The translations under genes were made by a program, and so were the position numbers. The notes under the pieces were generated by a model, which saw nothing but the letters and a program-made list of their open reading frames with translations, made no database searches and had not been told where the DNA came from. A DNA stretch of 64,000 bases from an uncultured delta proteobacterium (lineage in GTDB: Bacteria > Desulfobacterota > Zymogenia > Zymogenales > Zymogenaceae), in NCBI GenBank assembly GCA_963735595.1, contig CAVTLK010000001.1, positions 32,001-96,000 of the forward strand. Direction: 5' to 3'. Positions 1-64,000 of this stretch are shown piece after piece; position 1 is the first letter of the stretch; the number at the start of each line of letters is the position of its first letter.

Positions 1-836
1 ACATCGGCGACCAGATCGGCGACGGTAAAATCGATCTCATGACCGACGGCCGAAATCACCGGGACCTCGCAGGCAAAGACGGCATCCGCGACCGCCTCGG
101 TATTGAATGCCCAGAGATCTTCCAGCGAGCCGCCCCCCCGTCCAACGATGACGACGTCGGCAAGCCGCATGCGGCCGACGATCTCTATGCCACGGGCGAT
201 CTCATATTCCGCCCCTTCTCCCTGCACCCTGACCGGGACGATGAGGATGCGGCTTCCGGGCATCCTGGTGAAAATGACTTTGAGGATGTCAAAAAGGGCG
301 GCGCCGGTGGGGGAGGTCACAACGGCAATCCGGGCCGGCAGAAAGGGGAGCGTACGTTTGCGCTCGGCGGCAAAATAGCCCTTTTCGGACAGGCGCTTTT
401 TGAGTTGCTCCAGGGCCAGCATCATCGCCCCGATGCCTACCGGCTCGATGTGATCGGCGATCAGCTGGTATTCTCCGCGGGCGGCGTATACACCGACGCG
501 CCCCATAATGAGGACGTGCTGTCCATCGGCGGGACGCCATGACGGCTCGCCTGACGGACGGTCGATGTCGGAAAAAAGGGAATCGGCCGGCCTGTCGATC
601 GATCGGGCAGGGATACCGGAAAACCCGAGGGATCGGGCCTGGTTCTTGAAAAGCACCACGCGGATCTGGGCCGTGTCATCCTTCAGGGTAAAATAGACGT
701 GGCCGGATGAAGGCGTGGCCAGTCCCGATATCTCTCCCTGGACCCAGACGGCGGGGAACGCCTCGTCCAGCAGATCGGTTATCAGGCCGGTCAGCTCGCC
801 GACGGTCAGAAACCTGCGGTTAGTAAAATCGTCCAT
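1..836 (-). CDS. xseA: Exodeoxyribonuclease VII large subunit (runs off window edge; contains indels)
   Basis: Read manually on the minus strand: MDDFTNRRFLTVGELT...VWVQGEISG...SGHVYFTLKD (OB fold), later GGGSLEDLWAFN and SAVGHEIDFT motifs. Not intact in the ORF track. Confidence 0.92.
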   Translation of the reverse strand, partial: MDDFTNRRFLTVGELTGLITDLLDEAFPAVWVQGEISGLATPSSGHVYFTLKDDTAQIRVVLFKNQARSLGFSGIPARSIDRPADSLFSDIDRPSGEPSWRPADGQHVLIMGRVGVYAARGEYQLIADHIEPVGIGAMMLALEQLKKRLSEKGYFAAERKRTLPFLPARIAVVTSPTGAALFDILKVIFTRMPGSRILIVPVRVQGEGAEYEIARGIEIVGRMRLADVVIVGRGGGSLEDLWAFNTEAVADAVFACEVPVISAVGHEIDFTVADLVAD

Positions 837-926
837 GGGTGCGGTCCCTTATTGACTTATTGGCCCGGCGCGTGTATTTTTATACTTTAATCTAAATCGA
901 AAACAACCTCAATAGGTTTTTTACCG

Positions 927-1919
927 ATGCTGGTCCTGGGAATAGATACCTCGTGTGATGACACCTGCGCCGCAGTCCTCGGGGATGATTTCGAGATACT
1001 GAGCTCCATCGTCTCTTCACAAGATGAGATACACGGCCGGTTCGGAGGCGTGGTGCCGGAGCTGGCGTCGCGAAAACACGTCGAGAATATCATCCCCATC
1101 ATTGACCACGCGCTGACCTCGGCCGGTGTAACGTTTTCCGATATCGACCTGATCGCCGTAACCAGGGGGCCGGGCCTGGTGGGTTCTCTGGTGGTGGGGG
1201 TTTCGGCCGCCAAGGCCATTTCCCTGGCCCGGTCGATCCCGCTGGTGGGAGTTAACCATCTCGAAGGCCACATCGCGTCGAGCTTCCTGGTGCCGGACCG
1301 TCCCGGATACCCGTTTGTGGCATTGGTGGTCTCCGGCGGACACACGAATCTCTACGTCGCAAACAGAGAGGGTGACTATATCCTGAGGGGGCAGACCGTC
1401 GACGATGCGGCAGGCGAGGCCTTCGACAAGGTGGCAAAGCTGCTGGGGCTCGGCTATCCGGGAGGGAGGGCTATCGAGTCGGCCGCGGCCGCAGTACGGG
1501 GGACGCCGGTTCACTTTACACGGCCGTTGTTAAAAAAGGGCCTGTATGACTTCTCGTTTTCGGGCTTAAAGACGGCGGTACGCACCGTTGTCGCCGCCGA
1601 GGCTTTTCTTGACGAGGCGCTTATCGGGAGGATAGCGGCCGGTTTTCAGGAGGCGGTAGTGGACGTGCTGGTCAAGAAGACCCTCGATCTGGCAAAAAAG
1701 GAGTCCATACAGACAATTGTCGTTACCGGCGGCGTGGCGGCCAACTCGCGATTGAGAGCGGTCATGGCCGAGCGCGCCGGCGGCGTGAGAGTGCTGCTCC
1801 CCCCGAAGCACCTGTGCACGGACAATGCGGCGATGATCGCCGCGGCCGGAAGAATCAGGGCAGAGGAGGCCTCTCTGGATAACCTCTCCTTGAACGCGGT
1901 ATCCCGATGGATGATCTAA
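927..1919 (+). CDS. tsaD: t6A tRNA modification protein TsaD
   Basis: GIDTSCDDT, GGVVPELASRKH, HLEGH, DDAAGEAFDK and TDNAAMI motifs. Confidence 0.97.
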   Translation: MLVLGIDTSCDDTCAAVLGDDFEILSSIVSSQDEIHGRFGGVVPELASRKHVENIIPIIDHALTSAGVTFSDIDLIAVTRGPGLVGSLVVGVSAAKAISLARSIPLVGVNHLEGHIASSFLVPDRPGYPFVALVVSGGHTNLYVANREGDYILRGQTVDDAAGEAFDKVAKLLGLGYPGGRAIESAAAAVRGTPVHFTRPLLKKGLYDFSFSGLKTAVRTVVAAEAFLDEALIGRIAAGFQEAVVDVLVKKTLDLAKKESIQTIVVTGGVAANSRLRAVMAERAGGVRVLLPPKHLCTDNAAMIAAAGRIRAEEASLDNLSLNAVSRWMI

Positions 1920-2443
1920 GGTCCACCCCGTCCGATCCAAAACCGAAACGCGCATCCCTGAGAAAGCGAATCTACGACGGCCTGCCTTCCCGGGGGACGA
2001 GCCTCAGGCAGCAGATACGGACGCTTATCTTCTCTGACGATTCCCAGGGGCAAATCGCGCTCGGTGCCGCGATCGGGGTCTTCGTGGCGCTTTCGCCCTT
2101 CGTGGGGACGCAGACGATAACCGCCCTCGGGCTTTCCCTGATCTTCGGGGCGAGCCGGCTGGCGGCGCTTGTCGGGACGCTGCTCAACAATCCGGTAACC
2201 ATGCCGCTTTTCTACCTGCTGGAGATGAAGCTCGGCTCGTATCTCCTCGGCTATCGCCTGGCCATGCCCGAGGGGATATGGGATAGTATGACGGAGCTGT
2301 TTTCCCTCGGCAGGAAGGCGTTTATTTCAATCATGGCGGGATTCGTGATAATCGGCCTGGTGTCGTCAATCGCCGCGTATATTCTCACGCTCGGGGCCGT
2401 CGGTTACCTGCGAAAAAGGCGGGAGGGGAAACAGGGGCAATGA
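1907..2443 (+). CDS. DUF2062-family membrane protein
   Basis: IALGAAIGVFVALSPFVG...LNNPVTMP pattern with hydrophobic helices. Confidence 0.75.
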   Translation: MDDLRSTPSDPKPKRASLRKRIYDGLPSRGTSLRQQIRTLIFSDDSQGQIALGAAIGVFVALSPFVGTQTITALGLSLIFGASRLAALVGTLLNNPVTMPLFYLLEMKLGSYLLGYRLAMPEGIWDSMTELFSLGRKAFISIMAGFVIIGLVSSIAAYILTLGAVGYLRKRREGKQGQ

Positions 2444-3300
2444 CCTCTCTCAGGGACACCCTCCAACGATCGGGGATCTTCCCCTACAAGGGACGGGGGC
2501 AGCACTTTCTCGTAAACGCCGCGGTAGCCCAAAAGATCGTTGCGCTTGCCGGGCTTACCCCCAACGATGTAGTAGTGGAGATTGGGCCGGGGACCGGGGC
2601 GCTGACGGCCGATCTCGTGCGGCAGGCCGGCCGGACCATCGCTATCGAGTCGGACAGGAAGCTTGCCTCCCTTATCAGGGAGACGATCGATTCGGACCGC
2701 CTCGAGGTGGTCTTCGGTGATGCCCTTCGGTACGACTTTCGCGCGCTCGGCGTATCGATCGGCGCGCGCTTTACGGTCGTGGCAAATCTCCCCTATAACA
2801 TATCGACCCCGCTCATATTTCGGCTGCTGGACGCCCGCCAGGTTGTCAAGAGGATCGTTCTGATGCTCCAGAAAGAGGTGGCCCTTCGGCTGACTGCCCC
2901 GCCCGGCACGAAGGAGTATGGTGCGTTAACGATCACGGCATCGCTCTATTCCGATATTTCAATCGCGCTTACCGTCGGGAGTGGGAACTTTTACCCGAGG
3001 CCAAAGGTCGACTCGGCCGTCGTGGTCTTTGAAACCCGCACGAACCCGCGGGTCGACGTGGGAGACACCGGTATATTTCCGCAGGTCGTCAGGGCGGCCT
3101 TCACCAACCGGAGGAAGACACTCAGGAACGCCCTCAAGGCACTCCTCGGTCATGCCGCTTCCGAAGGGATGGGGGCGATTGAGCAGCAGGCGGGGATAGA
3201 CCTGGGACGGAGGGGAGAGACCTGTTCGGTGGAGGAATTCGGCGCCCTGGCCCGGGCGGTTTCGACCGTCGTCCGGGGTACGGTTCAGAACGAGCGGTAG
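2440..3300 (+). CDS. rsmA: 16S rRNA m6,2A dimethyltransferase
   Basis: GQHFL, EIGPGTG, VANLPYNIS, FYPRPKVDS and RRKTLRNAL motifs. Confidence 0.96.
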   Translation: MTSLRDTLQRSGIFPYKGRGQHFLVNAAVAQKIVALAGLTPNDVVVEIGPGTGALTADLVRQAGRTIAIESDRKLASLIRETIDSDRLEVVFGDALRYDFRALGVSIGARFTVVANLPYNISTPLIFRLLDARQVVKRIVLMLQKEVALRLTAPPGTKEYGALTITASLYSDISIALTVGSGNFYPRPKVDSAVVVFETRTNPRVDVGDTGIFPQVVRAAFTNRRKTLRNALKALLGHAASEGMGAIEQQAGIDLGRRGETCSVEEFGALARAVSTVVRGTVQNER

Positions 3301-3321
3301 GACGGACCGAGACGGGTGAGA

Positions 3322-3948
3322 TCAGATCTCTTTTTTAAGAATGATCACTTCCGTCGCAGGCCCGACGAGGCCCTTGAAGTCGGCGGCGTCCTTCTCGGTG
3401 CCGACGATCTCCCCCCAGTGCATGGGGACGACCCGTGAAAGCTTCATGGCGTTGACGGCTTCAGCTGCTTCGCGGCTTTCCATGGTGTAGGTCCCGCCGA
3501 TCGGGACGAAGCCGACATCGGCTGTCAGGCCCTTCATCTCCGGGATGAAGTCGGTATCGCCGGCGTGGTAGAGGCGCACCCCGTCGATGGTAAGGATATA
3601 CCCAAGCCAATCGTTCGCTTTCGGGTGGTACGTTTTCGTGAGATTATACGCGGGGACGGCCTCAATCGTCATCCCCATGAGCCGGGCGGACTCCCCGGGG
3701 CGCATCGTTACTACGGAGGCGGGATAGTCGGGCCTGGCGTCCGACGAGATAACGAGCGTCGTCTTTTCCCCGGCGACCTTGGCGATGTCTTCGGGAGAGA
3801 AATGATCCGAATGGGTGTGAGAGACCAGGATGAGGTCGGCTTTCCGTACACGGGTAACGCGGTAGGGATCAAAGCAGACCGTTCGTGAGCCGTACACGGC
3901 AAAAGAGGCGTGCCCGAGCCAATGAATCTTTTCCATGATATCGGCCAT
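3322..3948 (-). CDS. MBL-fold metallo-hydrolase
   Basis: WLGHASF, SHTHSDH, YHAGDT and PMHW motifs; SD sequence AAGGAGG upstream. Confidence 0.9.
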   Translation of the reverse strand: MADIMEKIHWLGHASFAVYGSRTVCFDPYRVTRVRKADLILVSHTHSDHFSPEDIAKVAGEKTTLVISSDARPDYPASVVTMRPGESARLMGMTIEAVPAYNLTKTYHPKANDWLGYILTIDGVRLYHAGDTDFIPEMKGLTADVGFVPIGGTYTMESREAAEAVNAMKLSRVVPMHWGEIVGTEKDAADFKGLVGPATEVIILKKEI

Positions 3949-4287
3949 ATCACTGTTCCTCCTTTTTTAACTATACCGCGGCGGGAGTATAGTGTCAAGT
4001 GCGCCCGATGCGGGGCATACGGGAATGACCGCAGCGGCCGTACGGATTTCGTGGCCGCGGAATGGGATCGGCGAGGGGAGTAGTTGAAGAATCTGAAGAA
4101 ATTCATCGTAATTACGGTATGTTGCGTGATCGAACCCCGTTGGGGGGAAATAATAAAAGCTTGACAGTTTATAGCGATTATGATACTTTTTTCCATGTAA
4201 TTATTACTTATGCAGGCACCTCCAGCGGTCTTTATGGGCGCGCCAGGGCGAACGAATCAAATCCCGACGGTATAGGGGCGATCCCCG

Positions 4288-4764
4288 GTGATTGGACGTG
4301 ATCAAGGGCGAGAGGGCGAACAGAGCCTTATTACGGTCTTCTCGGTCGGGGAAATAAGGTTTGCGATCAACGTCGAGAACCTGTCAGAGATAATCCAGTT
4401 TACCGATATCATAATGGGCTCTGACAAGGGATGCGTGCTCGGAACGGTGGACCTGAGGGGTGTCAAAATACCCATCCTTGACATGGAAAAGTACTTTGGA
4501 GTAGAGGCGTCGCAGGATAGCCGCAGCCTCCGAAGCATGATCATACTCAAAAAGAACGTAGGCGACGAGCCCGGTATGATGGGTATGATCGTCGATCGTA
4601 TCGAGGGTGTGCACCGGGAGAAAGAATTGACCTTCTACTCGTTTCCCGAGATTGCGCAGAACAATGATACGGCGGTTTATCAGGGCACGCTCTTGTTGGG
4701 ACAGGAGCTTATCCTGTTCTTGAATACGCCGCGGTTAATGGAGCGGGCGTGGGCCGCCCGCTGA
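4288..4764 (+). CDS. CheW-like protein
   Basis: LGTVDLRGVKIPILD and GMIVDRI are CheW-like motifs. Confidence 0.75.
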   Translation: MIGRDQGREGEQSLITVFSVGEIRFAINVENLSEIIQFTDIIMGSDKGCVLGTVDLRGVKIPILDMEKYFGVEASQDSRSLRSMIILKKNVGDEPGMMGMIVDRIEGVHREKELTFYSFPEIAQNNDTAVYQGTLLLGQELILFLNTPRLMERAWAAR

Positions 4765-4861
4765 TCCAATCGAATAAGCGGGTGAGCATTGAATGCCGCC
4801 GCGGCCGAAGGCAACGAGGCACGTATATTTTTTCTCGCTCAGGATAGGACTCCTAAACGGC

Positions 4862-5278
4862 GTGATTGAACGGCAATATTTCCTCTTCGCCCTTGAGAAA
4901 AGGACGTTTGGTGTTCCCATTGCCGACGTCGTTAAGGTTGTTTCTATCGAGAGGATTTATCGGATACCGTTGCTGTCCGCTTTCTTCTGGGGATTTATCA
5001 TCCATGAAAAAAGGCCGGTCCCGTACATAAACCTGAAGAAGAGGATGAACATGGCCGGCCGAGCCGACAACGAAATCGGCGTTATTGTACGTGTCGGCTC
5101 CGAACCCATAGCGTTTTCAATAGACGGCAGCTACGAAGTCGTGGAGCTTGAGCGGGAACCGGAACCGATTCCGATGGAGTTTAAGGGGGTGATGAAGAAC
5201 TTTTTCAGCGCCCGAGGCACTCACAATAACCGGAATTTCATTATACTCAATGTTCGCGCACTGGCCCCCGCATCATAG
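4862..5278 (+). CDS. Divergent CheW-like protein
   Basis: FGVPIADVVKVV...RIP...GFIIHEKRPVPYINL; GTG start at 4862 preferred over 4793. Confidence 0.65.
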   Translation: MIERQYFLFALEKRTFGVPIADVVKVVSIERIYRIPLLSAFFWGFIIHEKRPVPYINLKKRMNMAGRADNEIGVIVRVGSEPIAFSIDGSYEVVELEREPEPIPMEFKGVMKNFFSARGTHNNRNFIILNVRALAPAS

Positions 5279-5302
5279 ATAACCTTTATACGGTTAAATG
5301 CC

Positions 5303-6876
5303 ATGCCAAAAAAGATCCTGCTCGCCGATGACAGCGTAACAATCCAGAAGGTCGTGAGTATCACCCTTGCCCATGAGGATTTCGATCTCACGATCGTTGA
5401 TAACGGTTCGAAGGCCGTCTCCAAGGCTAAAGAAATCAAACCCGATGTAATCCTGCTGGATGTCGTTATGCCGGACAAAGACGGCTATCAGGTCTGCCAG
5501 GAGATCAAGGGGAACGCCGATCTCAAGAATACCCCGGTTATCCTTTTGACGGGCACATTTGAGCCCTTCGACGCGGACAGGGCCGCAGAGGTCGGTGCGG
5601 ACGACTTTATCAAGAAACCGTTTGAATCTCACACCCTGATCAACAAGGTAAAGGAAATGGCGTCGCGTTCCGGGGTATCCCGCGGAAAACCGGTCGATAT
5701 CAGCGGGGTTGACATTGATTTCGAGACTCCGATCGAGGCCGAATACGAAACAACGCCGGCAGCAAAAGAGACGCCCCGTGATGAAGGGGTGGCAACCGGG
5801 GACCTTGAGAGTGCCTGGGAGACGGAGACGGAAACGGAAAAGCCATCCGTAAAGCAACAGGAAGGCGATGATATCTGGTCGGTCGAGGAGTTTGAGGATA
5901 TCGGCGGGACCGGGGGGGAAACAAAACCTCGGGAACGGGCAGCGCGGCCCGCGATTGCTTCGGAGACGGAAAGCCCGTCGCCGAGACCGTCGGAGCGAGA
6001 GCCAGTAAAGGAGGGACTTTCTCGAGAGGCGGCCGCCTCCGATGAGTTCTTCGTTAGAGAGGGTAAACCGCGCGATGTCAATGTCGAGGATTTCGAGCTG
6101 GGCGAAGAAATCAGCGAGGATGAGCTCGAAAAATTCCTCGAAGAAGAGACAACCGATGTGGAGATAGGCGCCGGGGAAGAGCCGGAGATTGGCAGCCCCG
6201 ATGTTTCCGGTGCGGACGAAGAGATATTTATGTCCGGGGAGGGCGGACGTACGGCACGGCCCGGCCGACAGGCGTCCCGGCCGGCAGATGAGGAACTGTT
6301 TGTCGAGGATTTTGAGGGATCACCTCTCGACAGGGATGTTCGTAAGCAGACCGGTGACTTTCTTGTGGAGGACTCGGACGAAGAAGAGCCGATAGAGCTT
6401 GAATGGGAGGACGAGCCGCCTCCGAAAGCGCAGAAGGCCGCGGCCCCTGAAAAAGCCGCCGACGAGTTCGAAACGCTGATCCGCAGGACGGCGGAAGAAG
6501 AAATGGCGGATTTTCCTCGTGAGCAAGGCAGCGACTCCCGGTGCCGCACGCCGGCCTGCAACGAGGGAATTCGAGGTCGATTTAAGCTCGTTTGAAGAAG
6601 AACCCCGGCGGGGTGAGACAGGAAAGAGTCGGTCGGATTTGGGGACGTTCGACTTCGAGGAACTTTCGGAAGGAGACCCCAGTCGAAGGGGAAGGCCCCG
6701 GAGTGGAAACGGCCGCGGGAGAGTTCGCTGAACGGGCCGATAAAAAAGACATGTCCAAGGCCGTTGATAGGATTGCGCGGGAGCTCATCGAAAAGGTGGT
6801 CTGGGAAGTGGTGCCGGAATTGGCCGAGGAGCTTATTAAACAGGAAATAAAGCGTCTCAAAGGCGAGAAGTCATAG
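5303..6876 (+). CDS. romR: RomR-like response regulator (REC domain, long acidic linker, conserved C-terminal helix); indels at about 6520-6700
   Basis: ILLADDSVTIQKVV...LLDVVMP...KPF receiver domain; E/D-rich linker; C-terminal ARELIEKVVWEVVPELAEELIKQEI lies in a second frame; valS is adjacent. Confidence 0.75.
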
Positions 6877-6914
6877 ATATATCGTAATTACGAAAGCGCA
6901 GCCGTTTTTCGATT

Positions 6915-6941
6915 AGGGGATGAGCCATCCCCTCATTTTTT
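6915..6941 (+). terminator. Intrinsic terminator-like hairpin after the romR-like gene
   Basis: AGGGGATG-agc-CATCCCCT followed by CATTTTTT. Confidence 0.6.
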
Positions 6942-6970
6942 GTCGTTTCTTGATAATGGGGTCAGACAGC

Positions 6971-9629
6971 GTGGAAGACAAGGGCTACAATCCGGCGAAT
7001 ATCGAAGACAAGTGGTACGAATACTGGGAGCGGGAGGGTCTGTTCAGGGCCGATAATTCGTCAAACGCCCAGCCCTATTCAATCGTCATTCCCCCGCCGA
7101 ACGTTACCGGATCACTCCATATGGGACATGCCCTGAACAATACCATGCAGGATATCCTCATCAGGATGAAACGGATGCAGGGTAAAAACACCCTCTGGAT
7201 GCCCGGTACCGATCACGCCGGAATCGCCACCCAGAACGTGGTGGAAAAGGAGCTGGCCAAGGAGGGCAAGACCCGGCACGACCTGGGGCGGGAGGCCTTC
7301 GTCCAGCGGGTTTGGGAATGGCGGACTATGTACGGCGGCCTGATCATTAACCAGCTCAAGAAGCTCGGCGCCTCGTGTGACTGGAGCCGCGAACGTTTTA
7401 CCATGGATGAGGGTCTTTCCCGGGCGGTCAAGCTGGTATTTGTAACCCTCTATAATGACGGGCTTATCTACCGGGGCGATTATATTATCAACTGGTGCCC
7501 GCGCTGCCATACGGCACTGGCCGACCTCGAGGTGGAACATGAGCAGCGGGGTGGGCACCTCTATCACGTCCGATACCCGATCGTCGGTGAGGGCGGGGCA
7601 TATATCGTCGTGGCCACTACCCGACCCGAGACGATGTTCGGCGATACCGCCCTGGCGGTAAACCCCGGCGACAAGCGCTACGCCGGAATGACGAATAAAA
7701 AGGCGCTCCTGCCGATCCTGAAGCGGGAGATACCCATCATATTTGATACGTACGTCACCATGGAGTTCGGTACCGGGGCGCTCAAGATCACGCCCGCCCA
7801 CGATTTGAACGACTTTCAGATCGGTAATACCCACGGTCTCGAACGGGTGGTCGTCATCGACGACGATGGCGTCATGAATGAACAAGCCGGACCCTACGCG
7901 GGGATGGATCGATGGGCCGCGCGCGATAAGGTCGTGGAAGACCTTAACACGGCCGGGTTACTTGAGAAAATAGAAGACTACCCCGTGTCGGTGGGGACCT
8001 GCTATCGGTGTCACACGGTTATCGAGCCGATCCTCAAGAAGCAATGGTTCGTGAAAGCCGATGTCCTGGCGAAAGAGGCAATCGAGGCCGTCAAGGACGG
8101 CAGGACGAGGATCGTGCCCAAGCAGTGGGAAAAGACCTACTTCGAATGGATGTATAATATCCGGGATTGGTGCGTCTCCCGCCAGATATGGTGGGGGCAT
8201 CGGATTCCCGCCTGGTACTGTGACGACTGCGGGGCGGTTATCGTCTCGATGGATGCGCCGGCATCCTGCGGCGCCTGCAAGGGCACGGGTCTTACCCAGG
8301 AAACCGACGTGCTGGATACCTGGTTCTCGAGCGCCCTGTGGCCGTTTTCCACCCTCGGCTGGCCCGACGAGACCAAGGACCTCGCCGTCTACTACCCCAC
8401 GTCGGTGCTGGTAACCGGGTTCGATATCCTTTTTTTCTGGGTCGCCCGGATGATGATGATGGGGCTCTACTTCAGAAAGGAAGTCCCGTTTCGGGACGTC
8501 TATATCCACGCGCTGGTGAGGGACGAGCAAGGGTCCAAGATGAGTAAGTCCAAGGGAAACGTCATCGATCCCCTGACAATCATCGACAAATACGGGGCGG
8601 ATGCCTTCCGGTTCACGCTGGCGGCCTTTGCCGCCATGGGGCGGGACGTCAAACTCTCCGAGGGCCGGATCGAGGGATATCGGTTTTTCATCAATAAGCT
8701 CTGGAACGCTTCGCGGTTCGTCATGATGAACCTTGACGAGGGGTATACACCCGACTATGATTTTTCGGGCAGGGACCTAACGCTGGCCGACCGCTGGATT
8801 CTGAGCCGGCTGGAAACGGTGACGGGACGGGTGACCCAGGCGTTGGAAGAGTACGAGTTTAACAACGCGGCGGGCGCGCTCTACCAGTTCGCGTGGCACG
8901 AGTTCTGTGATTGGTACCTTGAGATAAGCAAGATATATCTTTCCTCGGACGACGCGGACGCCGCCAGACGGGTTAGAGATATCCTCGTCTACTGTCTGGA
9001 TACGACGATGCGGCTGCTCCATCCGATCATCCCGTTTGTCACCGAGGAGCTCCACGCGAAGATTCCGGGAGCAGCGGGTAGTCTCGTGACAGGGCCGTTT
9101 CCGGTTAAGAACGATTCGCTGGTTTTTCCGGAGGCCGAGCGGGACTTCGAAAGCATTCAAATCCTCGTTACGGGGATCAGGAACATTCGGGGTGAGATGA
9201 ACATTCACCCGAAAAAGAGGCTGACGGCGATCATATCGGCCAAAGACAAGGATCAGGCCGTCGTCCGGGAAAACGTCGAAGTATATAAAGACGCTGGCGG
9301 GTGTAGAGGAAGTCCAACTCGGCGAATCGATCTCACGGCCCGAGGCGTCGGCCACGGCCGTTTGCGGCCCCTTTACCGTCTATATTCCGCTTGCCGGTGT
9401 CATAGAATTCGATGAGGAGAGGAAACGGCTTTCCTCGGAGATAGAAAAGGTCAGTGAGGAGATCGACAAGGTCAATCGGAAACTCGGAAACGACGAATTC
9501 GTAAAAAAGGCGCCCGAAGAGGTCGTCTTAAAGGAGAAGGAGCGGATGGCGGTGCTCGTCTCCAAGAAAGAGCGGGTGGCCGAAAGTATCGACCGACTTG
9601 AGGACTATTTCAAAAAAGGCGGAAATTAA
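6971..9629 (+). CDS. valS: Valine--tRNA ligase (indel near 9290)
   Basis: PPPNVTGSLHMGH, DWCVSRQIWWGH and KMSKS motifs; the C-terminal coiled coil (KLGNDEFVKKAPEEVV) continues in another frame to the TAA at 9629. Start may be 6956. Confidence 0.97.
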
Positions 9630-9728
9630 GGATATAGAGCACGTATTTCTCCCGACGAAGCGGCCCCAAGGGGAGGGTACTCTGTGCGGCGGGAACGAAT
9701 TACGGGTCCACCGGGGGGAATTGAACGG

Positions 9729-10571
9729 ATGCAGCTGACCCCGCACGTCATCGCACTGATCGACCTGGCGCTGACAGAAGACCTCGGCGGCGGCGACATC
9801 ACGACTGACGCGACGATTCTCGACGGACTCTCGGTCCATTGCCGTGGTACGGGCCAAGGAAGACCTGATCCTGGCGGGACTGCCGGTATTTACGGCCGTC
9901 TTCAATCGCCTGGGGGCTCGCGTGACCTTTCGGACGAGAAGCGGGACGGAGACGCCGTTGCCAAAGGCGAGCCTTATCACGAGGGTCACCGGCCCCACCA
10001 AGACGCTCCTTTCGGGCGAGCGAACGGCCCTCAACTTCCTCATGCGTCTTTCTGGTATCGCTACGCTGACGAGCCAATGCGTCCAGCGGATCGCGGGGAC
10101 AAAGACCGTGATCGTCGATACCCGCAAGACGACACCCGGCTGGCGCGCCCTCGAGAAATACGCGGTGCGCATGGGTGGGGGCAGAAACCACCGCTTCTCA
10201 CTCTCCGACGGCGTACTGATCAAGGACAACCACATTACGGCGGCCGGCGGCATTACTAACGCCGTTACCCGGGCCAGGCGGCGGGCTCCCCACACGGCGC
10301 AGGATCGAGGTGGAGGTCAAGAACACCGCCGAGATCGATGAGGCCCTGGCGGCCGGGTGTTGATATACTCCTGTTGGATAACATGACACCCGAGCAGGCG
10401 GCATCGTCGGTATCCCTGGTTGCCGGCCGCGCGCCGGTCGAAGTCTCGGGGAATATGAGGCCCGATACGATCGGCGACTACGCCCGGATCGGTGTCGATT
10501 TTATCTCCATGGGATTTCTCACCCATTCGGCCCGATCGGTCGACATCAATATGAAAATAGAGACACCATGA
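9729..10571 (+). CDS. nadC: Quinolinate phosphoribosyltransferase (indels)
   Basis: EDLGGGDITT, ERTALNF, DTRKTTPG, LIKDNH and LLDNM motifs spread over three frames. Confidence 0.95.
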
Positions 10572-11357
10572 GCGAGGACCTTTCCTACTTCATCAAGGGC
10601 ATGCTCAAGACCAGGGTGATGGGTCGGGAGATCATCACGATCGACGAGACCGATTCTACGAACCGGGACGCGATGAAGCTGGCCAGAAGGGAGGGACATG
10701 AAGGGTGGGTCGTCGTCGCCCGGCACCAGCGCCGGGGCAAGGGGCGGCGGGGCAAGGAATGGTCTTCTCCCGGCGGCCAGAACCTCTATATGTCCGTTCT
10801 GCTGAGGCCCAGAATTTCACTGAGAAAGACCTCGTTTCTGACGCTGTTGGCGACCGTGGCGGTCGCCGAAACGCTGTCGGACTATATACCCAAGGGGGTC
10901 TTTATCAAGTGGCCCAACGACGTTATGGTCACGGGCAAGAAGATATCGGGTATTCTCCTGGAAATGGGAAAGGACGTCAACGGAGAGGACTTCCTCGTTC
11001 TTGGAGTCGGTATCAACGTAAACTGTACGAGATACGAGATCCCCGCCGGAGCTTTCCGAGATCGCAACGTCACTGTACCTTGAACTCGGCTACTCCGTTT
11101 CGGTGAAGGATGTCCTCTTTAAGCTTCTCAATCGACTGGACTACGGGTACAGCCTGTACACGTCGTCGGATTTCGATACGATCATCGAACGCTTTCGTGC
11201 TTTCGAGCAGACAACCGGAAGGCGTGTCTTGGTCGATGTTGCGGGCGTGCGTATGTCCGGTCACGCCGTCGGTATCGATGAGGACGGGTTTCTTCTCGTT
11301 CAGGACGACAACGGCAAGATATCGAAGGTTATTTCGGGCGATCTACAGTTTGAGTGA
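10568..11357 (+). CDS. birA: Biotin--protein ligase (indels near 11040-11070)
   Basis: DSTN, QRRGKGRRG, KWPND, KISGILLE and C-terminal GIDEDGFL...SGD motifs. Confidence 0.93.
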
Positions 11358-11365
11358 GGCTACAT

Positions 11366-12133
11366 ATGTTGTTGGTAGTTGACGTTGGTAATACCAACAC
11401 CGTCATCGGGGTTTTTGACGGCGATGATCTCGTGAGTAACTGGCGAGTTGTTACGATGACGGAACGTACCTCCGACGAGTATGGAGTACTTATTCAGAGC
11501 CTCTACCATTCGTCGAAGATCAGTTCGCGGGACATCAAGGATATTATTGTATCATGCGTGGTGCCGCCCATGGTAGGGAATCATCGACGAGCTGTGCGAG
11601 AAGTATTTCGAAATTAAGCCGCTCTATGTGGAGCCGGGAATCAAGACGGGAATGCCGATCTTCTACGACAATCCCAAGGAAGTAGGCGCCGACCGGATCG
11701 TCAATGCCGTCGCAGCCTACAATCGGAAGAAAACCGCACATATCATTGTCGACTTCGGGACAGCCACAACGTTCGATTACGTAAATGAAAACGGTGAGTA
11801 CTTGGGAGGCGTTATCGCCCCCGGGCTTATGACCTCCAGCGAGGCGCTGTTTGCCAAGGCAAGCCGCCTGTTCAAGGTGGAACTTGTCGGCCGAAAAACA
11901 TCATCGGGAAAAACACGATACACAGCCTGCAGTCCGGTATCGTTCTCGGATACGTTGACATGGTCGATGGGTTGGTCTCCCGGATCGTGGAAGAGGCGGG
12001 TGGCAACCCCTGGGTAATCGCCACCGGGGGTCTGGCCGAGCTGATCGCAGGGGAATCAAAGACAATCAAGGAGGTTGATAAGTTCCTGACGCTGGAGGGG
12101 CTCAAGGTCATTTATCACCTGAACCGCACCTAA
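11366..12133 (+). CDS. coaX: Type III pantothenate kinase (indels)
   Basis: [27 protein letters not shown] and ATGG motifs. Confidence 0.94.
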
Positions 12134-12255
12134 AAGGGCAAGCCGTGCCCGCAAATGATTATGTACAGGGATGACAAACTTTCCTTGACATTTTTCCCAA
12201 AAAACATATTATGATACCTTAATTCTACGGGTAATTCTTAAAGGAACACAGGTAT

Positions 12256-14338
<2,083 letters not shown>

Positions 14339-14627
14339 GCCAGGGGCGACGGAAATCGGGGGATCGGCTGACGGGGGTCCGGTAGATCGGCGCGAAGTCC
14401 CGGCGTTTCCCCCGTCGTTACCGTGACGACCCTGATGACGAAACGTACTGCTCGAAGCAGTCCCTTTATTGCCGTGTTCGTTATTCTCCGTTCCCAAAGG
14501 ACGGTCCGACGGGACTTACGTGCGGACATGAGGACATACATCAAGCGAGCCCCCGAGTCGTTCGTCTGACGTCATCCTCCTTACTATACGGGCAAGAAAC
14601 CTGTTATGCCTAAGAAGACAAAGAGGC

Positions 14628-15416
14628 ATGAATCGTCTCTCGGCGGCAGTAGTCTCCGGTTTCCTGTTGATGGTGGTGGCTTGTTGGGTGGGATGCGATC
14701 CGATCCTCTCCAGAATCAAAGACGATCCCGCCGACCCCGCACAAACTCGGAGATATCACGCTCAGGGGGAGCGGAACATTACTTGTCTTTACCCCAACGG
14801 CCGTGGTTTCTCCGGGGTCCGACCTCGTCCACACTCCATCGCCGATAAGACCGGGCCCGACAAAACAGGAGCGGTTCCGCTCAACTCCGGTACCGAAAAA
14901 GGAGCCGAAGAAACGCGCAAAGAAGCCGACGAACCCCGTGGGCCGCCGCAGCGCGGCGAATTCACCATACAGATCGGCGCCTATATCATCGACGAGAATC
15001 TGATCGCTTGCAAAGAAAGAACTCATCTCTCTGGGCTTCTCTCCCTATAGAAAAGATACAAACGGAAAATGAAGATGTTCTGTGTTATTATAGGGGAACC
15101 GATGACCGAAGAAGAGGCGCGGGAGATCGTATCGGCACTCTCCAGGCAAAGGGATTCGCACCGCGGTTGTTACCGAACGACGAGCAACATGGTTGACGTC
15201 GCGGGAGGTATATACTATTATAAGGATGACGCCTCGGCGGCGGAGGGAAAGCTTAAGGCTTTCGGATATGCGACCCATGTTGAGGAAAGGACGGTGGAGG
15301 TCATTCTCACGTGCCTGCGGATCGGTGGTTACGCGACCGTCGATGAGGCCGGAAAAGACCTGGACGCCCTAGAACGAAAAGGATTTTCCCCGGTTATCCT
15401 CAAGAGCGATCAGTGA
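14628..15416 (+). CDS. Exported SPOR-domain protein (indels)
   Basis: N-terminal signal/TM segment; FTIQIGAY...; RIGGYATVDEA...LERKGFSPVI SPOR-like repeats. Confidence 0.6.
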
Positions 15417-16443
15417 AGATAAAGATATCTCAGAGCGCCGTTAAGTTCGTCAGTTCCGGCTCCCCCCGTGAAGTTCGGTCAATGGCCGCCAGGGGTTGAT
15501 CCCCTGGCGCCCCGGGATGTCATCAAGATTCTCTACATCCTTTGCCATGATCAGGACGAGAGTTATTCGAGGGCTGGCCGACGAGACGATCCGGGACTAT
15601 TCGCCCAAGATTGTCGATTCTATTCTCTCGGGTGATATTGAGCCGCCGATTATCGATTATATTATTCGTCAACCACACGGAGGGGCATCTGTTCGTGGGA
15701 ACGAGTCCTGACCAATAAGAATACGTCGGACGAGACGCTTGTATATCTGGCATCGAGCTCAAACAGGGCGGTTCTGGACGCCCTCTCGCTCAATCATGAG
15801 AGGCTGCTGAAATCGCGGGAAATCCTGGACGCGCTTATAAAGAACCCGATAGTGAAGGGGGCGCTCAGACAGTCGATGCTGGAGCTGGCCGATCCGACAG
15901 TCCGGGAACGAACGACGGACCGACCCGGCGAGACGCACAGACTCGCGCACGGGGAGAAGTGGACGCGGCGCCCAACGCCGTAATGAATCGGCGCTTCTGA
16001 AGAGGAAGGCCGGGACGACATAGACGAGCACAACATTGCGGCGCGAATATACAAGATGTCGGTCTCCGAGAAGATAAAGTACGCAACACGGGGAAACAAA
16101 GAGGTTCGGGCCATCCTTATCAAGGATTCGAGCAAGCTGGTTGTGGCCGCGGTTATCAAGAGCCCAAAGATTACCGAGGATGAGATACTCAAGAGTCGCC
16201 CAGAATAAGCAGTCCAATGACGAGGCGATACGGATGATTTCCCTCAACAAGGAATGGCTCAAAAACTACTCGATACGGCTGGCGCTCATTCATAATCCCA
16301 AGACACCGCCGGGAATCGCGATCCGCCTCATGCCCTATCTGTCCAAAAAAGACCTCAAGGATCTGGCGGGCAGCAGGAACGTTTCTTCGCTCATCAGCTC
16401 CAACGCAAGAAAGACGCTGGCCGCCAAGAGTAAATCAAGCTGA
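15413..16443 (+). CDS. Conserved helical hypothetical protein (indels)
   Basis: Fragments join across frames: AARGLIP..., KMSVSEKIKYATRGNKEVRAILIKD, KNYSIRLALIHNPKTP. GTGA overlap with the upstream gene. Confidence 0.7.
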
Positions 16444-16458
16444 CGGGAAAATAACGAT

Positions 16459-17568
16459 ATGGCCCTCATTAATTACGCAAATAAAGAAATAAACGCAAAG
16501 ATCGTCTATTACGGGCCGGGCCTTTCGGGCAAGACCACCAATATCCAGTATGTTTTCCAGCGTCTCAAACCCGAGCACCGGGGTAAATTGATTACGTTGC
16601 CCACCCAGACGGACCGGACGCTTTTTTTCGATTTTCTGCCGGTGGAAATCCCCGATGTAAAGGGATTCACCACCCGGTTTCATCTCTATACGGTTCCGGG
16701 GCAGGTCTTCTACAACGCGACCCGCAAGATGGTTCTCAAGGGGGTGGACGGTATCGTATTCGTGGCCGATTCACAGAAGGAAAAACTAAGCGATAACATT
16801 GACAGCCTGAAAAACCTGGAGGAAAACCTCAACGAATACGGAAAGAGCATCAAGACGATTCCGTTTGTCTTCCAATTCAACAAACGGGATCTTACCGATA
16901 TCAGCTCGCCCGCGGAGCTCAACAAGCGCCTCAACGAGCTGGGGTATCCGTCCATTGAGGCGATCGCGACGACCGGCAAGGGAGTGATGGAACGCTTTCG
17001 GCTATTTCCCGAATGGTGCTGCGCCACCTCAAAGATTCCTACGAATCGCAGAAGATACTCCGGTACGGTGAGTCGCAGGATGCCGGCGGCGACCAGGAAG
17101 AGATCATCAACGATCGAGCCGGGCCGGTCGAGCGAAACGCCGGCGCCGCAAAGGGCGTCAGTCCGTCGATTTCTCCGACGAAGAGATCGTCGAGCCGGAG
17201 GAGCTGATCGCCGAGGCGGAACACGCCTCAGGGAAGGTGCGGGATCACCTGGGAGTAATGGGCGAGTACGGGAAGACGGAGGCGGCCGTCGACACGAGGC
17301 CGGAAGAGATACCCATCGAAGTTACGTCTCAGGATATAGAGCCTATAGAAACCATAGTAGCCATGGAGACACCCCGGGAACGATCCCCGGAAGCGGACCG
17401 AAGAGCCGGCCGCCATTGATCTCGTGCTGGGGGGAGAGGTAGAGCGGACCGGTCCCGACGTCGTTTCAAATTCCTCTCACATTCAGGGTTCATGACGTCC
17501 AAAAGGATATCGTGCTCAATATCAGCGTCCAGATTACCGACAGCAATACAGATCGGGACATCTTCTGA
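16459..17568 (+). CDS. MglA-family small GTPase with acidic C-terminal extension (indels)
   Basis: INAKIVYYGPGLSGKTTN, RTLFFDFLP, LYTVPGQVFY, GVDGIVFVADSQ and NKRD motifs; the extension ends ...LNISVQITDSNTDRDIF. Confidence 0.85.
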
Positions 17569-17668
17569 TGAGACGCCGGCAACCGGCCGCCGCCGTGAGG
17601 CCCCAATCCCCGGTCCGCTTCAATAGCCACGGCCAAGGAAAAACTATCGGGAGGTCCGGGAGGAAGTC

Positions 17669-18053
17669 TTACCATCTGTCGTCGTTCCGGTCTTCGTATC
17701 CGTATCGTGACCGGCGTCGCTCGCCTCCTTCCTCCCTGATTCGGTCGATCTCTTCTTCGATAGCCTCGACCTCGGCCTTATACCCCTTGATATCGGAGAT
17801 GGTCTTCAGGATCTCGGGGTCATTGGCGATTGTTTGCCTGTTTTCCCTCCTCGGATAACTCGTAGACGCGGCTGCCGAGCGTCGAGAAGCCCTGGTGGAC
17901 CTTTCGCTGTATTGCGGAAAGGTCCATTTTCTTCTTGATAATCTTTCCCTGTTTTTCGAGCTCCAGGGTCAGCTTGACCATCTCTTCCTTCAGTACTTCA
18001 AATCCCTCGCGGGCGCCGTCTTTTATCTCTTCCCACAGGTTACGCTCATTCAT
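17669..18053 (-). CDS. Coiled-coil hypothetical protein (indel)
   Basis: SD sequence AAGGAGG, then MNERNLWEEIKDG...; continues to ...EDRNDDRW* in another frame. Confidence 0.6.
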
Positions 18054-18111
18054 GGGGATCCTCCTTCGTATGTAATGCGAAAACGGAAACAAGCCCTCCC
18101 GTCGTCATGAC

Positions 18112-18570
18112 CTATATACGTTTCTCATTAAACAGACGCGAGATACGCTCTGCAATGTGTTGGACATGTGTTCCAGGCCAATAGACCCGTCTGCACGAGG
18201 GGCATCGGGTAAACCGGTCATGTGCGAGAAAAACGTAATCGGGCACCTCCTGTTTGACCAGGTGTTTGTCGGCCGTGACAAGCGGCATGTTGCATTGAGT
18301 GCAGCGGGATAGTGGATGACACCGCCCTTTGAGGGAAACGAGCATATCCATCACCGTCAGTTGATCAAAGACCGCGTCCCGGCCGATAAATATGACGTGA
18401 CGCCGGGTCGTATCGACGTGTCGGCTGAGGTATATACGGTCTCCGGCCGATCGATGCAAAGCCGGCGCTTCTTCGTGCTCGAGGTATACGCAGTCAAAAC
18501 CGAGGGTTCTCAACCACCGGCACAGCCTCCCGAGAGGTGGGGCGGCCTGAAATCTCAATTCAGTGGACAT
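18112..18570 (-). CDS. Mut7-C RNase (PIN-like plus Zn ribbon) domain protein
   Basis: LGRLCRWLRTLGFD, SRCTQCN and CPSCRRVYWPGTH motifs. Confidence 0.88.
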   Translation of the reverse strand: MSTELRFQAAPPLGRLCRWLRTLGFDCVYLEHEEAPALHRSAGDRIYLSRHVDTTRRHVIFIGRDAVFDQLTVMDMLVSLKGRCHPLSRCTQCNMPLVTADKHLVKQEVPDYVFLAHDRFTRCPSCRRVYWPGTHVQHIAERISRLFNEKRI

Positions 18571-18820
18571 GGTCTGTAAATGTGCCGTCTCCGGGCAGCA
18601 CCCCGGCCTCAAGAGCGTCTTTGATGGCCGCGACTGCCCGATCGACATAGGGCATAGGAACCGCGATGCGCTGCTCGGGGAAATGGTTGATAGTCAGGGG
18701 GTACGGCGTCATCCGCTGGTCGCGCACAATAAACGGTATTCCTTCGCGGTCCAGGATATCGGAGATGACATCGGTCTCAAAGGTGTTATACGAAAAATAG
18801 ATCTCCACGTACTCGTCCAT
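18560..18820 (-). CDS. DUF2007-like small signal-transducing protein
   Basis: ETDVISDILDREGIPFIVRD...IAVP pattern. Confidence 0.65.
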   Translation of the reverse strand: MDEYVEIYFSYNTFETDVISDILDREGIPFIVRDQRMTPYPLTINHFPEQRIAVPMPYVDRAVAAIKDALEAGVLPGDGTFTDHVH

Positions 18821-18934
18821 GTATACTATTGTATGAAATCAGTACCCGGTTGGCAAGTCAAATCGCCCCCGGCGGCGGCGTATGCAGCCGTACGGGGTTG
18901 ACGGACGGCCGGGATAGGCATTATAATATAATAT

Positions 18935-19927
18935 ATGGAAAAAGAAACGCTGAGGGTAGCGGTACAGGCCGCCCGGACCGATGTTGCTAAGGCCGGTGTC
19001 CTGATAAATGGTCTTGTATCGAATATCGAGAAGGTTCTTATAGGAAAATCCGAGGTCGTCAGGCTTGCCGTGACGACGCTCCTGGCCGGGGGGCACCTGC
19101 TGATCGAGGATATCCCCGGCGTGGGCAAGACAACGCTGGCAGCCGCGATTGCAAAATCAGTCGGTGGCAGCTTCATGCGCATCCAGTTCACGTCGGATAT
19201 GCTCCCCTCGGATATCATCGGTGTTCCGGTATTGAGAAAATCAGGCGATGAATTTGAATTTATTCCCGGACCGATTTTCCACAATTTTATTCTGGCAGAT
19301 GAGATCAATCGAACGTCACCGCGCACCCAGAGCGCGTTGTTGGAGGCGATGAGCGACGCAAAGGTATCCGTGGAAAACCGCACGTATGAACTTCACCGGC
19401 CGTTTATGATCATCGCCACCCAGAACCCGATTGAATACCACGGTACCTATCCACTGCCGGAATCGCAGCTTGACCGGTTTATGATGACGCTCGAAATCGG
19501 GTATCCGGAAAGCAGCTACGAACGGGTCGTTGTTTCCTCCCAGGATTATAACTCGCGCGTCGATCTGATCGGGGAGGTATTGACTCTTGAAGAGCTTTCG
19601 GGTATCCAGAGAGCGGCGGAGATGGTCGCCGTCGATGATGACCTGTTGTCCTACCTGATGGATCTCGTCGAGGCGACGCGTACCGCAAAGCACTTGAAGC
19701 TCGGTGTCTCGACGCGCGGGGCGATATTTCTCAGGAAGACCGCGCAAGCGTCGGCCCTGATGCAGGGCAGGGACTACGTCGTCCCGGACGATATCAAAGG
19801 GCTGGTGCTCCCGATATTCTCTCATCGGGTCATCGCAAAATCGGCCTCTCATTCGGGGATCGGCAGATCACGGGAGGCAAAGACCATAATTGCCGACATC
19901 ATCGAATCGGTTCCCGTCCCGATATAG
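18935..19927 (+). CDS. MoxR-family AAA+ ATPase
   Basis: PGVGKT, RIQFTSD, LADEINR and ATQNPIE...GTYPLPESQLDRF motifs. Confidence 0.95.
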   Translation: MEKETLRVAVQAARTDVAKAGVLINGLVSNIEKVLIGKSEVVRLAVTTLLAGGHLLIEDIPGVGKTTLAAAIAKSVGGSFMRIQFTSDMLPSDIIGVPVLRKSGDEFEFIPGPIFHNFILADEINRTSPRTQSALLEAMSDAKVSVENRTYELHRPFMIIATQNPIEYHGTYPLPESQLDRFMMTLEIGYPESSYERVVVSSQDYNSRVDLIGEVLTLEELSGIQRAAEMVAVDDDLLSYLMDLVEATRTAKHLKLGVSTRGAIFLRKTAQASALMQGRDYVVPDDIKGLVLPIFSHRVIAKSASHSGIGRSREAKTIIADIIESVPVPI

Positions 19928-19931
19928 CGTT

Positions 19932-20933
19932 ATGTCTGAAAAACTCTCGCGCATACCGCCGCGTGTCATGCGTTGGCTCAAGCCGCCCCGCACGCTGGCC
20001 ATCAATCCCCTGGGATGGTACTTCATCGCGTTTGTCTTTGCCGTGGGCCTGGCTGCGGTCAATACGGGCAATAACCTCCTGTACCTGATCCTCGGGGGGA
20101 TGCTTTCGTTTATCGTTGCCTCGGGGATACTGTCGAATATCAACCTTAGGAGGCTCGTAGTCAAACGGTACCTGCCCGAGCATCTCTTCGCCCGAACGCC
20201 GACGTTGGTACGGGTTGAGATAGAAAACAATAAGCAGAAAATCCCTTCCTTTATTTTACTCGTCCGGACGCTGCTCCCGGCCGGACCGTCTGCCCTCATA
20301 CCAACGGTCGGGCCGCTGAGTAAGGCGGAGGGATTCATCGAGGCCGTCTTTCCCAAACGGGGGCTCCACGAGCTTGCGCCGCTGAAGGTTTCGACACGAT
20401 TCCCCTTCGGCCTCTTTACAAAGGGCATGGAGGCCGACGCGGGCTCGCATGTGCTGGTATTCCCGAATCTGTTTCCCGTAGAGATTGACGAGATCGCCCC
20501 CCGGGGCAATGATGGGGAAGCGACCCTCGTTCAAACGGGGCAGGGATCGGATCCATTCTCCGTCAAGGATTTTCAGGCGGGAGATAACCCCCGTCATATC
20601 CATTGGAAGAGCACCGCCAAACGGGGAAAATTCATGCGCAGGGAATTTTCACGAGAACAGGAACCTGCGGTAACGATACGGGTCGGTTCCGGCCCGAATG
20701 ACACGGCCGACGTCCTCGAGGAAAGGATTGAACGCGCCGCGTCGCTTTCGGCGCGTTTCATTACGGAAGGCTACGCCGTCGCCGTACAGTGCGGCAGCGC
20801 CGACGTCGGCCTGGGCCGGGGAAGGGATCACCTCCTGGTCATCCTCAGGGAGTTGGCACTCTGCGACGCGTTACGGCCCGGTCACGGGAGACGGGCCGCG
20901 GGTCCCGACGAATCGCGGGTGATCGAGCTATGA
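19932..20933 (+). CDS. DUF58 protein
   Basis: AAVNTGNNLLYL, TRFPFGLF and GDNPRHIHWKSTAK motifs. Confidence 0.9.
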   Translation: MSEKLSRIPPRVMRWLKPPRTLAINPLGWYFIAFVFAVGLAAVNTGNNLLYLILGGMLSFIVASGILSNINLRRLVVKRYLPEHLFARTPTLVRVEIENNKQKIPSFILLVRTLLPAGPSALIPTVGPLSKAEGFIEAVFPKRGLHELAPLKVSTRFPFGLFTKGMEADAGSHVLVFPNLFPVEIDEIAPRGNDGEATLVQTGQGSDPFSVKDFQAGDNPRHIHWKSTAKRGKFMRREFSREQEPAVTIRVGSGPNDTADVLEERIERAASLSARFITEGYAVAVQCGSADVGLGRGRDHLLVILRELALCDALRPGHGRRAAGPDESRVIEL

Positions 20934-23053
20934 GAGAAGGGTGGGAAGCCAACGCTTCGATGAGGAAGGGCGCAACGATTGATCTGGGTCGAGCGCGCAA
21001 GTCAATAACCTTCGGGGTGGTGTCGGCGGGTTTCCTGACCCTGATCCTGACGGGAAGCCTCTCTATCGTTGAAATCGCGCTGATCCTTGTATCTATTCCG
21101 GCGGCCTGGTTCTGGGGTGGGCGGATCGCCGCGATACCGCGCGCCGATATGGCGGCCACGGCGGCGATTATCCTGATACTTTTCCTGGCGGTAATCGGGT
21201 TCTTTTTCTTTGACCGTTCGTTCGTGGCAATGACCACGGGTTTTCTCATTACCGTTCAGGCGGTGCGACTGCTCTTCTTAACCGAGATGCGCCACTATCT
21301 TCAGGTCTACCTGATTTCTCTTTTCTCGGTACTGGCCGCGACTGTTCTAACTTTCTCACCGATTTTCATCGTGACGTTCATTGTATATCTCTCCCTTGCG
21401 ACGGCGGGCATGATTATCCTGACGATGTCCGGAGATATACAGCGGGCCAGGGGGACTACCGGCCGCATCGGGCTCTCGTATTCTAACCTGACCTGGCTGA
21501 CGGCCGGTTCCGTCGGATTTACCGTCGGCATGTCCATTATTATCTTCATCCTTTTCCCGCGTCTTTCAGCGGGTTTTCTCCCCTCCTCAATCGCGCAGCC
21601 GGTCAGGGTCCCCGGATTCTCTAATAACGTTGAGCTTGGTGAAGTAGGGGATCTCAAAATAACCGGTGAAACGATCATGCGGGTCGTTATCGATGAGAAG
21701 GACGCCCGGGTCCTCGGTCCGAACGTATATTGGCGGGGAACCGCGTTTGACACGTTCGACGGTAAATACTGGGAAAAGTCGGACGCCAAGGGTCAAAGCA
21801 TACGTAAGGCGGGCGGCCGGTTCGTTCTCGATTCCAAATCCGTCGGCGCCGTCATTCACCAGGAATACTATCTTGAGTCAACCGACAACAGGGTGCTCTT
21901 CGTATTGGTGCGGCCGTCGGTTATTACGGGTCCGTTTTCGAACCTCTCGGTCGATCGGTACGGGACGGTGGAGATGTCTTCAGCCACAAACGACAAGACC
22001 CATTATGCAGTCGATTCGGTAGTGGATTCCCTATCGACGGGCAGACCGGCGGGCGGGCTAAATTCGCTCACCGAGAACGAACGGGCCGCGTACAGACAGC
22101 TCCCGGACAATCTCGATCCACGGATAGAGGCCCTCGTGTCTAAGATCGTCGGTGAGGAAGCGTCTCCCCTCGTGAAGGCCGCACTTGTCCGGGACTGGTT
22201 ATTGACCACTATGTCTTACGACCTTAATCCGAAGGGCATCGGGAAGGATCCGCTGTCTGTATTCCTATTTGAAGAAGAGCGGGGATACTGCGAGCATTTC
22301 TCTACCGCCATGGTCGTGATGCTGCGGGCGACCGGCGTTCCTTCCCGGATCGTGACGGGATTCCTGGCCGGCAGCTTCAATGAAATCGGTTCCTTTTACA
22401 TCGTTCATGCCAGCGATGCCCACGCTTGGGTGGAGGTATACGACGAGGCCGCGGGCTGGGTCTCCTTCGAGCCGACCCCCCCCGCGGGGCTTTCGGTCCC
22501 CGTCGGCGGATCGATAATTCGCCAGGTATTCGATAACCTTGTGATGATGTGGAACGTATACGTAGTCAATTACGAGATGGGAGACCAGATCAAAATCATC
22601 GAGGGGGCCAGAGATGCCCGCGAAAAGGGATTGAAGGATATCTCGAAAACGCGCGGAGATGTCAGGCGGTTGTTTGCTGATGTCCGGGAACGTAAGGGGG
22701 CTTATTTTATCCCTGCGGCGGCCGCCGCCTCGGTGTTCTGCCTCGTACTTGTCATATATATCGTCAGGATATTAGTCATCGGCCGTATCTTTGCCGCTGC
22801 AAAGGGAGGGGAGGTCGGCCGTATCTATCGGTCTGCGTTGAACTTCCTTTCGAAAAAGGGCGTGCACCGGCATGGGGGGACGACTCCGCGCGAGTTCTCG
22901 AAAATTGCCGCCGATCGTTATCCCGACATCGGCGCCGATATAGAAGACCTGACCGAGATCTACTATCGCCGAAGGTTCGGACACGAGCCGGAAGCCGAGC
23001 AAGGCGTGGAATCGGCCCGGCGGCTGCTGGAGCGAATCAAACGCGCCCTGTGA
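20930..23053 (+). CDS. Membrane transglutaminase-like protein (TgpA/DUF3488 type)
   Basis: N-terminal TM bundle, YWRG, GYCEHFSTA, HAWVEVY and FEPTP motifs; completes the moxR-DUF58-TGase triad. Confidence 0.9.
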   Translation: MREGWEANASMRKGATIDLGRARKSITFGVVSAGFLTLILTGSLSIVEIALILVSIPAAWFWGGRIAAIPRADMAATAAIILILFLAVIGFFFFDRSFVAMTTGFLITVQAVRLLFLTEMRHYLQVYLISLFSVLAATVLTFSPIFIVTFIVYLSLATAGMIILTMSGDIQRARGTTGRIGLSYSNLTWLTAGSVGFTVGMSIIIFILFPRLSAGFLPSSIAQPVRVPGFSNNVELGEVGDLKITGETIMRVVIDEKDARVLGPNVYWRGTAFDTFDGKYWEKSDAKGQSIRKAGGRFVLDSKSVGAVIHQEYYLESTDNRVLFVLVRPSVITGPFSNLSVDRYGTVEMSSATNDKTHYAVDSVVDSLSTGRPAGGLNSLTENERAAYRQLPDNLDPRIEALVSKIVGEEASPLVKAALVRDWLLTTMSYDLNPKGIGKDPLSVFLFEEERGYCEHFSTAMVVMLRATGVPSRIVTGFLAGSFNEIGSFYIVHASDAHAWVEVYDEAAGWVSFEPTPPAGLSVPVGGSIIRQVFDNLVMMWNVYVVNYEMGDQIKIIEGARDAREKGLKDISKTRGDVRRLFADVRERKGAYFIPAAAAASVFCLVLVIYIVRILVIGRIFAAAKGGEVGRIYRSALNFLSKKGVHRHGGTTPREFSKIAADRYPDIGADIEDLTEIYYRRRFGHEPEAEQGVESARRLLERIKRAL

Positions 23054-23328
23054 CGGTATCAAATAATCACCCGCCCCGCGTAGTATACCGATGCCGTCAA
23101 TAGATGCCGCGCCGGTCTATCACAAGCGGACGGTCGGATAGATTTACCTGAGAAGCCGGACGAAAATGACGGCCAGAACGCGTACGGCCGATGTTATTTT
23201 ATCGGAGTCTCGCCGTACGGCTTGCCGCTGCGGGCGCTCGGACGAAGTGCAATAAGAAATTATTTGAAATAGCGAACCATTGATGATACAAAGGTTCCAT
23301 CAGTCGGTCCTATACCGGGGGGTGCAGT

Positions 23329-24096
23329 ATGGATAAGGATCTCTTCTCACTCAAGGGAAAGCGGGCGTTGGTTACCGGCGGGAGCCGGGGCATCGGGTTG
23401 GAAATCGCCAAAGGATTGGCCGCGGCAGGAGCGGCGCATATCATCATTTGCGGCAGAAAACAGGAGGCGCTATCGGTGGCCGGGGAAGCTATCGAGAAAG
23501 CGGGCGCCGCGGTTACAGCGGTCACTACTAACGTCGGCAATCCGTCCGACGTCGATAGCCTGTTTGACCGGATTGTCGCGGATGTCGGAGGCCTGGATAT
23601 CGTCGTCAACAACGTGGGGATGAATATCTTCACCCCGAGCGTTGCAGACGCCGATATCACACTCTGGGATAAGGTCATGGACGTAAACCTGAAGGCCGTA
23701 TTCCTGACGAGCCGCCGTGCAGTGCCGCTGATGAAAGAGGCGGGCGGCGGTGCCATTATCAATATCAGCACCGTTGCGGCGCGCAAGGCGACGCCGGGCC
23801 TGGGTATCTACGGGATAGCAAAGGCGGGCGTCGAGATGCTCACCAAAGCCCTCGCGGCGGAATTGGCCTTGTATAACATCCGGGTCAACGCGATAGCGCT
23901 CGCCATGGTAAAGACGAAATTTTCCGAGCCCCTCTGGTCGAACGCCGACCTCAGAAAACAAATCGAGCTGACCAACCCGATGCACCGTATCGCGGAGCCG
24001 GAGGAAGTAGTGGGCACCGTCCTCTACCTGGCCTCGGGGGCGTCCAGCTTTATGACGGGATCTATCCTTATGCTGGATGGAGGGACAACGGCATAA
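23329..24096 (+). CDS. SDR oxidoreductase
   Basis: TGGSRGIG, VNNVG and YGIAK motifs. Confidence 0.93.
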   Translation: MDKDLFSLKGKRALVTGGSRGIGLEIAKGLAAAGAAHIIICGRKQEALSVAGEAIEKAGAAVTAVTTNVGNPSDVDSLFDRIVADVGGLDIVVNNVGMNIFTPSVADADITLWDKVMDVNLKAVFLTSRRAVPLMKEAGGGAIINISTVAARKATPGLGIYGIAKAGVEMLTKALAAELALYNIRVNAIALAMVKTKFSEPLWSNADLRKQIELTNPMHRIAEPEEVVGTVLYLASGASSFMTGSILMLDGGTTA

Positions 24097-24124
24097 TGGG
24101 AGATCGGAAGGGGAAGATTGTACA

Positions 24125-24862
24125 ATGATAATCGAGGAGATGACGACGATCGGGTTTTCCGAGGGGCTCAAGAAAACAAAGACCGTAATCGTTCCCCTGG
24201 GCTCGATCGAACAACACGGCCCGCATCTTCCGATGCACACCGATATCTTCCACGCCTGCGAAATCGCGCGGCGCGCATCCGGAATGGTTCCCGTCTTTGT
24301 CGCCCCGCCGGTCAATTTCGGGGTTTGCCGCAGCACCGCGGATTTTCCCGGCACCATCGGTATTCGCGCGGGAACGCTCATATCACTGGTGGTCGATATT
24401 ATCGAATCGCTCTATCGGCACGGCATGAGGCAATTCATCCTCTACTCCGGGCACGCCGGCGCAAACCATATGGCGGCGCTCCTCGATGCGGCCGATGAAT
24501 TGATGCCTGCCTACGAGGACACGGATTTCGCGGTAATACATGACCTGGATTTGTGTGATCCGGAGCTCTTTAAACTCCTTGAGGCAGGAAACGATTCTCA
24601 TGCGGGCGAATTCGAAACCTCCCTGATTATGGCGCTTGCTCCGGGCCTTGTGGGTAAACTCCCGCCGGCCGACCGGCCCCTTTTCCCGCGTCCCCATCTC
24701 GTACGCGACACCAGACTATACTGGAAAAGCGGTGTATGGGGAGACCCGACCAAGGCGTCCAGGGAAAAAGGAGAGCAAATGGTCGCAATTTTATCGCGAA
24801 ATCTCGCAAAATTGGCCGAAAGCATGAATAAAAAAGAGAAAAAGGGGGCGAAAACGACTTAG
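24125..24862 (+). CDS. Creatininase-family amidohydrolase
   Basis: GSIEQHGPHLP, GHAGAN, HAGEFETS and GVWGDP motifs. Confidence 0.9.
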   Translation: MIIEEMTTIGFSEGLKKTKTVIVPLGSIEQHGPHLPMHTDIFHACEIARRASGMVPVFVAPPVNFGVCRSTADFPGTIGIRAGTLISLVVDIIESLYRHGMRQFILYSGHAGANHMAALLDAADELMPAYEDTDFAVIHDLDLCDPELFKLLEAGNDSHAGEFETSLIMALAPGLVGKLPPADRPLFPRPHLVRDTRLYWKSGVWGDPTKASREKGEQMVAILSRNLAKLAESMNKKEKKGAKTT

Positions 24863-25022
24863 GAGTGATTCTCTCCTGACAGAAAATATCAGAAATCGAG
24901 AGATTAGTATTGACATTGCTTAATTTTATTGATATTTTGCGGCTTTGAGAAGGTATAGATGGTCTAATCTTTATCGTAAATAAAGATTACAGGCAAGAAA
25001 CCAATCGTAAGGAGATTATTGT

Positions 25023-25823
25023 ATGAACAGGAAAGTTTTTGCTCTTTTGCTCGTCGTCGCCATGACCGCAGGGGCGTTCCTCGCGGTTCAGGCCTGCAAG
25101 CCCGGCGGGGAGACGATGACTCCGACGGCCGTCGGCGAAATCCTCAAGCTGAATATCGCAACCGATGCGGCCTATCCGCCCTTTGAATTTGTCGATACCA
25201 AAACCAGCGAGATCGTCGGTTTCGATATCGACCTGATGAAAGAAATCGCCAAGGCAGGCGGGTTTGAAGTCGAATTCGTCAACACCCCCTGGGACGGCAT
25301 TTTCGTCGGCCTGGATAACGATAATTATGACGCGGTTATCTCCGCGGTCAGCATCACCGACGAGCGCAAGATTACCTACGATTTCTCGGACCCGTACTAC
25401 TCGATCTTTCAGGCCCTCATCGTCCGCAAGGCCGATGCCGAGATGTTCAAGAGCCTGGCCGATCTGAAGGGCAAGAAAGTCGGCGCCCAGATCGGGACGA
25501 CCGGCGCTATCTTCGTAGGTAAAGACCCCAATGTGAAGCTTGTAAACTACGACGACAACGGCCTGGCCATCGAAGCCCTCCTCAAGGGCGATGTGGACGC
25601 AGTTGTGTGCGATCACCCGGTTGCGTTTGATTACGCCCTCGTGAATCCGTCATACGGCGAAAAGCTGGTTGTGTCCAACCCGAAGATCACCGATACGCCG
25701 GAGCCTTACGGTATCTGCATCAAGAAGGGCAATGCCAAGGTTATTGAGCTGGTCAACACCGGCCTGAAGAATCTTCCGGCCGACGTTATCCCCGCCCTCG
25801 AAGCTAAGTGGAAAATGAAGTAA
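25023..25823 (+). CDS. Polar amino-acid ABC transporter substrate-binding lipoprotein
   Basis: Lipobox-like VQAC; DAAYPPFE, GFDIDL and ITDERK motifs. Confidence 0.92.
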   Translation: MNRKVFALLLVVAMTAGAFLAVQACKPGGETMTPTAVGEILKLNIATDAAYPPFEFVDTKTSEIVGFDIDLMKEIAKAGGFEVEFVNTPWDGIFVGLDNDNYDAVISAVSITDERKITYDFSDPYYSIFQALIVRKADAEMFKSLADLKGKKVGAQIGTTGAIFVGKDPNVKLVNYDDNGLAIEALLKGDVDAVVCDHPVAFDYALVNPSYGEKLVVSNPKITDTPEPYGICIKKGNAKVIELVNTGLKNLPADVIPALEAKWKMK

Positions 25824-25841
25824 CATCCTCAGTATGACTAT

Positions 25842-25869
25842 GGCGGGGCTAACAGCCCCGCCTCTTTTT
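25842..25869 (+). terminator. Hairpin/terminator between binding-protein and permease genes
   Basis: GGCGGGGCT-aac-AGCCCCGCC followed by TCTTTTT. Confidence 0.7.
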
Positions 25870-25889
25870 ATTTCAATCCGGAATATATC

Positions 25890-27687
25890 ATGACTGCAAT
25901 CAGCCTTATTGCGATATCCTTTTTCGTCTTCTGGCTCTGGCTTCTGATGGATTTTATCAACCAGCAGGGAGTCGAGAAAATCCGGAAGGAACGGCTCATA
26001 ACCTTCCATACCTTCCTGGGTCTCATCGGGATAGCCTTCTACTTCTTCTTAATGATCTCGGCCTTTGCCTCTTCTTCGATCGTATATTTTGACAAGATAT
26101 CCGAGGGGACATTCCGGGTAGTCACCACCCAGCTCAGGCCGGCCCTGGTGGCGGGATTCATAATTATCCTCCTGTTCCCGATCGTCGCTGCGGCCAATCT
26201 CCTCATGAAGAAGATGTATGACGCCAAGAAATATCTGAAGATAGTCAACATTTTCGAGGGATTGGCTATTGTCGTGGTGTTTATCTACATTCTTGCCGTT
26301 GGCTCCACTCTTGGAGACATAAACGAAAGAGGCCCGTATCCGTACCTGGTATCCGATATCGTTCACGGTAAGGCGGAGTATTTCGGTTTTGATTTCGGTA
26401 TATATACCCTGAGCTTTACGTTCTCGGTCGTCTTTTTCCTCCTTATTACGACGATAGTTATTTGGCTGTTTGCGGCCGCGCACTATTTGTTCTTTATAAA
26501 AGTACCCCTGAAGCGCAGGGAAATCGTCATGCTCAATACCGAGGAGATCAAAAAAATCTCCGAAATGGCGAAGATCTATAAAAATGCGCTTTATTTACTT
26601 CTTGTGTTTGCGCTTATACTTTTCAGAAACGTTTGGGATTGGCTCTCGGGCTGGCGTATCGGGCACTTCTTTGCCAGGGCAAGCGAGTATATTTCGGGAT
26701 TCGATGCGACTCAACTCGAGAATATCATTACGAACGAGTTGACGGTTATCGGCATTCGGTCGAAATTCGGCGTCTGGCTCTATAAATTCTTTACCGGGGC
26801 ATTTGCCGGCAATGTCGAGGGGATTATCTCTCCGAGTTTCGTGATTGCCTGTATTCTCATTTCTTTCGCAATTATCGTGTTTATTCTTCTCCGGAGGGTG
26901 AACAAGGAGCTTGAGAATATCCAGGTAACTCACGAGGTTAAGATGGATGCGTTCAAGTATTCCATCTACATGGACACATTCAACGCCTGGAGGATCTCGC
27001 TGTTTGCGGGAGTTGCCACCATACTGATTCTCCTCTATTTCTACCAGACGCCCTATTATGCATGCTTCAAGTTCCTTCCGTCCGGCATCGTGGTGACGTT
27101 CGAGGTTACGATAGCGGCCATGCTCATCGCCCTCGTCCTGGGGATGCTGGCGGGTCTGGGAAAACTCTCGAAAAACGTCCTGATAAAAGGGATTGCCTCG
27201 GTATACATTGAGGTCGTCAGAGGGGTACCGCTGCTCGTCCAGCTCTTCTATATCCATTACGGTCTGGGGAGCATTCTCAACCTCCCTCCGCTGGTATCGG
27301 CCATCTCCGCTATGTCCTGGTGTTATGGCGCGTACCTGGGTGAGACCTTCAGGGCCGGCATTCAGTCGATATCGAAGGGGCAGATGGAGGCCGCCAAGTC
27401 CCTGGGAATGACCAATTACCAGACGATGCGGCAGGTCATTATTCCTCAGGCGGTCAAGGTAATACTGCCGCCGGTCGGTAACGACTTTCATCGCGCTGCT
27501 CAAGGATTCGTCATTGGTCTCGATTATCGCGGTGGCCGACCTGCTGCGGAGGGGTCGGGAGTTCGTCGCGGTTTACTTTACCGCGTTCCAGACCTATACG
27601 CTGGTGGCGCTTATTTACCTGGTGATTACCCTGATCCTCTCCAAGGTCGTGTGGAACATGGAAAAGATCATGTCAACGGATGATTAA
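25890..27687 (+). CDS. Amino-acid ABC permease with large N-terminal membrane extension (indel near 27490)
   Basis: C-terminal RGVPLLVQL, ETFRAGIQSISKGQMEAA and LLKDSSL motifs. Confidence 0.85.
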
Positions 27688-27711
27688 CCATAGAAAGTGT
27701 GAGGAACGATT

Positions 27712-28446
27712 GTGGCAGAACCGATTATTTCAGTAAAGAACGTATATAAGAATTTCGGCCATATCCGGGCGCTTCAGGACGTTAGCTACCGATATATTAT
27801 CCCGGCGAGGTTGTCGTTGCGTGCGGACCGTCCGGTTCGGGGAAATCGACGTTCCTGCGCTGCATTAATCGCCTGGAAGAGATCGACCGGGGACGATCAT
27901 TGTCGACGGAATGGATATCTGTGATCCTCACATAAAGATACACAAGATTCGGGAAGAGATCGGGATGGTGTTTCAGCACTTTAATCTCTTCCCGAATAAG
28001 AATGTGTTCGAAAATATTACACTCGCTCAGCTGGTAGTGCGAAAGAGGACGTTTGAGGAATCGTTTGGATAGCAAATAAGTTGCTCGAAAAGGTCGGAAT
28101 CTTCGATAAGGCCGCGGTGTATCCCAGCAAGCTGTCCGGCGGTCAGCAGCAGCGGGTGGCAATCGCCCGGGCGCTGGCGATGCAGCCGAAGATTATGCTC
28201 TTTGATGAGCCGACCTCGGCGCTCGATCCGGAGATGATCGGCGAAGTGCTTGACGTCATGAAGTCGCTTGCCCGGGAAGGGATGACAATGGTCGTCGTGA
28301 CCCACGAAATGGGTTTTGCCCGGGAGGTGGGGGACCGTGTCATCTTCATGGACGAGGGCAGGATCGTGGAGGAAGGAAATCCCGACGATTTCTTCACCAA
28401 TCCGAAGACCGACCGGGCGAAGCTGTTCCTCAGCCAGATACTCTAA
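27712..28446 (+). CDS. Amino-acid ABC ATP-binding subunit (indels)
   Basis: [35 protein letters not shown] and VTHEMGFA motifs. Confidence 0.92.
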
Positions 28447-28708
28447 GTCTGGGACATAAAACCCGACCGCGCATGCGGTAACGGACGCAAGAAGACGGGC
28501 GACCCGGTGGGATCAAGGGGCAAAAGAAGTTCTGCGGCGTGCCGGAGAAAGCGAATAGTACGGAAAGAGAACGGCGATCATCCGGCGGCGCGTCGGCGAA
28601 AATAACGGGGACCGGTAAGCTCGACGCATGACGCGAATCCTGTATAGCACCCCAGAAGCCGTTTCGGCAATCTCAATTCTTACGAAATCGCAACAACAGG
28701 GTATTGAA

Positions 28709-29559
28709 ATGTATCGATCGATTGTCGTATGGTCGTCCGTCGTCCTGATGTGCTGTATTCCGACCGCATGCGGTAAAGAAAAACAACACGAACACCGATG
28801 TGTCACCCGAGGTCATAGCGGCGGGTTCGGACCTTTCAGCGATTATCGGGCGCGGAAAGCTGATGGTGGGTATGGACGTAATCGGACATTCGCTATCAGC
28901 CCTTTGAGATGAAGGATAAGAACGGTCAGATAATCGGATTTGACGTTGACCTCGCTCAAATGATGGCCGATGAACTGGGTGTTAATCTCGAGATCGTTCC
29001 AACAAACTGGGACGGCATTATCCCCGCGCTTATAGACGGGAAGTTCGATCTCATTATCTCGGGCATGGCGATAAGCACCGAGCGTAACAAGGCAATCAAT
29101 TTTTCAACGCCTTACTTCCTCTCGGGTAAATGCCTCCTTATTAACAGGCGAGACTATTTTCGTATTAAGGATTACCATGATCTCAACCGTAACGGGACGG
29201 TGGTGGTCACGACATTCTCCGACGACATGGTTCTTAAACGCTATTTCCCTGAGACGGACATCGTCCGATTCAAGAGCGACGAAGAAGCCGTGCGTGAGGT
29301 AATCGAAGGAAGGGCGGACGCGTTTATTGCGGATAGGGCGCGGGTCTCTATTTTCGCGGCAAAATACCCTGGGACCACTGCAGCCATCGAGGATCCGTTT
29401 ACCTATGAGCCGATGGCCATCGGGATGCGCAAGGGAGACGTTGACCTCCTTAACTGGGTAAATAATTGCATCGAAATTATGAAGGGCGACGGGAGGCTGC
29501 CGGCGCTCGAAAAGAAGTGGATGGAGCAGTACCTTCCTCCTTCACCGGAAAATGGCTAA
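28709..29559 (+). CDS. Second amino-acid ABC substrate-binding protein (indels)
   Basis: Signal segment ending PTAC; PFEMKD...GFDVDLA and WDGIIPAL motifs. Confidence 0.85.
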
Positions 29560-29667
29560 CGCATCCCGGTAGACCATATCACCGCGATAATCGGTTGCTT
29601 CCACAATAGAGATGGAACGCCTGCCGACGGTTACGTGTCAGACTAAACGATAGGGAGCGGATTCCGT

Positions 29668-30087
29668 ATGAGACTACTGGCGCTTGACGTGGGGGAAAGG
29701 CGGATCGGACTTGCGGTGAGTGACCCTCTCGAGATGATAGCACAGCCCTTGGGTACGATACCGCGGAACGCGGCGTCTGTTGAGGCTATCGCTCGGATCG
29801 TCAGAGAAAAAGAAGTCGGCGAAATCGTCGTCGGGCTTCCGGTCAATATGAACGGTACCTTTGGCCCCCAGGCGGATGAGGTCAATGAATTCGCCCACGA
29901 AATAACCGCTGCAATCGACATCCCGTTGGTCTTCATCGACGAGCGCCTTACTACCGTAGAGGCGGAAAAATTGATGATTTCGGCGGATGTGTCCAGACAC
30001 AAGAGGAAAGGGACTATCGATAGTGTCGCCGCGGCCATAATCCTTGAAAAGCGCCTGCGAGACAGAAAAGACCGGCCGGGCGCGTAG
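29668..30087 (+). CDS. ruvX: YqgF/RuvX pre-16S rRNA nuclease
   Basis: LALDVGERRIGLAVSD, VVGLP, DERLTT and DSVAAAIIL motifs. Confidence 0.95.
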   Translation: MRLLALDVGERRIGLAVSDPLEMIAQPLGTIPRNAASVEAIARIVREKEVGEIVVGLPVNMNGTFGPQADEVNEFAHEITAAIDIPLVFIDERLTTVEAEKLMISADVSRHKRKGTIDSVAAAIILEKRLRDRKDRPGA

Positions 30088-30131
30088 CGGCTGCCGGCCT
30101 CGACGGGCGTGTCAGACCCTGCAGTAATGAT

Positions 30132-31158
30132 ATGAGACGTATAAAGAAAATTGTCGTTGTCGCCCTATTACTGGTTGTCGTTGCGGTGATCGGTACGGGA
30201 TTCTTCGTCTACCGGACGTTTCTCATGCCTGCGGGGAAGCTCACAGAGCCGACCGTTGTGGTGGTCGGGGAGGGTGATACGCTTTCCGAGACCGCACACG
30301 AGTTGGAAAAGAAGGGGGCAATCCTAAATGAGCGGCTGTTCGTTACGGCGGCCCGCTATCTTGGCGTCGATAGAATGATACGTGTCGGCGAATACAAAAT
30401 CGAACCGACGATGTCCCCGAAAGATATACTGGTAATGCTGCTTAAGGGACACGTGGTGGAATATCCCGTTACCGTGCCGGAGGGGCTCAACATCTACCAG
30501 GTTGGAGACCTCCTGGCCGAGAAGGGATTTGGCGAGCGGGACGAATTTATGACGACTCTCTCAAGATAGGGAATTCATCGGTCGCATTAGGTCTGGAGGC
30601 GTAACGCTGGAAGGATATCTCTTCCCTGATACGTACCGCGTTACGAAAGGGATGCACGAGCCGGAGATTATTACGTTGATGGTCAATCGATTTACAGAAG
30701 TCTTCGGTGAAGAAAAGAAAAAGGAAAAATCAAAGGCCGGCGATGCCCTGACGGATTATGAGCGGTTGATCCTTGCCTCGATCATTGAAAAGGAGACGGG
30801 CGCCCCCGAGGAACGCCCCCTCGTTTCAGCCGTCTTCACGAACCGTCTTGAGAAGGGAATGAAGCTTGACAGTTGTGCGACCGTTATCTATGGAATATGG
30901 GACCGGTTTGACGGTAACCTGACGGAACGGGATCTCTCGACATGGACGAGCTATAACACGTATATGAATCCGGGATTTCCTCCCGGGCCTATATGCAATC
31001 CCGGGAGGGCGTCGATAGCGGCAGCCATAACCCCGGCTGACGCCGACTATCTCTTTTTCGTGTCGAAAAATGACGGCACTTCTCACTTCTCGAGCACACT
31101 ATCCGAACACAACCGGGCCGTCTACGAGTATCAAATATTGAAAAAAAACCGGAAGTAG
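30132..31158 (+). CDS. mltG: Endolytic transglycosylase MltG (indel near 30565)
   Basis: TVPEG, LEGYLFPDTY, LASIIEKET, YNTY...PPGPICNPG and YLFFV motifs. Confidence 0.93.
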
Positions 31159-31462
31159 CCGCCGTCCCTCGGAGTCCCAGCCGTTCTATTTCCTTTTCGT
31201 ACACCGGCCAGGTGTCCCGATATACCGCCCGGCTTCCCGCCCGGACCTGTCTGTCGCCGAACACTGAATGGAGGTTGAGCCGCCGGACAGCGGGGAAGCT
31301 AAGCGTACGCCACGACGGTGCCGTTTGGCCAATCCCGCGTAATTCCTCATCCGCTCAAGCCCCGTTTCTATCTCCGGTTAGATAAGGCCGGCAATGACGT
31401 GCCTGATGGATCGGCAGAATACCATTCATCGCGTCCGGCTGTAAGTTAGGCGTATAAAATTA

Positions 31463-31491
31463 TTGACTATTTCGAGGCGGGGTGGTACTAT
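31463..31491 (+). promoter_or_regulatory. sigma70-like promoter of serS
   Basis: TTGACT-17 nt-TACTAT with an extended -10 TG. Confidence 0.65.
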
Positions 31492-31527
31492 TTATAAGTT
31501 TTATGTATTTGGAAGTATAAACAAGAC

Positions 31528-32802
<1,275 letters not shown>

Positions 32803-32873
32803 TTGTATGGGGGGCGCTTTAAACCGGTTGATAATTTTTCAAATTACAGGTACAATACATACAGAGCGTTCAT

Positions 32874-32959
32874 GGAGGGATGGCCGAGTGGCTTAAGGCG
32901 GCGGTCTTGAAAACCGCAGAACGAAAGTTCCGTGGGTTCGAATCCTACTCCCTCCGCCA
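32874..32959 (+). tRNA. tRNA-Ser(UGA)
   Basis: GGAGGGA acceptor stem, GCGGT-CTTGAAA-ACCGC anticodon arm, long variable arm, GGTTCGAATCC, encoded CCA. Confidence 0.96.
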
Positions 32960-33121
32960 GTACGAGAAAATAGCGGTATACAAGTCGCGGAGTAACACCG
33001 CTTCGGCGGCGGCAGGGTTTTTTGGATATCGGCCACCCCTTTTTATTAGATAGGGCGATAACCCGTCATTGGCGCGGATTACAGGCTGGTCGGTATCGGA
33101 TAACGTAACGTAAATATATGC

Positions 33122-33216
33122 GGAGAGATGGCCGAGCACGGCTGAAGGCGCTCGCCTGCTAAGCGAGTGTAGGGGCTAAACTCCTACCGAGGGTTCGAAT
33201 CCCTCTCTCTCCGCCA
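33122..33216 (+). tRNA. tRNA-Ser(GCU)
   Basis: GGAGAGA acceptor stem, CTCGC-CTGCTAA-GCGAG anticodon arm, long variable arm, GGTTCGAATCC, encoded CCA. Confidence 0.96.
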
Positions 33217-33243
33217 CTTTATTTCTCCCACTGTGATCAACAG

Positions 33244-34546
33244 ATGATACGAAAACTTTCGCACGTCCTGGCATTATTCCTGGTGCTGGCCGCTGTTGCG
33301 TCCTGCGGGCGGTCGGTCTCGCCGGGGGCCCTCAAGCACGCGGCCGAGGGCCAGCGGCTTTTCGAGCTCATGCAGTACGAGGACGCCGTCAAGGAATACA
33401 ACGAGGCCATCAAGATCCAGCCCTCCTTCGCAGCCGCGTACCTGGGAATCGGGAGATGCCTGGCGGAGACCGGGAGATTCGACGAGGCGCTTAAGCAGTA
33501 TAAGACGGCGATGGATCTGGACCCCAAGAACGAGACCATCATGTACGAGATCGCCCGGGCCTACATCGAGAAGGATCTCGATGAAGAAGGGCTGTTGATG
33601 CTGGATAGGGCAAAGGGGCGCGACGCCGACAACCCGAAGTATTTTCTCTACCGCGGAATATATTACTACAAGAATTTACAGTTCGCGCCGGCCATAGACG
33701 AATTCCTGAAGGCGGCCGATGAAGATTCAAAATCCCCCGAACCGTATATCCAGTTGAGTCTCCTGTATAGTAACGCCAGCAACCCCTCATATAGAGACGG
33801 TGAAAAGGCCGTCGGGTATGCGGAAAAGGCCGTCGACCTTGCCCCGGATTCGCTCAAGGCCCTCGATACGCTGGCGAACGCGTATTTCTCCGCGGGGAAA
33901 TACGACGCCGCCGAGGAGACGATCAGGCGTGCGATGGAGAAATCCCCGGGCAATTCCGTGCTCACGGAAAGCCTCATGCGTTTCCAGAACACCGTCAAGG
34001 GGTCGGCCGACGAACATAACCTCAAGGGGGCGGAGCTTCTGGAAGCGGGCGACTACGGCGCCGCGGCCGAGGAATTCAAAATGGCCGTCGAGATTGATCC
34101 CAACGTTCGCGGACGGCTACTACAACCTCGGCAAGGTCTATTCGCAGATTAAAGATTATGAGCAGGCGCTGGCCTCATACAAGAAGGCGATCGAGCTGGA
34201 CCCAGAAAACGCGCGGTACCACTATAACCTCGCGATAGTTTACGGGCTAAAGGGGTTGACTAAAGAGAGCGAGCAGGAATACCTTTTGGCGATATCGCTC
34301 GATCCATACTACGACAAGGCCCATAACAACCTCGGCGCGCTGTACGTTAAAATGGATAAGCTGAACGAAGCCTTGATTGAGTTCGATAAGGCCTTTGAGA
34401 TTAATCCGAGAAGCGATTATAAGAATAATAGCGACATGGTACGGGCCATGATGGAAGAGCGGGGCCTCGCCCCGAAGAATACGCCGCCCAGACAAGGGGA
34501 AGAGCCAGTATTAAGCATCGTCGTAATCGAGGTTGTCCATGAATGA
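33244..34546 (+). CDS. TPR-repeat lipoprotein (indel near 34105)
   Basis: AAVASC lipobox-like signal; repeated A..Y.NLG...A..LDP TPR units. Confidence 0.85.
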
Positions 34547-35523
34547 TTTAGAAGGTAAGGTTCCACAGATCGAGGGTAACTTCACCGCGCTCTCTCTGGT
34601 AAGCCTGATACAGGGTATCTCGGCAAACAAGCGGATGCTGATCACGCTGTTCTCCATCGACGGAAGCGAGGGCAGGCTCTATTTCGAGAATTCCCGCATC
34701 GTGGGCGCCTTTGTTGGGGAAGATTTAACCGGTAAGAAGGCGTTCTTCAGGATGATCGAATGGGAAGACGCCCGTTTCCAGGCGTATGATATTACCGATA
34801 TAGACCAGTCCAGGTTCAATATCGATCTGGAGGTCTCTCACCTGCTGCTGGAAGGTCTCCGGCAGAAGGACGAAAAGGCAAAGATTAAGAAACGGATCCT
34901 GCCGATCTACAAGATAACGAAGGCCGAGGGGAGCTTCGAGTTAGGCGACAAAGAGCAGGAGCTGTTTTCGATCATCCCCGCCAGACGGCATCTTCGTCAA
35001 TACGCTGGTGAACATGACCTCGATGACCGACTGGGAGGCATATACGAACCTGTCGTCGCTGATGATCAAGCGGGCGATCATCTTTGTCAAGATCAAGACG
35101 CTGGTTATCGACGACAGCGAGTTCATGACCAAGATCGTGCGGGATATCCTCGAGAACCTCTATAAGGACGTCCTGGTCATCAAGACGTTGAAGACGGGAG
35201 GCGAAGCTATCAAGCTGATCGCTTCTCCCGAGTCAAAGGTCCGCCCCGACCTGATCTTTACCGACATCGTAATGGAGGGGACCAGCGGGATGGAGGTCAT
35301 CAAGGCGGCGAGGGCCCAGAGCCCCCCGATCCTGACCATCGCCGTAACCTCGCTCCAGCGGGAGATGAAAGAGATCCTCGACGCCGGCGCAAACTACCTC
35401 CACAAGAACTGGATCACGCGCGACAACATCGGCGATATCATGAGCGACCTCGTGGAGCGCACGATCTGCGGAGAAGTCGGCGTCATCGGCGGCGAGACCT
35501 ACATCAAGCCCGCGGTATCCTGA
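34539..35523 (+). CDS. DUF4388/PATAN plus C-terminal receiver domain protein (PatA-like; indel near 34980)
   Basis: IEGNF..LSLVSLIQ, GRLYFEN..IVGA and LLLEGLRQKDE; then LVIDDS...PDLIFTDIVM. Confidence 0.75.
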
Positions 35524-35558
35524 GCGTCCGCCCGGCCGGCAAACCTCACGGTAATAGA

Positions 35559-35606
35559 CCCCGGTGAAAGCCCCGGTAAAAAGCCCCGGAAAAGCCCCGG
35601 TAAAAG
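35559..35606. repeat. Four-copy tandem repeat of about 12 bp (CCCCGGTAAAAG)
   Basis: ccccggtgaaag/ccccggtaaaaag/ccccggaaaag/ccccggtaaaag. Confidence 0.85.
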
Positions 35607-36143
35607 TCATTCATACCAACACACCCAACAGACACAACCTCACGAAGACGAGGGAGCTTGCCGAGGTGGCGGTTATCTCCGCCCTCTACGTGGCGCTGAC
35701 CTACCTGGTCGCGCCGGTCGCATACGGGCCGATCCAGTTTCGCGTCAGCGAGGCGCTGGTAATCCTGGTGGCGGCGCGCCGGCACCTGCTCTGGTTCGTT
35801 CCCGTGGGCTGCGTCGTCGCCAATCTTCTCTCGCCCTACGCGGGCGTGTGGGACCTCGCGTTCATGCCGGCCATGAGCACCGTGGGGGCGCTCCCCCTCT
35901 TTTTCATGGGGCGGCGGTTCGTGCTGGCGGACGGGCTGGTTTTACGGGTCGGTGACGGGGCTCTCGGTGGCGCTGATGATCTCGGTCATCGAGGGGGGCG
36001 GGTTTGCGGTCCTTGCCGTCTCGGTCACGGCAAGCCAGCTGATCATCATGACGATCGGGTGGCTCCTGCTCTCCGGCTACCTGCTGGTGTTTAAGTCCGG
36101 AGGAAAGGGGAACGGCGGTGAGGCGCGCGGGACGGACGGATGA
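35564..36143 (+). CDS. queT: QueT-family membrane transporter (indel; start uncertain)
   Basis: AVISALYVALT..APVAYGPIQFRVSEAL and GCVVANLLSP motifs. Confidence 0.75.
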
Positions 36144-36194
36144 TGGCGGAGGGACGCCCGGCGTGTCGGTACCGGGAGGCCGGGACAGGCCGCG

Positions 36195-37104
36195 TCAGGC
36201 CGATTCGGCGATACCGCGGATGATCGAGAGTATCTCGAGGTACTTGTTCCTGGTCCCCTCGACGATATCGGGCGGCAGGGCAGGGGCCGGCGGCCGCTTG
36301 TCCCAATCGGTGGTCTCCAGCCAGTCCCGGACGAACTGCTTGTCGTAGCTTGCGGGGGACTCTCCCAGGCGGTAGGACTCCACCGGCCAGAAGCGGGACG
36401 AATCGGGCGTCAGCGCCTCGTCGATCAGGATGACCCGTCCGTCGTAAATCCCAAACTCGAACTTGGTGTCGGCAAGGATCACCCCGCGCTCGCGGCAGGC
36501 GGTCGTGGGCGAAGCGGTAGATCGAAAGCGACAGCTCTCCGACGGTGCGGACGACCTCGCGCCCAGGAGGCCTTCGGCGTCCGTCACGGAGATGTTTTCG
36601 TCGTGGCCCACGTCTGCCTTGGTGGAGGGGGTGAAGATCGGCTCCGGCAGCTGCTCGGCAAGCCTGAGGCCCGCCGGGAGCGCTATGGCCGGAGATCATC
36701 CCGGTCTTCTGATAGTCCTTGTAGCCGGAGCCCGCCAGGTACCCGCGGACGATGCACTCGAGGTCGACGCGCTGTGCCTTCCTGACGAGCACCGATCTGC
36801 CGGAAAGCTCGGGCCTGCCCGTGAAGGGGGCGGGGAATTTGGCGGCGTCGGTCTCGATGATATGGTTTTCGACGAACGTCAGCAGCGAAAACCAGATGTT
36901 GGATATCTCGGTGAGTATCTGCCCCTTGCCGGGGATGCCGTCGGTAAAGACCACGTCGAACGCCGAGAGGCGGTCCGTGGCGACGATGATGAGGCTGTCG
37001 CCGAGGTCGAAGATCTCCCGGACCTTGCCGGAATAGTCGGGCCGCCTGCCGTCGACGGCGATTGAGGTGAGGGCGTGTGGGGTCTGTTCCACGTTTTCTT
37101 TCAT
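36195..37104 (-). CDS. purC: SAICAR synthase (indels)
   Basis: SGKVRE, TDRLSAFD, ECIVRGYL, ADTKFEFG, DEALTPDSSRFW and DKQFVRDWL motifs. Confidence 0.95.
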
Positions 37105-37111
37105 GGGGGCG

Positions 37112-37140
37112 ATTGTAGCAGATCGGGGCGTGCCGGTCAA
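37112..37140 (-). promoter_or_regulatory. purC promoter, probably leaderless
   Basis: TTGACC-17 nt-TACAAT with TG extension, then 7 nt to ATG and no SD sequence. Confidence 0.65.
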
Positions 37141-37225
37141 CGTTTTTTGCCGGGCGCGTATCATTTCCGGGCAGGGGGAAAGGCGAACCGTTTGACCGCC
37201 CGGCGCATCATATAGAATAGAGAAG

Positions 37226-37290
37226 GCCGCAACGGTGCGGCAGGACAGATTGCCGAACGGCGGCAAGCCCCGAATAAGGGGCTTTTTATT
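37226..37290 (+). ncRNA. Candidate structured RNA: two AACGG-loop hairpins plus intrinsic terminator
   Basis: GCCGC-AACGGT-GCGGC; TTGCCG-AACGG-CGGCAA; AAGCCCC-gaataa-GGGGCTT followed by a T run. Confidence 0.45.
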
Positions 37291-37298
37291 TTAAAGAG

Positions 37299-37496
37299 TG
37301 TCGCCTTCGGCGACGTTTATTATCGTCATTGCGAGGAGGCCGTCAGGCCGACGCGGCAATCTGCAGCAATGTCGCCCCCGGCGACGTTTATTATCGTCAT
37401 TGCGAGGGGCCGAGGCGCCGCGGCAATCCCCTGTCTGTCACGATCAACCCCTTCCCCGTCATTGCGAGGAGGCCGTCAGGCCGACGCGGCAATCTC
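37299..37496 (+). repeat. REP-like composite palindromic repeat array
   Basis: Three CGTCATTGCGAGG...GGCAATC units; two are preceded by TGTCGCC-4 nt-GGCGAC-type hairpins and GTTTATTAT. Confidence 0.85.
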
Positions 37497-37814
37497 GGAC
37501 GCGACTTAGTCTCGCGGGCCCATTGAGTATGTATGCGGTAAGCATCTCGCACAGGACTGATGAACATGGGGCAGGTTCATTCTTCCTGTAAATTATTCAT
37601 AGAATTTACTATACCTATGTCCCACTGTATTATAATCATGCATAATTGACAGGAAATTATAGTACATTATATGCCTTTTTTGCTTGACACGTCCCCCATT
37701 TTATGGCATAATTATTACTAACAAATCAAGAAACCCACAAGACCAACAATCCCACTGATAAAAATCTGTTGTCTATTTAAGAGGTGCTGTGTGAAGCTCA
37801 ATGTAAATTGGACT

Positions 37815-38495
37815 ATGTTTGAGGACCGTGCGCAAAAGATGAGAATGAAACAGAGGCACAAGTGCCCGAAGCTCGTGACCTGGTCGCTGGTCTGCCTGAC
37901 GGTCGTCGCGATCACCGGCGCGGCGCTGGTATCCCGCGTGGTGGTCGGGCCGGAATCGGTCGACCGCCTGGTGCGGACGGCCTGGCTTTCGGACGAGACG
38001 GCAGCCTGTCGGAAAGGATCAATTCTTCGATCTACGACTATATCCACTCGTTCAATACGGGGCTTTCGGACTCCGAGGAGCGCGAGCTTGCAACGCTGAT
38101 CTATTTCGAATCGATGAAATACGGATACGACCCGGAGTTTATCCTGGCCATTATCCAGACCGAGAGCGCGTTCAACCCGGAGGCCGTCTCCAACGTGGGG
38201 GCGTACGGGCTGATGCAGCTGATGCCTTCCACCGCACGCGAGATCGCCCACGAGGTGAAGATCCCCTTCGAGGGCAAAAGCACGCTGAGCCAGCCGGACC
38301 TGAACGTCCGCATGGGGACGTATTATCTGTTTAAGATGATGCTCCAGTTCAAGGACGTGCGGCTGGCGCTGGTGGCCTATAACTGCGGGCCGGGGTTCGT
38401 GGAGGAGATGGTCAGAGAGGGGCAACAAGCTGCCCGAGGAGTATGTGGATAGGGTCATGGGGAATTACGAGAAGATCAAGACGATGGGGATGTAG
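37815..38495 (+). CDS. SLT-domain lytic transglycosylase (indels)
   Basis: LAIIQTESAFNP..S.VGAYGLMQL and ALVAYNCGP motifs; N-terminal TM segment; promoter TTGACA-17-CATAAT at 37684-37712. Confidence 0.88.
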
Positions 38496-38524
38496 ATTCG
38501 TCCAACGCATATAACGCGCGCACG

Positions 38525-38551
38525 AAAAACCCGCCGAAAGGCGGGTTTTTT
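38525..38551. terminator. Bidirectional-type intrinsic terminator
   Basis: AAAAACCCGCC-GAAA-GGCGGGTTTTT. Confidence 0.9.
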
Positions 38552-38594
38552 ATATTTTTCTCTAAAACGAAGTACTAAATATGTGATTTTTATT

Positions 38595-38623
38595 TTGACA
38601 GAACTTGTACAATAGTTTAAAAT
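38595..38623 (+). promoter_or_regulatory. sigma70 promoter of the AT-rich island
   Basis: TTGACA-17 nt-TAAAAT; the palindrome TTGTACAA lies in the spacer. Confidence 0.75.
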
Positions 38624-38656
38624 TAATAAAAAGTAGTTTAATTATAGGAATGAAAT

Positions 38657-38880
38657 ATGAGTGAAGATAAACTTGATATTATCATTGCGCAAGGCTAAAA
38701 ATGCTCACTAAAATTGTGGCACTTAGTATGATGAAAGATAGTCTGGGTAAGCTAGATAAGACTAAAGATAGAATAAAACTCGTGATGGATTTGGGATTTA
38801 CGGACAAAGAAGATATCGCTAATTTAGTAGGTTCAAATCCTGAGTCTGTAAGAAAAGCCATTGAAAGAATGAAAAGTTAA
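38657..38880 (+). CDS. Small HTH-like protein A (indel near 38692; not in ORF track)
   Basis: Manual translation: MSEDKLDIIIA/..KMLTKIVALSMM...DRIKLVMDLGFTDKEDIANLVGSNPESVRKAIERMKS. Confidence 0.65.
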
Positions 38881-38896
38881 CGTAGAGGTGTTCCGA

Positions 38897-39145
38897 ATGA
38901 CAAAAGAGAGTAATAAAGAACTATTAGGACAAATGCTAATACTTAATAGGTTGGTAGCGTTGTTAATATTTTCGATAGAGAAAAAGAATAGCCAAGTGGA
39001 GAGAATTGAATTGTTGAAAACGACAGGTTTCAGACCGGCAGAAATTGCACAGCTAATAGCGAAGCCAGTGAATTTCGTAACAGCAAATATCAGCAAGATA
39101 AAGAGTAAGGATAGTAAAGAAAAAGAAGTAGTAAAAAGTAAATAG
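38897..39145 (+). CDS. Small HTH-like protein B
   Basis: SD sequence GAGGTG; LNRLVALL...ERIELLKTTGFRPAEIAQLIA. Confidence 0.75.
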   Translation: MTKESNKELLGQMLILNRLVALLIFSIEKKNSQVERIELLKTTGFRPAEIAQLIAKPVNFVTANISKIKSKDSKEKEVVKSK

Positions 39146-39171
39146 TAGATTATTGAAGATAAACCTGGAAA

Positions 39172-39756
39172 ATGATAAATAGGAAGGTTAGAGAAGAATT
39201 GTTGAGGAAGTTCGGTTATAAAAAACCTCAACCTCTTTATAAGAAAATTAGCGATATAGTAGAAGCATTCCCATTAACGCCGGAACAGGCCGCGTATTTA
39301 TTGGCTCAATATAGGGGTATAGTGTTATCAAAATACTTAGGGAGTACCGAACTCGCTGAAATACAAACCCTCTTCGGTCGCTATGATTTGTCCCGGTACG
39401 CCCTCGGCCGTAAAAGGCCGACTAAGCAAGAAGTTGCGACTGCAGAGAAAACTAGAGTTCAATTGAGTATAACAAGAAGTCAGAAAAAGAGTAACGTTGG
39501 CGGGAAAAGGAAGAGAGCGGTAAAATACGGCTTTTCGTATAGGAATTTATTAGTTACGTCCGCATTGTTTCTTATAGTTCTTTTGTGCACCCTTTTCTTC
39601 ATAAAACGGTACGGAGAAGGTGAGAATTATCTTCAAAAAATAGCTAATACCTCAGATATTCTACTCTTCGAGTTCATAGCGTATTCATTTATTGCGTCAG
39701 CATCCGGACTTTTCGACAGGATAAGGGGTTATCTAAAGGACAAGTTGAGTATATAA
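39172..39756 (+). CDS. Protein with shared N-terminal helical domain and two C-terminal TM helices
   Basis: PLTPEQAAYLLAQYRGIVLSKYL; K/R-rich linker; hydrophobic LLVTSALFLIVLLCTLFFI and ILLFEFIAYSFIASASGLF segments. Confidence 0.75.
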   Translation: MINRKVREELLRKFGYKKPQPLYKKISDIVEAFPLTPEQAAYLLAQYRGIVLSKYLGSTELAEIQTLFGRYDLSRYALGRKRPTKQEVATAEKTRVQLSITRSQKKSNVGGKRKRAVKYGFSYRNLLVTSALFLIVLLCTLFFIKRYGEGENYLQKIANTSDILLFEFIAYSFIASASGLFDRIRGYLKDKLSI

Positions 39757-39767
39757 CTAGCTACTAA

Positions 39768-39878
39768 ACATTCTATATATTAAAACACGTAGGTTTCCAG
39801 AATGAAGAGATAGCCTCGTTGTTTGGGGCTAACGAAGAAACCGTAAGGTCAATACTAAGCCGGTACAAAAGAAGATAA
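39768..39878 (+). pseudogene. 5'-truncated remnant of small HTH-like gene C
   Basis: Startless frame FYILKHVGFQNEEIASLFGANEETVRSILSRYKRR* matches the paralog motif. Confidence 0.6.
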
Positions 39879-39890
39879 AGGAGTTGATCG

Positions 39891-40121
39891 ATGGACAATG
39901 ATAGCGGTAAGGAGCTTAGAAACGACAACTACAGCGAGCTTGTCGATGAGGTAAGAAAGATAAAAAGCCTTTTAGCATTTGTACTTGCTAGTCAAGGTAC
40001 TGAATTGACCGAAGATAAGAGAATGAGAATCTTAGAATATGGCGGCTTTAGCCAATCACAGATTGCAGAACTAATCGGAGTAAATCAGAGCACCGTGAGC
40101 AGACATCTAAAAAAAGGATAA
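39891..40121 (+). CDS. Small HTH protein D
   Basis: SD sequence AAGGAG; GFSQSQIAELIGVNQSTVSRHL is a classic HTH signature. Confidence 0.85.
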   Translation: MDNDSGKELRNDNYSELVDEVRKIKSLLAFVLASQGTELTEDKRMRILEYGGFSQSQIAELIGVNQSTVSRHLKKG

Positions 40122-40161
40122 ATGTTAGCAATAATGGGACAATTTAAATCGGTCTTTTGAA

Positions 40162-40971
40162 ATGAGATATACTGACCTAGTAGAAAAACTAATAAAAAAG
40201 TTAGGTAGTAGGGCAACGGTATATAGAAGAGCCGGTGAACTGGGAGAAGAGCTCTTTATACCGACGAAGGAGGCCATGTACTTGTTGGCCTTTAGCGAAA
40301 AAATCGGCCTGGAAGACTTATTGGATGGAGCCGAAAAGGATAGACTTAGGGTGATGTATTTCACTTATAAGGACAGAATTGGGGAACCTAGTACTTCGAA
40401 GGATACCGCTAAGACTCCAGAAACTCGGAAAAACAGACGCAAGTCAAAGGGGGAGGTTGTACTGAATATTGATGATTTGGGTAATATAGTGCCAAGGGTC
40501 CTATTACCAGAGCAGAAGTTTAAAGACGCCGTCGAAATGGCGAAGATGTACATTCTACTATATGTAGTAGAGAATTCTATAAGGGAAGTTATCGACCTAA
40601 GAATGCATAAGATATACGGCCCAAATTGGTGGGATTTGAAAGTACAAAAGAAGCGAAAAGACAAAGTTGACGAAAGGAAACAGGACGAGCATGCAAACCC
40701 GTGGTTTGGCCAAGAAAGAGGGGCTAGACAGATCGACTACCTTGACCTAAATGAACTTCCCGATATTATACATAATAATGAGAAGGATTTTATACCGGAC
40801 ATCTTCCCAACATATTCCTGGATAGATGAAAAGATTCATGACCTTTATAGATCAAGGTGCGTTGTCGCCCACATGAACCATCTTAAAAAGTATAATAGGG
40901 AAGACGTAAAGGGCATCCTAAGGAAGTTGGAAGCTCAAATAAAGGCAAAGAAGACTCTGATTATGCCCTAG
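40162..40971 (+). CDS. Protein with shared N-terminal domain and Swt1-like HEPN RNase domain
   Basis: YILLYVVENSIRE..., YGPNWW, YLDLNEL and RCVVAH (Rx4H). Confidence 0.8.
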   Translation: MRYTDLVEKLIKKLGSRATVYRRAGELGEELFIPTKEAMYLLAFSEKIGLEDLLDGAEKDRLRVMYFTYKDRIGEPSTSKDTAKTPETRKNRRKSKGEVVLNIDDLGNIVPRVLLPEQKFKDAVEMAKMYILLYVVENSIREVIDLRMHKIYGPNWWDLKVQKKRKDKVDERKQDEHANPWFGQERGARQIDYLDLNELPDIIHNNEKDFIPDIFPTYSWIDEKIHDLYRSRCVVAHMNHLKKYNREDVKGILRKLEAQIKAKKTLIMP

Positions 40972-40991
40972 CTGAAGAAAACCTTCTCCCC

Positions 40992-41575
40992 CTACCGCTT
41001 CCTCAGCACAAACAGGCACGATTCCTGCCCCATGGCCTTGCACGTCTCCTCCACCACCTGCATCACCCCCTTGCCGTAGGTCCAGTCCGTCATGAACTGG
41101 AGCCCCCCGCCGTATTGCGAGCAGTAGGGCTTGGCGCTTTTTGCGCCGGTGCAGGTGAGGCAGTCGAACACGTCAAAGCGGGGCAGGCCGTCCTCCCCGA
41201 TCACCACCCGGCCCTTGTTGAGCACGGCCTGCGAAAATTCGAAGCACTTGACGATCTTTTCGCCCGCGGGCAGGTCCTTGATGGAATCCAGCGCGTGGTA
41301 CGTCATCACGCCGAACTCGACGTTCTTGTAGCCCATCTGCCGGAGGATCCCCTGTGCGCCCACCGCCCCCACGAGCGCGATCGTTTCCCGGTAGATGGCC
41401 GCCTGTTCGGAGAGCGTGAACCCCTTGTCGAAGGTCGGCTCCGGCGGGGAATCGATGACGCGGAGAGGCCCGCGGCCTTGAAGATTATCTTTCGGGCGTT
41501 TTCGCCCATGACCTCCCCGAGGCTGTCGTATGCCGCGCGGATAGCCATATTGGAAACGGTCTTTTCCTCGCTCAT
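40992..41575 (-). CDS. V4R-domain protein (indel near 41465)
   Basis: DCLTC...PYC...EETCKAMGQESCLF cysteine pattern. Confidence 0.75.
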
Positions 41576-41806
41576 GGCACACCTCCATTGGATTGAGGGT
41601 ATCGAGAAACGCACTCAGGAAGAACAGGGGGGATCGACCCGCGATAGGTGCACTATCGCGTCCGGCTCGTTCGGGCGAAGTATATCCGATACTATAATTA
41701 TACTACCGTATTATAAAAATGCCATCTTTTTACGGCGCGGGCGTCGGGGCGGGCCGGTGTGAAAACCGGGAGATCGGGGTAACTGCGGCAGGAAGCGGGG
41801 GAGGGG

Positions 41807-42847
41807 CTACTCGAAAATCCGCAAGATCTCGTCGCGCTCCCGGTAGGGGAGCGGCTCGGTCGTCCCGTTTGTCCGAACGATGAGAACAGAGTCGTGCGAT
41901 TTGACCGATTTCCCCGATTTCACCAATCGCCGAGACCGGGATGCCCTTCTTCGCGAACGCGCCCTCCACGGCGGCCCGGTCGGCCGGGCGCGGCGGTAAA
42001 GAGCAGCGCGCCGGAGGCGATCGTGCCCAGCGGGTCTATCCCGAAGGCGTCGCATACGACCCGTCCCTCGGGGTAGACGGGGATCGCGTCCTCGCGCACC
42101 GTGATGGAGACGCCCGCCGCCATCGCCAATTCATTCAAGCCCGCCGCGAGGCCCCCCTCGGTGGGGTCGTGCATGGCCGTGATCTGGGCGGCGGAGGTCG
42201 CCGTCATCGCGTCCGTGACCACGCTGATGCCGGGGTCAAAGAGAAAGCGCCGCGCGCGCTCGATCGTCGCCTCGTCGATCCCGCGCTCGCGCAGGGCGTC
42301 GGCCTTTTCCTGGGCGATGATGGCCGTCCCCTCCACGGGTATCCCCTTGGTCAAAAAGAGGAGGTCGCCCGGCCGTGCCCCGCCGGTGGTGACGAGCCTG
42401 TCCTTTTCGACCTCGCCCAGCATCATGCCGGAGACGACGCGGCTGGTTCACGGCGTCGGTCACCTCGGTGTGGCCGCCCACGAGCGTCAGGCCGAAGGGG
42501 ACCATGGCCGCGCGCAGCTCGTCGAACACGCTACGGGCCGTCGCCTCGTCGCTCGCCGACAGCGGTAGCAGGATCGTGGCCAAGAACCAGAGGGGCCGCG
42601 CCCCGCGTACGGCGATGTCGTTTGCGTTGACGTTGATGGCGTAGTACCCGATGTTTTCGGCCGTAAACGTGATGGGGTCGGCCGTGACGATCAGGTAGCG
42701 GTCGCCCATGTCGATGACGGCGGCGTCTTCGCCGATGCAGGGGCCCACGATCACGCGGGGGTCCGCGGCCGGAAAATCGGAGAGTATCCGTCCCAGCAGG
42801 TCGTATTTCAGTTTTCCGGTGGGGAGCTTCGTGTCGTTCGTTTTCAT
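41807..42847 (-). CDS. AIR synthase-related (PurM/HypE-like) protein (indels)
   Basis: GEDAAV, DPITF, NANDIA, GGHTEVT, AMHDPTEGG and RDE motifs. Confidence 0.85.
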
Positions 42848-42899
42848 GTTACCCGTTTATGTCGATTATGGGGAGGCGATGTATCGTACCGGACGCGCA

Positions 42900-42969
42900 C
42901 ACGGACAACGGGGTTGTCCGTGGCACCCAGCCCGTGTTTGAACCCGCAGGGGTCGCATATATGCGACCC
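42900..42969. repeat. Two REP-like palindromes
   Basis: CACGGACAAC-ggg-GTTGTCCGTG followed by GCACCC, and the perfect 20-bp palindrome GGGTCGCATATATGCGACCC. Confidence 0.65.
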
Positions 42970-43013
42970 GCGGAACGACGAAGGAGAAAAAGGGACAGTG
43001 TGAGTCGTTCCCG

Positions 43014-43169
43014 GTGACAGTCAGGGGATTGCCACGACACTATCACCCCAAAAGGCAGGCCTTTTGGGGGCCCGATTAAGCGCACAGGCCTCGCAATGAC
43101 AATAATAACCGTCGCCGAAGGCGACAATGCTAATCATAGCCGAGTCGCCTCCGGTTCCTCGCAATGACG
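43014..43169 (-). repeat. Inverted copy of the 37.3 kb composite REP-like element
   Basis: The reverse complement reads TGTCGCCTTCGGCGACGGTTATTATTGTCATTGCGAGG...GGCAATCCCCTGACTGTCAC. Confidence 0.85.
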
Positions 43170-43832
43170 ATATCCTATAGATAATCCAACAAGCTCATCC
43201 GCACTAGTGAGGACAAGGGACGCGCCCGCAGCCGTCAACTGGTCTGCGCCGATCTTTCCGGTGGTCACCCCCACGGGGACCATGCCCGATTTGAGGGCGG
43301 ACTCGATGTCGATGGGGTGGTCGCCCACCATGGCGGCCCGGTCGGCCGCCACCGCCAGCAGGGAAAGCGTCCGGTCGAGATGGGCCGGGTCCGGCTTGAC
43401 GCGCTCGGTCCGCTCCCGCGGCACGAAGGCGTCCACCATCGCCTCCACGTCCGGGAATACGATCTTTACCGCCGCCTCGCAGTTTCGGGTGACCAGGCCC
43501 GTCTTCACCCCGCGGGAGCGCAGGGAGGTCAGGAGACCGCGGGTGCCGGCAAAGAGGGACGCGCTCTTGGCCGATGCCACCTCCTCGTCCACAACGAGCC
43601 TGTTCGCGGCGGCGTAGAACTCTGCGGACGCGCCGTCGGCGAGCTGGCGGGTCATCTGGTCGATCTGCTCGATCAGGTAGCTTTCGGTTATCCGGCTCCT
43701 GTCCACCCCGAAGCGGTCGGCCAGCTCAAAGATCCTGAGGTAGACGGCGGGAAAGTCTATGTTAAGCTCGGCTAGCGTCCCGTCGAAATCAAAGACGACG
43801 GCCGAGACGCCGTCAAGTGGCGGTCGTGTCAT
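43134..43832 (-). CDS. HAD-family phosphatase
   Basis: FDFDGTL, LVTRN, KPDP and MVGDH..D motifs. Confidence 0.9.
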   Translation of the reverse strand: MTRPPLDGVSAVVFDFDGTLAELNIDFPAVYLRIFELADRFGVDRSRITESYLIEQIDQMTRQLADGASAEFYAAANRLVVDEEVASAKSASLFAGTRGLLTSLRSRGVKTGLVTRNCEAAVKIVFPDVEAMVDAFVPRERTERVKPDPAHLDRTLSLLAVAADRAAMVGDHPIDIESALKSGMVPVGVTTGKIGADQLTAAGASLVLTSADELVGLSIGYRHCEEPEATRL

Positions 43833-44916
43833 GCGAAAATCTCCGGTAGAATGCGTCGAGGCGCTTGAGCGCCTCTTTCTTTTCGGTCATGCCGATACGC
43901 GCCGATTGCGCCGCGCGCCTCAGCGTATCTATGGAACGGTCGTAGTTTTCCCGGTCAACGGGGTAGGGGTGGCCGTCCTTTCCGCCGTGGGCAAACGAGA
44001 AGCGGGCGGGGTCGGAAAACGAGGCGGGCGCGCCGTAGATCACCTCGCCGATGAGGGCCAGCGCCCTGATCGTCTTGGGCCCCACGCCCGGAAGCGACAG
44101 CAGCTCCTCGAAATCGGCTGGCCTGCGCTCGTAGGTGGAAAGGAGTATCTTTTCGATCCTCCCGGGGTTGATGTCTTCCGTGGTCACCTCGTGGCGGCGC
44201 GGAAGAATAAGGCGCCTATTAACCTCCCTGATCTGTGCAAGGGTGCGCTCCGGGTGTTCACGGGAGAGCCCGGCCGCAATGTCCCGCGCCCGGTCCGCGT
44301 CGGCGTCGGTCAGGTTCATGATCTGCCCGAGCCGCCGGTCGTCGCAGACGGCGGCATGGGGGGAGACGGTCATGTCGGCTACCGTGTCGGAGAGCCAGTG
44401 GTAGCGGCGGGCCGTGGCGGTCGTATCGTTCATCCCCTGCTGCACGACCGCCCAGCGGCCGTCCGGGGTAAAGAAGAAATTATGGATATAGAGCTGGTAG
44501 CCGTCCTGGACCGCGTTGTTGTCGACCTTCGCGGTGAGCCGCGAGAGGTAGACGAGGCGTGCCGGGTCGACGGAAATATCGGCCCCCCGCGCGATGATCT
44601 CGTCGGGCGTCCTACGGGAGTGCGCGCCCTTTCCGCCGGCGGCAAAAAGCCCGAGCTCGGCCTCGATTCCCGAGATGCCCTGCTTGACGGCGGCGCAGAC
44701 CGTGGTGGTAACGCCGGAGGAATGCCAGTCGAACCCCAGGAGGCAGCCGAAGGACTGAAACCAGAAGGGGTCCGACAGCCGCCGGAGCGCCTCCGGGGCG
44801 CCGAAGTCCGAGACGATAATGATGACGATCTCCCGGGCGAGGCCGACCATCCGGCGCATGAGCCAGGCCGGGGCCTTCCCGCCGTGCAGCGGCAGCGTGG
44901 CGGTTGCGCGTCTCAT
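43813..44916 (-). CDS. DUF763 protein
   Basis: LPLHGGKAPAWL, GFDWHSSG, AVQDGY, WAVVQQGM and FAHGGKDGHP motifs. Confidence 0.9.
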   Translation of the reverse strand: MRRATATLPLHGGKAPAWLMRRMVGLAREIVIIIVSDFGAPEALRRLSDPFWFQSFGCLLGFDWHSSGVTTTVCAAVKQGISGIEAELGLFAAGGKGAHSRRTPDEIIARGADISVDPARLVYLSRLTAKVDNNAVQDGYQLYIHNFFFTPDGRWAVVQQGMNDTTATARRYHWLSDTVADMTVSPHAAVCDDRRLGQIMNLTDADADRARDIAAGLSREHPERTLAQIREVNRRLILPRRHEVTTEDINPGRIEKILLSTYERRPADFEELLSLPGVGPKTIRALALIGEVIYGAPASFSDPARFSFAHGGKDGHPYPVDRENYDRSIDTLRRAAQSARIGMTEKKEALKRLDAFYRRFSHDTTAT

Positions 44917-45059
44917 GCGCGCCTCCGGGTGCGCCCGTTTAGGTCAATGGCGTTGGTCATCGTCGGGTATCTCACGAATCTGCTTGAAAAGAGCCGGTAC
45001 AATCGTGTATGATGATTATAAGGGACTACCGGTACCGATGCAAGGGGAAAGGAAAAGCA

Positions 45060-46733
45060 ACGAAACTTTACGGTAACACCACGGGCCTCAAGGCCAGCGA
45101 GGAAAAGAGGCTGCTGAACCTCTATCGGCGGCGCATGCCGGCCGATCGAATCGTCACCCCGGAGTTCGCCCGGACCCTCACCGAGCTTTCCGCCGAGATA
45201 CGCCGTCAGATCTGCGCCCTGGTCGACCGCAAGGGGACGATCCAGTATATCATCATCGGGACCAACTCGATGGTGGTCATCCCGGATATTTCCCGCTTCC
45301 GCATGGGAGACGCACGTCTGCGGGGCCTTCGCTCGATCCACACCCATCTCAAGGGAGAGCCGCTCTCCCGCGACGACCTGGCCGACCTGGCGCTCCTGCG
45401 GCTTGACCTGATAGCCGCGCTGGGGGTCAAGGAAGGAGGACTTCCGGGGGACGTCTACGTGGCCCACCTGGTCGCGGAAAACGGGTCGGGGGATATCTGG
45501 CAGGAGCTCGAACCGGTGCCGGTCTACCGGCTCGAAACCGATTTCAGCGATCTCATATCGTCAATCGAGGACGAGTTTGTCAGGAAGTTCAAGGCGCGCC
45601 GGGTCAAGGTCGAAGACGGGGCGATACTCATAGGGGCCTATTACGGCAGAGGCGGCGATTCTGACGACAGCCTGGCGGAGCTCAAGGAACTGTGCGCCAC
45701 GTCGGGGCTAACGGTGCTGGATACGGTCGTCCAGAGGCGCGACAGGCCCGACCCGAAATGGGTCATCGGCAAGGGAAAGCTCTTCGATATGGTCGTGCGG
45801 GCCCAGCAGGTCAACGCGGGGATCCTGGTTTTCGACGGGGAGCTTGAGCCCGACCAGATCAGGACGATCACCGATTTTACGGAGATGCGGATCATCGACC
45901 GGACGCAGGTGATCCTTGACATCTTCGCGCGGCGGGCCGTCAGCAGGCAGGGAAAGATCCAGGTAGAGCTGGCCCAGCTTAAGTACCTGCTGCCGAGGCT
46001 GATCACGAAGAACACCGCTATGAGCAGGCTGACCGGCGGTATCGGCGGGAGGGGGCCGGGCGAGACGAAACTCGAAATCAACCGGCGGCGCGCCCGCGAC
46101 CGCATCCACCGCCTGGAGCGCGAGATCAAGCAGATCGGTAGAGAACGCGGCCAGCAGCGCTCTCAGCGGATGAAGCGCGGGCTTCCGATCATCTCCATTA
46201 TCGGCTACACGAACGCGGGTAAGTCCACGCTCTTGAATACGCTTACCAAGAGCAACGTCGACGCCCGGGATATGCTTTTTGCGACGCTGGACCCGTCGAG
46301 CAGGCGGCTGAGGTTTCCGCGCGACTTCGAGGTCATCATCACCGATACCGTCGGCTTTATCCGCAACCTCCCCAAAGACCTCGTGACCGCCTTTTCGGCG
46401 ACACTCGATGAGCTCAAGAACGCGGACCTCCTCGTGCACGTGGTTGACGCGTCCGACCCTCGTTATCCTTCCCGCATCGAGGCGGTAGAGAAGATACTCG
46501 GGGACCTGGAGCTCTCCGACATACCGGTGCTCATGGTATTCAACAAGGTCGACCTTGTCGGCGAGATCACGCTGGCGCAGATGCGCGAAAGACACGACGG
46601 GGTGTTCATTTCCGCCGTCGATTCCTCCACGCTGATGCCGCTCATCGACCGGCTCGAACGCCAGATGCTGGTGGTGCTGGAGCACGACCAGGCGGCGATG
46701 CCCGAAGAAGAGGGCGGCCAGACACTCCATTAG
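45060..46733 (+). CDS. hflX: GTPase HflX with N-terminal extension (start uncertain: 45009 ATG or 45060 ACG)
   Basis: QVELAQLKY, GPGETKLE, GYTNAGKST, LFATLD, DTVGFI and NKVD motifs. Confidence 0.95.
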   Translation, partial: TKLYGNTTGLKASEEKRLLNLYRRRMPADRIVTPEFARTLTELSAEIRRQICALVDRKGTIQYIIIGTNSMVVIPDISRFRMGDARLRGLRSIHTHLKGEPLSRDDLADLALLRLDLIAALGVKEGGLPGDVYVAHLVAENGSGDIWQELEPVPVYRLETDFSDLISSIEDEFVRKFKARRVKVEDGAILIGAYYGRGGDSDDSLAELKELCATSGLTVLDTVVQRRDRPDPKWVIGKGKLFDMVVRAQQVNAGILVFDGELEPDQIRTITDFTEMRIIDRTQVILDIFARRAVSRQGKIQVELAQLKYLLPRLITKNTAMSRLTGGIGGRGPGETKLEINRRRARDRIHRLEREIKQIGRERGQQRSQRMKRGLPIISIIGYTNAGKSTLLNTLTKSNVDARDMLFATLDPSSRRLRFPRDFEVIITDTVGFIRNLPKDLVTAFSATLDELKNADLLVHVVDASDPRYPSRIEAVEKILGDLELSDIPVLMVFNKVDLVGEITLAQMRERHDGVFISAVDSSTLMPLIDRLERQMLVVLEHDQAAMPEEEGGQTLH

Positions 46734-46825
46734 CGGCGCAATCCGCTGCCGCACTCAAAATAGATCCACCGACCACCCGTTCAAGGGACACTCGTCCTTA
46801 CCCGGCGATTCTATCGAGAATTTAC

Positions 46826-46889
46826 TTGACAGGGAATATTTAGCTGTATAAAATAATACTCGGTAGATAATAAAAATACTAAGCAGTAT
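46826..46889 (+). promoter_or_regulatory. sigma70 promoter plus candidate TetR operator
   Basis: TTGACA-17-TAAAAT; ATACT-aagc-AGTAT palindrome at 46876-46889 and a degenerate copy at about 46856. Confidence 0.65.
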
Positions 46890-46947
46890 AACACGCGGAT
46901 GGGGTAAAAGGCCGCCAATCCGGCAGTAGAAAAGGGACGAGACAATA

Positions 46948-47553
46948 ATGGCACGAAAATCAATCATCGAGGATATCAGGAAAGACCAGATCATAGAGAG
47001 CGCTATTGACGCGCTGGCGTCGGTGGGGTACACGAAGACGACACTGGACCAGATCGCGGATATGGCCGATTTCAGCCGGGGCGTGATTACGTACTACTTC
47101 AAGAGCAAGGACCAGCTCATCACCGAGGTCATGAAACGGATGTTGTCCACGCAAAAAGAACGCATCATGAGCCGGGTAGATTCAGCCGGGCCGCCAACGG
47201 AAAAGCTGGCCGAATATATCGCGGCAAGCATCGATCACATGAAGTCGGACCGAAAACACTACGAGGCGCAGGTCGAGCTCTGGTCCAACCTCGAGTACAA
47301 GAAAGAATTCAACCAGAAGATATATATCGAATGTATCAGGACCGTATCGACGATACTTGCCGAAGGAGTCAAGGGGGGAGTCTTTCGGGAGATGGACATC
47401 CAGAACTCCGCTGTGCTTATCCAGGGGGCAATCGACGGCATCATGATCCAGTGGGTATTCAACGAGGGATCCGTTAATCTCGATACGATCAGTAGTCTTC
47501 TCGTCGACACGATATTTGCGGCGATACGGCGGCAGGAAACCGTCACCCAATGA
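46948..47553 (+). CDS. TetR-family regulator
   Basis: GYTKTTLDQIADMADFSRGVITYYFKSKDQL helix-turn-helix. Confidence 0.93.
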   Translation: MARKSIIEDIRKDQIIESAIDALASVGYTKTTLDQIADMADFSRGVITYYFKSKDQLITEVMKRMLSTQKERIMSRVDSAGPPTEKLAEYIAASIDHMKSDRKHYEAQVELWSNLEYKKEFNQKIYIECIRTVSTILAEGVKGGVFREMDIQNSAVLIQGAIDGIMIQWVFNEGSVNLDTISSLLVDTIFAAIRRQETVTQ

Positions 47554-47638
47554 GCAGCGTCGCGCGGGCCTTCAACGGCTCCAAACGTCCATCTCGCGCA
47601 TACGGCCATGCTTGATATATAAGCCCACCGGAGGATAT

Positions 47639-48499
47639 ATGGAAAACAGAATTATCGATTTCAGGGTCAGGCTCCCATTTAAAGAGGAATTCCCTAATGC
47701 GGACCCAAACGACCTTTCGTTTGTGCCCCACTGGATGAGCCACTACGTGGAGCTCTACCAGGCGGCCCTCAAGGTCGACCTCGGGGTGGAAACGCTGCTG
47801 GCGTCGATGGCGGAAAACGGGATCGAGCGCGCGGTCATGCAGGCGGAGTGGGAGTTCGGCGACTACAAACACCTCAACAACGCCGTCCATAGAATAGTTA
47901 CGAGATACCCCGACAAATTCATCGGTTTCTGCACCGTTCACCCGGAGGAGTCCAAGGACATGGCCGCGGAGCTCCGGGACTGGGTCGCGGCGGGGATGCG
48001 CGGGGTCAACCTGCAACCCTGGGCCTACCGGATGGAGGCACACGACCGCCGCTTTTACCCGGTCTACGAGGTGGCAAATGAGCTCGGTATCCCGGTGACC
48101 GTCCACACGAGCGTCAACTGGACACTGACGCGGCCGATCTTCTACGGGAGGCCCATCAACCTTGACGTGGTGGCGTGCGACTTTCCTGACCTTGTGCTGA
48201 TCGCGAGCCACGGTGGATGGCCGTGGGTCAACGAGATGGTTGCGGTCGCCTGGAAGCACAAAAACGTCTATATCGAGACGGGAGCGGTCAGCCCCAAATA
48301 TATCGGGAGGCCCGGAACCGGTTGGGAAACCTTCATCCAGTACGCGGACAGCATCCTGAAGAACCAGATACTGTATGCCAGCGAGTGGCCGCTGCTGACC
48401 TTCGAGCGGGTGGTGGCCGAGGCCGAGGCACTCCCGTTGAAGGAGGAGGTAAAACAGGCCTACCTCTACGAGAACGCCCGGCGGCTTCTGAATTTGTAA
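47639..48499 (+). CDS. Amidohydrolase_2-family protein
   Basis: FYPVYE...IPVTVHT, SHGGWPW, NVYIE, LYASEWP and ENARRLL motifs; SD sequence GGAGG. Confidence 0.85.
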   Translation: MENRIIDFRVRLPFKEEFPNADPNDLSFVPHWMSHYVELYQAALKVDLGVETLLASMAENGIERAVMQAEWEFGDYKHLNNAVHRIVTRYPDKFIGFCTVHPEESKDMAAELRDWVAAGMRGVNLQPWAYRMEAHDRRFYPVYEVANELGIPVTVHTSVNWTLTRPIFYGRPINLDVVACDFPDLVLIASHGGWPWVNEMVAVAWKHKNVYIETGAVSPKYIGRPGTGWETFIQYADSILKNQILYASEWPLLTFERVVAEAEALPLKEEVKQAYLYENARRLLNL

Positions 48500-48521
48500 G
48501 GCCATCGTCCAGGGGGGAGCT

Positions 48522-50141
48522 ATGGAAATTCCGTATTACGATTACTATTGGCAATATGTCCGGCACTGGGGCGAGGTCGATCCCGACTTTCCGGCGCTTC
48601 GGGGGGGAGATAGGACGGTAACGTCGGGAGAGTTTAACCAAATGGTGACGAGGCTCTCGGAGTCACTCCTCGACCTCGGTGTTAAGAAGGGTGACCGCAT
48701 TGTCACGATCCTGCCGACAGGTATCGAGTTTGTCCTTTCGCTGGTTGCCGGGCAGAGCGTCGGGGCGGTTATCGTGCCAATGGACACGAAGTTCAGGCCG
48801 GCCGACCTGAAACGGTTTCTCGCACATTCCCAACCGAAACTGATCATCTCGATTGTGGCGGTAAAGGACTTCGATATCGCCGGGACGCTTGCCTCCCTCG
48901 GGCCGGAGCATAATCCGATCAAGAAGGCGACAGTGGGGCCGGGCCCGTTCGGGCTCACGTTCGAGGATCTTGTCACGGGCAGTCCCGGATCCGAGTCTGA
49001 GGTAACACGGGTGCGGGAGTCGATATCTCCCGATGACGCCGGGCTCATCGTATTTTCGGGCGGTACCACGGGCGTCCCCAAGGCGGCGCTCCTCTCCAAT
49101 ACGAATTGCGTCTATATGTCGTATATCGAGGTGCTGCTTTTCAATAAGTGGCTTGGCTCCCGCGGAGCTGCCGGCAGGATCAAATCGGTGGCGGCGCTCC
49201 CGCCCAGCCACGTTGGCGGCACCGTGGAATTCATCGGCACGGGGATAGTCGGAGGCCTTGAGCTGATCATGATGGATACGTGGAATCCCTATACGGTACT
49301 GGAGATGACCCAGAAAGAGCAGGTGCCGTGGATTGGGGGTGTTCCGACGATGTACGCGATTATCCTGTCGCTTCCCGATCTGTCGAAATTCGATCTTTCC
49401 TGTCTGAAGCTCGCAATCCTATCGGGAGAAAAGGTCAGCCTCGAGCTGTTGACCGGCATCCGTGATAGGATCGCCCCGATCGTCATCAACGGGTACGGGA
49501 GCACCGAGGCGGGATCGGAGGTCACGTTTACCGAACCGGACGACGAGTTTGCGCGACTTGCCGACGGCTACGTGGGCAAGCCCATCGGGGGAATGCAGAT
49601 CAAGATCATCGACGAAAAGGGCGGGGAACTTAGCCCAGGCGAGCCGGGCGAGGTTATTACTAAGGGGCCCTTATCGATACAGCGGTACTATAACATGCCC
49701 GAGGAAGACGAGGTCGGTTTTACGAAAGACGGCTGGTGCAAGACCGGAGATCTCGGGTACCTGGTGGCCGACGGCGGGCTCTATATAAAGGGAAGAATTA
49801 AGCAGATCATCAGGGTGGGAAGCTATACGGTGCTCCCGACGGAGATTGAGGAAGTCGCAATCGAGTACGAGAACGTTGGGTTTGCGGCCGCCATCGGTGT
49901 GCCGGACAAGGTATACGGGGAGGTCGCGTGGCTCTTTATCGCTCCGGTCTGGGGGACTGAGGTCAACACAGAGGGTCTGATGGCTTTTCTTGCCACGAAG
50001 CTTGCCAAGTTCAAGGTCCCAAAGAAAATTGTGATCAAGGACGATATTCCGATCACGAGAATCGGAAAGGCCGACCGCACGAGGTTGCGTAATGAGGTAG
50101 TCAATCAACTCGAAAAGGAAAAAGACAAAGCGCAATCGTAA
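48522..50141 (+). CDS. Acyl-CoA synthetase (AMP-forming)
   Basis: SGGTTGVPK, GYGSTE, KTGDLG and GKADR motifs. Confidence 0.9.
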   Translation: MEIPYYDYYWQYVRHWGEVDPDFPALRGGDRTVTSGEFNQMVTRLSESLLDLGVKKGDRIVTILPTGIEFVLSLVAGQSVGAVIVPMDTKFRPADLKRFLAHSQPKLIISIVAVKDFDIAGTLASLGPEHNPIKKATVGPGPFGLTFEDLVTGSPGSESEVTRVRESISPDDAGLIVFSGGTTGVPKAALLSNTNCVYMSYIEVLLFNKWLGSRGAAGRIKSVAALPPSHVGGTVEFIGTGIVGGLELIMMDTWNPYTVLEMTQKEQVPWIGGVPTMYAIILSLPDLSKFDLSCLKLAILSGEKVSLELLTGIRDRIAPIVINGYGSTEAGSEVTFTEPDDEFARLADGYVGKPIGGMQIKIIDEKGGELSPGEPGEVITKGPLSIQRYYNMPEEDEVGFTKDGWCKTGDLGYLVADGGLYIKGRIKQIIRVGSYTVLPTEIEEVAIEYENVGFAAAIGVPDKVYGEVAWLFIAPVWGTEVNTEGLMAFLATKLAKFKVPKKIVIKDDIPITRIGKADRTRLRNEVVNQLEKEKDKAQS

Positions 50142-50190
50142 CGGAGCCGGGCGGCAGTAGTGCGACCGGCAGGGAAATTCGGGGGGCGCT

Positions 50191-50985
50191 ATGGATTATG
50201 TAGACATTTCGTATGAGAAAAGGAACGGAATCGCCACTATTACGTTTACCAGGCAGGAGGCCCGAAACGCCGTCCGCCATCAGACGTGGCTTGACCTTTC
50301 GGGGGCACTCAACGATGCCCGGCAGGATGACGCCGTCCGGGTACTCGTAATAACCGGAAAGGGTAAGGCCTTTTCGGCCGGTGCGGACCTCTCGGAGATG
50401 GCGGCGATATTCGGAACGCAGGTCGATCTCTTCGAGGTGCGGCGGGCGCTCCTCGGAATCCAGGAGGTCACCAGGCAGATGCTCGATCTCCCCAAACCGA
50501 TTATCGCGGCGCTCAACGGATATGCCGTGGGTGCGGGCGCGGAGATCGCCATTGCCTCGGATATTAGAATCGCCTCCGAAAAGGCGACCTTCGAGTTCGC
50601 GGAGGTGAAGGTGGGACTCTTTGAGACTAACGGCGTGACCTATCTTCTTCCCCGAATCATCGGCTACGGGAGGGCCCGGGATCTGATGCTGACGGGCCGG
50701 CGAATTGACGCCCGGGAGTCCTTGTCGATCGGCCTGGTTTCGAAGGTGGTCGCGGCGGAGTCGCTGATGGACGAGACGATGCAAACGGCCGACCGGATGA
50801 CCGGCAATGCGCCGGTGTCGATGGCGTTGGTCAAGGAGTGCCTCAATCGCTCGGGCGAGATCGCGCTCGCGGACGCGCTCGTCTACGAGACTGAGGCGAT
50901 GATGGCCTGCGCCATGACGGCGGACGCCCGCGAGGGCGCGACGGCGTTTATGGAAAAGAGGACGCCCCGTTTTAGGGGCGCGTAA
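50191..50985 (+). CDS. Enoyl-CoA hydratase/isomerase
   Basis: AFSAGADL, PKPIIAALNGYAVGAGAE and FAEVKVGL motifs; both catalytic Glu positions present. Confidence 0.92.
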   Translation: MDYVDISYEKRNGIATITFTRQEARNAVRHQTWLDLSGALNDARQDDAVRVLVITGKGKAFSAGADLSEMAAIFGTQVDLFEVRRALLGIQEVTRQMLDLPKPIIAALNGYAVGAGAEIAIASDIRIASEKATFEFAEVKVGLFETNGVTYLLPRIIGYGRARDLMLTGRRIDARESLSIGLVSKVVAAESLMDETMQTADRMTGNAPVSMALVKECLNRSGEIALADALVYETEAMMACAMTADAREGATAFMEKRTPRFRGA

Positions 50986-51048
50986 CGTGGTATAATTGAT
51001 TTGCGTAAAGGATTTCATTACACTGGACAATTATAGGAGGAGTCGAAT

Positions 51049-52419
51049 ATGGCCAAGGAAGAACTAAAGCGCGGGCTTGGTCTCGGCGGGGCGGTATCTA
51101 TCCTTATGGGATACGTCATCGGCGCGTCGATTTTCATCCTGATCGGCCCCATCGCCTTCAAGACCGGTCCGGCTATCTGGGTGACGTACCTGATCGCATC
51201 GGTGCCTGCAATATTCATATGTTTTACCTCCGCGCAGATCGGCAGCACCCTACCGGTGGCCGGGGCCAACTACGTTCTGGTCAGCAGGACGATGGGACCT
51301 TTCTGGGGATTCATGACGGTATGGACGATCATGATAACGACGCTGATTGGAATACCGTTGGTGGCCTATGGCTTTGCGGAATACCTCGGGTTTTTTATAC
51401 CGGGATTGCCCCCCATGGGGACGGCCGTCGCCGTGACGATCCTGTTCGGGATCGTCAATATTATCGGTATCTCATTCACCGGCTGGGTACAGAACCTCAT
51501 GGTTATCCTGATGATGGTGGCGTTGGCGATCTTCGGGATAGCTGGGCTCTTCTTCGTCAAGCCGGAAAACATCACACCCCTGATGCCGAACGGATTCTCT
51601 CCGGTGGTCATGGCGGCCATCCCGGCGTATTTCTCCTACGTCGGGTTCATGGTGCTCGCCGAGCTTGGTGAGGAGATCAGAAAACCTTCCCGGACGATCC
51701 CTCTGGCTATCCTGATATCGTTCTTTGCGGTCCTGATAGCCTATTTCCTGACAACCTTCGTTCTCACCGGGATCCTCCCCTACGGGACCCTCGAGGGTAC
51801 GAAGGCCGCGGTGTCCGAGGCGGCAAAGACCTTCCTCCCCTACTGGCTGGTAGCCTTCATATCAGTCGGGGCGATACTGGCGGCGTTCACGACGGTCAAC
51901 GGAATACTTGCCGCAAATCCCCGCGAGCTGTTTGCGTTGGCCCGTGACAAGGTAATGCCCGGGTGGCTGGCGAGGACCTCGAGCATCTTTAAAACCCCCT
52001 GGGTTTCGATAGCGGTGGTAACGCTGCTGGGTGTGCTCGGCGTCCTTCTGGGACAATCGATAGAGAAGTACGCGTTTGTAACGGTCATGGGAGTGATGGT
52101 CTTTACCCTGCTCATCGGAATTGGATCGCTCCGGCTAAGAAGGAAGCTCCCCGATCACTATAAACGGGCCGCGTTTAAATTAAAGGGATTCTGGTACTGG
52201 TTCTTCCCGATCGGCGCCATATTCTTTGCCGTAGTATACATATTGCTGGGTTTCGTGGAAGACCCGGTATCGGTAGGGATATTCATGGGGGCGATCGTCT
52301 TGGGAGTGATACTCTTTGCGGAGCGTCGTTGGCGTCTGAAACGGGCGGGAGTCCTCATGAGCGAGATCTTTGAAAAGGACGTCCATGGCGTGCTCAAACG
52401 GGCGAAGGAGTCCGAATAG
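51049..52419 (+). CDS. APC-family amino-acid/polyamine permease
   Basis: IGASIF, FSYVGF, EEIRKPSRTIP and ARDKVMP motifs; about 12 TM segments. Confidence 0.9.
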   Translation: MAKEELKRGLGLGGAVSILMGYVIGASIFILIGPIAFKTGPAIWVTYLIASVPAIFICFTSAQIGSTLPVAGANYVLVSRTMGPFWGFMTVWTIMITTLIGIPLVAYGFAEYLGFFIPGLPPMGTAVAVTILFGIVNIIGISFTGWVQNLMVILMMVALAIFGIAGLFFVKPENITPLMPNGFSPVVMAAIPAYFSYVGFMVLAELGEEIRKPSRTIPLAILISFFAVLIAYFLTTFVLTGILPYGTLEGTKAAVSEAAKTFLPYWLVAFISVGAILAAFTTVNGILAANPRELFALARDKVMPGWLARTSSIFKTPWVSIAVVTLLGVLGVLLGQSIEKYAFVTVMGVMVFTLLIGIGSLRLRRKLPDHYKRAAFKLKGFWYWFFPIGAIFFAVVYILLGFVEDPVSVGIFMGAIVLGVILFAERRWRLKRAGVLMSEIFEKDVHGVLKRAKESE

Positions 52420-52459
52420 GTGACCGCGTAACATTCGATTGCGATAAACGAATAATCAG

Positions 52460-52493
52460 GAGATGCGGGGTGATATCATCCCGCATCTCTTTT
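52460..52493 (+). terminator. Intrinsic terminator
   Basis: GAGATGCGGG...CCCGCATCTC followed by TTTT. Confidence 0.75.
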
Positions 52494-52555
52494 CGTATCG
52501 CCTTTTCATATCACTGCGTCCGTGCTACAATAAATTTATCGGAGGGTGGAAATAG

Positions 52556-52960
52556 ATGATCAAGAAGACCGAGCTGACAAGTGATAAGCTACCCGTTATG
52601 GGGTTCCCCTGGGCGCTGTCGGTAACCGGCGCGAGCCAGCTGGTATTTGTGTCGGGCGTCCCGCCGATGAACGAGATGAGGAAGGTCGTTATCTCCGACG
52701 CCTACGATCAGTTCGCCTATGAGCTTGAACGGATCAAGGAAATACTGACCGCGGCGGAAATGGGGCTTGGCGATATCGTCTACCTGACCGTAACGGTTAC
52801 CGAGAAGGCACAGCTTTACGATAACTGGAACCGGTTCGTCGAGATATGGGGTCGGTATTTCCCCGAAAGGCCGGGCCCGGCCGGGGGCACGCTCAGGATT
52901 GTTTCCGGGCTTTCCCATCCCAAGATGATGGTTGAAGTCGAGGCGATCGCTGCACGGTGA
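52556..52960 (+). CDS. Rid (YjgF/UK114) family protein
   Basis: VFVSG and VSGLSHPKMMVEVEAIA motifs. Confidence 0.85.
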   Translation: MIKKTELTSDKLPVMGFPWALSVTGASQLVFVSGVPPMNEMRKVVISDAYDQFAYELERIKEILTAAEMGLGDIVYLTVTVTEKAQLYDNWNRFVEIWGRYFPERPGPAGGTLRIVSGLSHPKMMVEVEAIAAR

Positions 52961-52990
52961 TCTGTTTGAACAGGCGAAAACGGATAATGT

Positions 52991-53959
52991 ATGATACAGG
53001 TAGAACACCTCACGAAGAAATTCGACGATGTGGTAGCGGTAAACGACATCTCGTTTGTCGTCAAGGAAGGGGAGTCCTTCGGGTTTCTCGGCCCCAACGG
53101 GGCCGGTAAGACCACGACCATCAGGATATTGACCACGCTCCTTCCGCCCACGTCGGGTGCGGCCCGGATCGGAGGGCTGGACGTCACGAAGGCATCCAAC
53201 CGGGTTCGAGAGAAAATCGGCATTATATTCCAGGACCCGAGCCTCGATGAGCGACTTACGGCCTACGAGAACCTCTACTTCCACGCGGCGCTCTACCGGG
53301 TTCCGCGAAGACAGATCAGTTCAAGGATCGACAAGGCCCTGGAGATGGTCGAGCTTTCGACCTCCCGCCACAAGATCGTCAAGACCTTCTCGGGTGGGAT
53401 GAAGCGGAGGCTCGAGATTGCCAGGGGGTTCCTGCATTTGCCGCGGGTCCTCTTCCTGGACGAGCCGACCATCGGGCTGGATCCCCAGACAAGGAAGGTC
53501 ATCTGGGAATACATCAACGAGCTGAAGCGCAACTTCGGGGTTACGCTCTTTCTAACTACCCATTATATGGAGGAGGCCGACGATTCCGACCGTGTAGGCA
53601 TCATCCACCAGGGTAAACTCGTATCGCTCGATTCGCCCGACAGGTTGAAGCGCAAAATGGGGGGGGCGACGATCGTGCTTGTTTCAAAGGATGAAAACCA
53701 GCGGAAGCTCAAAGAGCTGAAGGTCCGATTTAAAGCGGTTAACGAGCATATCTATATTGCGGTTGCGGAGCGGTTCATCGCAACAGGATACTCTCATACA
53801 ATGATCGACGCAAGCATTAACCTCGACGAGATGGTGATAACGCAACCGACCCTTGAGGACGTCTTCATAAAACTAACCGGAAGCGCCATCCGCGATGAGG
53901 AGGCAGGCCCCATGGATCACCTGAGGGTGGTGCGGCGGGTCAGGGGGAAAAACCGATGA
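52991..53959 (+). CDS. DrrA-like ABC exporter ATPase
   Basis: GPNGAGKTT, FSGGMKRRLEIA and DEPTIGLDPQ motifs. Confidence 0.92.
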   Translation: MIQVEHLTKKFDDVVAVNDISFVVKEGESFGFLGPNGAGKTTTIRILTTLLPPTSGAARIGGLDVTKASNRVREKIGIIFQDPSLDERLTAYENLYFHAALYRVPRRQISSRIDKALEMVELSTSRHKIVKTFSGGMKRRLEIARGFLHLPRVLFLDEPTIGLDPQTRKVIWEYINELKRNFGVTLFLTTHYMEEADDSDRVGIIHQGKLVSLDSPDRLKRKMGGATIVLVSKDENQRKLKELKVRFKAVNEHIYIAVAERFIATGYSHTMIDASINLDEMVITQPTLEDVFIKLTGSAIRDEEAGPMDHLRVVRRVRGKNR

Positions 53960-54717
53960 TGGGATTTGTCGGGAAGTTCCTGTACGGCTCATTCATTATA
54001 TGGCAGCGCGATATCAAACGAATGCTGCGCGATAAGCACCAGTTCTACGGATCGTTCGCCCGGCCGGTGCTCTGGCTCCTCGTGCTGGGCATGGGTTTGA
54101 GGCCGGTCTTCAAGGAAAACGGCGGGGTAGACTATCTCCAATTTATCTTTCCGGGCATCGTGGCCATGTCGTTGATCTTCTCGGCCATGTGGTCGGGCAT
54201 ATCCATTATATGGGATCGAGAGTTCGGTTTTCTCAAGGAGATCCTGGTTGCCCCGATTCCGCGCACGTCCATCGTTACGGGAAAGATCATGGGAGGCGCA
54301 ACTCAGGCGATGGTTCAGGGAGGCATTACGCTCCTCTTTGCTCCGCTGATCGGGGTAAAAATAACTCTCGCCGGGTTTTTTGCGCTCCTGGGGATCATGC
54401 TGATTATCTCGTTTGCCTTGTCTTCAATGGGCATCGCGCTGGCAAGCAGGATCTACAGCTACGAGGGATTCGGGACGATCAGCAACTTCGTCATCATGCC
54501 TCTCTTCTTCTTATCGGGGGCCGTCTATCCGGTACAGACACTGCCGTCCTGGCTCAAGGTGATCGTGAGCCTCAATCCGGTGACCTACGGAGTTGACCTG
54601 ATGCGGGGGGCGGTCTTAGGGGTATTTCAGTTCTCGATATTTCTTGACCTGCTGTACATAACGGGGTTTGGGGTAATCATGGCAATGCTGGCGGTTTTCC
54701 TTTTCAGGAGATATTAG
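53956..54717 (+). CDS. ABC-2 exporter permease
   Basis: WDREFGFLKEILVAP, PLFFLSG and NPVTYGVD motifs. Confidence 0.92.
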   Translation: MMGFVGKFLYGSFIIWQRDIKRMLRDKHQFYGSFARPVLWLLVLGMGLRPVFKENGGVDYLQFIFPGIVAMSLIFSAMWSGISIIWDREFGFLKEILVAPIPRTSIVTGKIMGGATQAMVQGGITLLFAPLIGVKITLAGFFALLGIMLIISFALSSMGIALASRIYSYEGFGTISNFVIMPLFFLSGAVYPVQTLPSWLKVIVSLNPVTYGVDLMRGAVLGVFQFSIFLDLLYITGFGVIMAMLAVFLFRRY

Positions 54718-54771
54718 CAGCCGGCGTCTCGGTTATTTCGGCATGCTGGATGATCCGCGTGGGAGTTATCT

Positions 54772-55044
54772 ATGAGCCTTTTTGAGATTATTATGCTGAT
54801 TTGCTTCGGGAGCGCATGGCCGTTTTCAATTTACAAATCCTGGACTGCGCGGACGAACAAGGGCAAGAGCCTCTGGTTCCTGGCGATCGTGTTAGCAGGG
54901 TACGTCTCCGGTATAATCCACAAGATTCAGTACAACTACGACCCGGTGGTATTCCTGTACGCGCTGAACGGCTCGATGGTATTGATTGATATGACGATCT
55001 ATGCGAGAAACCGGCGTCTTCATCGGCTGCTTCCGGCCGGTTGA
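54772..55044 (+). CDS. Small three-TM PQ-loop/SemiSWEET-like membrane protein
   Basis: FEIIMLICFGSAWPFSIYKS...KGKSLWFL. Confidence 0.6.
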   Translation: MSLFEIIMLICFGSAWPFSIYKSWTARTNKGKSLWFLAIVLAGYVSGIIHKIQYNYDPVVFLYALNGSMVLIDMTIYARNRRLHRLLPAG

Positions 55045-55130
55045 GACGGCCGGCAATCCTGCGATACCCGCAATAGAATTATACTTGTTCCGGAGACGTA
55101 ACACCATTCGGAATACGGCGGGCCGGTGTT

Positions 55131-56253
55131 TTAGGACGATTCGTGCCCCGATGCCGATGCCATGAGGTAGGTCTCAATGAATCGATCTATCTGGCCGTCC
55201 AGCACCGCGTCGACATTGCCAACCTCCATCCCGGTTCGATGATCCTTGACAAGCCGATAGGGCTGCAGGGTATACGTCCTGATTTGGCTACCCCACGCAA
55301 TCTCCTTTTTCTGGTGGTGGAGAACGTCCTGTTTGGCCCGCTCCTCATCGAGTTTCTTCTCGTAGAGGCGGGATTTGAGGATCTTCATGGCGGTTGCCTT
55401 GTTGCGGTGCTGGGACTTCTCGTTACTGCAGGTCACGACGATTCCGGTGGGAATATGGGTGATGCGGACGGCGCTGTCGGTCTTGTTGACGTGCTGGCCA
55501 CCGGCACCGGATGCGCGAAACGTGTCGATCCGAAGGTCACTCTCGTTTACCTCAATCTCAAAATCCTCGTCAATCTCCGGAGATACGGAGACGGAGGCAA
55601 ACGAGGTATGCCGGCGTTTACCGGTATCAAAAGGGGAGATACGTATCAGACGGTGGACACCGTTTTCGGCCTTCATGAGTCCGTATGCGTATTTGCCCTC
55701 CAGCAGAAAGGTAACGTTCTTGATCCCGGCCTCGTCGCCGGGAAGCAGGTTGACGACCTCGAGATGGTAGCCCTTTGTTTCGGACCAGCGGCTGTACATC
55801 CGGAAGAGCATTTCGGCCCAATCCTGGGCTTCGGTTCCGCCGGCTCCGGAGTTGATCAAGACAATTGCCGAGAGCACATCGTCCTGCTCGGAAAGCATCC
55901 GCTTGGTTTCCATGGTCGAAAACGCCGCCTCGAGATTGGATAGCTTCTGCTTGATTTCCTCTGCTGCCGCGGACTCACCATCGCGATACATATCCATAAG
56001 GATGCCGAGCTCCTCGATATCGGTCTCCCGGGCGGCAAGCCAGCCGAGCTGGTCCTGGATGGTGTTCTTTTCTTTTGGAAAGCGATGAGCGTTTTCGGGA
56101 TCGTTCCAGAAATCCGGCGCGGACATCATCGATTCGAGCTCAGTGAGCCTTTGTTTCAGGACGTCCGGTTCAAAGATACCTCCGAAGGATGGCGAGCCGA
56201 TCCTCATACGATTCGTAGGTCTGGTTCAGGTCAAGGGGAAGATCCGATGCCAT
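55131..56253 (-). CDS. prfB: Peptide chain release factor 2 with programmed +1 frameshift
   Basis: A 27-codon first frame ends GGAGG-TAT-CTT-TGA (56170-56183); SPF and GGQ motifs lie in the +1 frame. Confidence 0.97.
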
Positions 56254-56254
56254 A

Positions 56255-57862
56255 CTATTTCCTCCGTTTCTTTTTTCCGAGTAGGCGGTACGCGTGTACG
56301 ATAAAGGGGGTAAAGAATACCGCGGTTATCAATTGTGCGAAGACGTCACCGAACCGGGTATAAAAGGTTAGCCGCGGTTTCGGAATAACCTCGCCCAAGG
56401 CGACGGTTCGCGTGAAAATGTCCGTCCTGATTTCGTCTTTTCCCGTAGGATCGACAATGGTGCTGATGCCGGTATTGGCGGCGCGGACCAGAAAAAGCCG
56501 TGTCTCTATGGAGCGCAGCCTGGCCATCGAAAAGTGCTGATAGGGTGCGCTGGTCGTCCCGAACCAGGCATCGTTCGTTATATTGACCAGAAGGCAGGCG
56601 CCGTTTCTCGCAAAGATCCGGGCAGATTCCGGGAAGATCGCTTCGTAACATATCAGGGTTCCCACGGGGCCGATGGCCGTCGGGATAGGATCGGTGATCG
56701 TTCCCATGGAAAAATCGCCGGCGGCGCCCTTTGCGAGCTTGTCGACAAAGAAGAAAAACCGCCTCATAGGAACGTATTCCACGAAGGGAACCAGGTGAAT
56801 CTTATCGTATCGGCCGACTATTTTACCGTCCTCAGAGAGGAGATAGGCCCGATTATAGTATTTTATCGTCCCCGCCTCGTCCTCGTACGCCGGGGTGCCG
56901 AAGAGGAGGGGAGCGCCGGCGAGGCGGGGCAGCTCCTCCACCCGCGGCCGGAAGATCGGATGATTCTGGAAAAAGAAGGGGGTCGCGGTTTCAGGCCATA
57001 CGACGAGGGAAGGCTTATGAGGGGCCGAGGCCAGCGTCATATCCTCATAGATCGTCATTGACTCTTCCTGGAAGGTAGGGTCCCATTTTAGATCCTGGCG
57101 GATGTTCGGCTGAACAAGGGCCACCTCCACCGGCGTCCCCGCCCGCATAATCGCCTGTTCCCGCTTAATCGCAAAGATACCGTATATAACCAGGACGGCC
57201 ACCAGGAGAGCCGATACGGTTGTTTCCGCCAGGGGGAAACGCCCTGATCGCCGGGCGAAGTGCTCAATGATCAGAAAGAACGCCGCGTTGACGGCCACAA
57301 CCACGAACGAGACACCGAATACGCCGGTAATATCCAGAACCTGCATGAGGGTGAGCCAGGGAAGCTGTGACTGCCCTATCAGACCCCACGGAAACCCGGT
57401 AATGAAAAACGACCTGAGATATTCGAGGAAGACAAAGGCAATAGGTGCCGAGACGAACACTGACAGCCCCAGGCGCTCACGCGTCCATGCCACGAAGGCG
57501 GCAAACAGGCCAAGGTATAACGAGATATAGGAGACCAAGAGGAGCATAAATACGACGGCCAGCCCAACGGATATCCCCCCGTATACGGAGACGGGATACA
57601 CCGTCCAATATAGGATACCGATATAGGCCGTCAGTCCGAAGACGAGCCCCAGGAGGGAGGCTTTCTCCGGCGCCTTGTCGCGTATAACGAAAAGGAGGGG
57701 GATCAGGCAGATCCAGGCCAGGATAAAGAGCCCGGCTTTCGGAAACGACAGGGCCATCAATATTCCGCCGATAACGCAGAGGAATACGTCGTAAAAGCTG
57801 ATTTTCCCGGTTCTTGTCAACGGACCGGCGGTACCGGATTTCTGTCTCGTCTGCTTTTTCAT
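56255..57862 (-). CDS. lnt: Apolipoprotein N-acyltransferase
   Basis: GFPW, QPNI, WPET, YDKIHLVPF, ICYE, NDAWF and RAANTGIS motifs. Confidence 0.95.
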   Translation of the reverse strand: MKKQTRQKSGTAGPLTRTGKISFYDVFLCVIGGILMALSFPKAGLFILAWICLIPLLFVIRDKAPEKASLLGLVFGLTAYIGILYWTVYPVSVYGGISVGLAVVFMLLLVSYISLYLGLFAAFVAWTRERLGLSVFVSAPIAFVFLEYLRSFFITGFPWGLIGQSQLPWLTLMQVLDITGVFGVSFVVVAVNAAFFLIIEHFARRSGRFPLAETTVSALLVAVLVIYGIFAIKREQAIMRAGTPVEVALVQPNIRQDLKWDPTFQEESMTIYEDMTLASAPHKPSLVVWPETATPFFFQNHPIFRPRVEELPRLAGAPLLFGTPAYEDEAGTIKYYNRAYLLSEDGKIVGRYDKIHLVPFVEYVPMRRFFFFVDKLAKGAAGDFSMGTITDPIPTAIGPVGTLICYEAIFPESARIFARNGACLLVNITNDAWFGTTSAPYQHFSMARLRSIETRLFLVRAANTGISTIVDPTGKDEIRTDIFTRTVALGEVIPKPRLTFYTRFGDVFAQLITAVFFTPFIVHAYRLLGKKKRRK

Positions 57863-57881
57863 TGGAACAAAAAGCCCCCGC

Positions 57882-58337
57882 TCATGAAGTGATATCTATG
57901 CCTATGCGTGATAGCAGTTCCCGTTCCCTTGACTCCATTGAGTTGCGGTCCTGGTCGGTTGCCCCTTCTTGCTGGTCGTGAATACACCCGAGGAGGTGAA
58001 GAAGGCCGTGAACACACAGGATAATGATCTCATCGGTAATGCTAACTCCCCGAATCTCCGATTGGCGTTTAGCGGCGTCTATATTGACGGCAATGTCCCC
58101 GAGAATATCGGGGCCGACGGGAAAGGCATGCTCCACTCCGAAGGATATGACGTTTGTTGTGCCGGTTCTTCCGAGGTAGCGCCGGTTATAGTCGGTTATG
58201 CCGGTGTCGTCGGTCAACAGTATTGACAGCTCGCTAGTGCCCCTTCCCAGGTGTTCGAGCAGTCCCTGCATTTTTGTGGTTATTGTTTTTCCTGTTATTC
58301 GCTGAGGGTGCCTCTCTTTTGTAAGGAGCACTGTCAC
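57882..58337 (-). CDS. ybeY: rRNA maturation endoribonuclease YbeY
   Basis: NRRY...TNVISF, LGDI and HGLLHLLGCIH motifs; GTG start after GGAGAGG. Confidence 0.9.
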   Translation of the reverse strand: MTVLLTKERHPQRITGKTITTKMQGLLEHLGRGTSELSILLTDDTGITDYNRRYLGRTGTTNVISFGVEHAFPVGPDILGDIAVNIDAAKRQSEIRGVSITDEIIILCVHGLLHLLGCIHDQQEGATDQDRNSMESRERELLSRIGIDITS

Positions 58338-60708
58338 CGTTGTTCCTCTCCTTGTATGATTCCTCGAATTCTTCGTCAATGACCGGCACGGGGTAGTCGA
58401 TGCGCTGGTGAAAGATACCGTTGAGCACCTTAGTGAAACTCTTTCCGATGGCGTCCAGGTCCTTCAAGGTAAGCTCACACTGGTCAAGCTGACCGTCGAG
58501 AAAGAGGCGGTTGATGATACTCTGGACCATCCCCTCAACCCTCGACGGTGAGGGATCGACCAGGACCTTGCTCGCGGCCTCGACGTTGTCGGCAAGGAGC
58601 ACGATTCCCGCTTCGCGCGTTTGAGGTTTTGGGCCGGGGTAGCGGAAGTGTTTTTCATCGACCGGTCTCTCTTTGGCATCTTCTGATTCCCTGGCCTTCT
58701 GAAAAAAGAAGTTCATGAGGTGGGTGCCGTGGTGCTGCTTGATGATATCGATAATCTCGGAACCGAGCCGGTACTTTTTGCCCATATCCACGCCTTCCTT
58801 GACGTGGGAAATGATTATCAGACCCGACATGTGGGGGGTTAACCTATCATGGGGATTACGCTCGTTTCTGATATTTTCAATAAAGTAGTTCGGCTTGTTT
58901 ATTTTCCCGATGTCATGGTAGTAGGAGCTGACCCTGGCAAGGAGCGGATTGACGCCGATAGCCGTCGAACCGGCCTCCGCGAGCGTCCCTACGATAATGC
59001 TGTGGTGATACGTCCCCGGAGCGGAAATTATCATCTCCTTGAGCAGGGGATGTTCCAGGTTGCTGAGCTCAACCAGCTTGATATCGGTGATATAGCCGAA
59101 CGCGGCCTCCACAAGCGGCGTGACGCCCAGAACAATCACGGAAGAGATTATACCGCCGGCAAAACCCATCACCATATCGAAGACTATCGTCTTGAAATCC
59201 GATCCGATACTGGAAAGGACATCGGTCGACAGCAGATTGAGGCGGGATAGATAGATCACGAAAATCAACAGCGCGTTCATAAGACCCACGAGCAACCCGG
59301 CGTTGACGATCGTCGAGCGCTGCTTTGTCTGGGCTACAAGATGGGAGCCCAGAATCGAACCGATAAAGATATAGACGGTAAAGAAGATGTCGCCGCCGAT
59401 GATGATCCCGGTGAACGCGCTCACGATGATCGAATAGATGACGGCGACCTCGGAGTTGAGAACGATCCTCACCAGCATCGCGCCCGCGACGATAGGAGCG
59501 GCGTACTTATACGATACGTCGGGAATAACCGTGAAGGTATCGGCCACCGAACCTGATATGAAGATAAAGAAGCGGGTAAGGGCGCAAAATAGGAGCGCAA
59601 CGACCCCCAGGAGAAGGAGGTCCCTGTTGGTCAGGTTAAACTTTTTGATATTCCTGGTAGCAAAGAGATACGTGCAATAAATAATAATCCCGATAAAAAG
59701 AAAGATCCCGCAGTAAGCGAGGAGGATATTGTAATCGTTTTGCGATTCAATAATTCCCTCGAAAATCGTCAGGTGGTATTTGAGGACCTTGGCGCCGTCC
59801 CGGATGATCATCTCTCCCTTCTTGATGGAAATCGTGACCGGTTTTACGCCTTCCGCCGCCAGATGCCGGCGTCGATCGGTCTCAAGGAAGTTAAAGGTAA
59901 CGTTTGGTTTTACCAGGTATGTCGCCACGTCGCGCGCTAAAGAGACAGTCCGCCCTGGAAATTTTGAGTAGAGGGAGTTAGACTTCTTTTCGATAAGCTT
60001 CTTGGCATCGTTGAGCTCGACGATTTCATCAACGTTACGCAAGAGCGTTTCCGATTTCGTCTGGTCATCGATAATGACTATGCCGTTTTTCTTGATCTCG
60101 GGGACGATCGTAGCGTAGGAGGCGACGATGTACCGGCTGTAAAGGCCGTCCAGAAGCTGCTTGAGTGCGGCGTCTATCTGAGGCCTAAACCGTTGGCTCT
60201 TGAGCTCCAGGAATATCTCGTCGGGCAGCTGGGTCCCGATGAGATCAAAGAAGTCGGTACGATTCCGATCAAAGAGGGCGTCGCGGTTTTCGTCATTCTG
60301 TGTTTCGGCGGCGATTTCTCTCATGTGTCCGAATGCGGAGTTTATGCGTCCGAAGGTTCTTGTCTGGGCGTTTACATCGAGGTCGTAAACCGCGGGTATC
60401 TTGCTGGCGGCCTCTTCCCTGAGTTCCTTGGTGGCCACCTTGTCGGTGATCAGGTAATCCCGGTTGGCCTTGATATCGGTCGTCGAAAAGTCACCTATCT
60501 CGTAGGAGAGATTGGGCATCCGGGAGCTCGGGTTGATGACGAGAGCCATGAGGGTTACAAAGGTTACGAACATCAACAACCGCTGGATGCGCGGGTTGCG
60601 ATACGTCTCCTGGTCTATGAGTATCGTCAGGGGCTTGAAGAGCTTGCTTTCGTTGAGCTTCTTCATCAGCAGCCAGTAGGCCCGAGACAGGTTAGTCTTG
60701 AATTTCAT
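58234..60708 (-). CDS. 7TM-HD phosphohydrolase (PgpH-like)
   Basis: Extracytoplasmic domain, TM bundle, [20 protein letters not shown] and [11 protein letters not shown] motifs. Confidence 0.9.
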
Positions 60709-61690
60709 TGGAATCGGTATTTCTTTCCTTTTTATGGTTATCTTTGTTATCGTAGGCCTTGATGATCTCGCGGACGAGCCGATGACGGACTACGTCGGTA
60801 TCGGTAAAGTAGCAGAATTTTATCCCTTCAATGTCCGTGAGGATTTCGTTGGCCTGCACCAGTCCGGACCGCTTCCCGTCGGGGAGATCGATCTGGGTTA
60901 TGTCTCCAGTTATGACCGTCTTGGAATTGAAACCAAGCCGTGTCAGGAACATCTTCATTTGCTCGCCCGTGGTGTTCTGGGCCTCGTCTAAAACTATAAA
61001 CGAATCGTTGAGAGTCCTGCCCCTCATAAAGGCCAGGGGGGCCACTTCAATAATTCCCTTGTTTACGAGTCTCTGGGCCTGATCGAAGTCCATCATGTCG
61101 TGAAGGGCATCATAAAGAGGGCGAAGGTACGGGTTGATCTTTTCATAAAGATCGCCGGGGAGAAAGCCGAGCTTCTCGCCCGCCTCCACTGCAGGCCGGG
61201 TCAGGATTATTCTATCGATTTTTCCTTTGGCGATCCAATCCATTGCCGTTGCCATAGCGAGATAGGTTTTTCCTGTCCCGGCCGGCCCGATGCCGAATAC
61301 GATATCATATTTTCGGATTGATTCTATATAGCGTTTCTGGGCGAGGCTCTTTGGTGTAATGTGACGCTTCTTTGCCGAGATATAGACTGTGTCCAGAAAG
61401 ATGTCCTTGAGATTTACTCGACGATTGGATTTGATAATGCGAAGGGCGAAATCGATATCGGGCGAAAAGACAGGATATCCCTTTTTAAGCAGATCATAGA
61501 GCTGTGTGAGGAGGTTACGGATGATTTCGACTTCATCCTTATCTCCCGAGATTACGACCGTGCCACCCCGAACGGAAATTCTTGTTCCGGTGTCTCTCTC
61601 GATAAGAGACAGGTGATTGTTGTTTTCTCCAAAGAGCGCACGCGCAAGATTATTATCGTCAAATTCGATTTTTGTCGTATTTTCCAACAA
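60692..61690 (-). CDS. phoH: PhoH-family ATPase
   Basis: [35 protein letters not shown] and DEAQN motifs. Confidence 0.95.
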
Positions 61691-61692
61691 TA

Positions 61693-62841
61693 TTACCTTG
61701 TTTCGAGCGTATAGTCCTGCAATGACGGCGTGTAGTCGAACAACGATTCCCAGCCGGGCCGTACGTCTTCGAGGTAGCCGCTGCCTGACAGCTCATCGAG
61801 GTCATCTGGATATCTCCCATTAAGGAGATAAAATGTGGAAAGAGGGTAGGTTATTGTATCTTTAATCGCGATATTTTGTGCTTTGTTAAAACTCATCCGT
61901 GTTTTGTCTGAAATAGAAAAATTGGAGACAATACGGGGATAGGAGAAGAACAGGAAGACGACCAGGATAAAGAAGATCCCGAAGAAGATACCTTTTAACA
62001 GGACATTATGGATAGAAACGGGGGCCGCCGCGTCCTTTCTCTCCTCGACCTCAAATGAAATATCTATAAGCTGTTTTTCCATCAGTGATACGAGGGCCTT
62101 GATGGTCTCAAACTCGCCAAGCCGTCCGATATTAATAATATCCTTTACGGTTTTGGTTCCGTCGACAAGATAAAACAGCTTCTTTTCCTCGGGCGTGATC
62201 ACCTTATCATCACTCTGCGCGTTTTTTTCCTCGGCGAATATTGAGTGCTCATCGACTCCTTCGGCATGTTCCAGAACCGTCCAGATCCCTATCTCCTCAT
62301 CGGCACCCGGCATTTTCTCAAAGACGAGATTGTAGGAATAGACCTTCCGTCTGAGGTCGGGAAGCTCGTCTATCATACGAAGACTATCCATGAGGAAATG
62401 CTCGGTATTTATCGGCTCAATCGCCTTCTTGTCATAGTTAATCAGACGCTGGTTAAAATAATAATCCCCCCGCTTCCAGGAAAGGAGTTTGAAGATCGTT
62501 TCGTGGGTCTGAAGTTTGAGAAAATGGCGCAGGTCGACGATCGAAATAAAGCCTGCCTCGATCAGGATATCGCCAAGCTTCCTGAGCGTCTCCCTCTGAA
62601 GCTCGAGGGCATTCGTCAATTGCTTGCGGGAAATCAGGTTAGCCTTTATAAGCATCTCACCGAGGTTTTCCTGTTCGGTCCTTTTCTTTAAATTGGCCGA
62701 TACGATTTGGCCCCTGTCGAAAAGGACATCGGCTTGATTATCTTTTTCTGAAATAGTCAGAATACCGCTCTTCTGCTGTTGATAGAGAAGCTGCAGTATG
62801 TCTACTACGGAAAAGTCTTTGATGTCGCCTTGAAGGGCCAC
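61693..62841 (-). CDS. DUF4388-domain membrane-anchored protein
   Basis: [32 protein letters not shown]...ALELQ and one TM segment. Confidence 0.85.
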
Positions 62842-62853
62842 AACGCTCTCCTG

Positions 62854-64000
62854 TTAATTGTCGGACAGTTCGGATCTAATGAAATCACTTTGGGCGAAGA
62901 TATACGTTATAATAGCGCCCGCAACAAAAAGAAACGGACTATGAATAAGCGGGAATCCCAAGGATTTTACGGGATAGACTACGATACCACGAAGGAAAAC
63001 AAGCTGGACAAGGAAGAAAGAAAACAAAGAGAGCGTAATAAAACCTCTCATGCTACGGCCGCGATAGATTCGTCCGAAGCCCGGTATCACGGTGTTGGCA
63101 ATAATAAGGACGATCTTTCTGATATAGTTGGTTTGATCCACTTTCATTCGCAGGTCGGCCTTTGTTTTTGGGTCAATTCCTTCCTTGCGAACGAAAACCG
63201 AGAAGCAGCGATTACAGGCATCACGCCGTTCCATGTGTGGCTGGGATTTGAGGAGAAACGGAAGGCCGCAGAATCTGCAGTATTTGGAAATGACGTTCCT
63301 GTTGGCAAGGGAGCCGGAGATCAGCAAGAAAATTATCCCCACTACGCCGACAACCGGAACGGCGCGTAATCCAATCCCTTTCATCAGGTTGCTAAAAATT
63401 CCGTCGGCAAGCTCACGGGGTTCGCTCATAATGAAGACCCGTTTCCATAATAGGCTGTCGGGCAGGTCCTCGTCGAGGACCATACGGTTAGTTCTTTCGA
63501 GAAACGTGGGCTCACCCGCATCTTCTTTGATTTCAACGTCAAGGAATGCGGTGATACGTGCGGGATCGAGTTTCATCGCCATATCGTAGTATTCCTCGGC
63601 GGTCCTCAGGTCAAACCGGGTCATATCGATCTTGTATAGGTTATAGTAAGGGGCAACAAGATCGGGGTCTGCGGCACTTGCCGCAAGGAAAAGATCTTCG
63701 GCGCGCGCATAGTCATGGATAATAAAATGGATGGCGCCGAGGTTATTGAGGGCGGGTGCGGATGAAGGATCAATCTCGATGACCTTTTCGTAATAACGCT
63801 GAGCATAATCGAGATAGCCCGTGCGCTTATTGAGGGTTCCGAGGGTAAAAAGGGCAGGGATGTCGTCGGGGTTATCGGCAACCCAGTCGTTCAGGGACTT
63901 TTCCGCCTCGAGGGTGTAGGTATCCTCTTTGATCTGTACGATCTCATCGATAACGTCGCGGTGAGTGGAAAGCATAAGGGCCGAGGTGTAGTTAAGGTAA
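62854..64000 (-). CDS. TPR-containing membrane protein (5' end outside window)
   Basis: ALNNLG/PYYNL TPR units, CxxCG...CxxC and TM helices. Confidence 0.8.
   Translation of the reverse strand, partial: YLNYTSALMLSTHRDVIDEIVQIKEDTYTLEAEKSLNDWVADNPDDIPALFTLGTLNKRTGYLDYAQRYYEKVIEIDPSSAPALNNLGAIHFIIHDYARAEDLFLAASAADPDLVAPYYNLYKIDMTRFDLRTAEEYYDMAMKLDPARITAFLDVEIKEDAGEPTFLERTNRMVLDEDLPDSLLWKRVFIMSEPRELADGIFSNLMKGIGLRAVPVVGVVGIIFLLISGSLANRNVISKYCRFCGLPFLLKSQPHMERRDACNRCFSVFVRKEGIDPKTKADLRMKVDQTNYIRKIVLIIANTVIPGFGRIYRGRSMRGFITLSLFSFFLVQLVFLRGIVVYPVKSLGFPLIHSPFLFVAGAIITYIFAQSDFIRSELSDN

Follow-up and report, generated by a model that had tools for sequence, protein, structure and literature searches.

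Within the window analysed here, that is, the whole 64,000-nucleotide stretch of DNA, positions 38552-40975 form a compact AT-rich island with a GC content of 0.378, compared with 0.591 and 0.636 in its flanks and 0.553 over the window as a whole, and the abrupt change of composition described in an earlier sequence-only reading, starting right after a terminator and ending near 40975, was thereby reproduced. The terminator is an intrinsic-terminator-like hairpin (38524-38551, + strand) which follows an upstream SLT gene and constitutes the left edge of a chromosomal slot. When relatives were compared, their homology to the window ended at 38551-38555 and picked up again at 40992-40994, which delimits a variable insert at about 38556-40991. 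The search for att sites and flanking repeats around the island gave nothing beyond short, chance-level repeats, and no Rfam RNA was found within it. A sigma70-type promoter (TTGACA-17-TAAAAT, 38595-38623, + strand) matches 11 of 12 consensus positions, as had been proposed, although the nine promoter-like sites in the region are no excess over shuffled sequences (6.4 +/- 2.4). The gene order H-A, H-B, X-2TM, H-C remnant, H-D and X-HEPN, with all genes on the + strand and gaps of 11-40 nt, is also the one that had been claimed.

The four H frames of the island align with one another, and H proteins are predicted to consist of an amphipathic N-terminal helix with heptad-like hydrophobic spacing, a helix-turn-helix (HTH) resembling sigma region 4, and a basic tail. 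Two of the frames are intact, namely H-B (38897-39145, + strand, 82 aa), with the helix, the sigma-region-4-like HTH and the basic tail, and H-D (39891-40121, + strand, 76 aa), with the helix and an HTH that weakly matches HTH_5 (E 2.3e-6). H-A (38657-38880, + strand) has an upstream RBS, the amphipathic helix and the HTH, and it matches the H profile with an E-value of 4.8e-13, a profile that includes H-A itself. Its frame is broken: from the ATG with the RBS at 38657 translation meets a stop codon at 38696, while the frame that encodes the HTH runs from 38701, and the frameshift was placed near 38693-38700. This break may be an assembly error, because conserved genes beside the island show indels in this assembly; the neighbouring SLT gene has a frameshift in the window and is intact in three relatives (G001, G003 and G005), and alignment with G003 revealed five single-base gaps over 664 nt of such genes. 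In a search of sequencing runs, neither a near-identical run nor one with half of the words was found, and the matches listed included no RNA run. H-C (39768-39878, + strand) is an HTH half of 36 codons which has no start or RBS and weakly matches Sigma70_r4_2 (E 2.9e-4); a recognisable 5' half, sought by eye in every frame, was not found, and H-C is more likely a true remnant.

The two larger genes, X-2TM (39172-39756, + strand, 194 aa) and X-HEPN (40162-40971, + strand, 269 aa), each begin with a domain of about 68 residues, termed X (39172-39378 and 40162-40365). In a pairwise comparison the two N-termini are weakly similar (24% identity over 85 aa, E 0.004). When the genome, cut into 77,900 six-frame segments, was searched with a profile of 39 outside X-HEPN homologues, X-2TM ranked first and X-HEPN second (E 6.6e-12 and 3e-7; next segment 0.15), and a second profile, assembled from 14 X domains of outside proteins whose tails are not Swt1, returned the same top two (E 4.5e-15 and 7.4e-8). 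By these sequence profiles X is clearly a domain truly common to both proteins, in agreement with what had been claimed for them. Local duplication of one module was considered and rejected, since each X ranks the other only 46th and 30th of 49, and because each window copy is nearer to X domains elsewhere, the two modules were likely acquired separately and then stacked. A relationship between X and H was unsupported (profile-profile probability 19%).

In the model of X-HEPN (pLDDT 83), the X domain is followed by a disordered linker and a Swt1-like HEPN domain. Residues 119-262 find their best fold match in PbAbiF (8vz6; Z 9.6, rmsd 3.7, 138 aligned) and match other HEPN structures as well. 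The protein matches Pfam HEPN_Swt1 with an E-value of 2.1e-4, which lies under the family cut-off that its homologues pass, and residues 109-254 alone, with X left out, match PADLOC PDC-M34B (E 4e-33). The R-x4-H motif is intact (R232 and H237; 40855-40872), and both residues are invariant across 40 homologues. Having the helical fold and a motif of the R-x4-6-H type, X-HEPN is a predicted Swt1-like HEPN RNase-type toxin. X-2TM carries a basic linker (net charge +12) and two membrane segments, the first strong (Kyte-Doolittle 2.87) and the second marginal (1.78). Since its 2TM tail found only itself among 23 candidates, it is the position of X-2TM that suggests an effector role. The earlier description of the same architecture appearing twice in strongly diverged form stands, and has to be qualified by the frameshift in H-A, the remnant state of H-C and the marginal second membrane segment. 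The damage to H-A and H-C, together with the orphan 2TM tail and the decayed Gabija system that occupies the same slot in G003, would also suit a decaying window copy in which only X-HEPN and H-D, or nothing, works and X-2TM is a dead chimera. We consider this unlikely, as X-2TM is open over 194 codons in DNA of 38% GC and the H-A break may come from the assembly; it bears on the window copy only, not on the family.

Outside the window, a 10-sequence profile identified X at E <= 0.001 in 207 distant protein clusters among 1.84 billion representatives. Among the best 150 of the 207, 76 carry Swt1-HEPN, 51 are short or fragmentary (under 60 residues past X, mainly fragments) and 23 have other tails; no OB-fold fusion was identified among these 150. 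When 15 of the 23 other tails were scanned, eight were Ymh-HEPN, two CAP12-type TIR, one TIR_2 and one AAA, and three could not be assigned to a useful family; one of these three has a single membrane segment. The remaining eight comprise the X-2TM of the window, six short or truncated tails and a false positive caused by a repeat. Of 54 complete Swt1 domains, 53 contain R-x4-H. The distribution is patchy: X was found in 0 of 40 relatives searched and, in a sample centred on Chloroflexota, in one of 400 further genomes, and the ESM Atlas gave no usable match for either X or the 2TM tail.

H genes recur ahead of X. Among 12 GTDB loci found with an X-HEPN alignment, X is present in 10, each of them with upstream H genes; in two of these loci (L006 and L010) another effector-like gene lies between H and X, and in L006 an IS lies there as well. 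For metagenomes, we used a degenerate motif, matched by 38 of 149 X representatives, and obtained at least 120 loci, 80 of them with flanks, a sample biased to one X subgroup and to Swt1 effectors. Among the matches listed (L020-L100) there are 52 X domains, 41 with at least 600 bp upstream, and the upstream H genes were counted with a profile built from the window and L001-L011 only, without the counted loci. At least one H gene precedes 38 of these 41 X genes, and two or more precede 27; after redundancy removal the ratio is 17 of 18, whereas H genes occur in none of 30 motif-matching control loci without X, all among the matches listed. The neighbourhood search suggested earlier, using HTH and X profiles, thus showed HTH genes before X with varied effectors behind. 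The small genes of the clusters belong to three related types, namely H, a short h and a winged W, and the sample also includes the arrangements W-W-H-X-TIR (L095) and W-W-X-Ymh (L088). The three exceptions without H are L088, which has two W genes instead, L086, in which X is truncated, and L097, which encodes an apparently intact X-HEPN with R-x4-H and has no H gene within 1100 bp upstream.

When we searched from H instead of X, matches to the H profile were found in 8 of 401 genomes of an Acidobacteriota-centred sample and in 3 of 401 genomes of the window's phylum, centres included; single weak H matches within longer frames were seen in G604, G493 and G668. Six new multi-gene H clusters were recovered, and a larger co-oriented gene lies behind the small genes in all six. 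L187 has three H genes, X-HEPN, two H genes and a solo HEPN; L188 has two H and two W genes, a winged-helix-HEPN, three H genes and a solo HEPN; and L189 has two H genes and a W, a winged-helix-Schlafen protein, another W, and X with a second domain, presumably HEPN-like by eye. L190 consists of H, h and H followed by a winged helix with a further domain that has no library match, which we take, by eye, to be nuclease-like; L191 has four H genes and a W before a 256-aa protein without family label; and in L192 two H and two h genes precede a winged helix and a TIR in two frames. Stacked modules like those of the window occur in three of the six, and also in L033, L046 and L088. Since H clusters precede winged-helix effectors and solo Swt1 HEPNs without X (L187 and L188) as well, X is optional, and the adaptors are of at least two types. 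The module is rare, and the phyla in which it occurs are Chloroflexota, Acidobacteriota, Planctomycetota and the window's own. The number of small genes per cluster ranges from one to five, and the fixed HTH pair of the sequence-only reading had to be given up; of the three-component conflict system proposed there, what stood is a recurrent and unnamed system with swappable effectors behind HTH genes, and what fell is the fixed number of components.

H paralogues from the same locus are nearest relatives in 0 of 53 cases, and mean identity is 0.26 within a locus and 0.29 between loci. The H tree has poor overall resolution, with 14 of its 65 branches starred, and contains several supported subtypes spread over loci; H-B sits in a seven-member subtype with a support of 91/83 whose branch is not starred. 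Because paralogues are never nearest neighbours and subtypes span loci, H proteins appear to be non-redundant subunits rather than local duplicates.

The chromosomal slot after the SLT terminator points to the function of the module. In G001 it is occupied by a reverse transcriptase of the Drt4/Drt6 type, in G005 by both PD-Lambda-5 components, A and B, and in G003 by fragments of GajA and GajB from the decayed Gabija; in G007 the slot is empty, and in G002 a contig break divides it. The modules are also poorer in GC than their flanks, by 3-11 points, in six of six other genomes. Because the slot carries known anti-phage systems in relatives, the island is likely an undescribed anti-phage suicide system, and we regard a defence role of the family as quite probable. 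The proximity to defence genes that had been named as support was not significant in the neighbour counts: among the matches listed, defence neighbours within about 2.5 kb occur at 6 of 21 X loci and at 2 of 14 controls (Fisher p 0.43), and both hits among the controls come from near-duplicate loci whose DrmC matches are partial. This lack of significant enrichment, the toxin-antitoxin-like gene order and what we take, by eye, to be HicAB-like pairs adjoining L001 and L002 would be compatible with a selfish multi-antitoxin addiction module, or a stress toxin-antitoxin module, that has no anti-phage role. Such a module seems improbable to us, given the three named defence systems in the slot of relatives and the TIR and Schlafen domains among the effectors; moreover, X had no match in plasmids, IMG/VR viral contigs or GenBank phages, where one plasmid matches the HEPN part alone and not X, and H-B had no match in the phage and plasmid carriage search.

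Among known systems, the module would work in the manner of toxin-antitoxin and Abi systems. A small HTH gene before a toxin gene is the usual order of type II toxin-antitoxin systems, and here too a toxin-like gene directly follows a small HTH gene within one operon, but one to five divergent small genes accompany each effector instead of one antitoxin. X-HEPN is closest in fold to PbAbiF (8vz6) and so resembles HEPN-based Abi systems, from which, as from type II toxin-antitoxin pairs, the island differs in having neither an MNT antitoxin nor an Rfam RNA. Its HEPN domain matches component B of PDC-M34, but when component profiles were compared, component A had no match in the six island proteins or in 16 proteins from related modules. 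The accessible text of Anantharaman et al. (2013, PMC3710099) describes AbiJ-NTD1-5 and AbiTii as fused to HEPN, TIR and REase effectors, with Ymh, DUF4145 and TIR among the toxic domains that can replace one another, and proposes a sensor or antitoxin role for the AbiJ-NTDs. X is similar in that one N-terminal domain is common to interchangeable toxic domains, including Ymh and TIR; however, the domains described in that text are 100-180 aa long and of a different fold class, whereas X has about 68 aa and is all-helical, and an HTH gene cluster is absent from their description there (PMC3710099). When 10 X members were searched in Pfam up to an E-value of 1, no AbiJ-NTD or AbiTii family was listed. 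Neither X nor H nor the 2TM tail could be fully assigned by Pfam, NCBIfam or PADLOC, and PADLOC matched no system in full in the island or the related modules, in line with the earlier view that this is not a named system. The gene set was not described in the full-text literature searched, which includes few subscription papers, nor in the accessible parts of 10.64898/2026.10.19.760177 and 10.1101/2024.01.29.577857; the additional file of the HEPN paper (PMC3710099) and the PDC tables could list some neighbourhoods. The modular system is real and recurrent, and it is apparently undescribed.

The fold of X offers a further lead. The AlphaFold2 model has four helices (pLDDT 92), and among 48,161 solved chains compared, its closest match is the AROD of archaeal Rpa1 (8aa9_B; Z 7.5, which falls below the caution level of 8 of the tool; rmsd 2.0, 54 aligned, 32% identity), with the next unrelated chain at Z 4.9, i.e. 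2.6 lower. In this comparison the three-helix bundle of X can be superposed on the Rpa1 N-terminus. The second X copy also matches AROD (Z 6.3, rmsd 2.5, 54 aligned), Foldseek gave a probability of 0.96 (TM 0.62, E 0.57), and AROD tops the list when the X profile is run against PDB sequences (E 0.027). AROD is DUF2240 (PF09999), known from archaeal Rpa1 (PDB 8aa9 and 8aaj; Madru et al. 2023, PMC10122647), and one X protein matches DUF2240 with an E-value of 0.004 and 17.2 bits against a cut-off of 22.3, while the window's own proteins have no DUF2240 match in Pfam. These lines of evidence are modest singly and all converge on one target. X likely belongs to the AROD/DUF2240 family, with which it shares the three-helix bundle and the N-terminal position, and from which it differs in its fourth helix and in its fusion to HEPN, TIR or membrane segments rather than to the OB folds of Rpa1. 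In the accessible text of PMC10122647, AROD is described as archaea-specific and acidic, with 10 Glu in 56 residues, whereas X is bacterial and basic (mean net charge +4.7; +1 to +8 in the metagenome set among the matches listed; +4 and 0 in the window copies) and does not share the acidic surface. Because of this difference in charge, we call X a likely AROD homologue and not a member with the same function.

The AROD likeness raises the question of what X binds. According to the accessible text of PMC10122647, AROD binds OB domains beside their DNA cleft, not DNA, and in that of PMC3710099 an N-terminal sensor with swapped effectors is proposed for AbiJ-NTDs. Together with the fold match and the weak sequence match, this would allow X to be the sensor, which binds an OB-fold single-stranded-DNA-binding protein of the phage in an AROD-like manner, with the HTH genes only setting or repressing expression. 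We consider this quite unlikely, as the charge is reversed between AROD and X, and several non-redundant regulators per effector are hard to square with control of transcription alone.

We tentatively prefer an abortive-infection guard, in which a mixed HTH complex would restrain the predicted toxin, probably through X, until infection frees it, and we rate this somewhat short of an even chance. The antitoxin-first order, the dedicated H set per effector, the intact catalytic motifs and the hotspot slot argue for it. In such a guard, the distinct small HTH proteins would assemble into one mixed complex that would be strongly and constantly expressed and would hold the effector, an HEPN RNase-like or membrane protein, in the off state, probably via X. 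Infection would then disturb the complex and release the toxin, and the trigger could be either the disappearance of labile HTH subunits upon host shut-off or the binding of a phage protein. TTGACA occurs in 15 of 45 regions upstream of H clusters against 1.8 expected, and no shared operator or gapped motif beyond this -35 box was found upstream of the 45 clusters. Several points speak against the guard: X is not required, the enrichment of defence neighbours is not significant, a shared operator was not found, the 2TM tail is without homologues, strict antitoxin dependence would not predict the orphan L097, and the window pairs an apparently intact X-HEPN with a truncated H-C and a frameshifted H-A. 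The L097 orphan, the solo HEPNs that follow H clusters and the damage to H genes in the window favour instead an activator, in which the HTH complex would sense DNA or act as a scaffold, bringing effectors that bear X or a winged helix together on invading DNA, with the effector silent alone and activated by oligomerisation; the orphan and the damage to H-A and H-C would then be tolerated. Dimers or oligomers are generally required for the activity of HEPN and TIR enzymes, the recognition helix and basic tail of H are conserved, and both X and the linker of X-2TM are basic, all of which suit an activator. However, the missing DNA motif upstream of the clusters counts against it and antitoxin-first operons fit the gene order equally well, and we judge the activator rather unlikely.

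Beyond the guard itself, the modules can be seen as a rare yet cross-phylum candidate immune architecture, in which one regulatory unit precedes at least seven types of effector. Bacterial conflict proteins here contain a likely homologue of a domain that has been described as specific to archaea, which would link a replication adaptor fold to immunity and provides a concrete hypothesis, namely OB-fold or SSB binding, and the sensing principle has a fair chance of being new. It is possible, but in our view doubtful, that the modules constitute a new class of immune system, in which a combinatorial complex of two to five different sigma-region-4-like HTH subunits would serve as an exchangeable platform, as guard or as decoy, and gate plug-in effectors (HEPN, TIR, Schlafen, nuclease or membrane protein) via two alternative adaptors, one of them a bacterial AROD counterpart that may read phage single-stranded-DNA-binding proteins. 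The module cassettes are 1.5-2.5 kb in size.

The slot lying 3' of the terminator-like hairpin of the SLT gene is a small defence hotspot. This variable slot spans 38556-40991 of the window and has counterparts in the relatives' genomes G001 (L154), G003 (L153), G005 (L155), G002 (L157/L158) and G007 (L156), and its cargo is different in each relative examined (DRT4/6-type RT, decayed Gabija, PD-Lambda-5 or empty). No integrase or flanking repeats were seen at the slot in the window or in these counterparts. A palindromic element, which is REP- or MITE-like, lies nearby at 37298-37500 and about 42850-43160, and dozens of copies were found across same-genus genomes. Frameshifts split several housekeeping genes of the window (TPR protein, PurC-like, SLT and V4R; 33244-36611, 37862-38496 and 40992-41614), consistent with assembly indel errors.

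Behind clusters of the small helix-plus-HTH (H) genes, winged-helix-Schlafen/AlbA_2 fusions are encoded at L189:4613-5407 (-) and L046:3589-4383 (+). Another conserved domain joined to a winged helix recurs behind H clusters (L190:5258-6187; L088:485-1450 (-); L006:1445-2434; L010:4549-5584); it had no match in Pfam or PADLOC, and by eye we take it to be nuclease-like. Solo Swt1 HEPN genes with R-x4-H intact, each having its own H genes, are positioned downstream of a fused HEPN (L187:6225-6728 (-) and L188:6469-6978 (-)). A winged-helix-HEPN gene, L003:4874-5644 (-), is oriented divergently from an H gene and X-HEPN.

Three predicted proteins (P0191, P0220 and P0260) carry H or winged (W) sequence together with the effectors' N-terminal domain X within a single chain, and may be true fusions or frameshifted gene calls. 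Behind an H4-W cluster, L191:6054-6821 encodes a 256-aa protein without known family.
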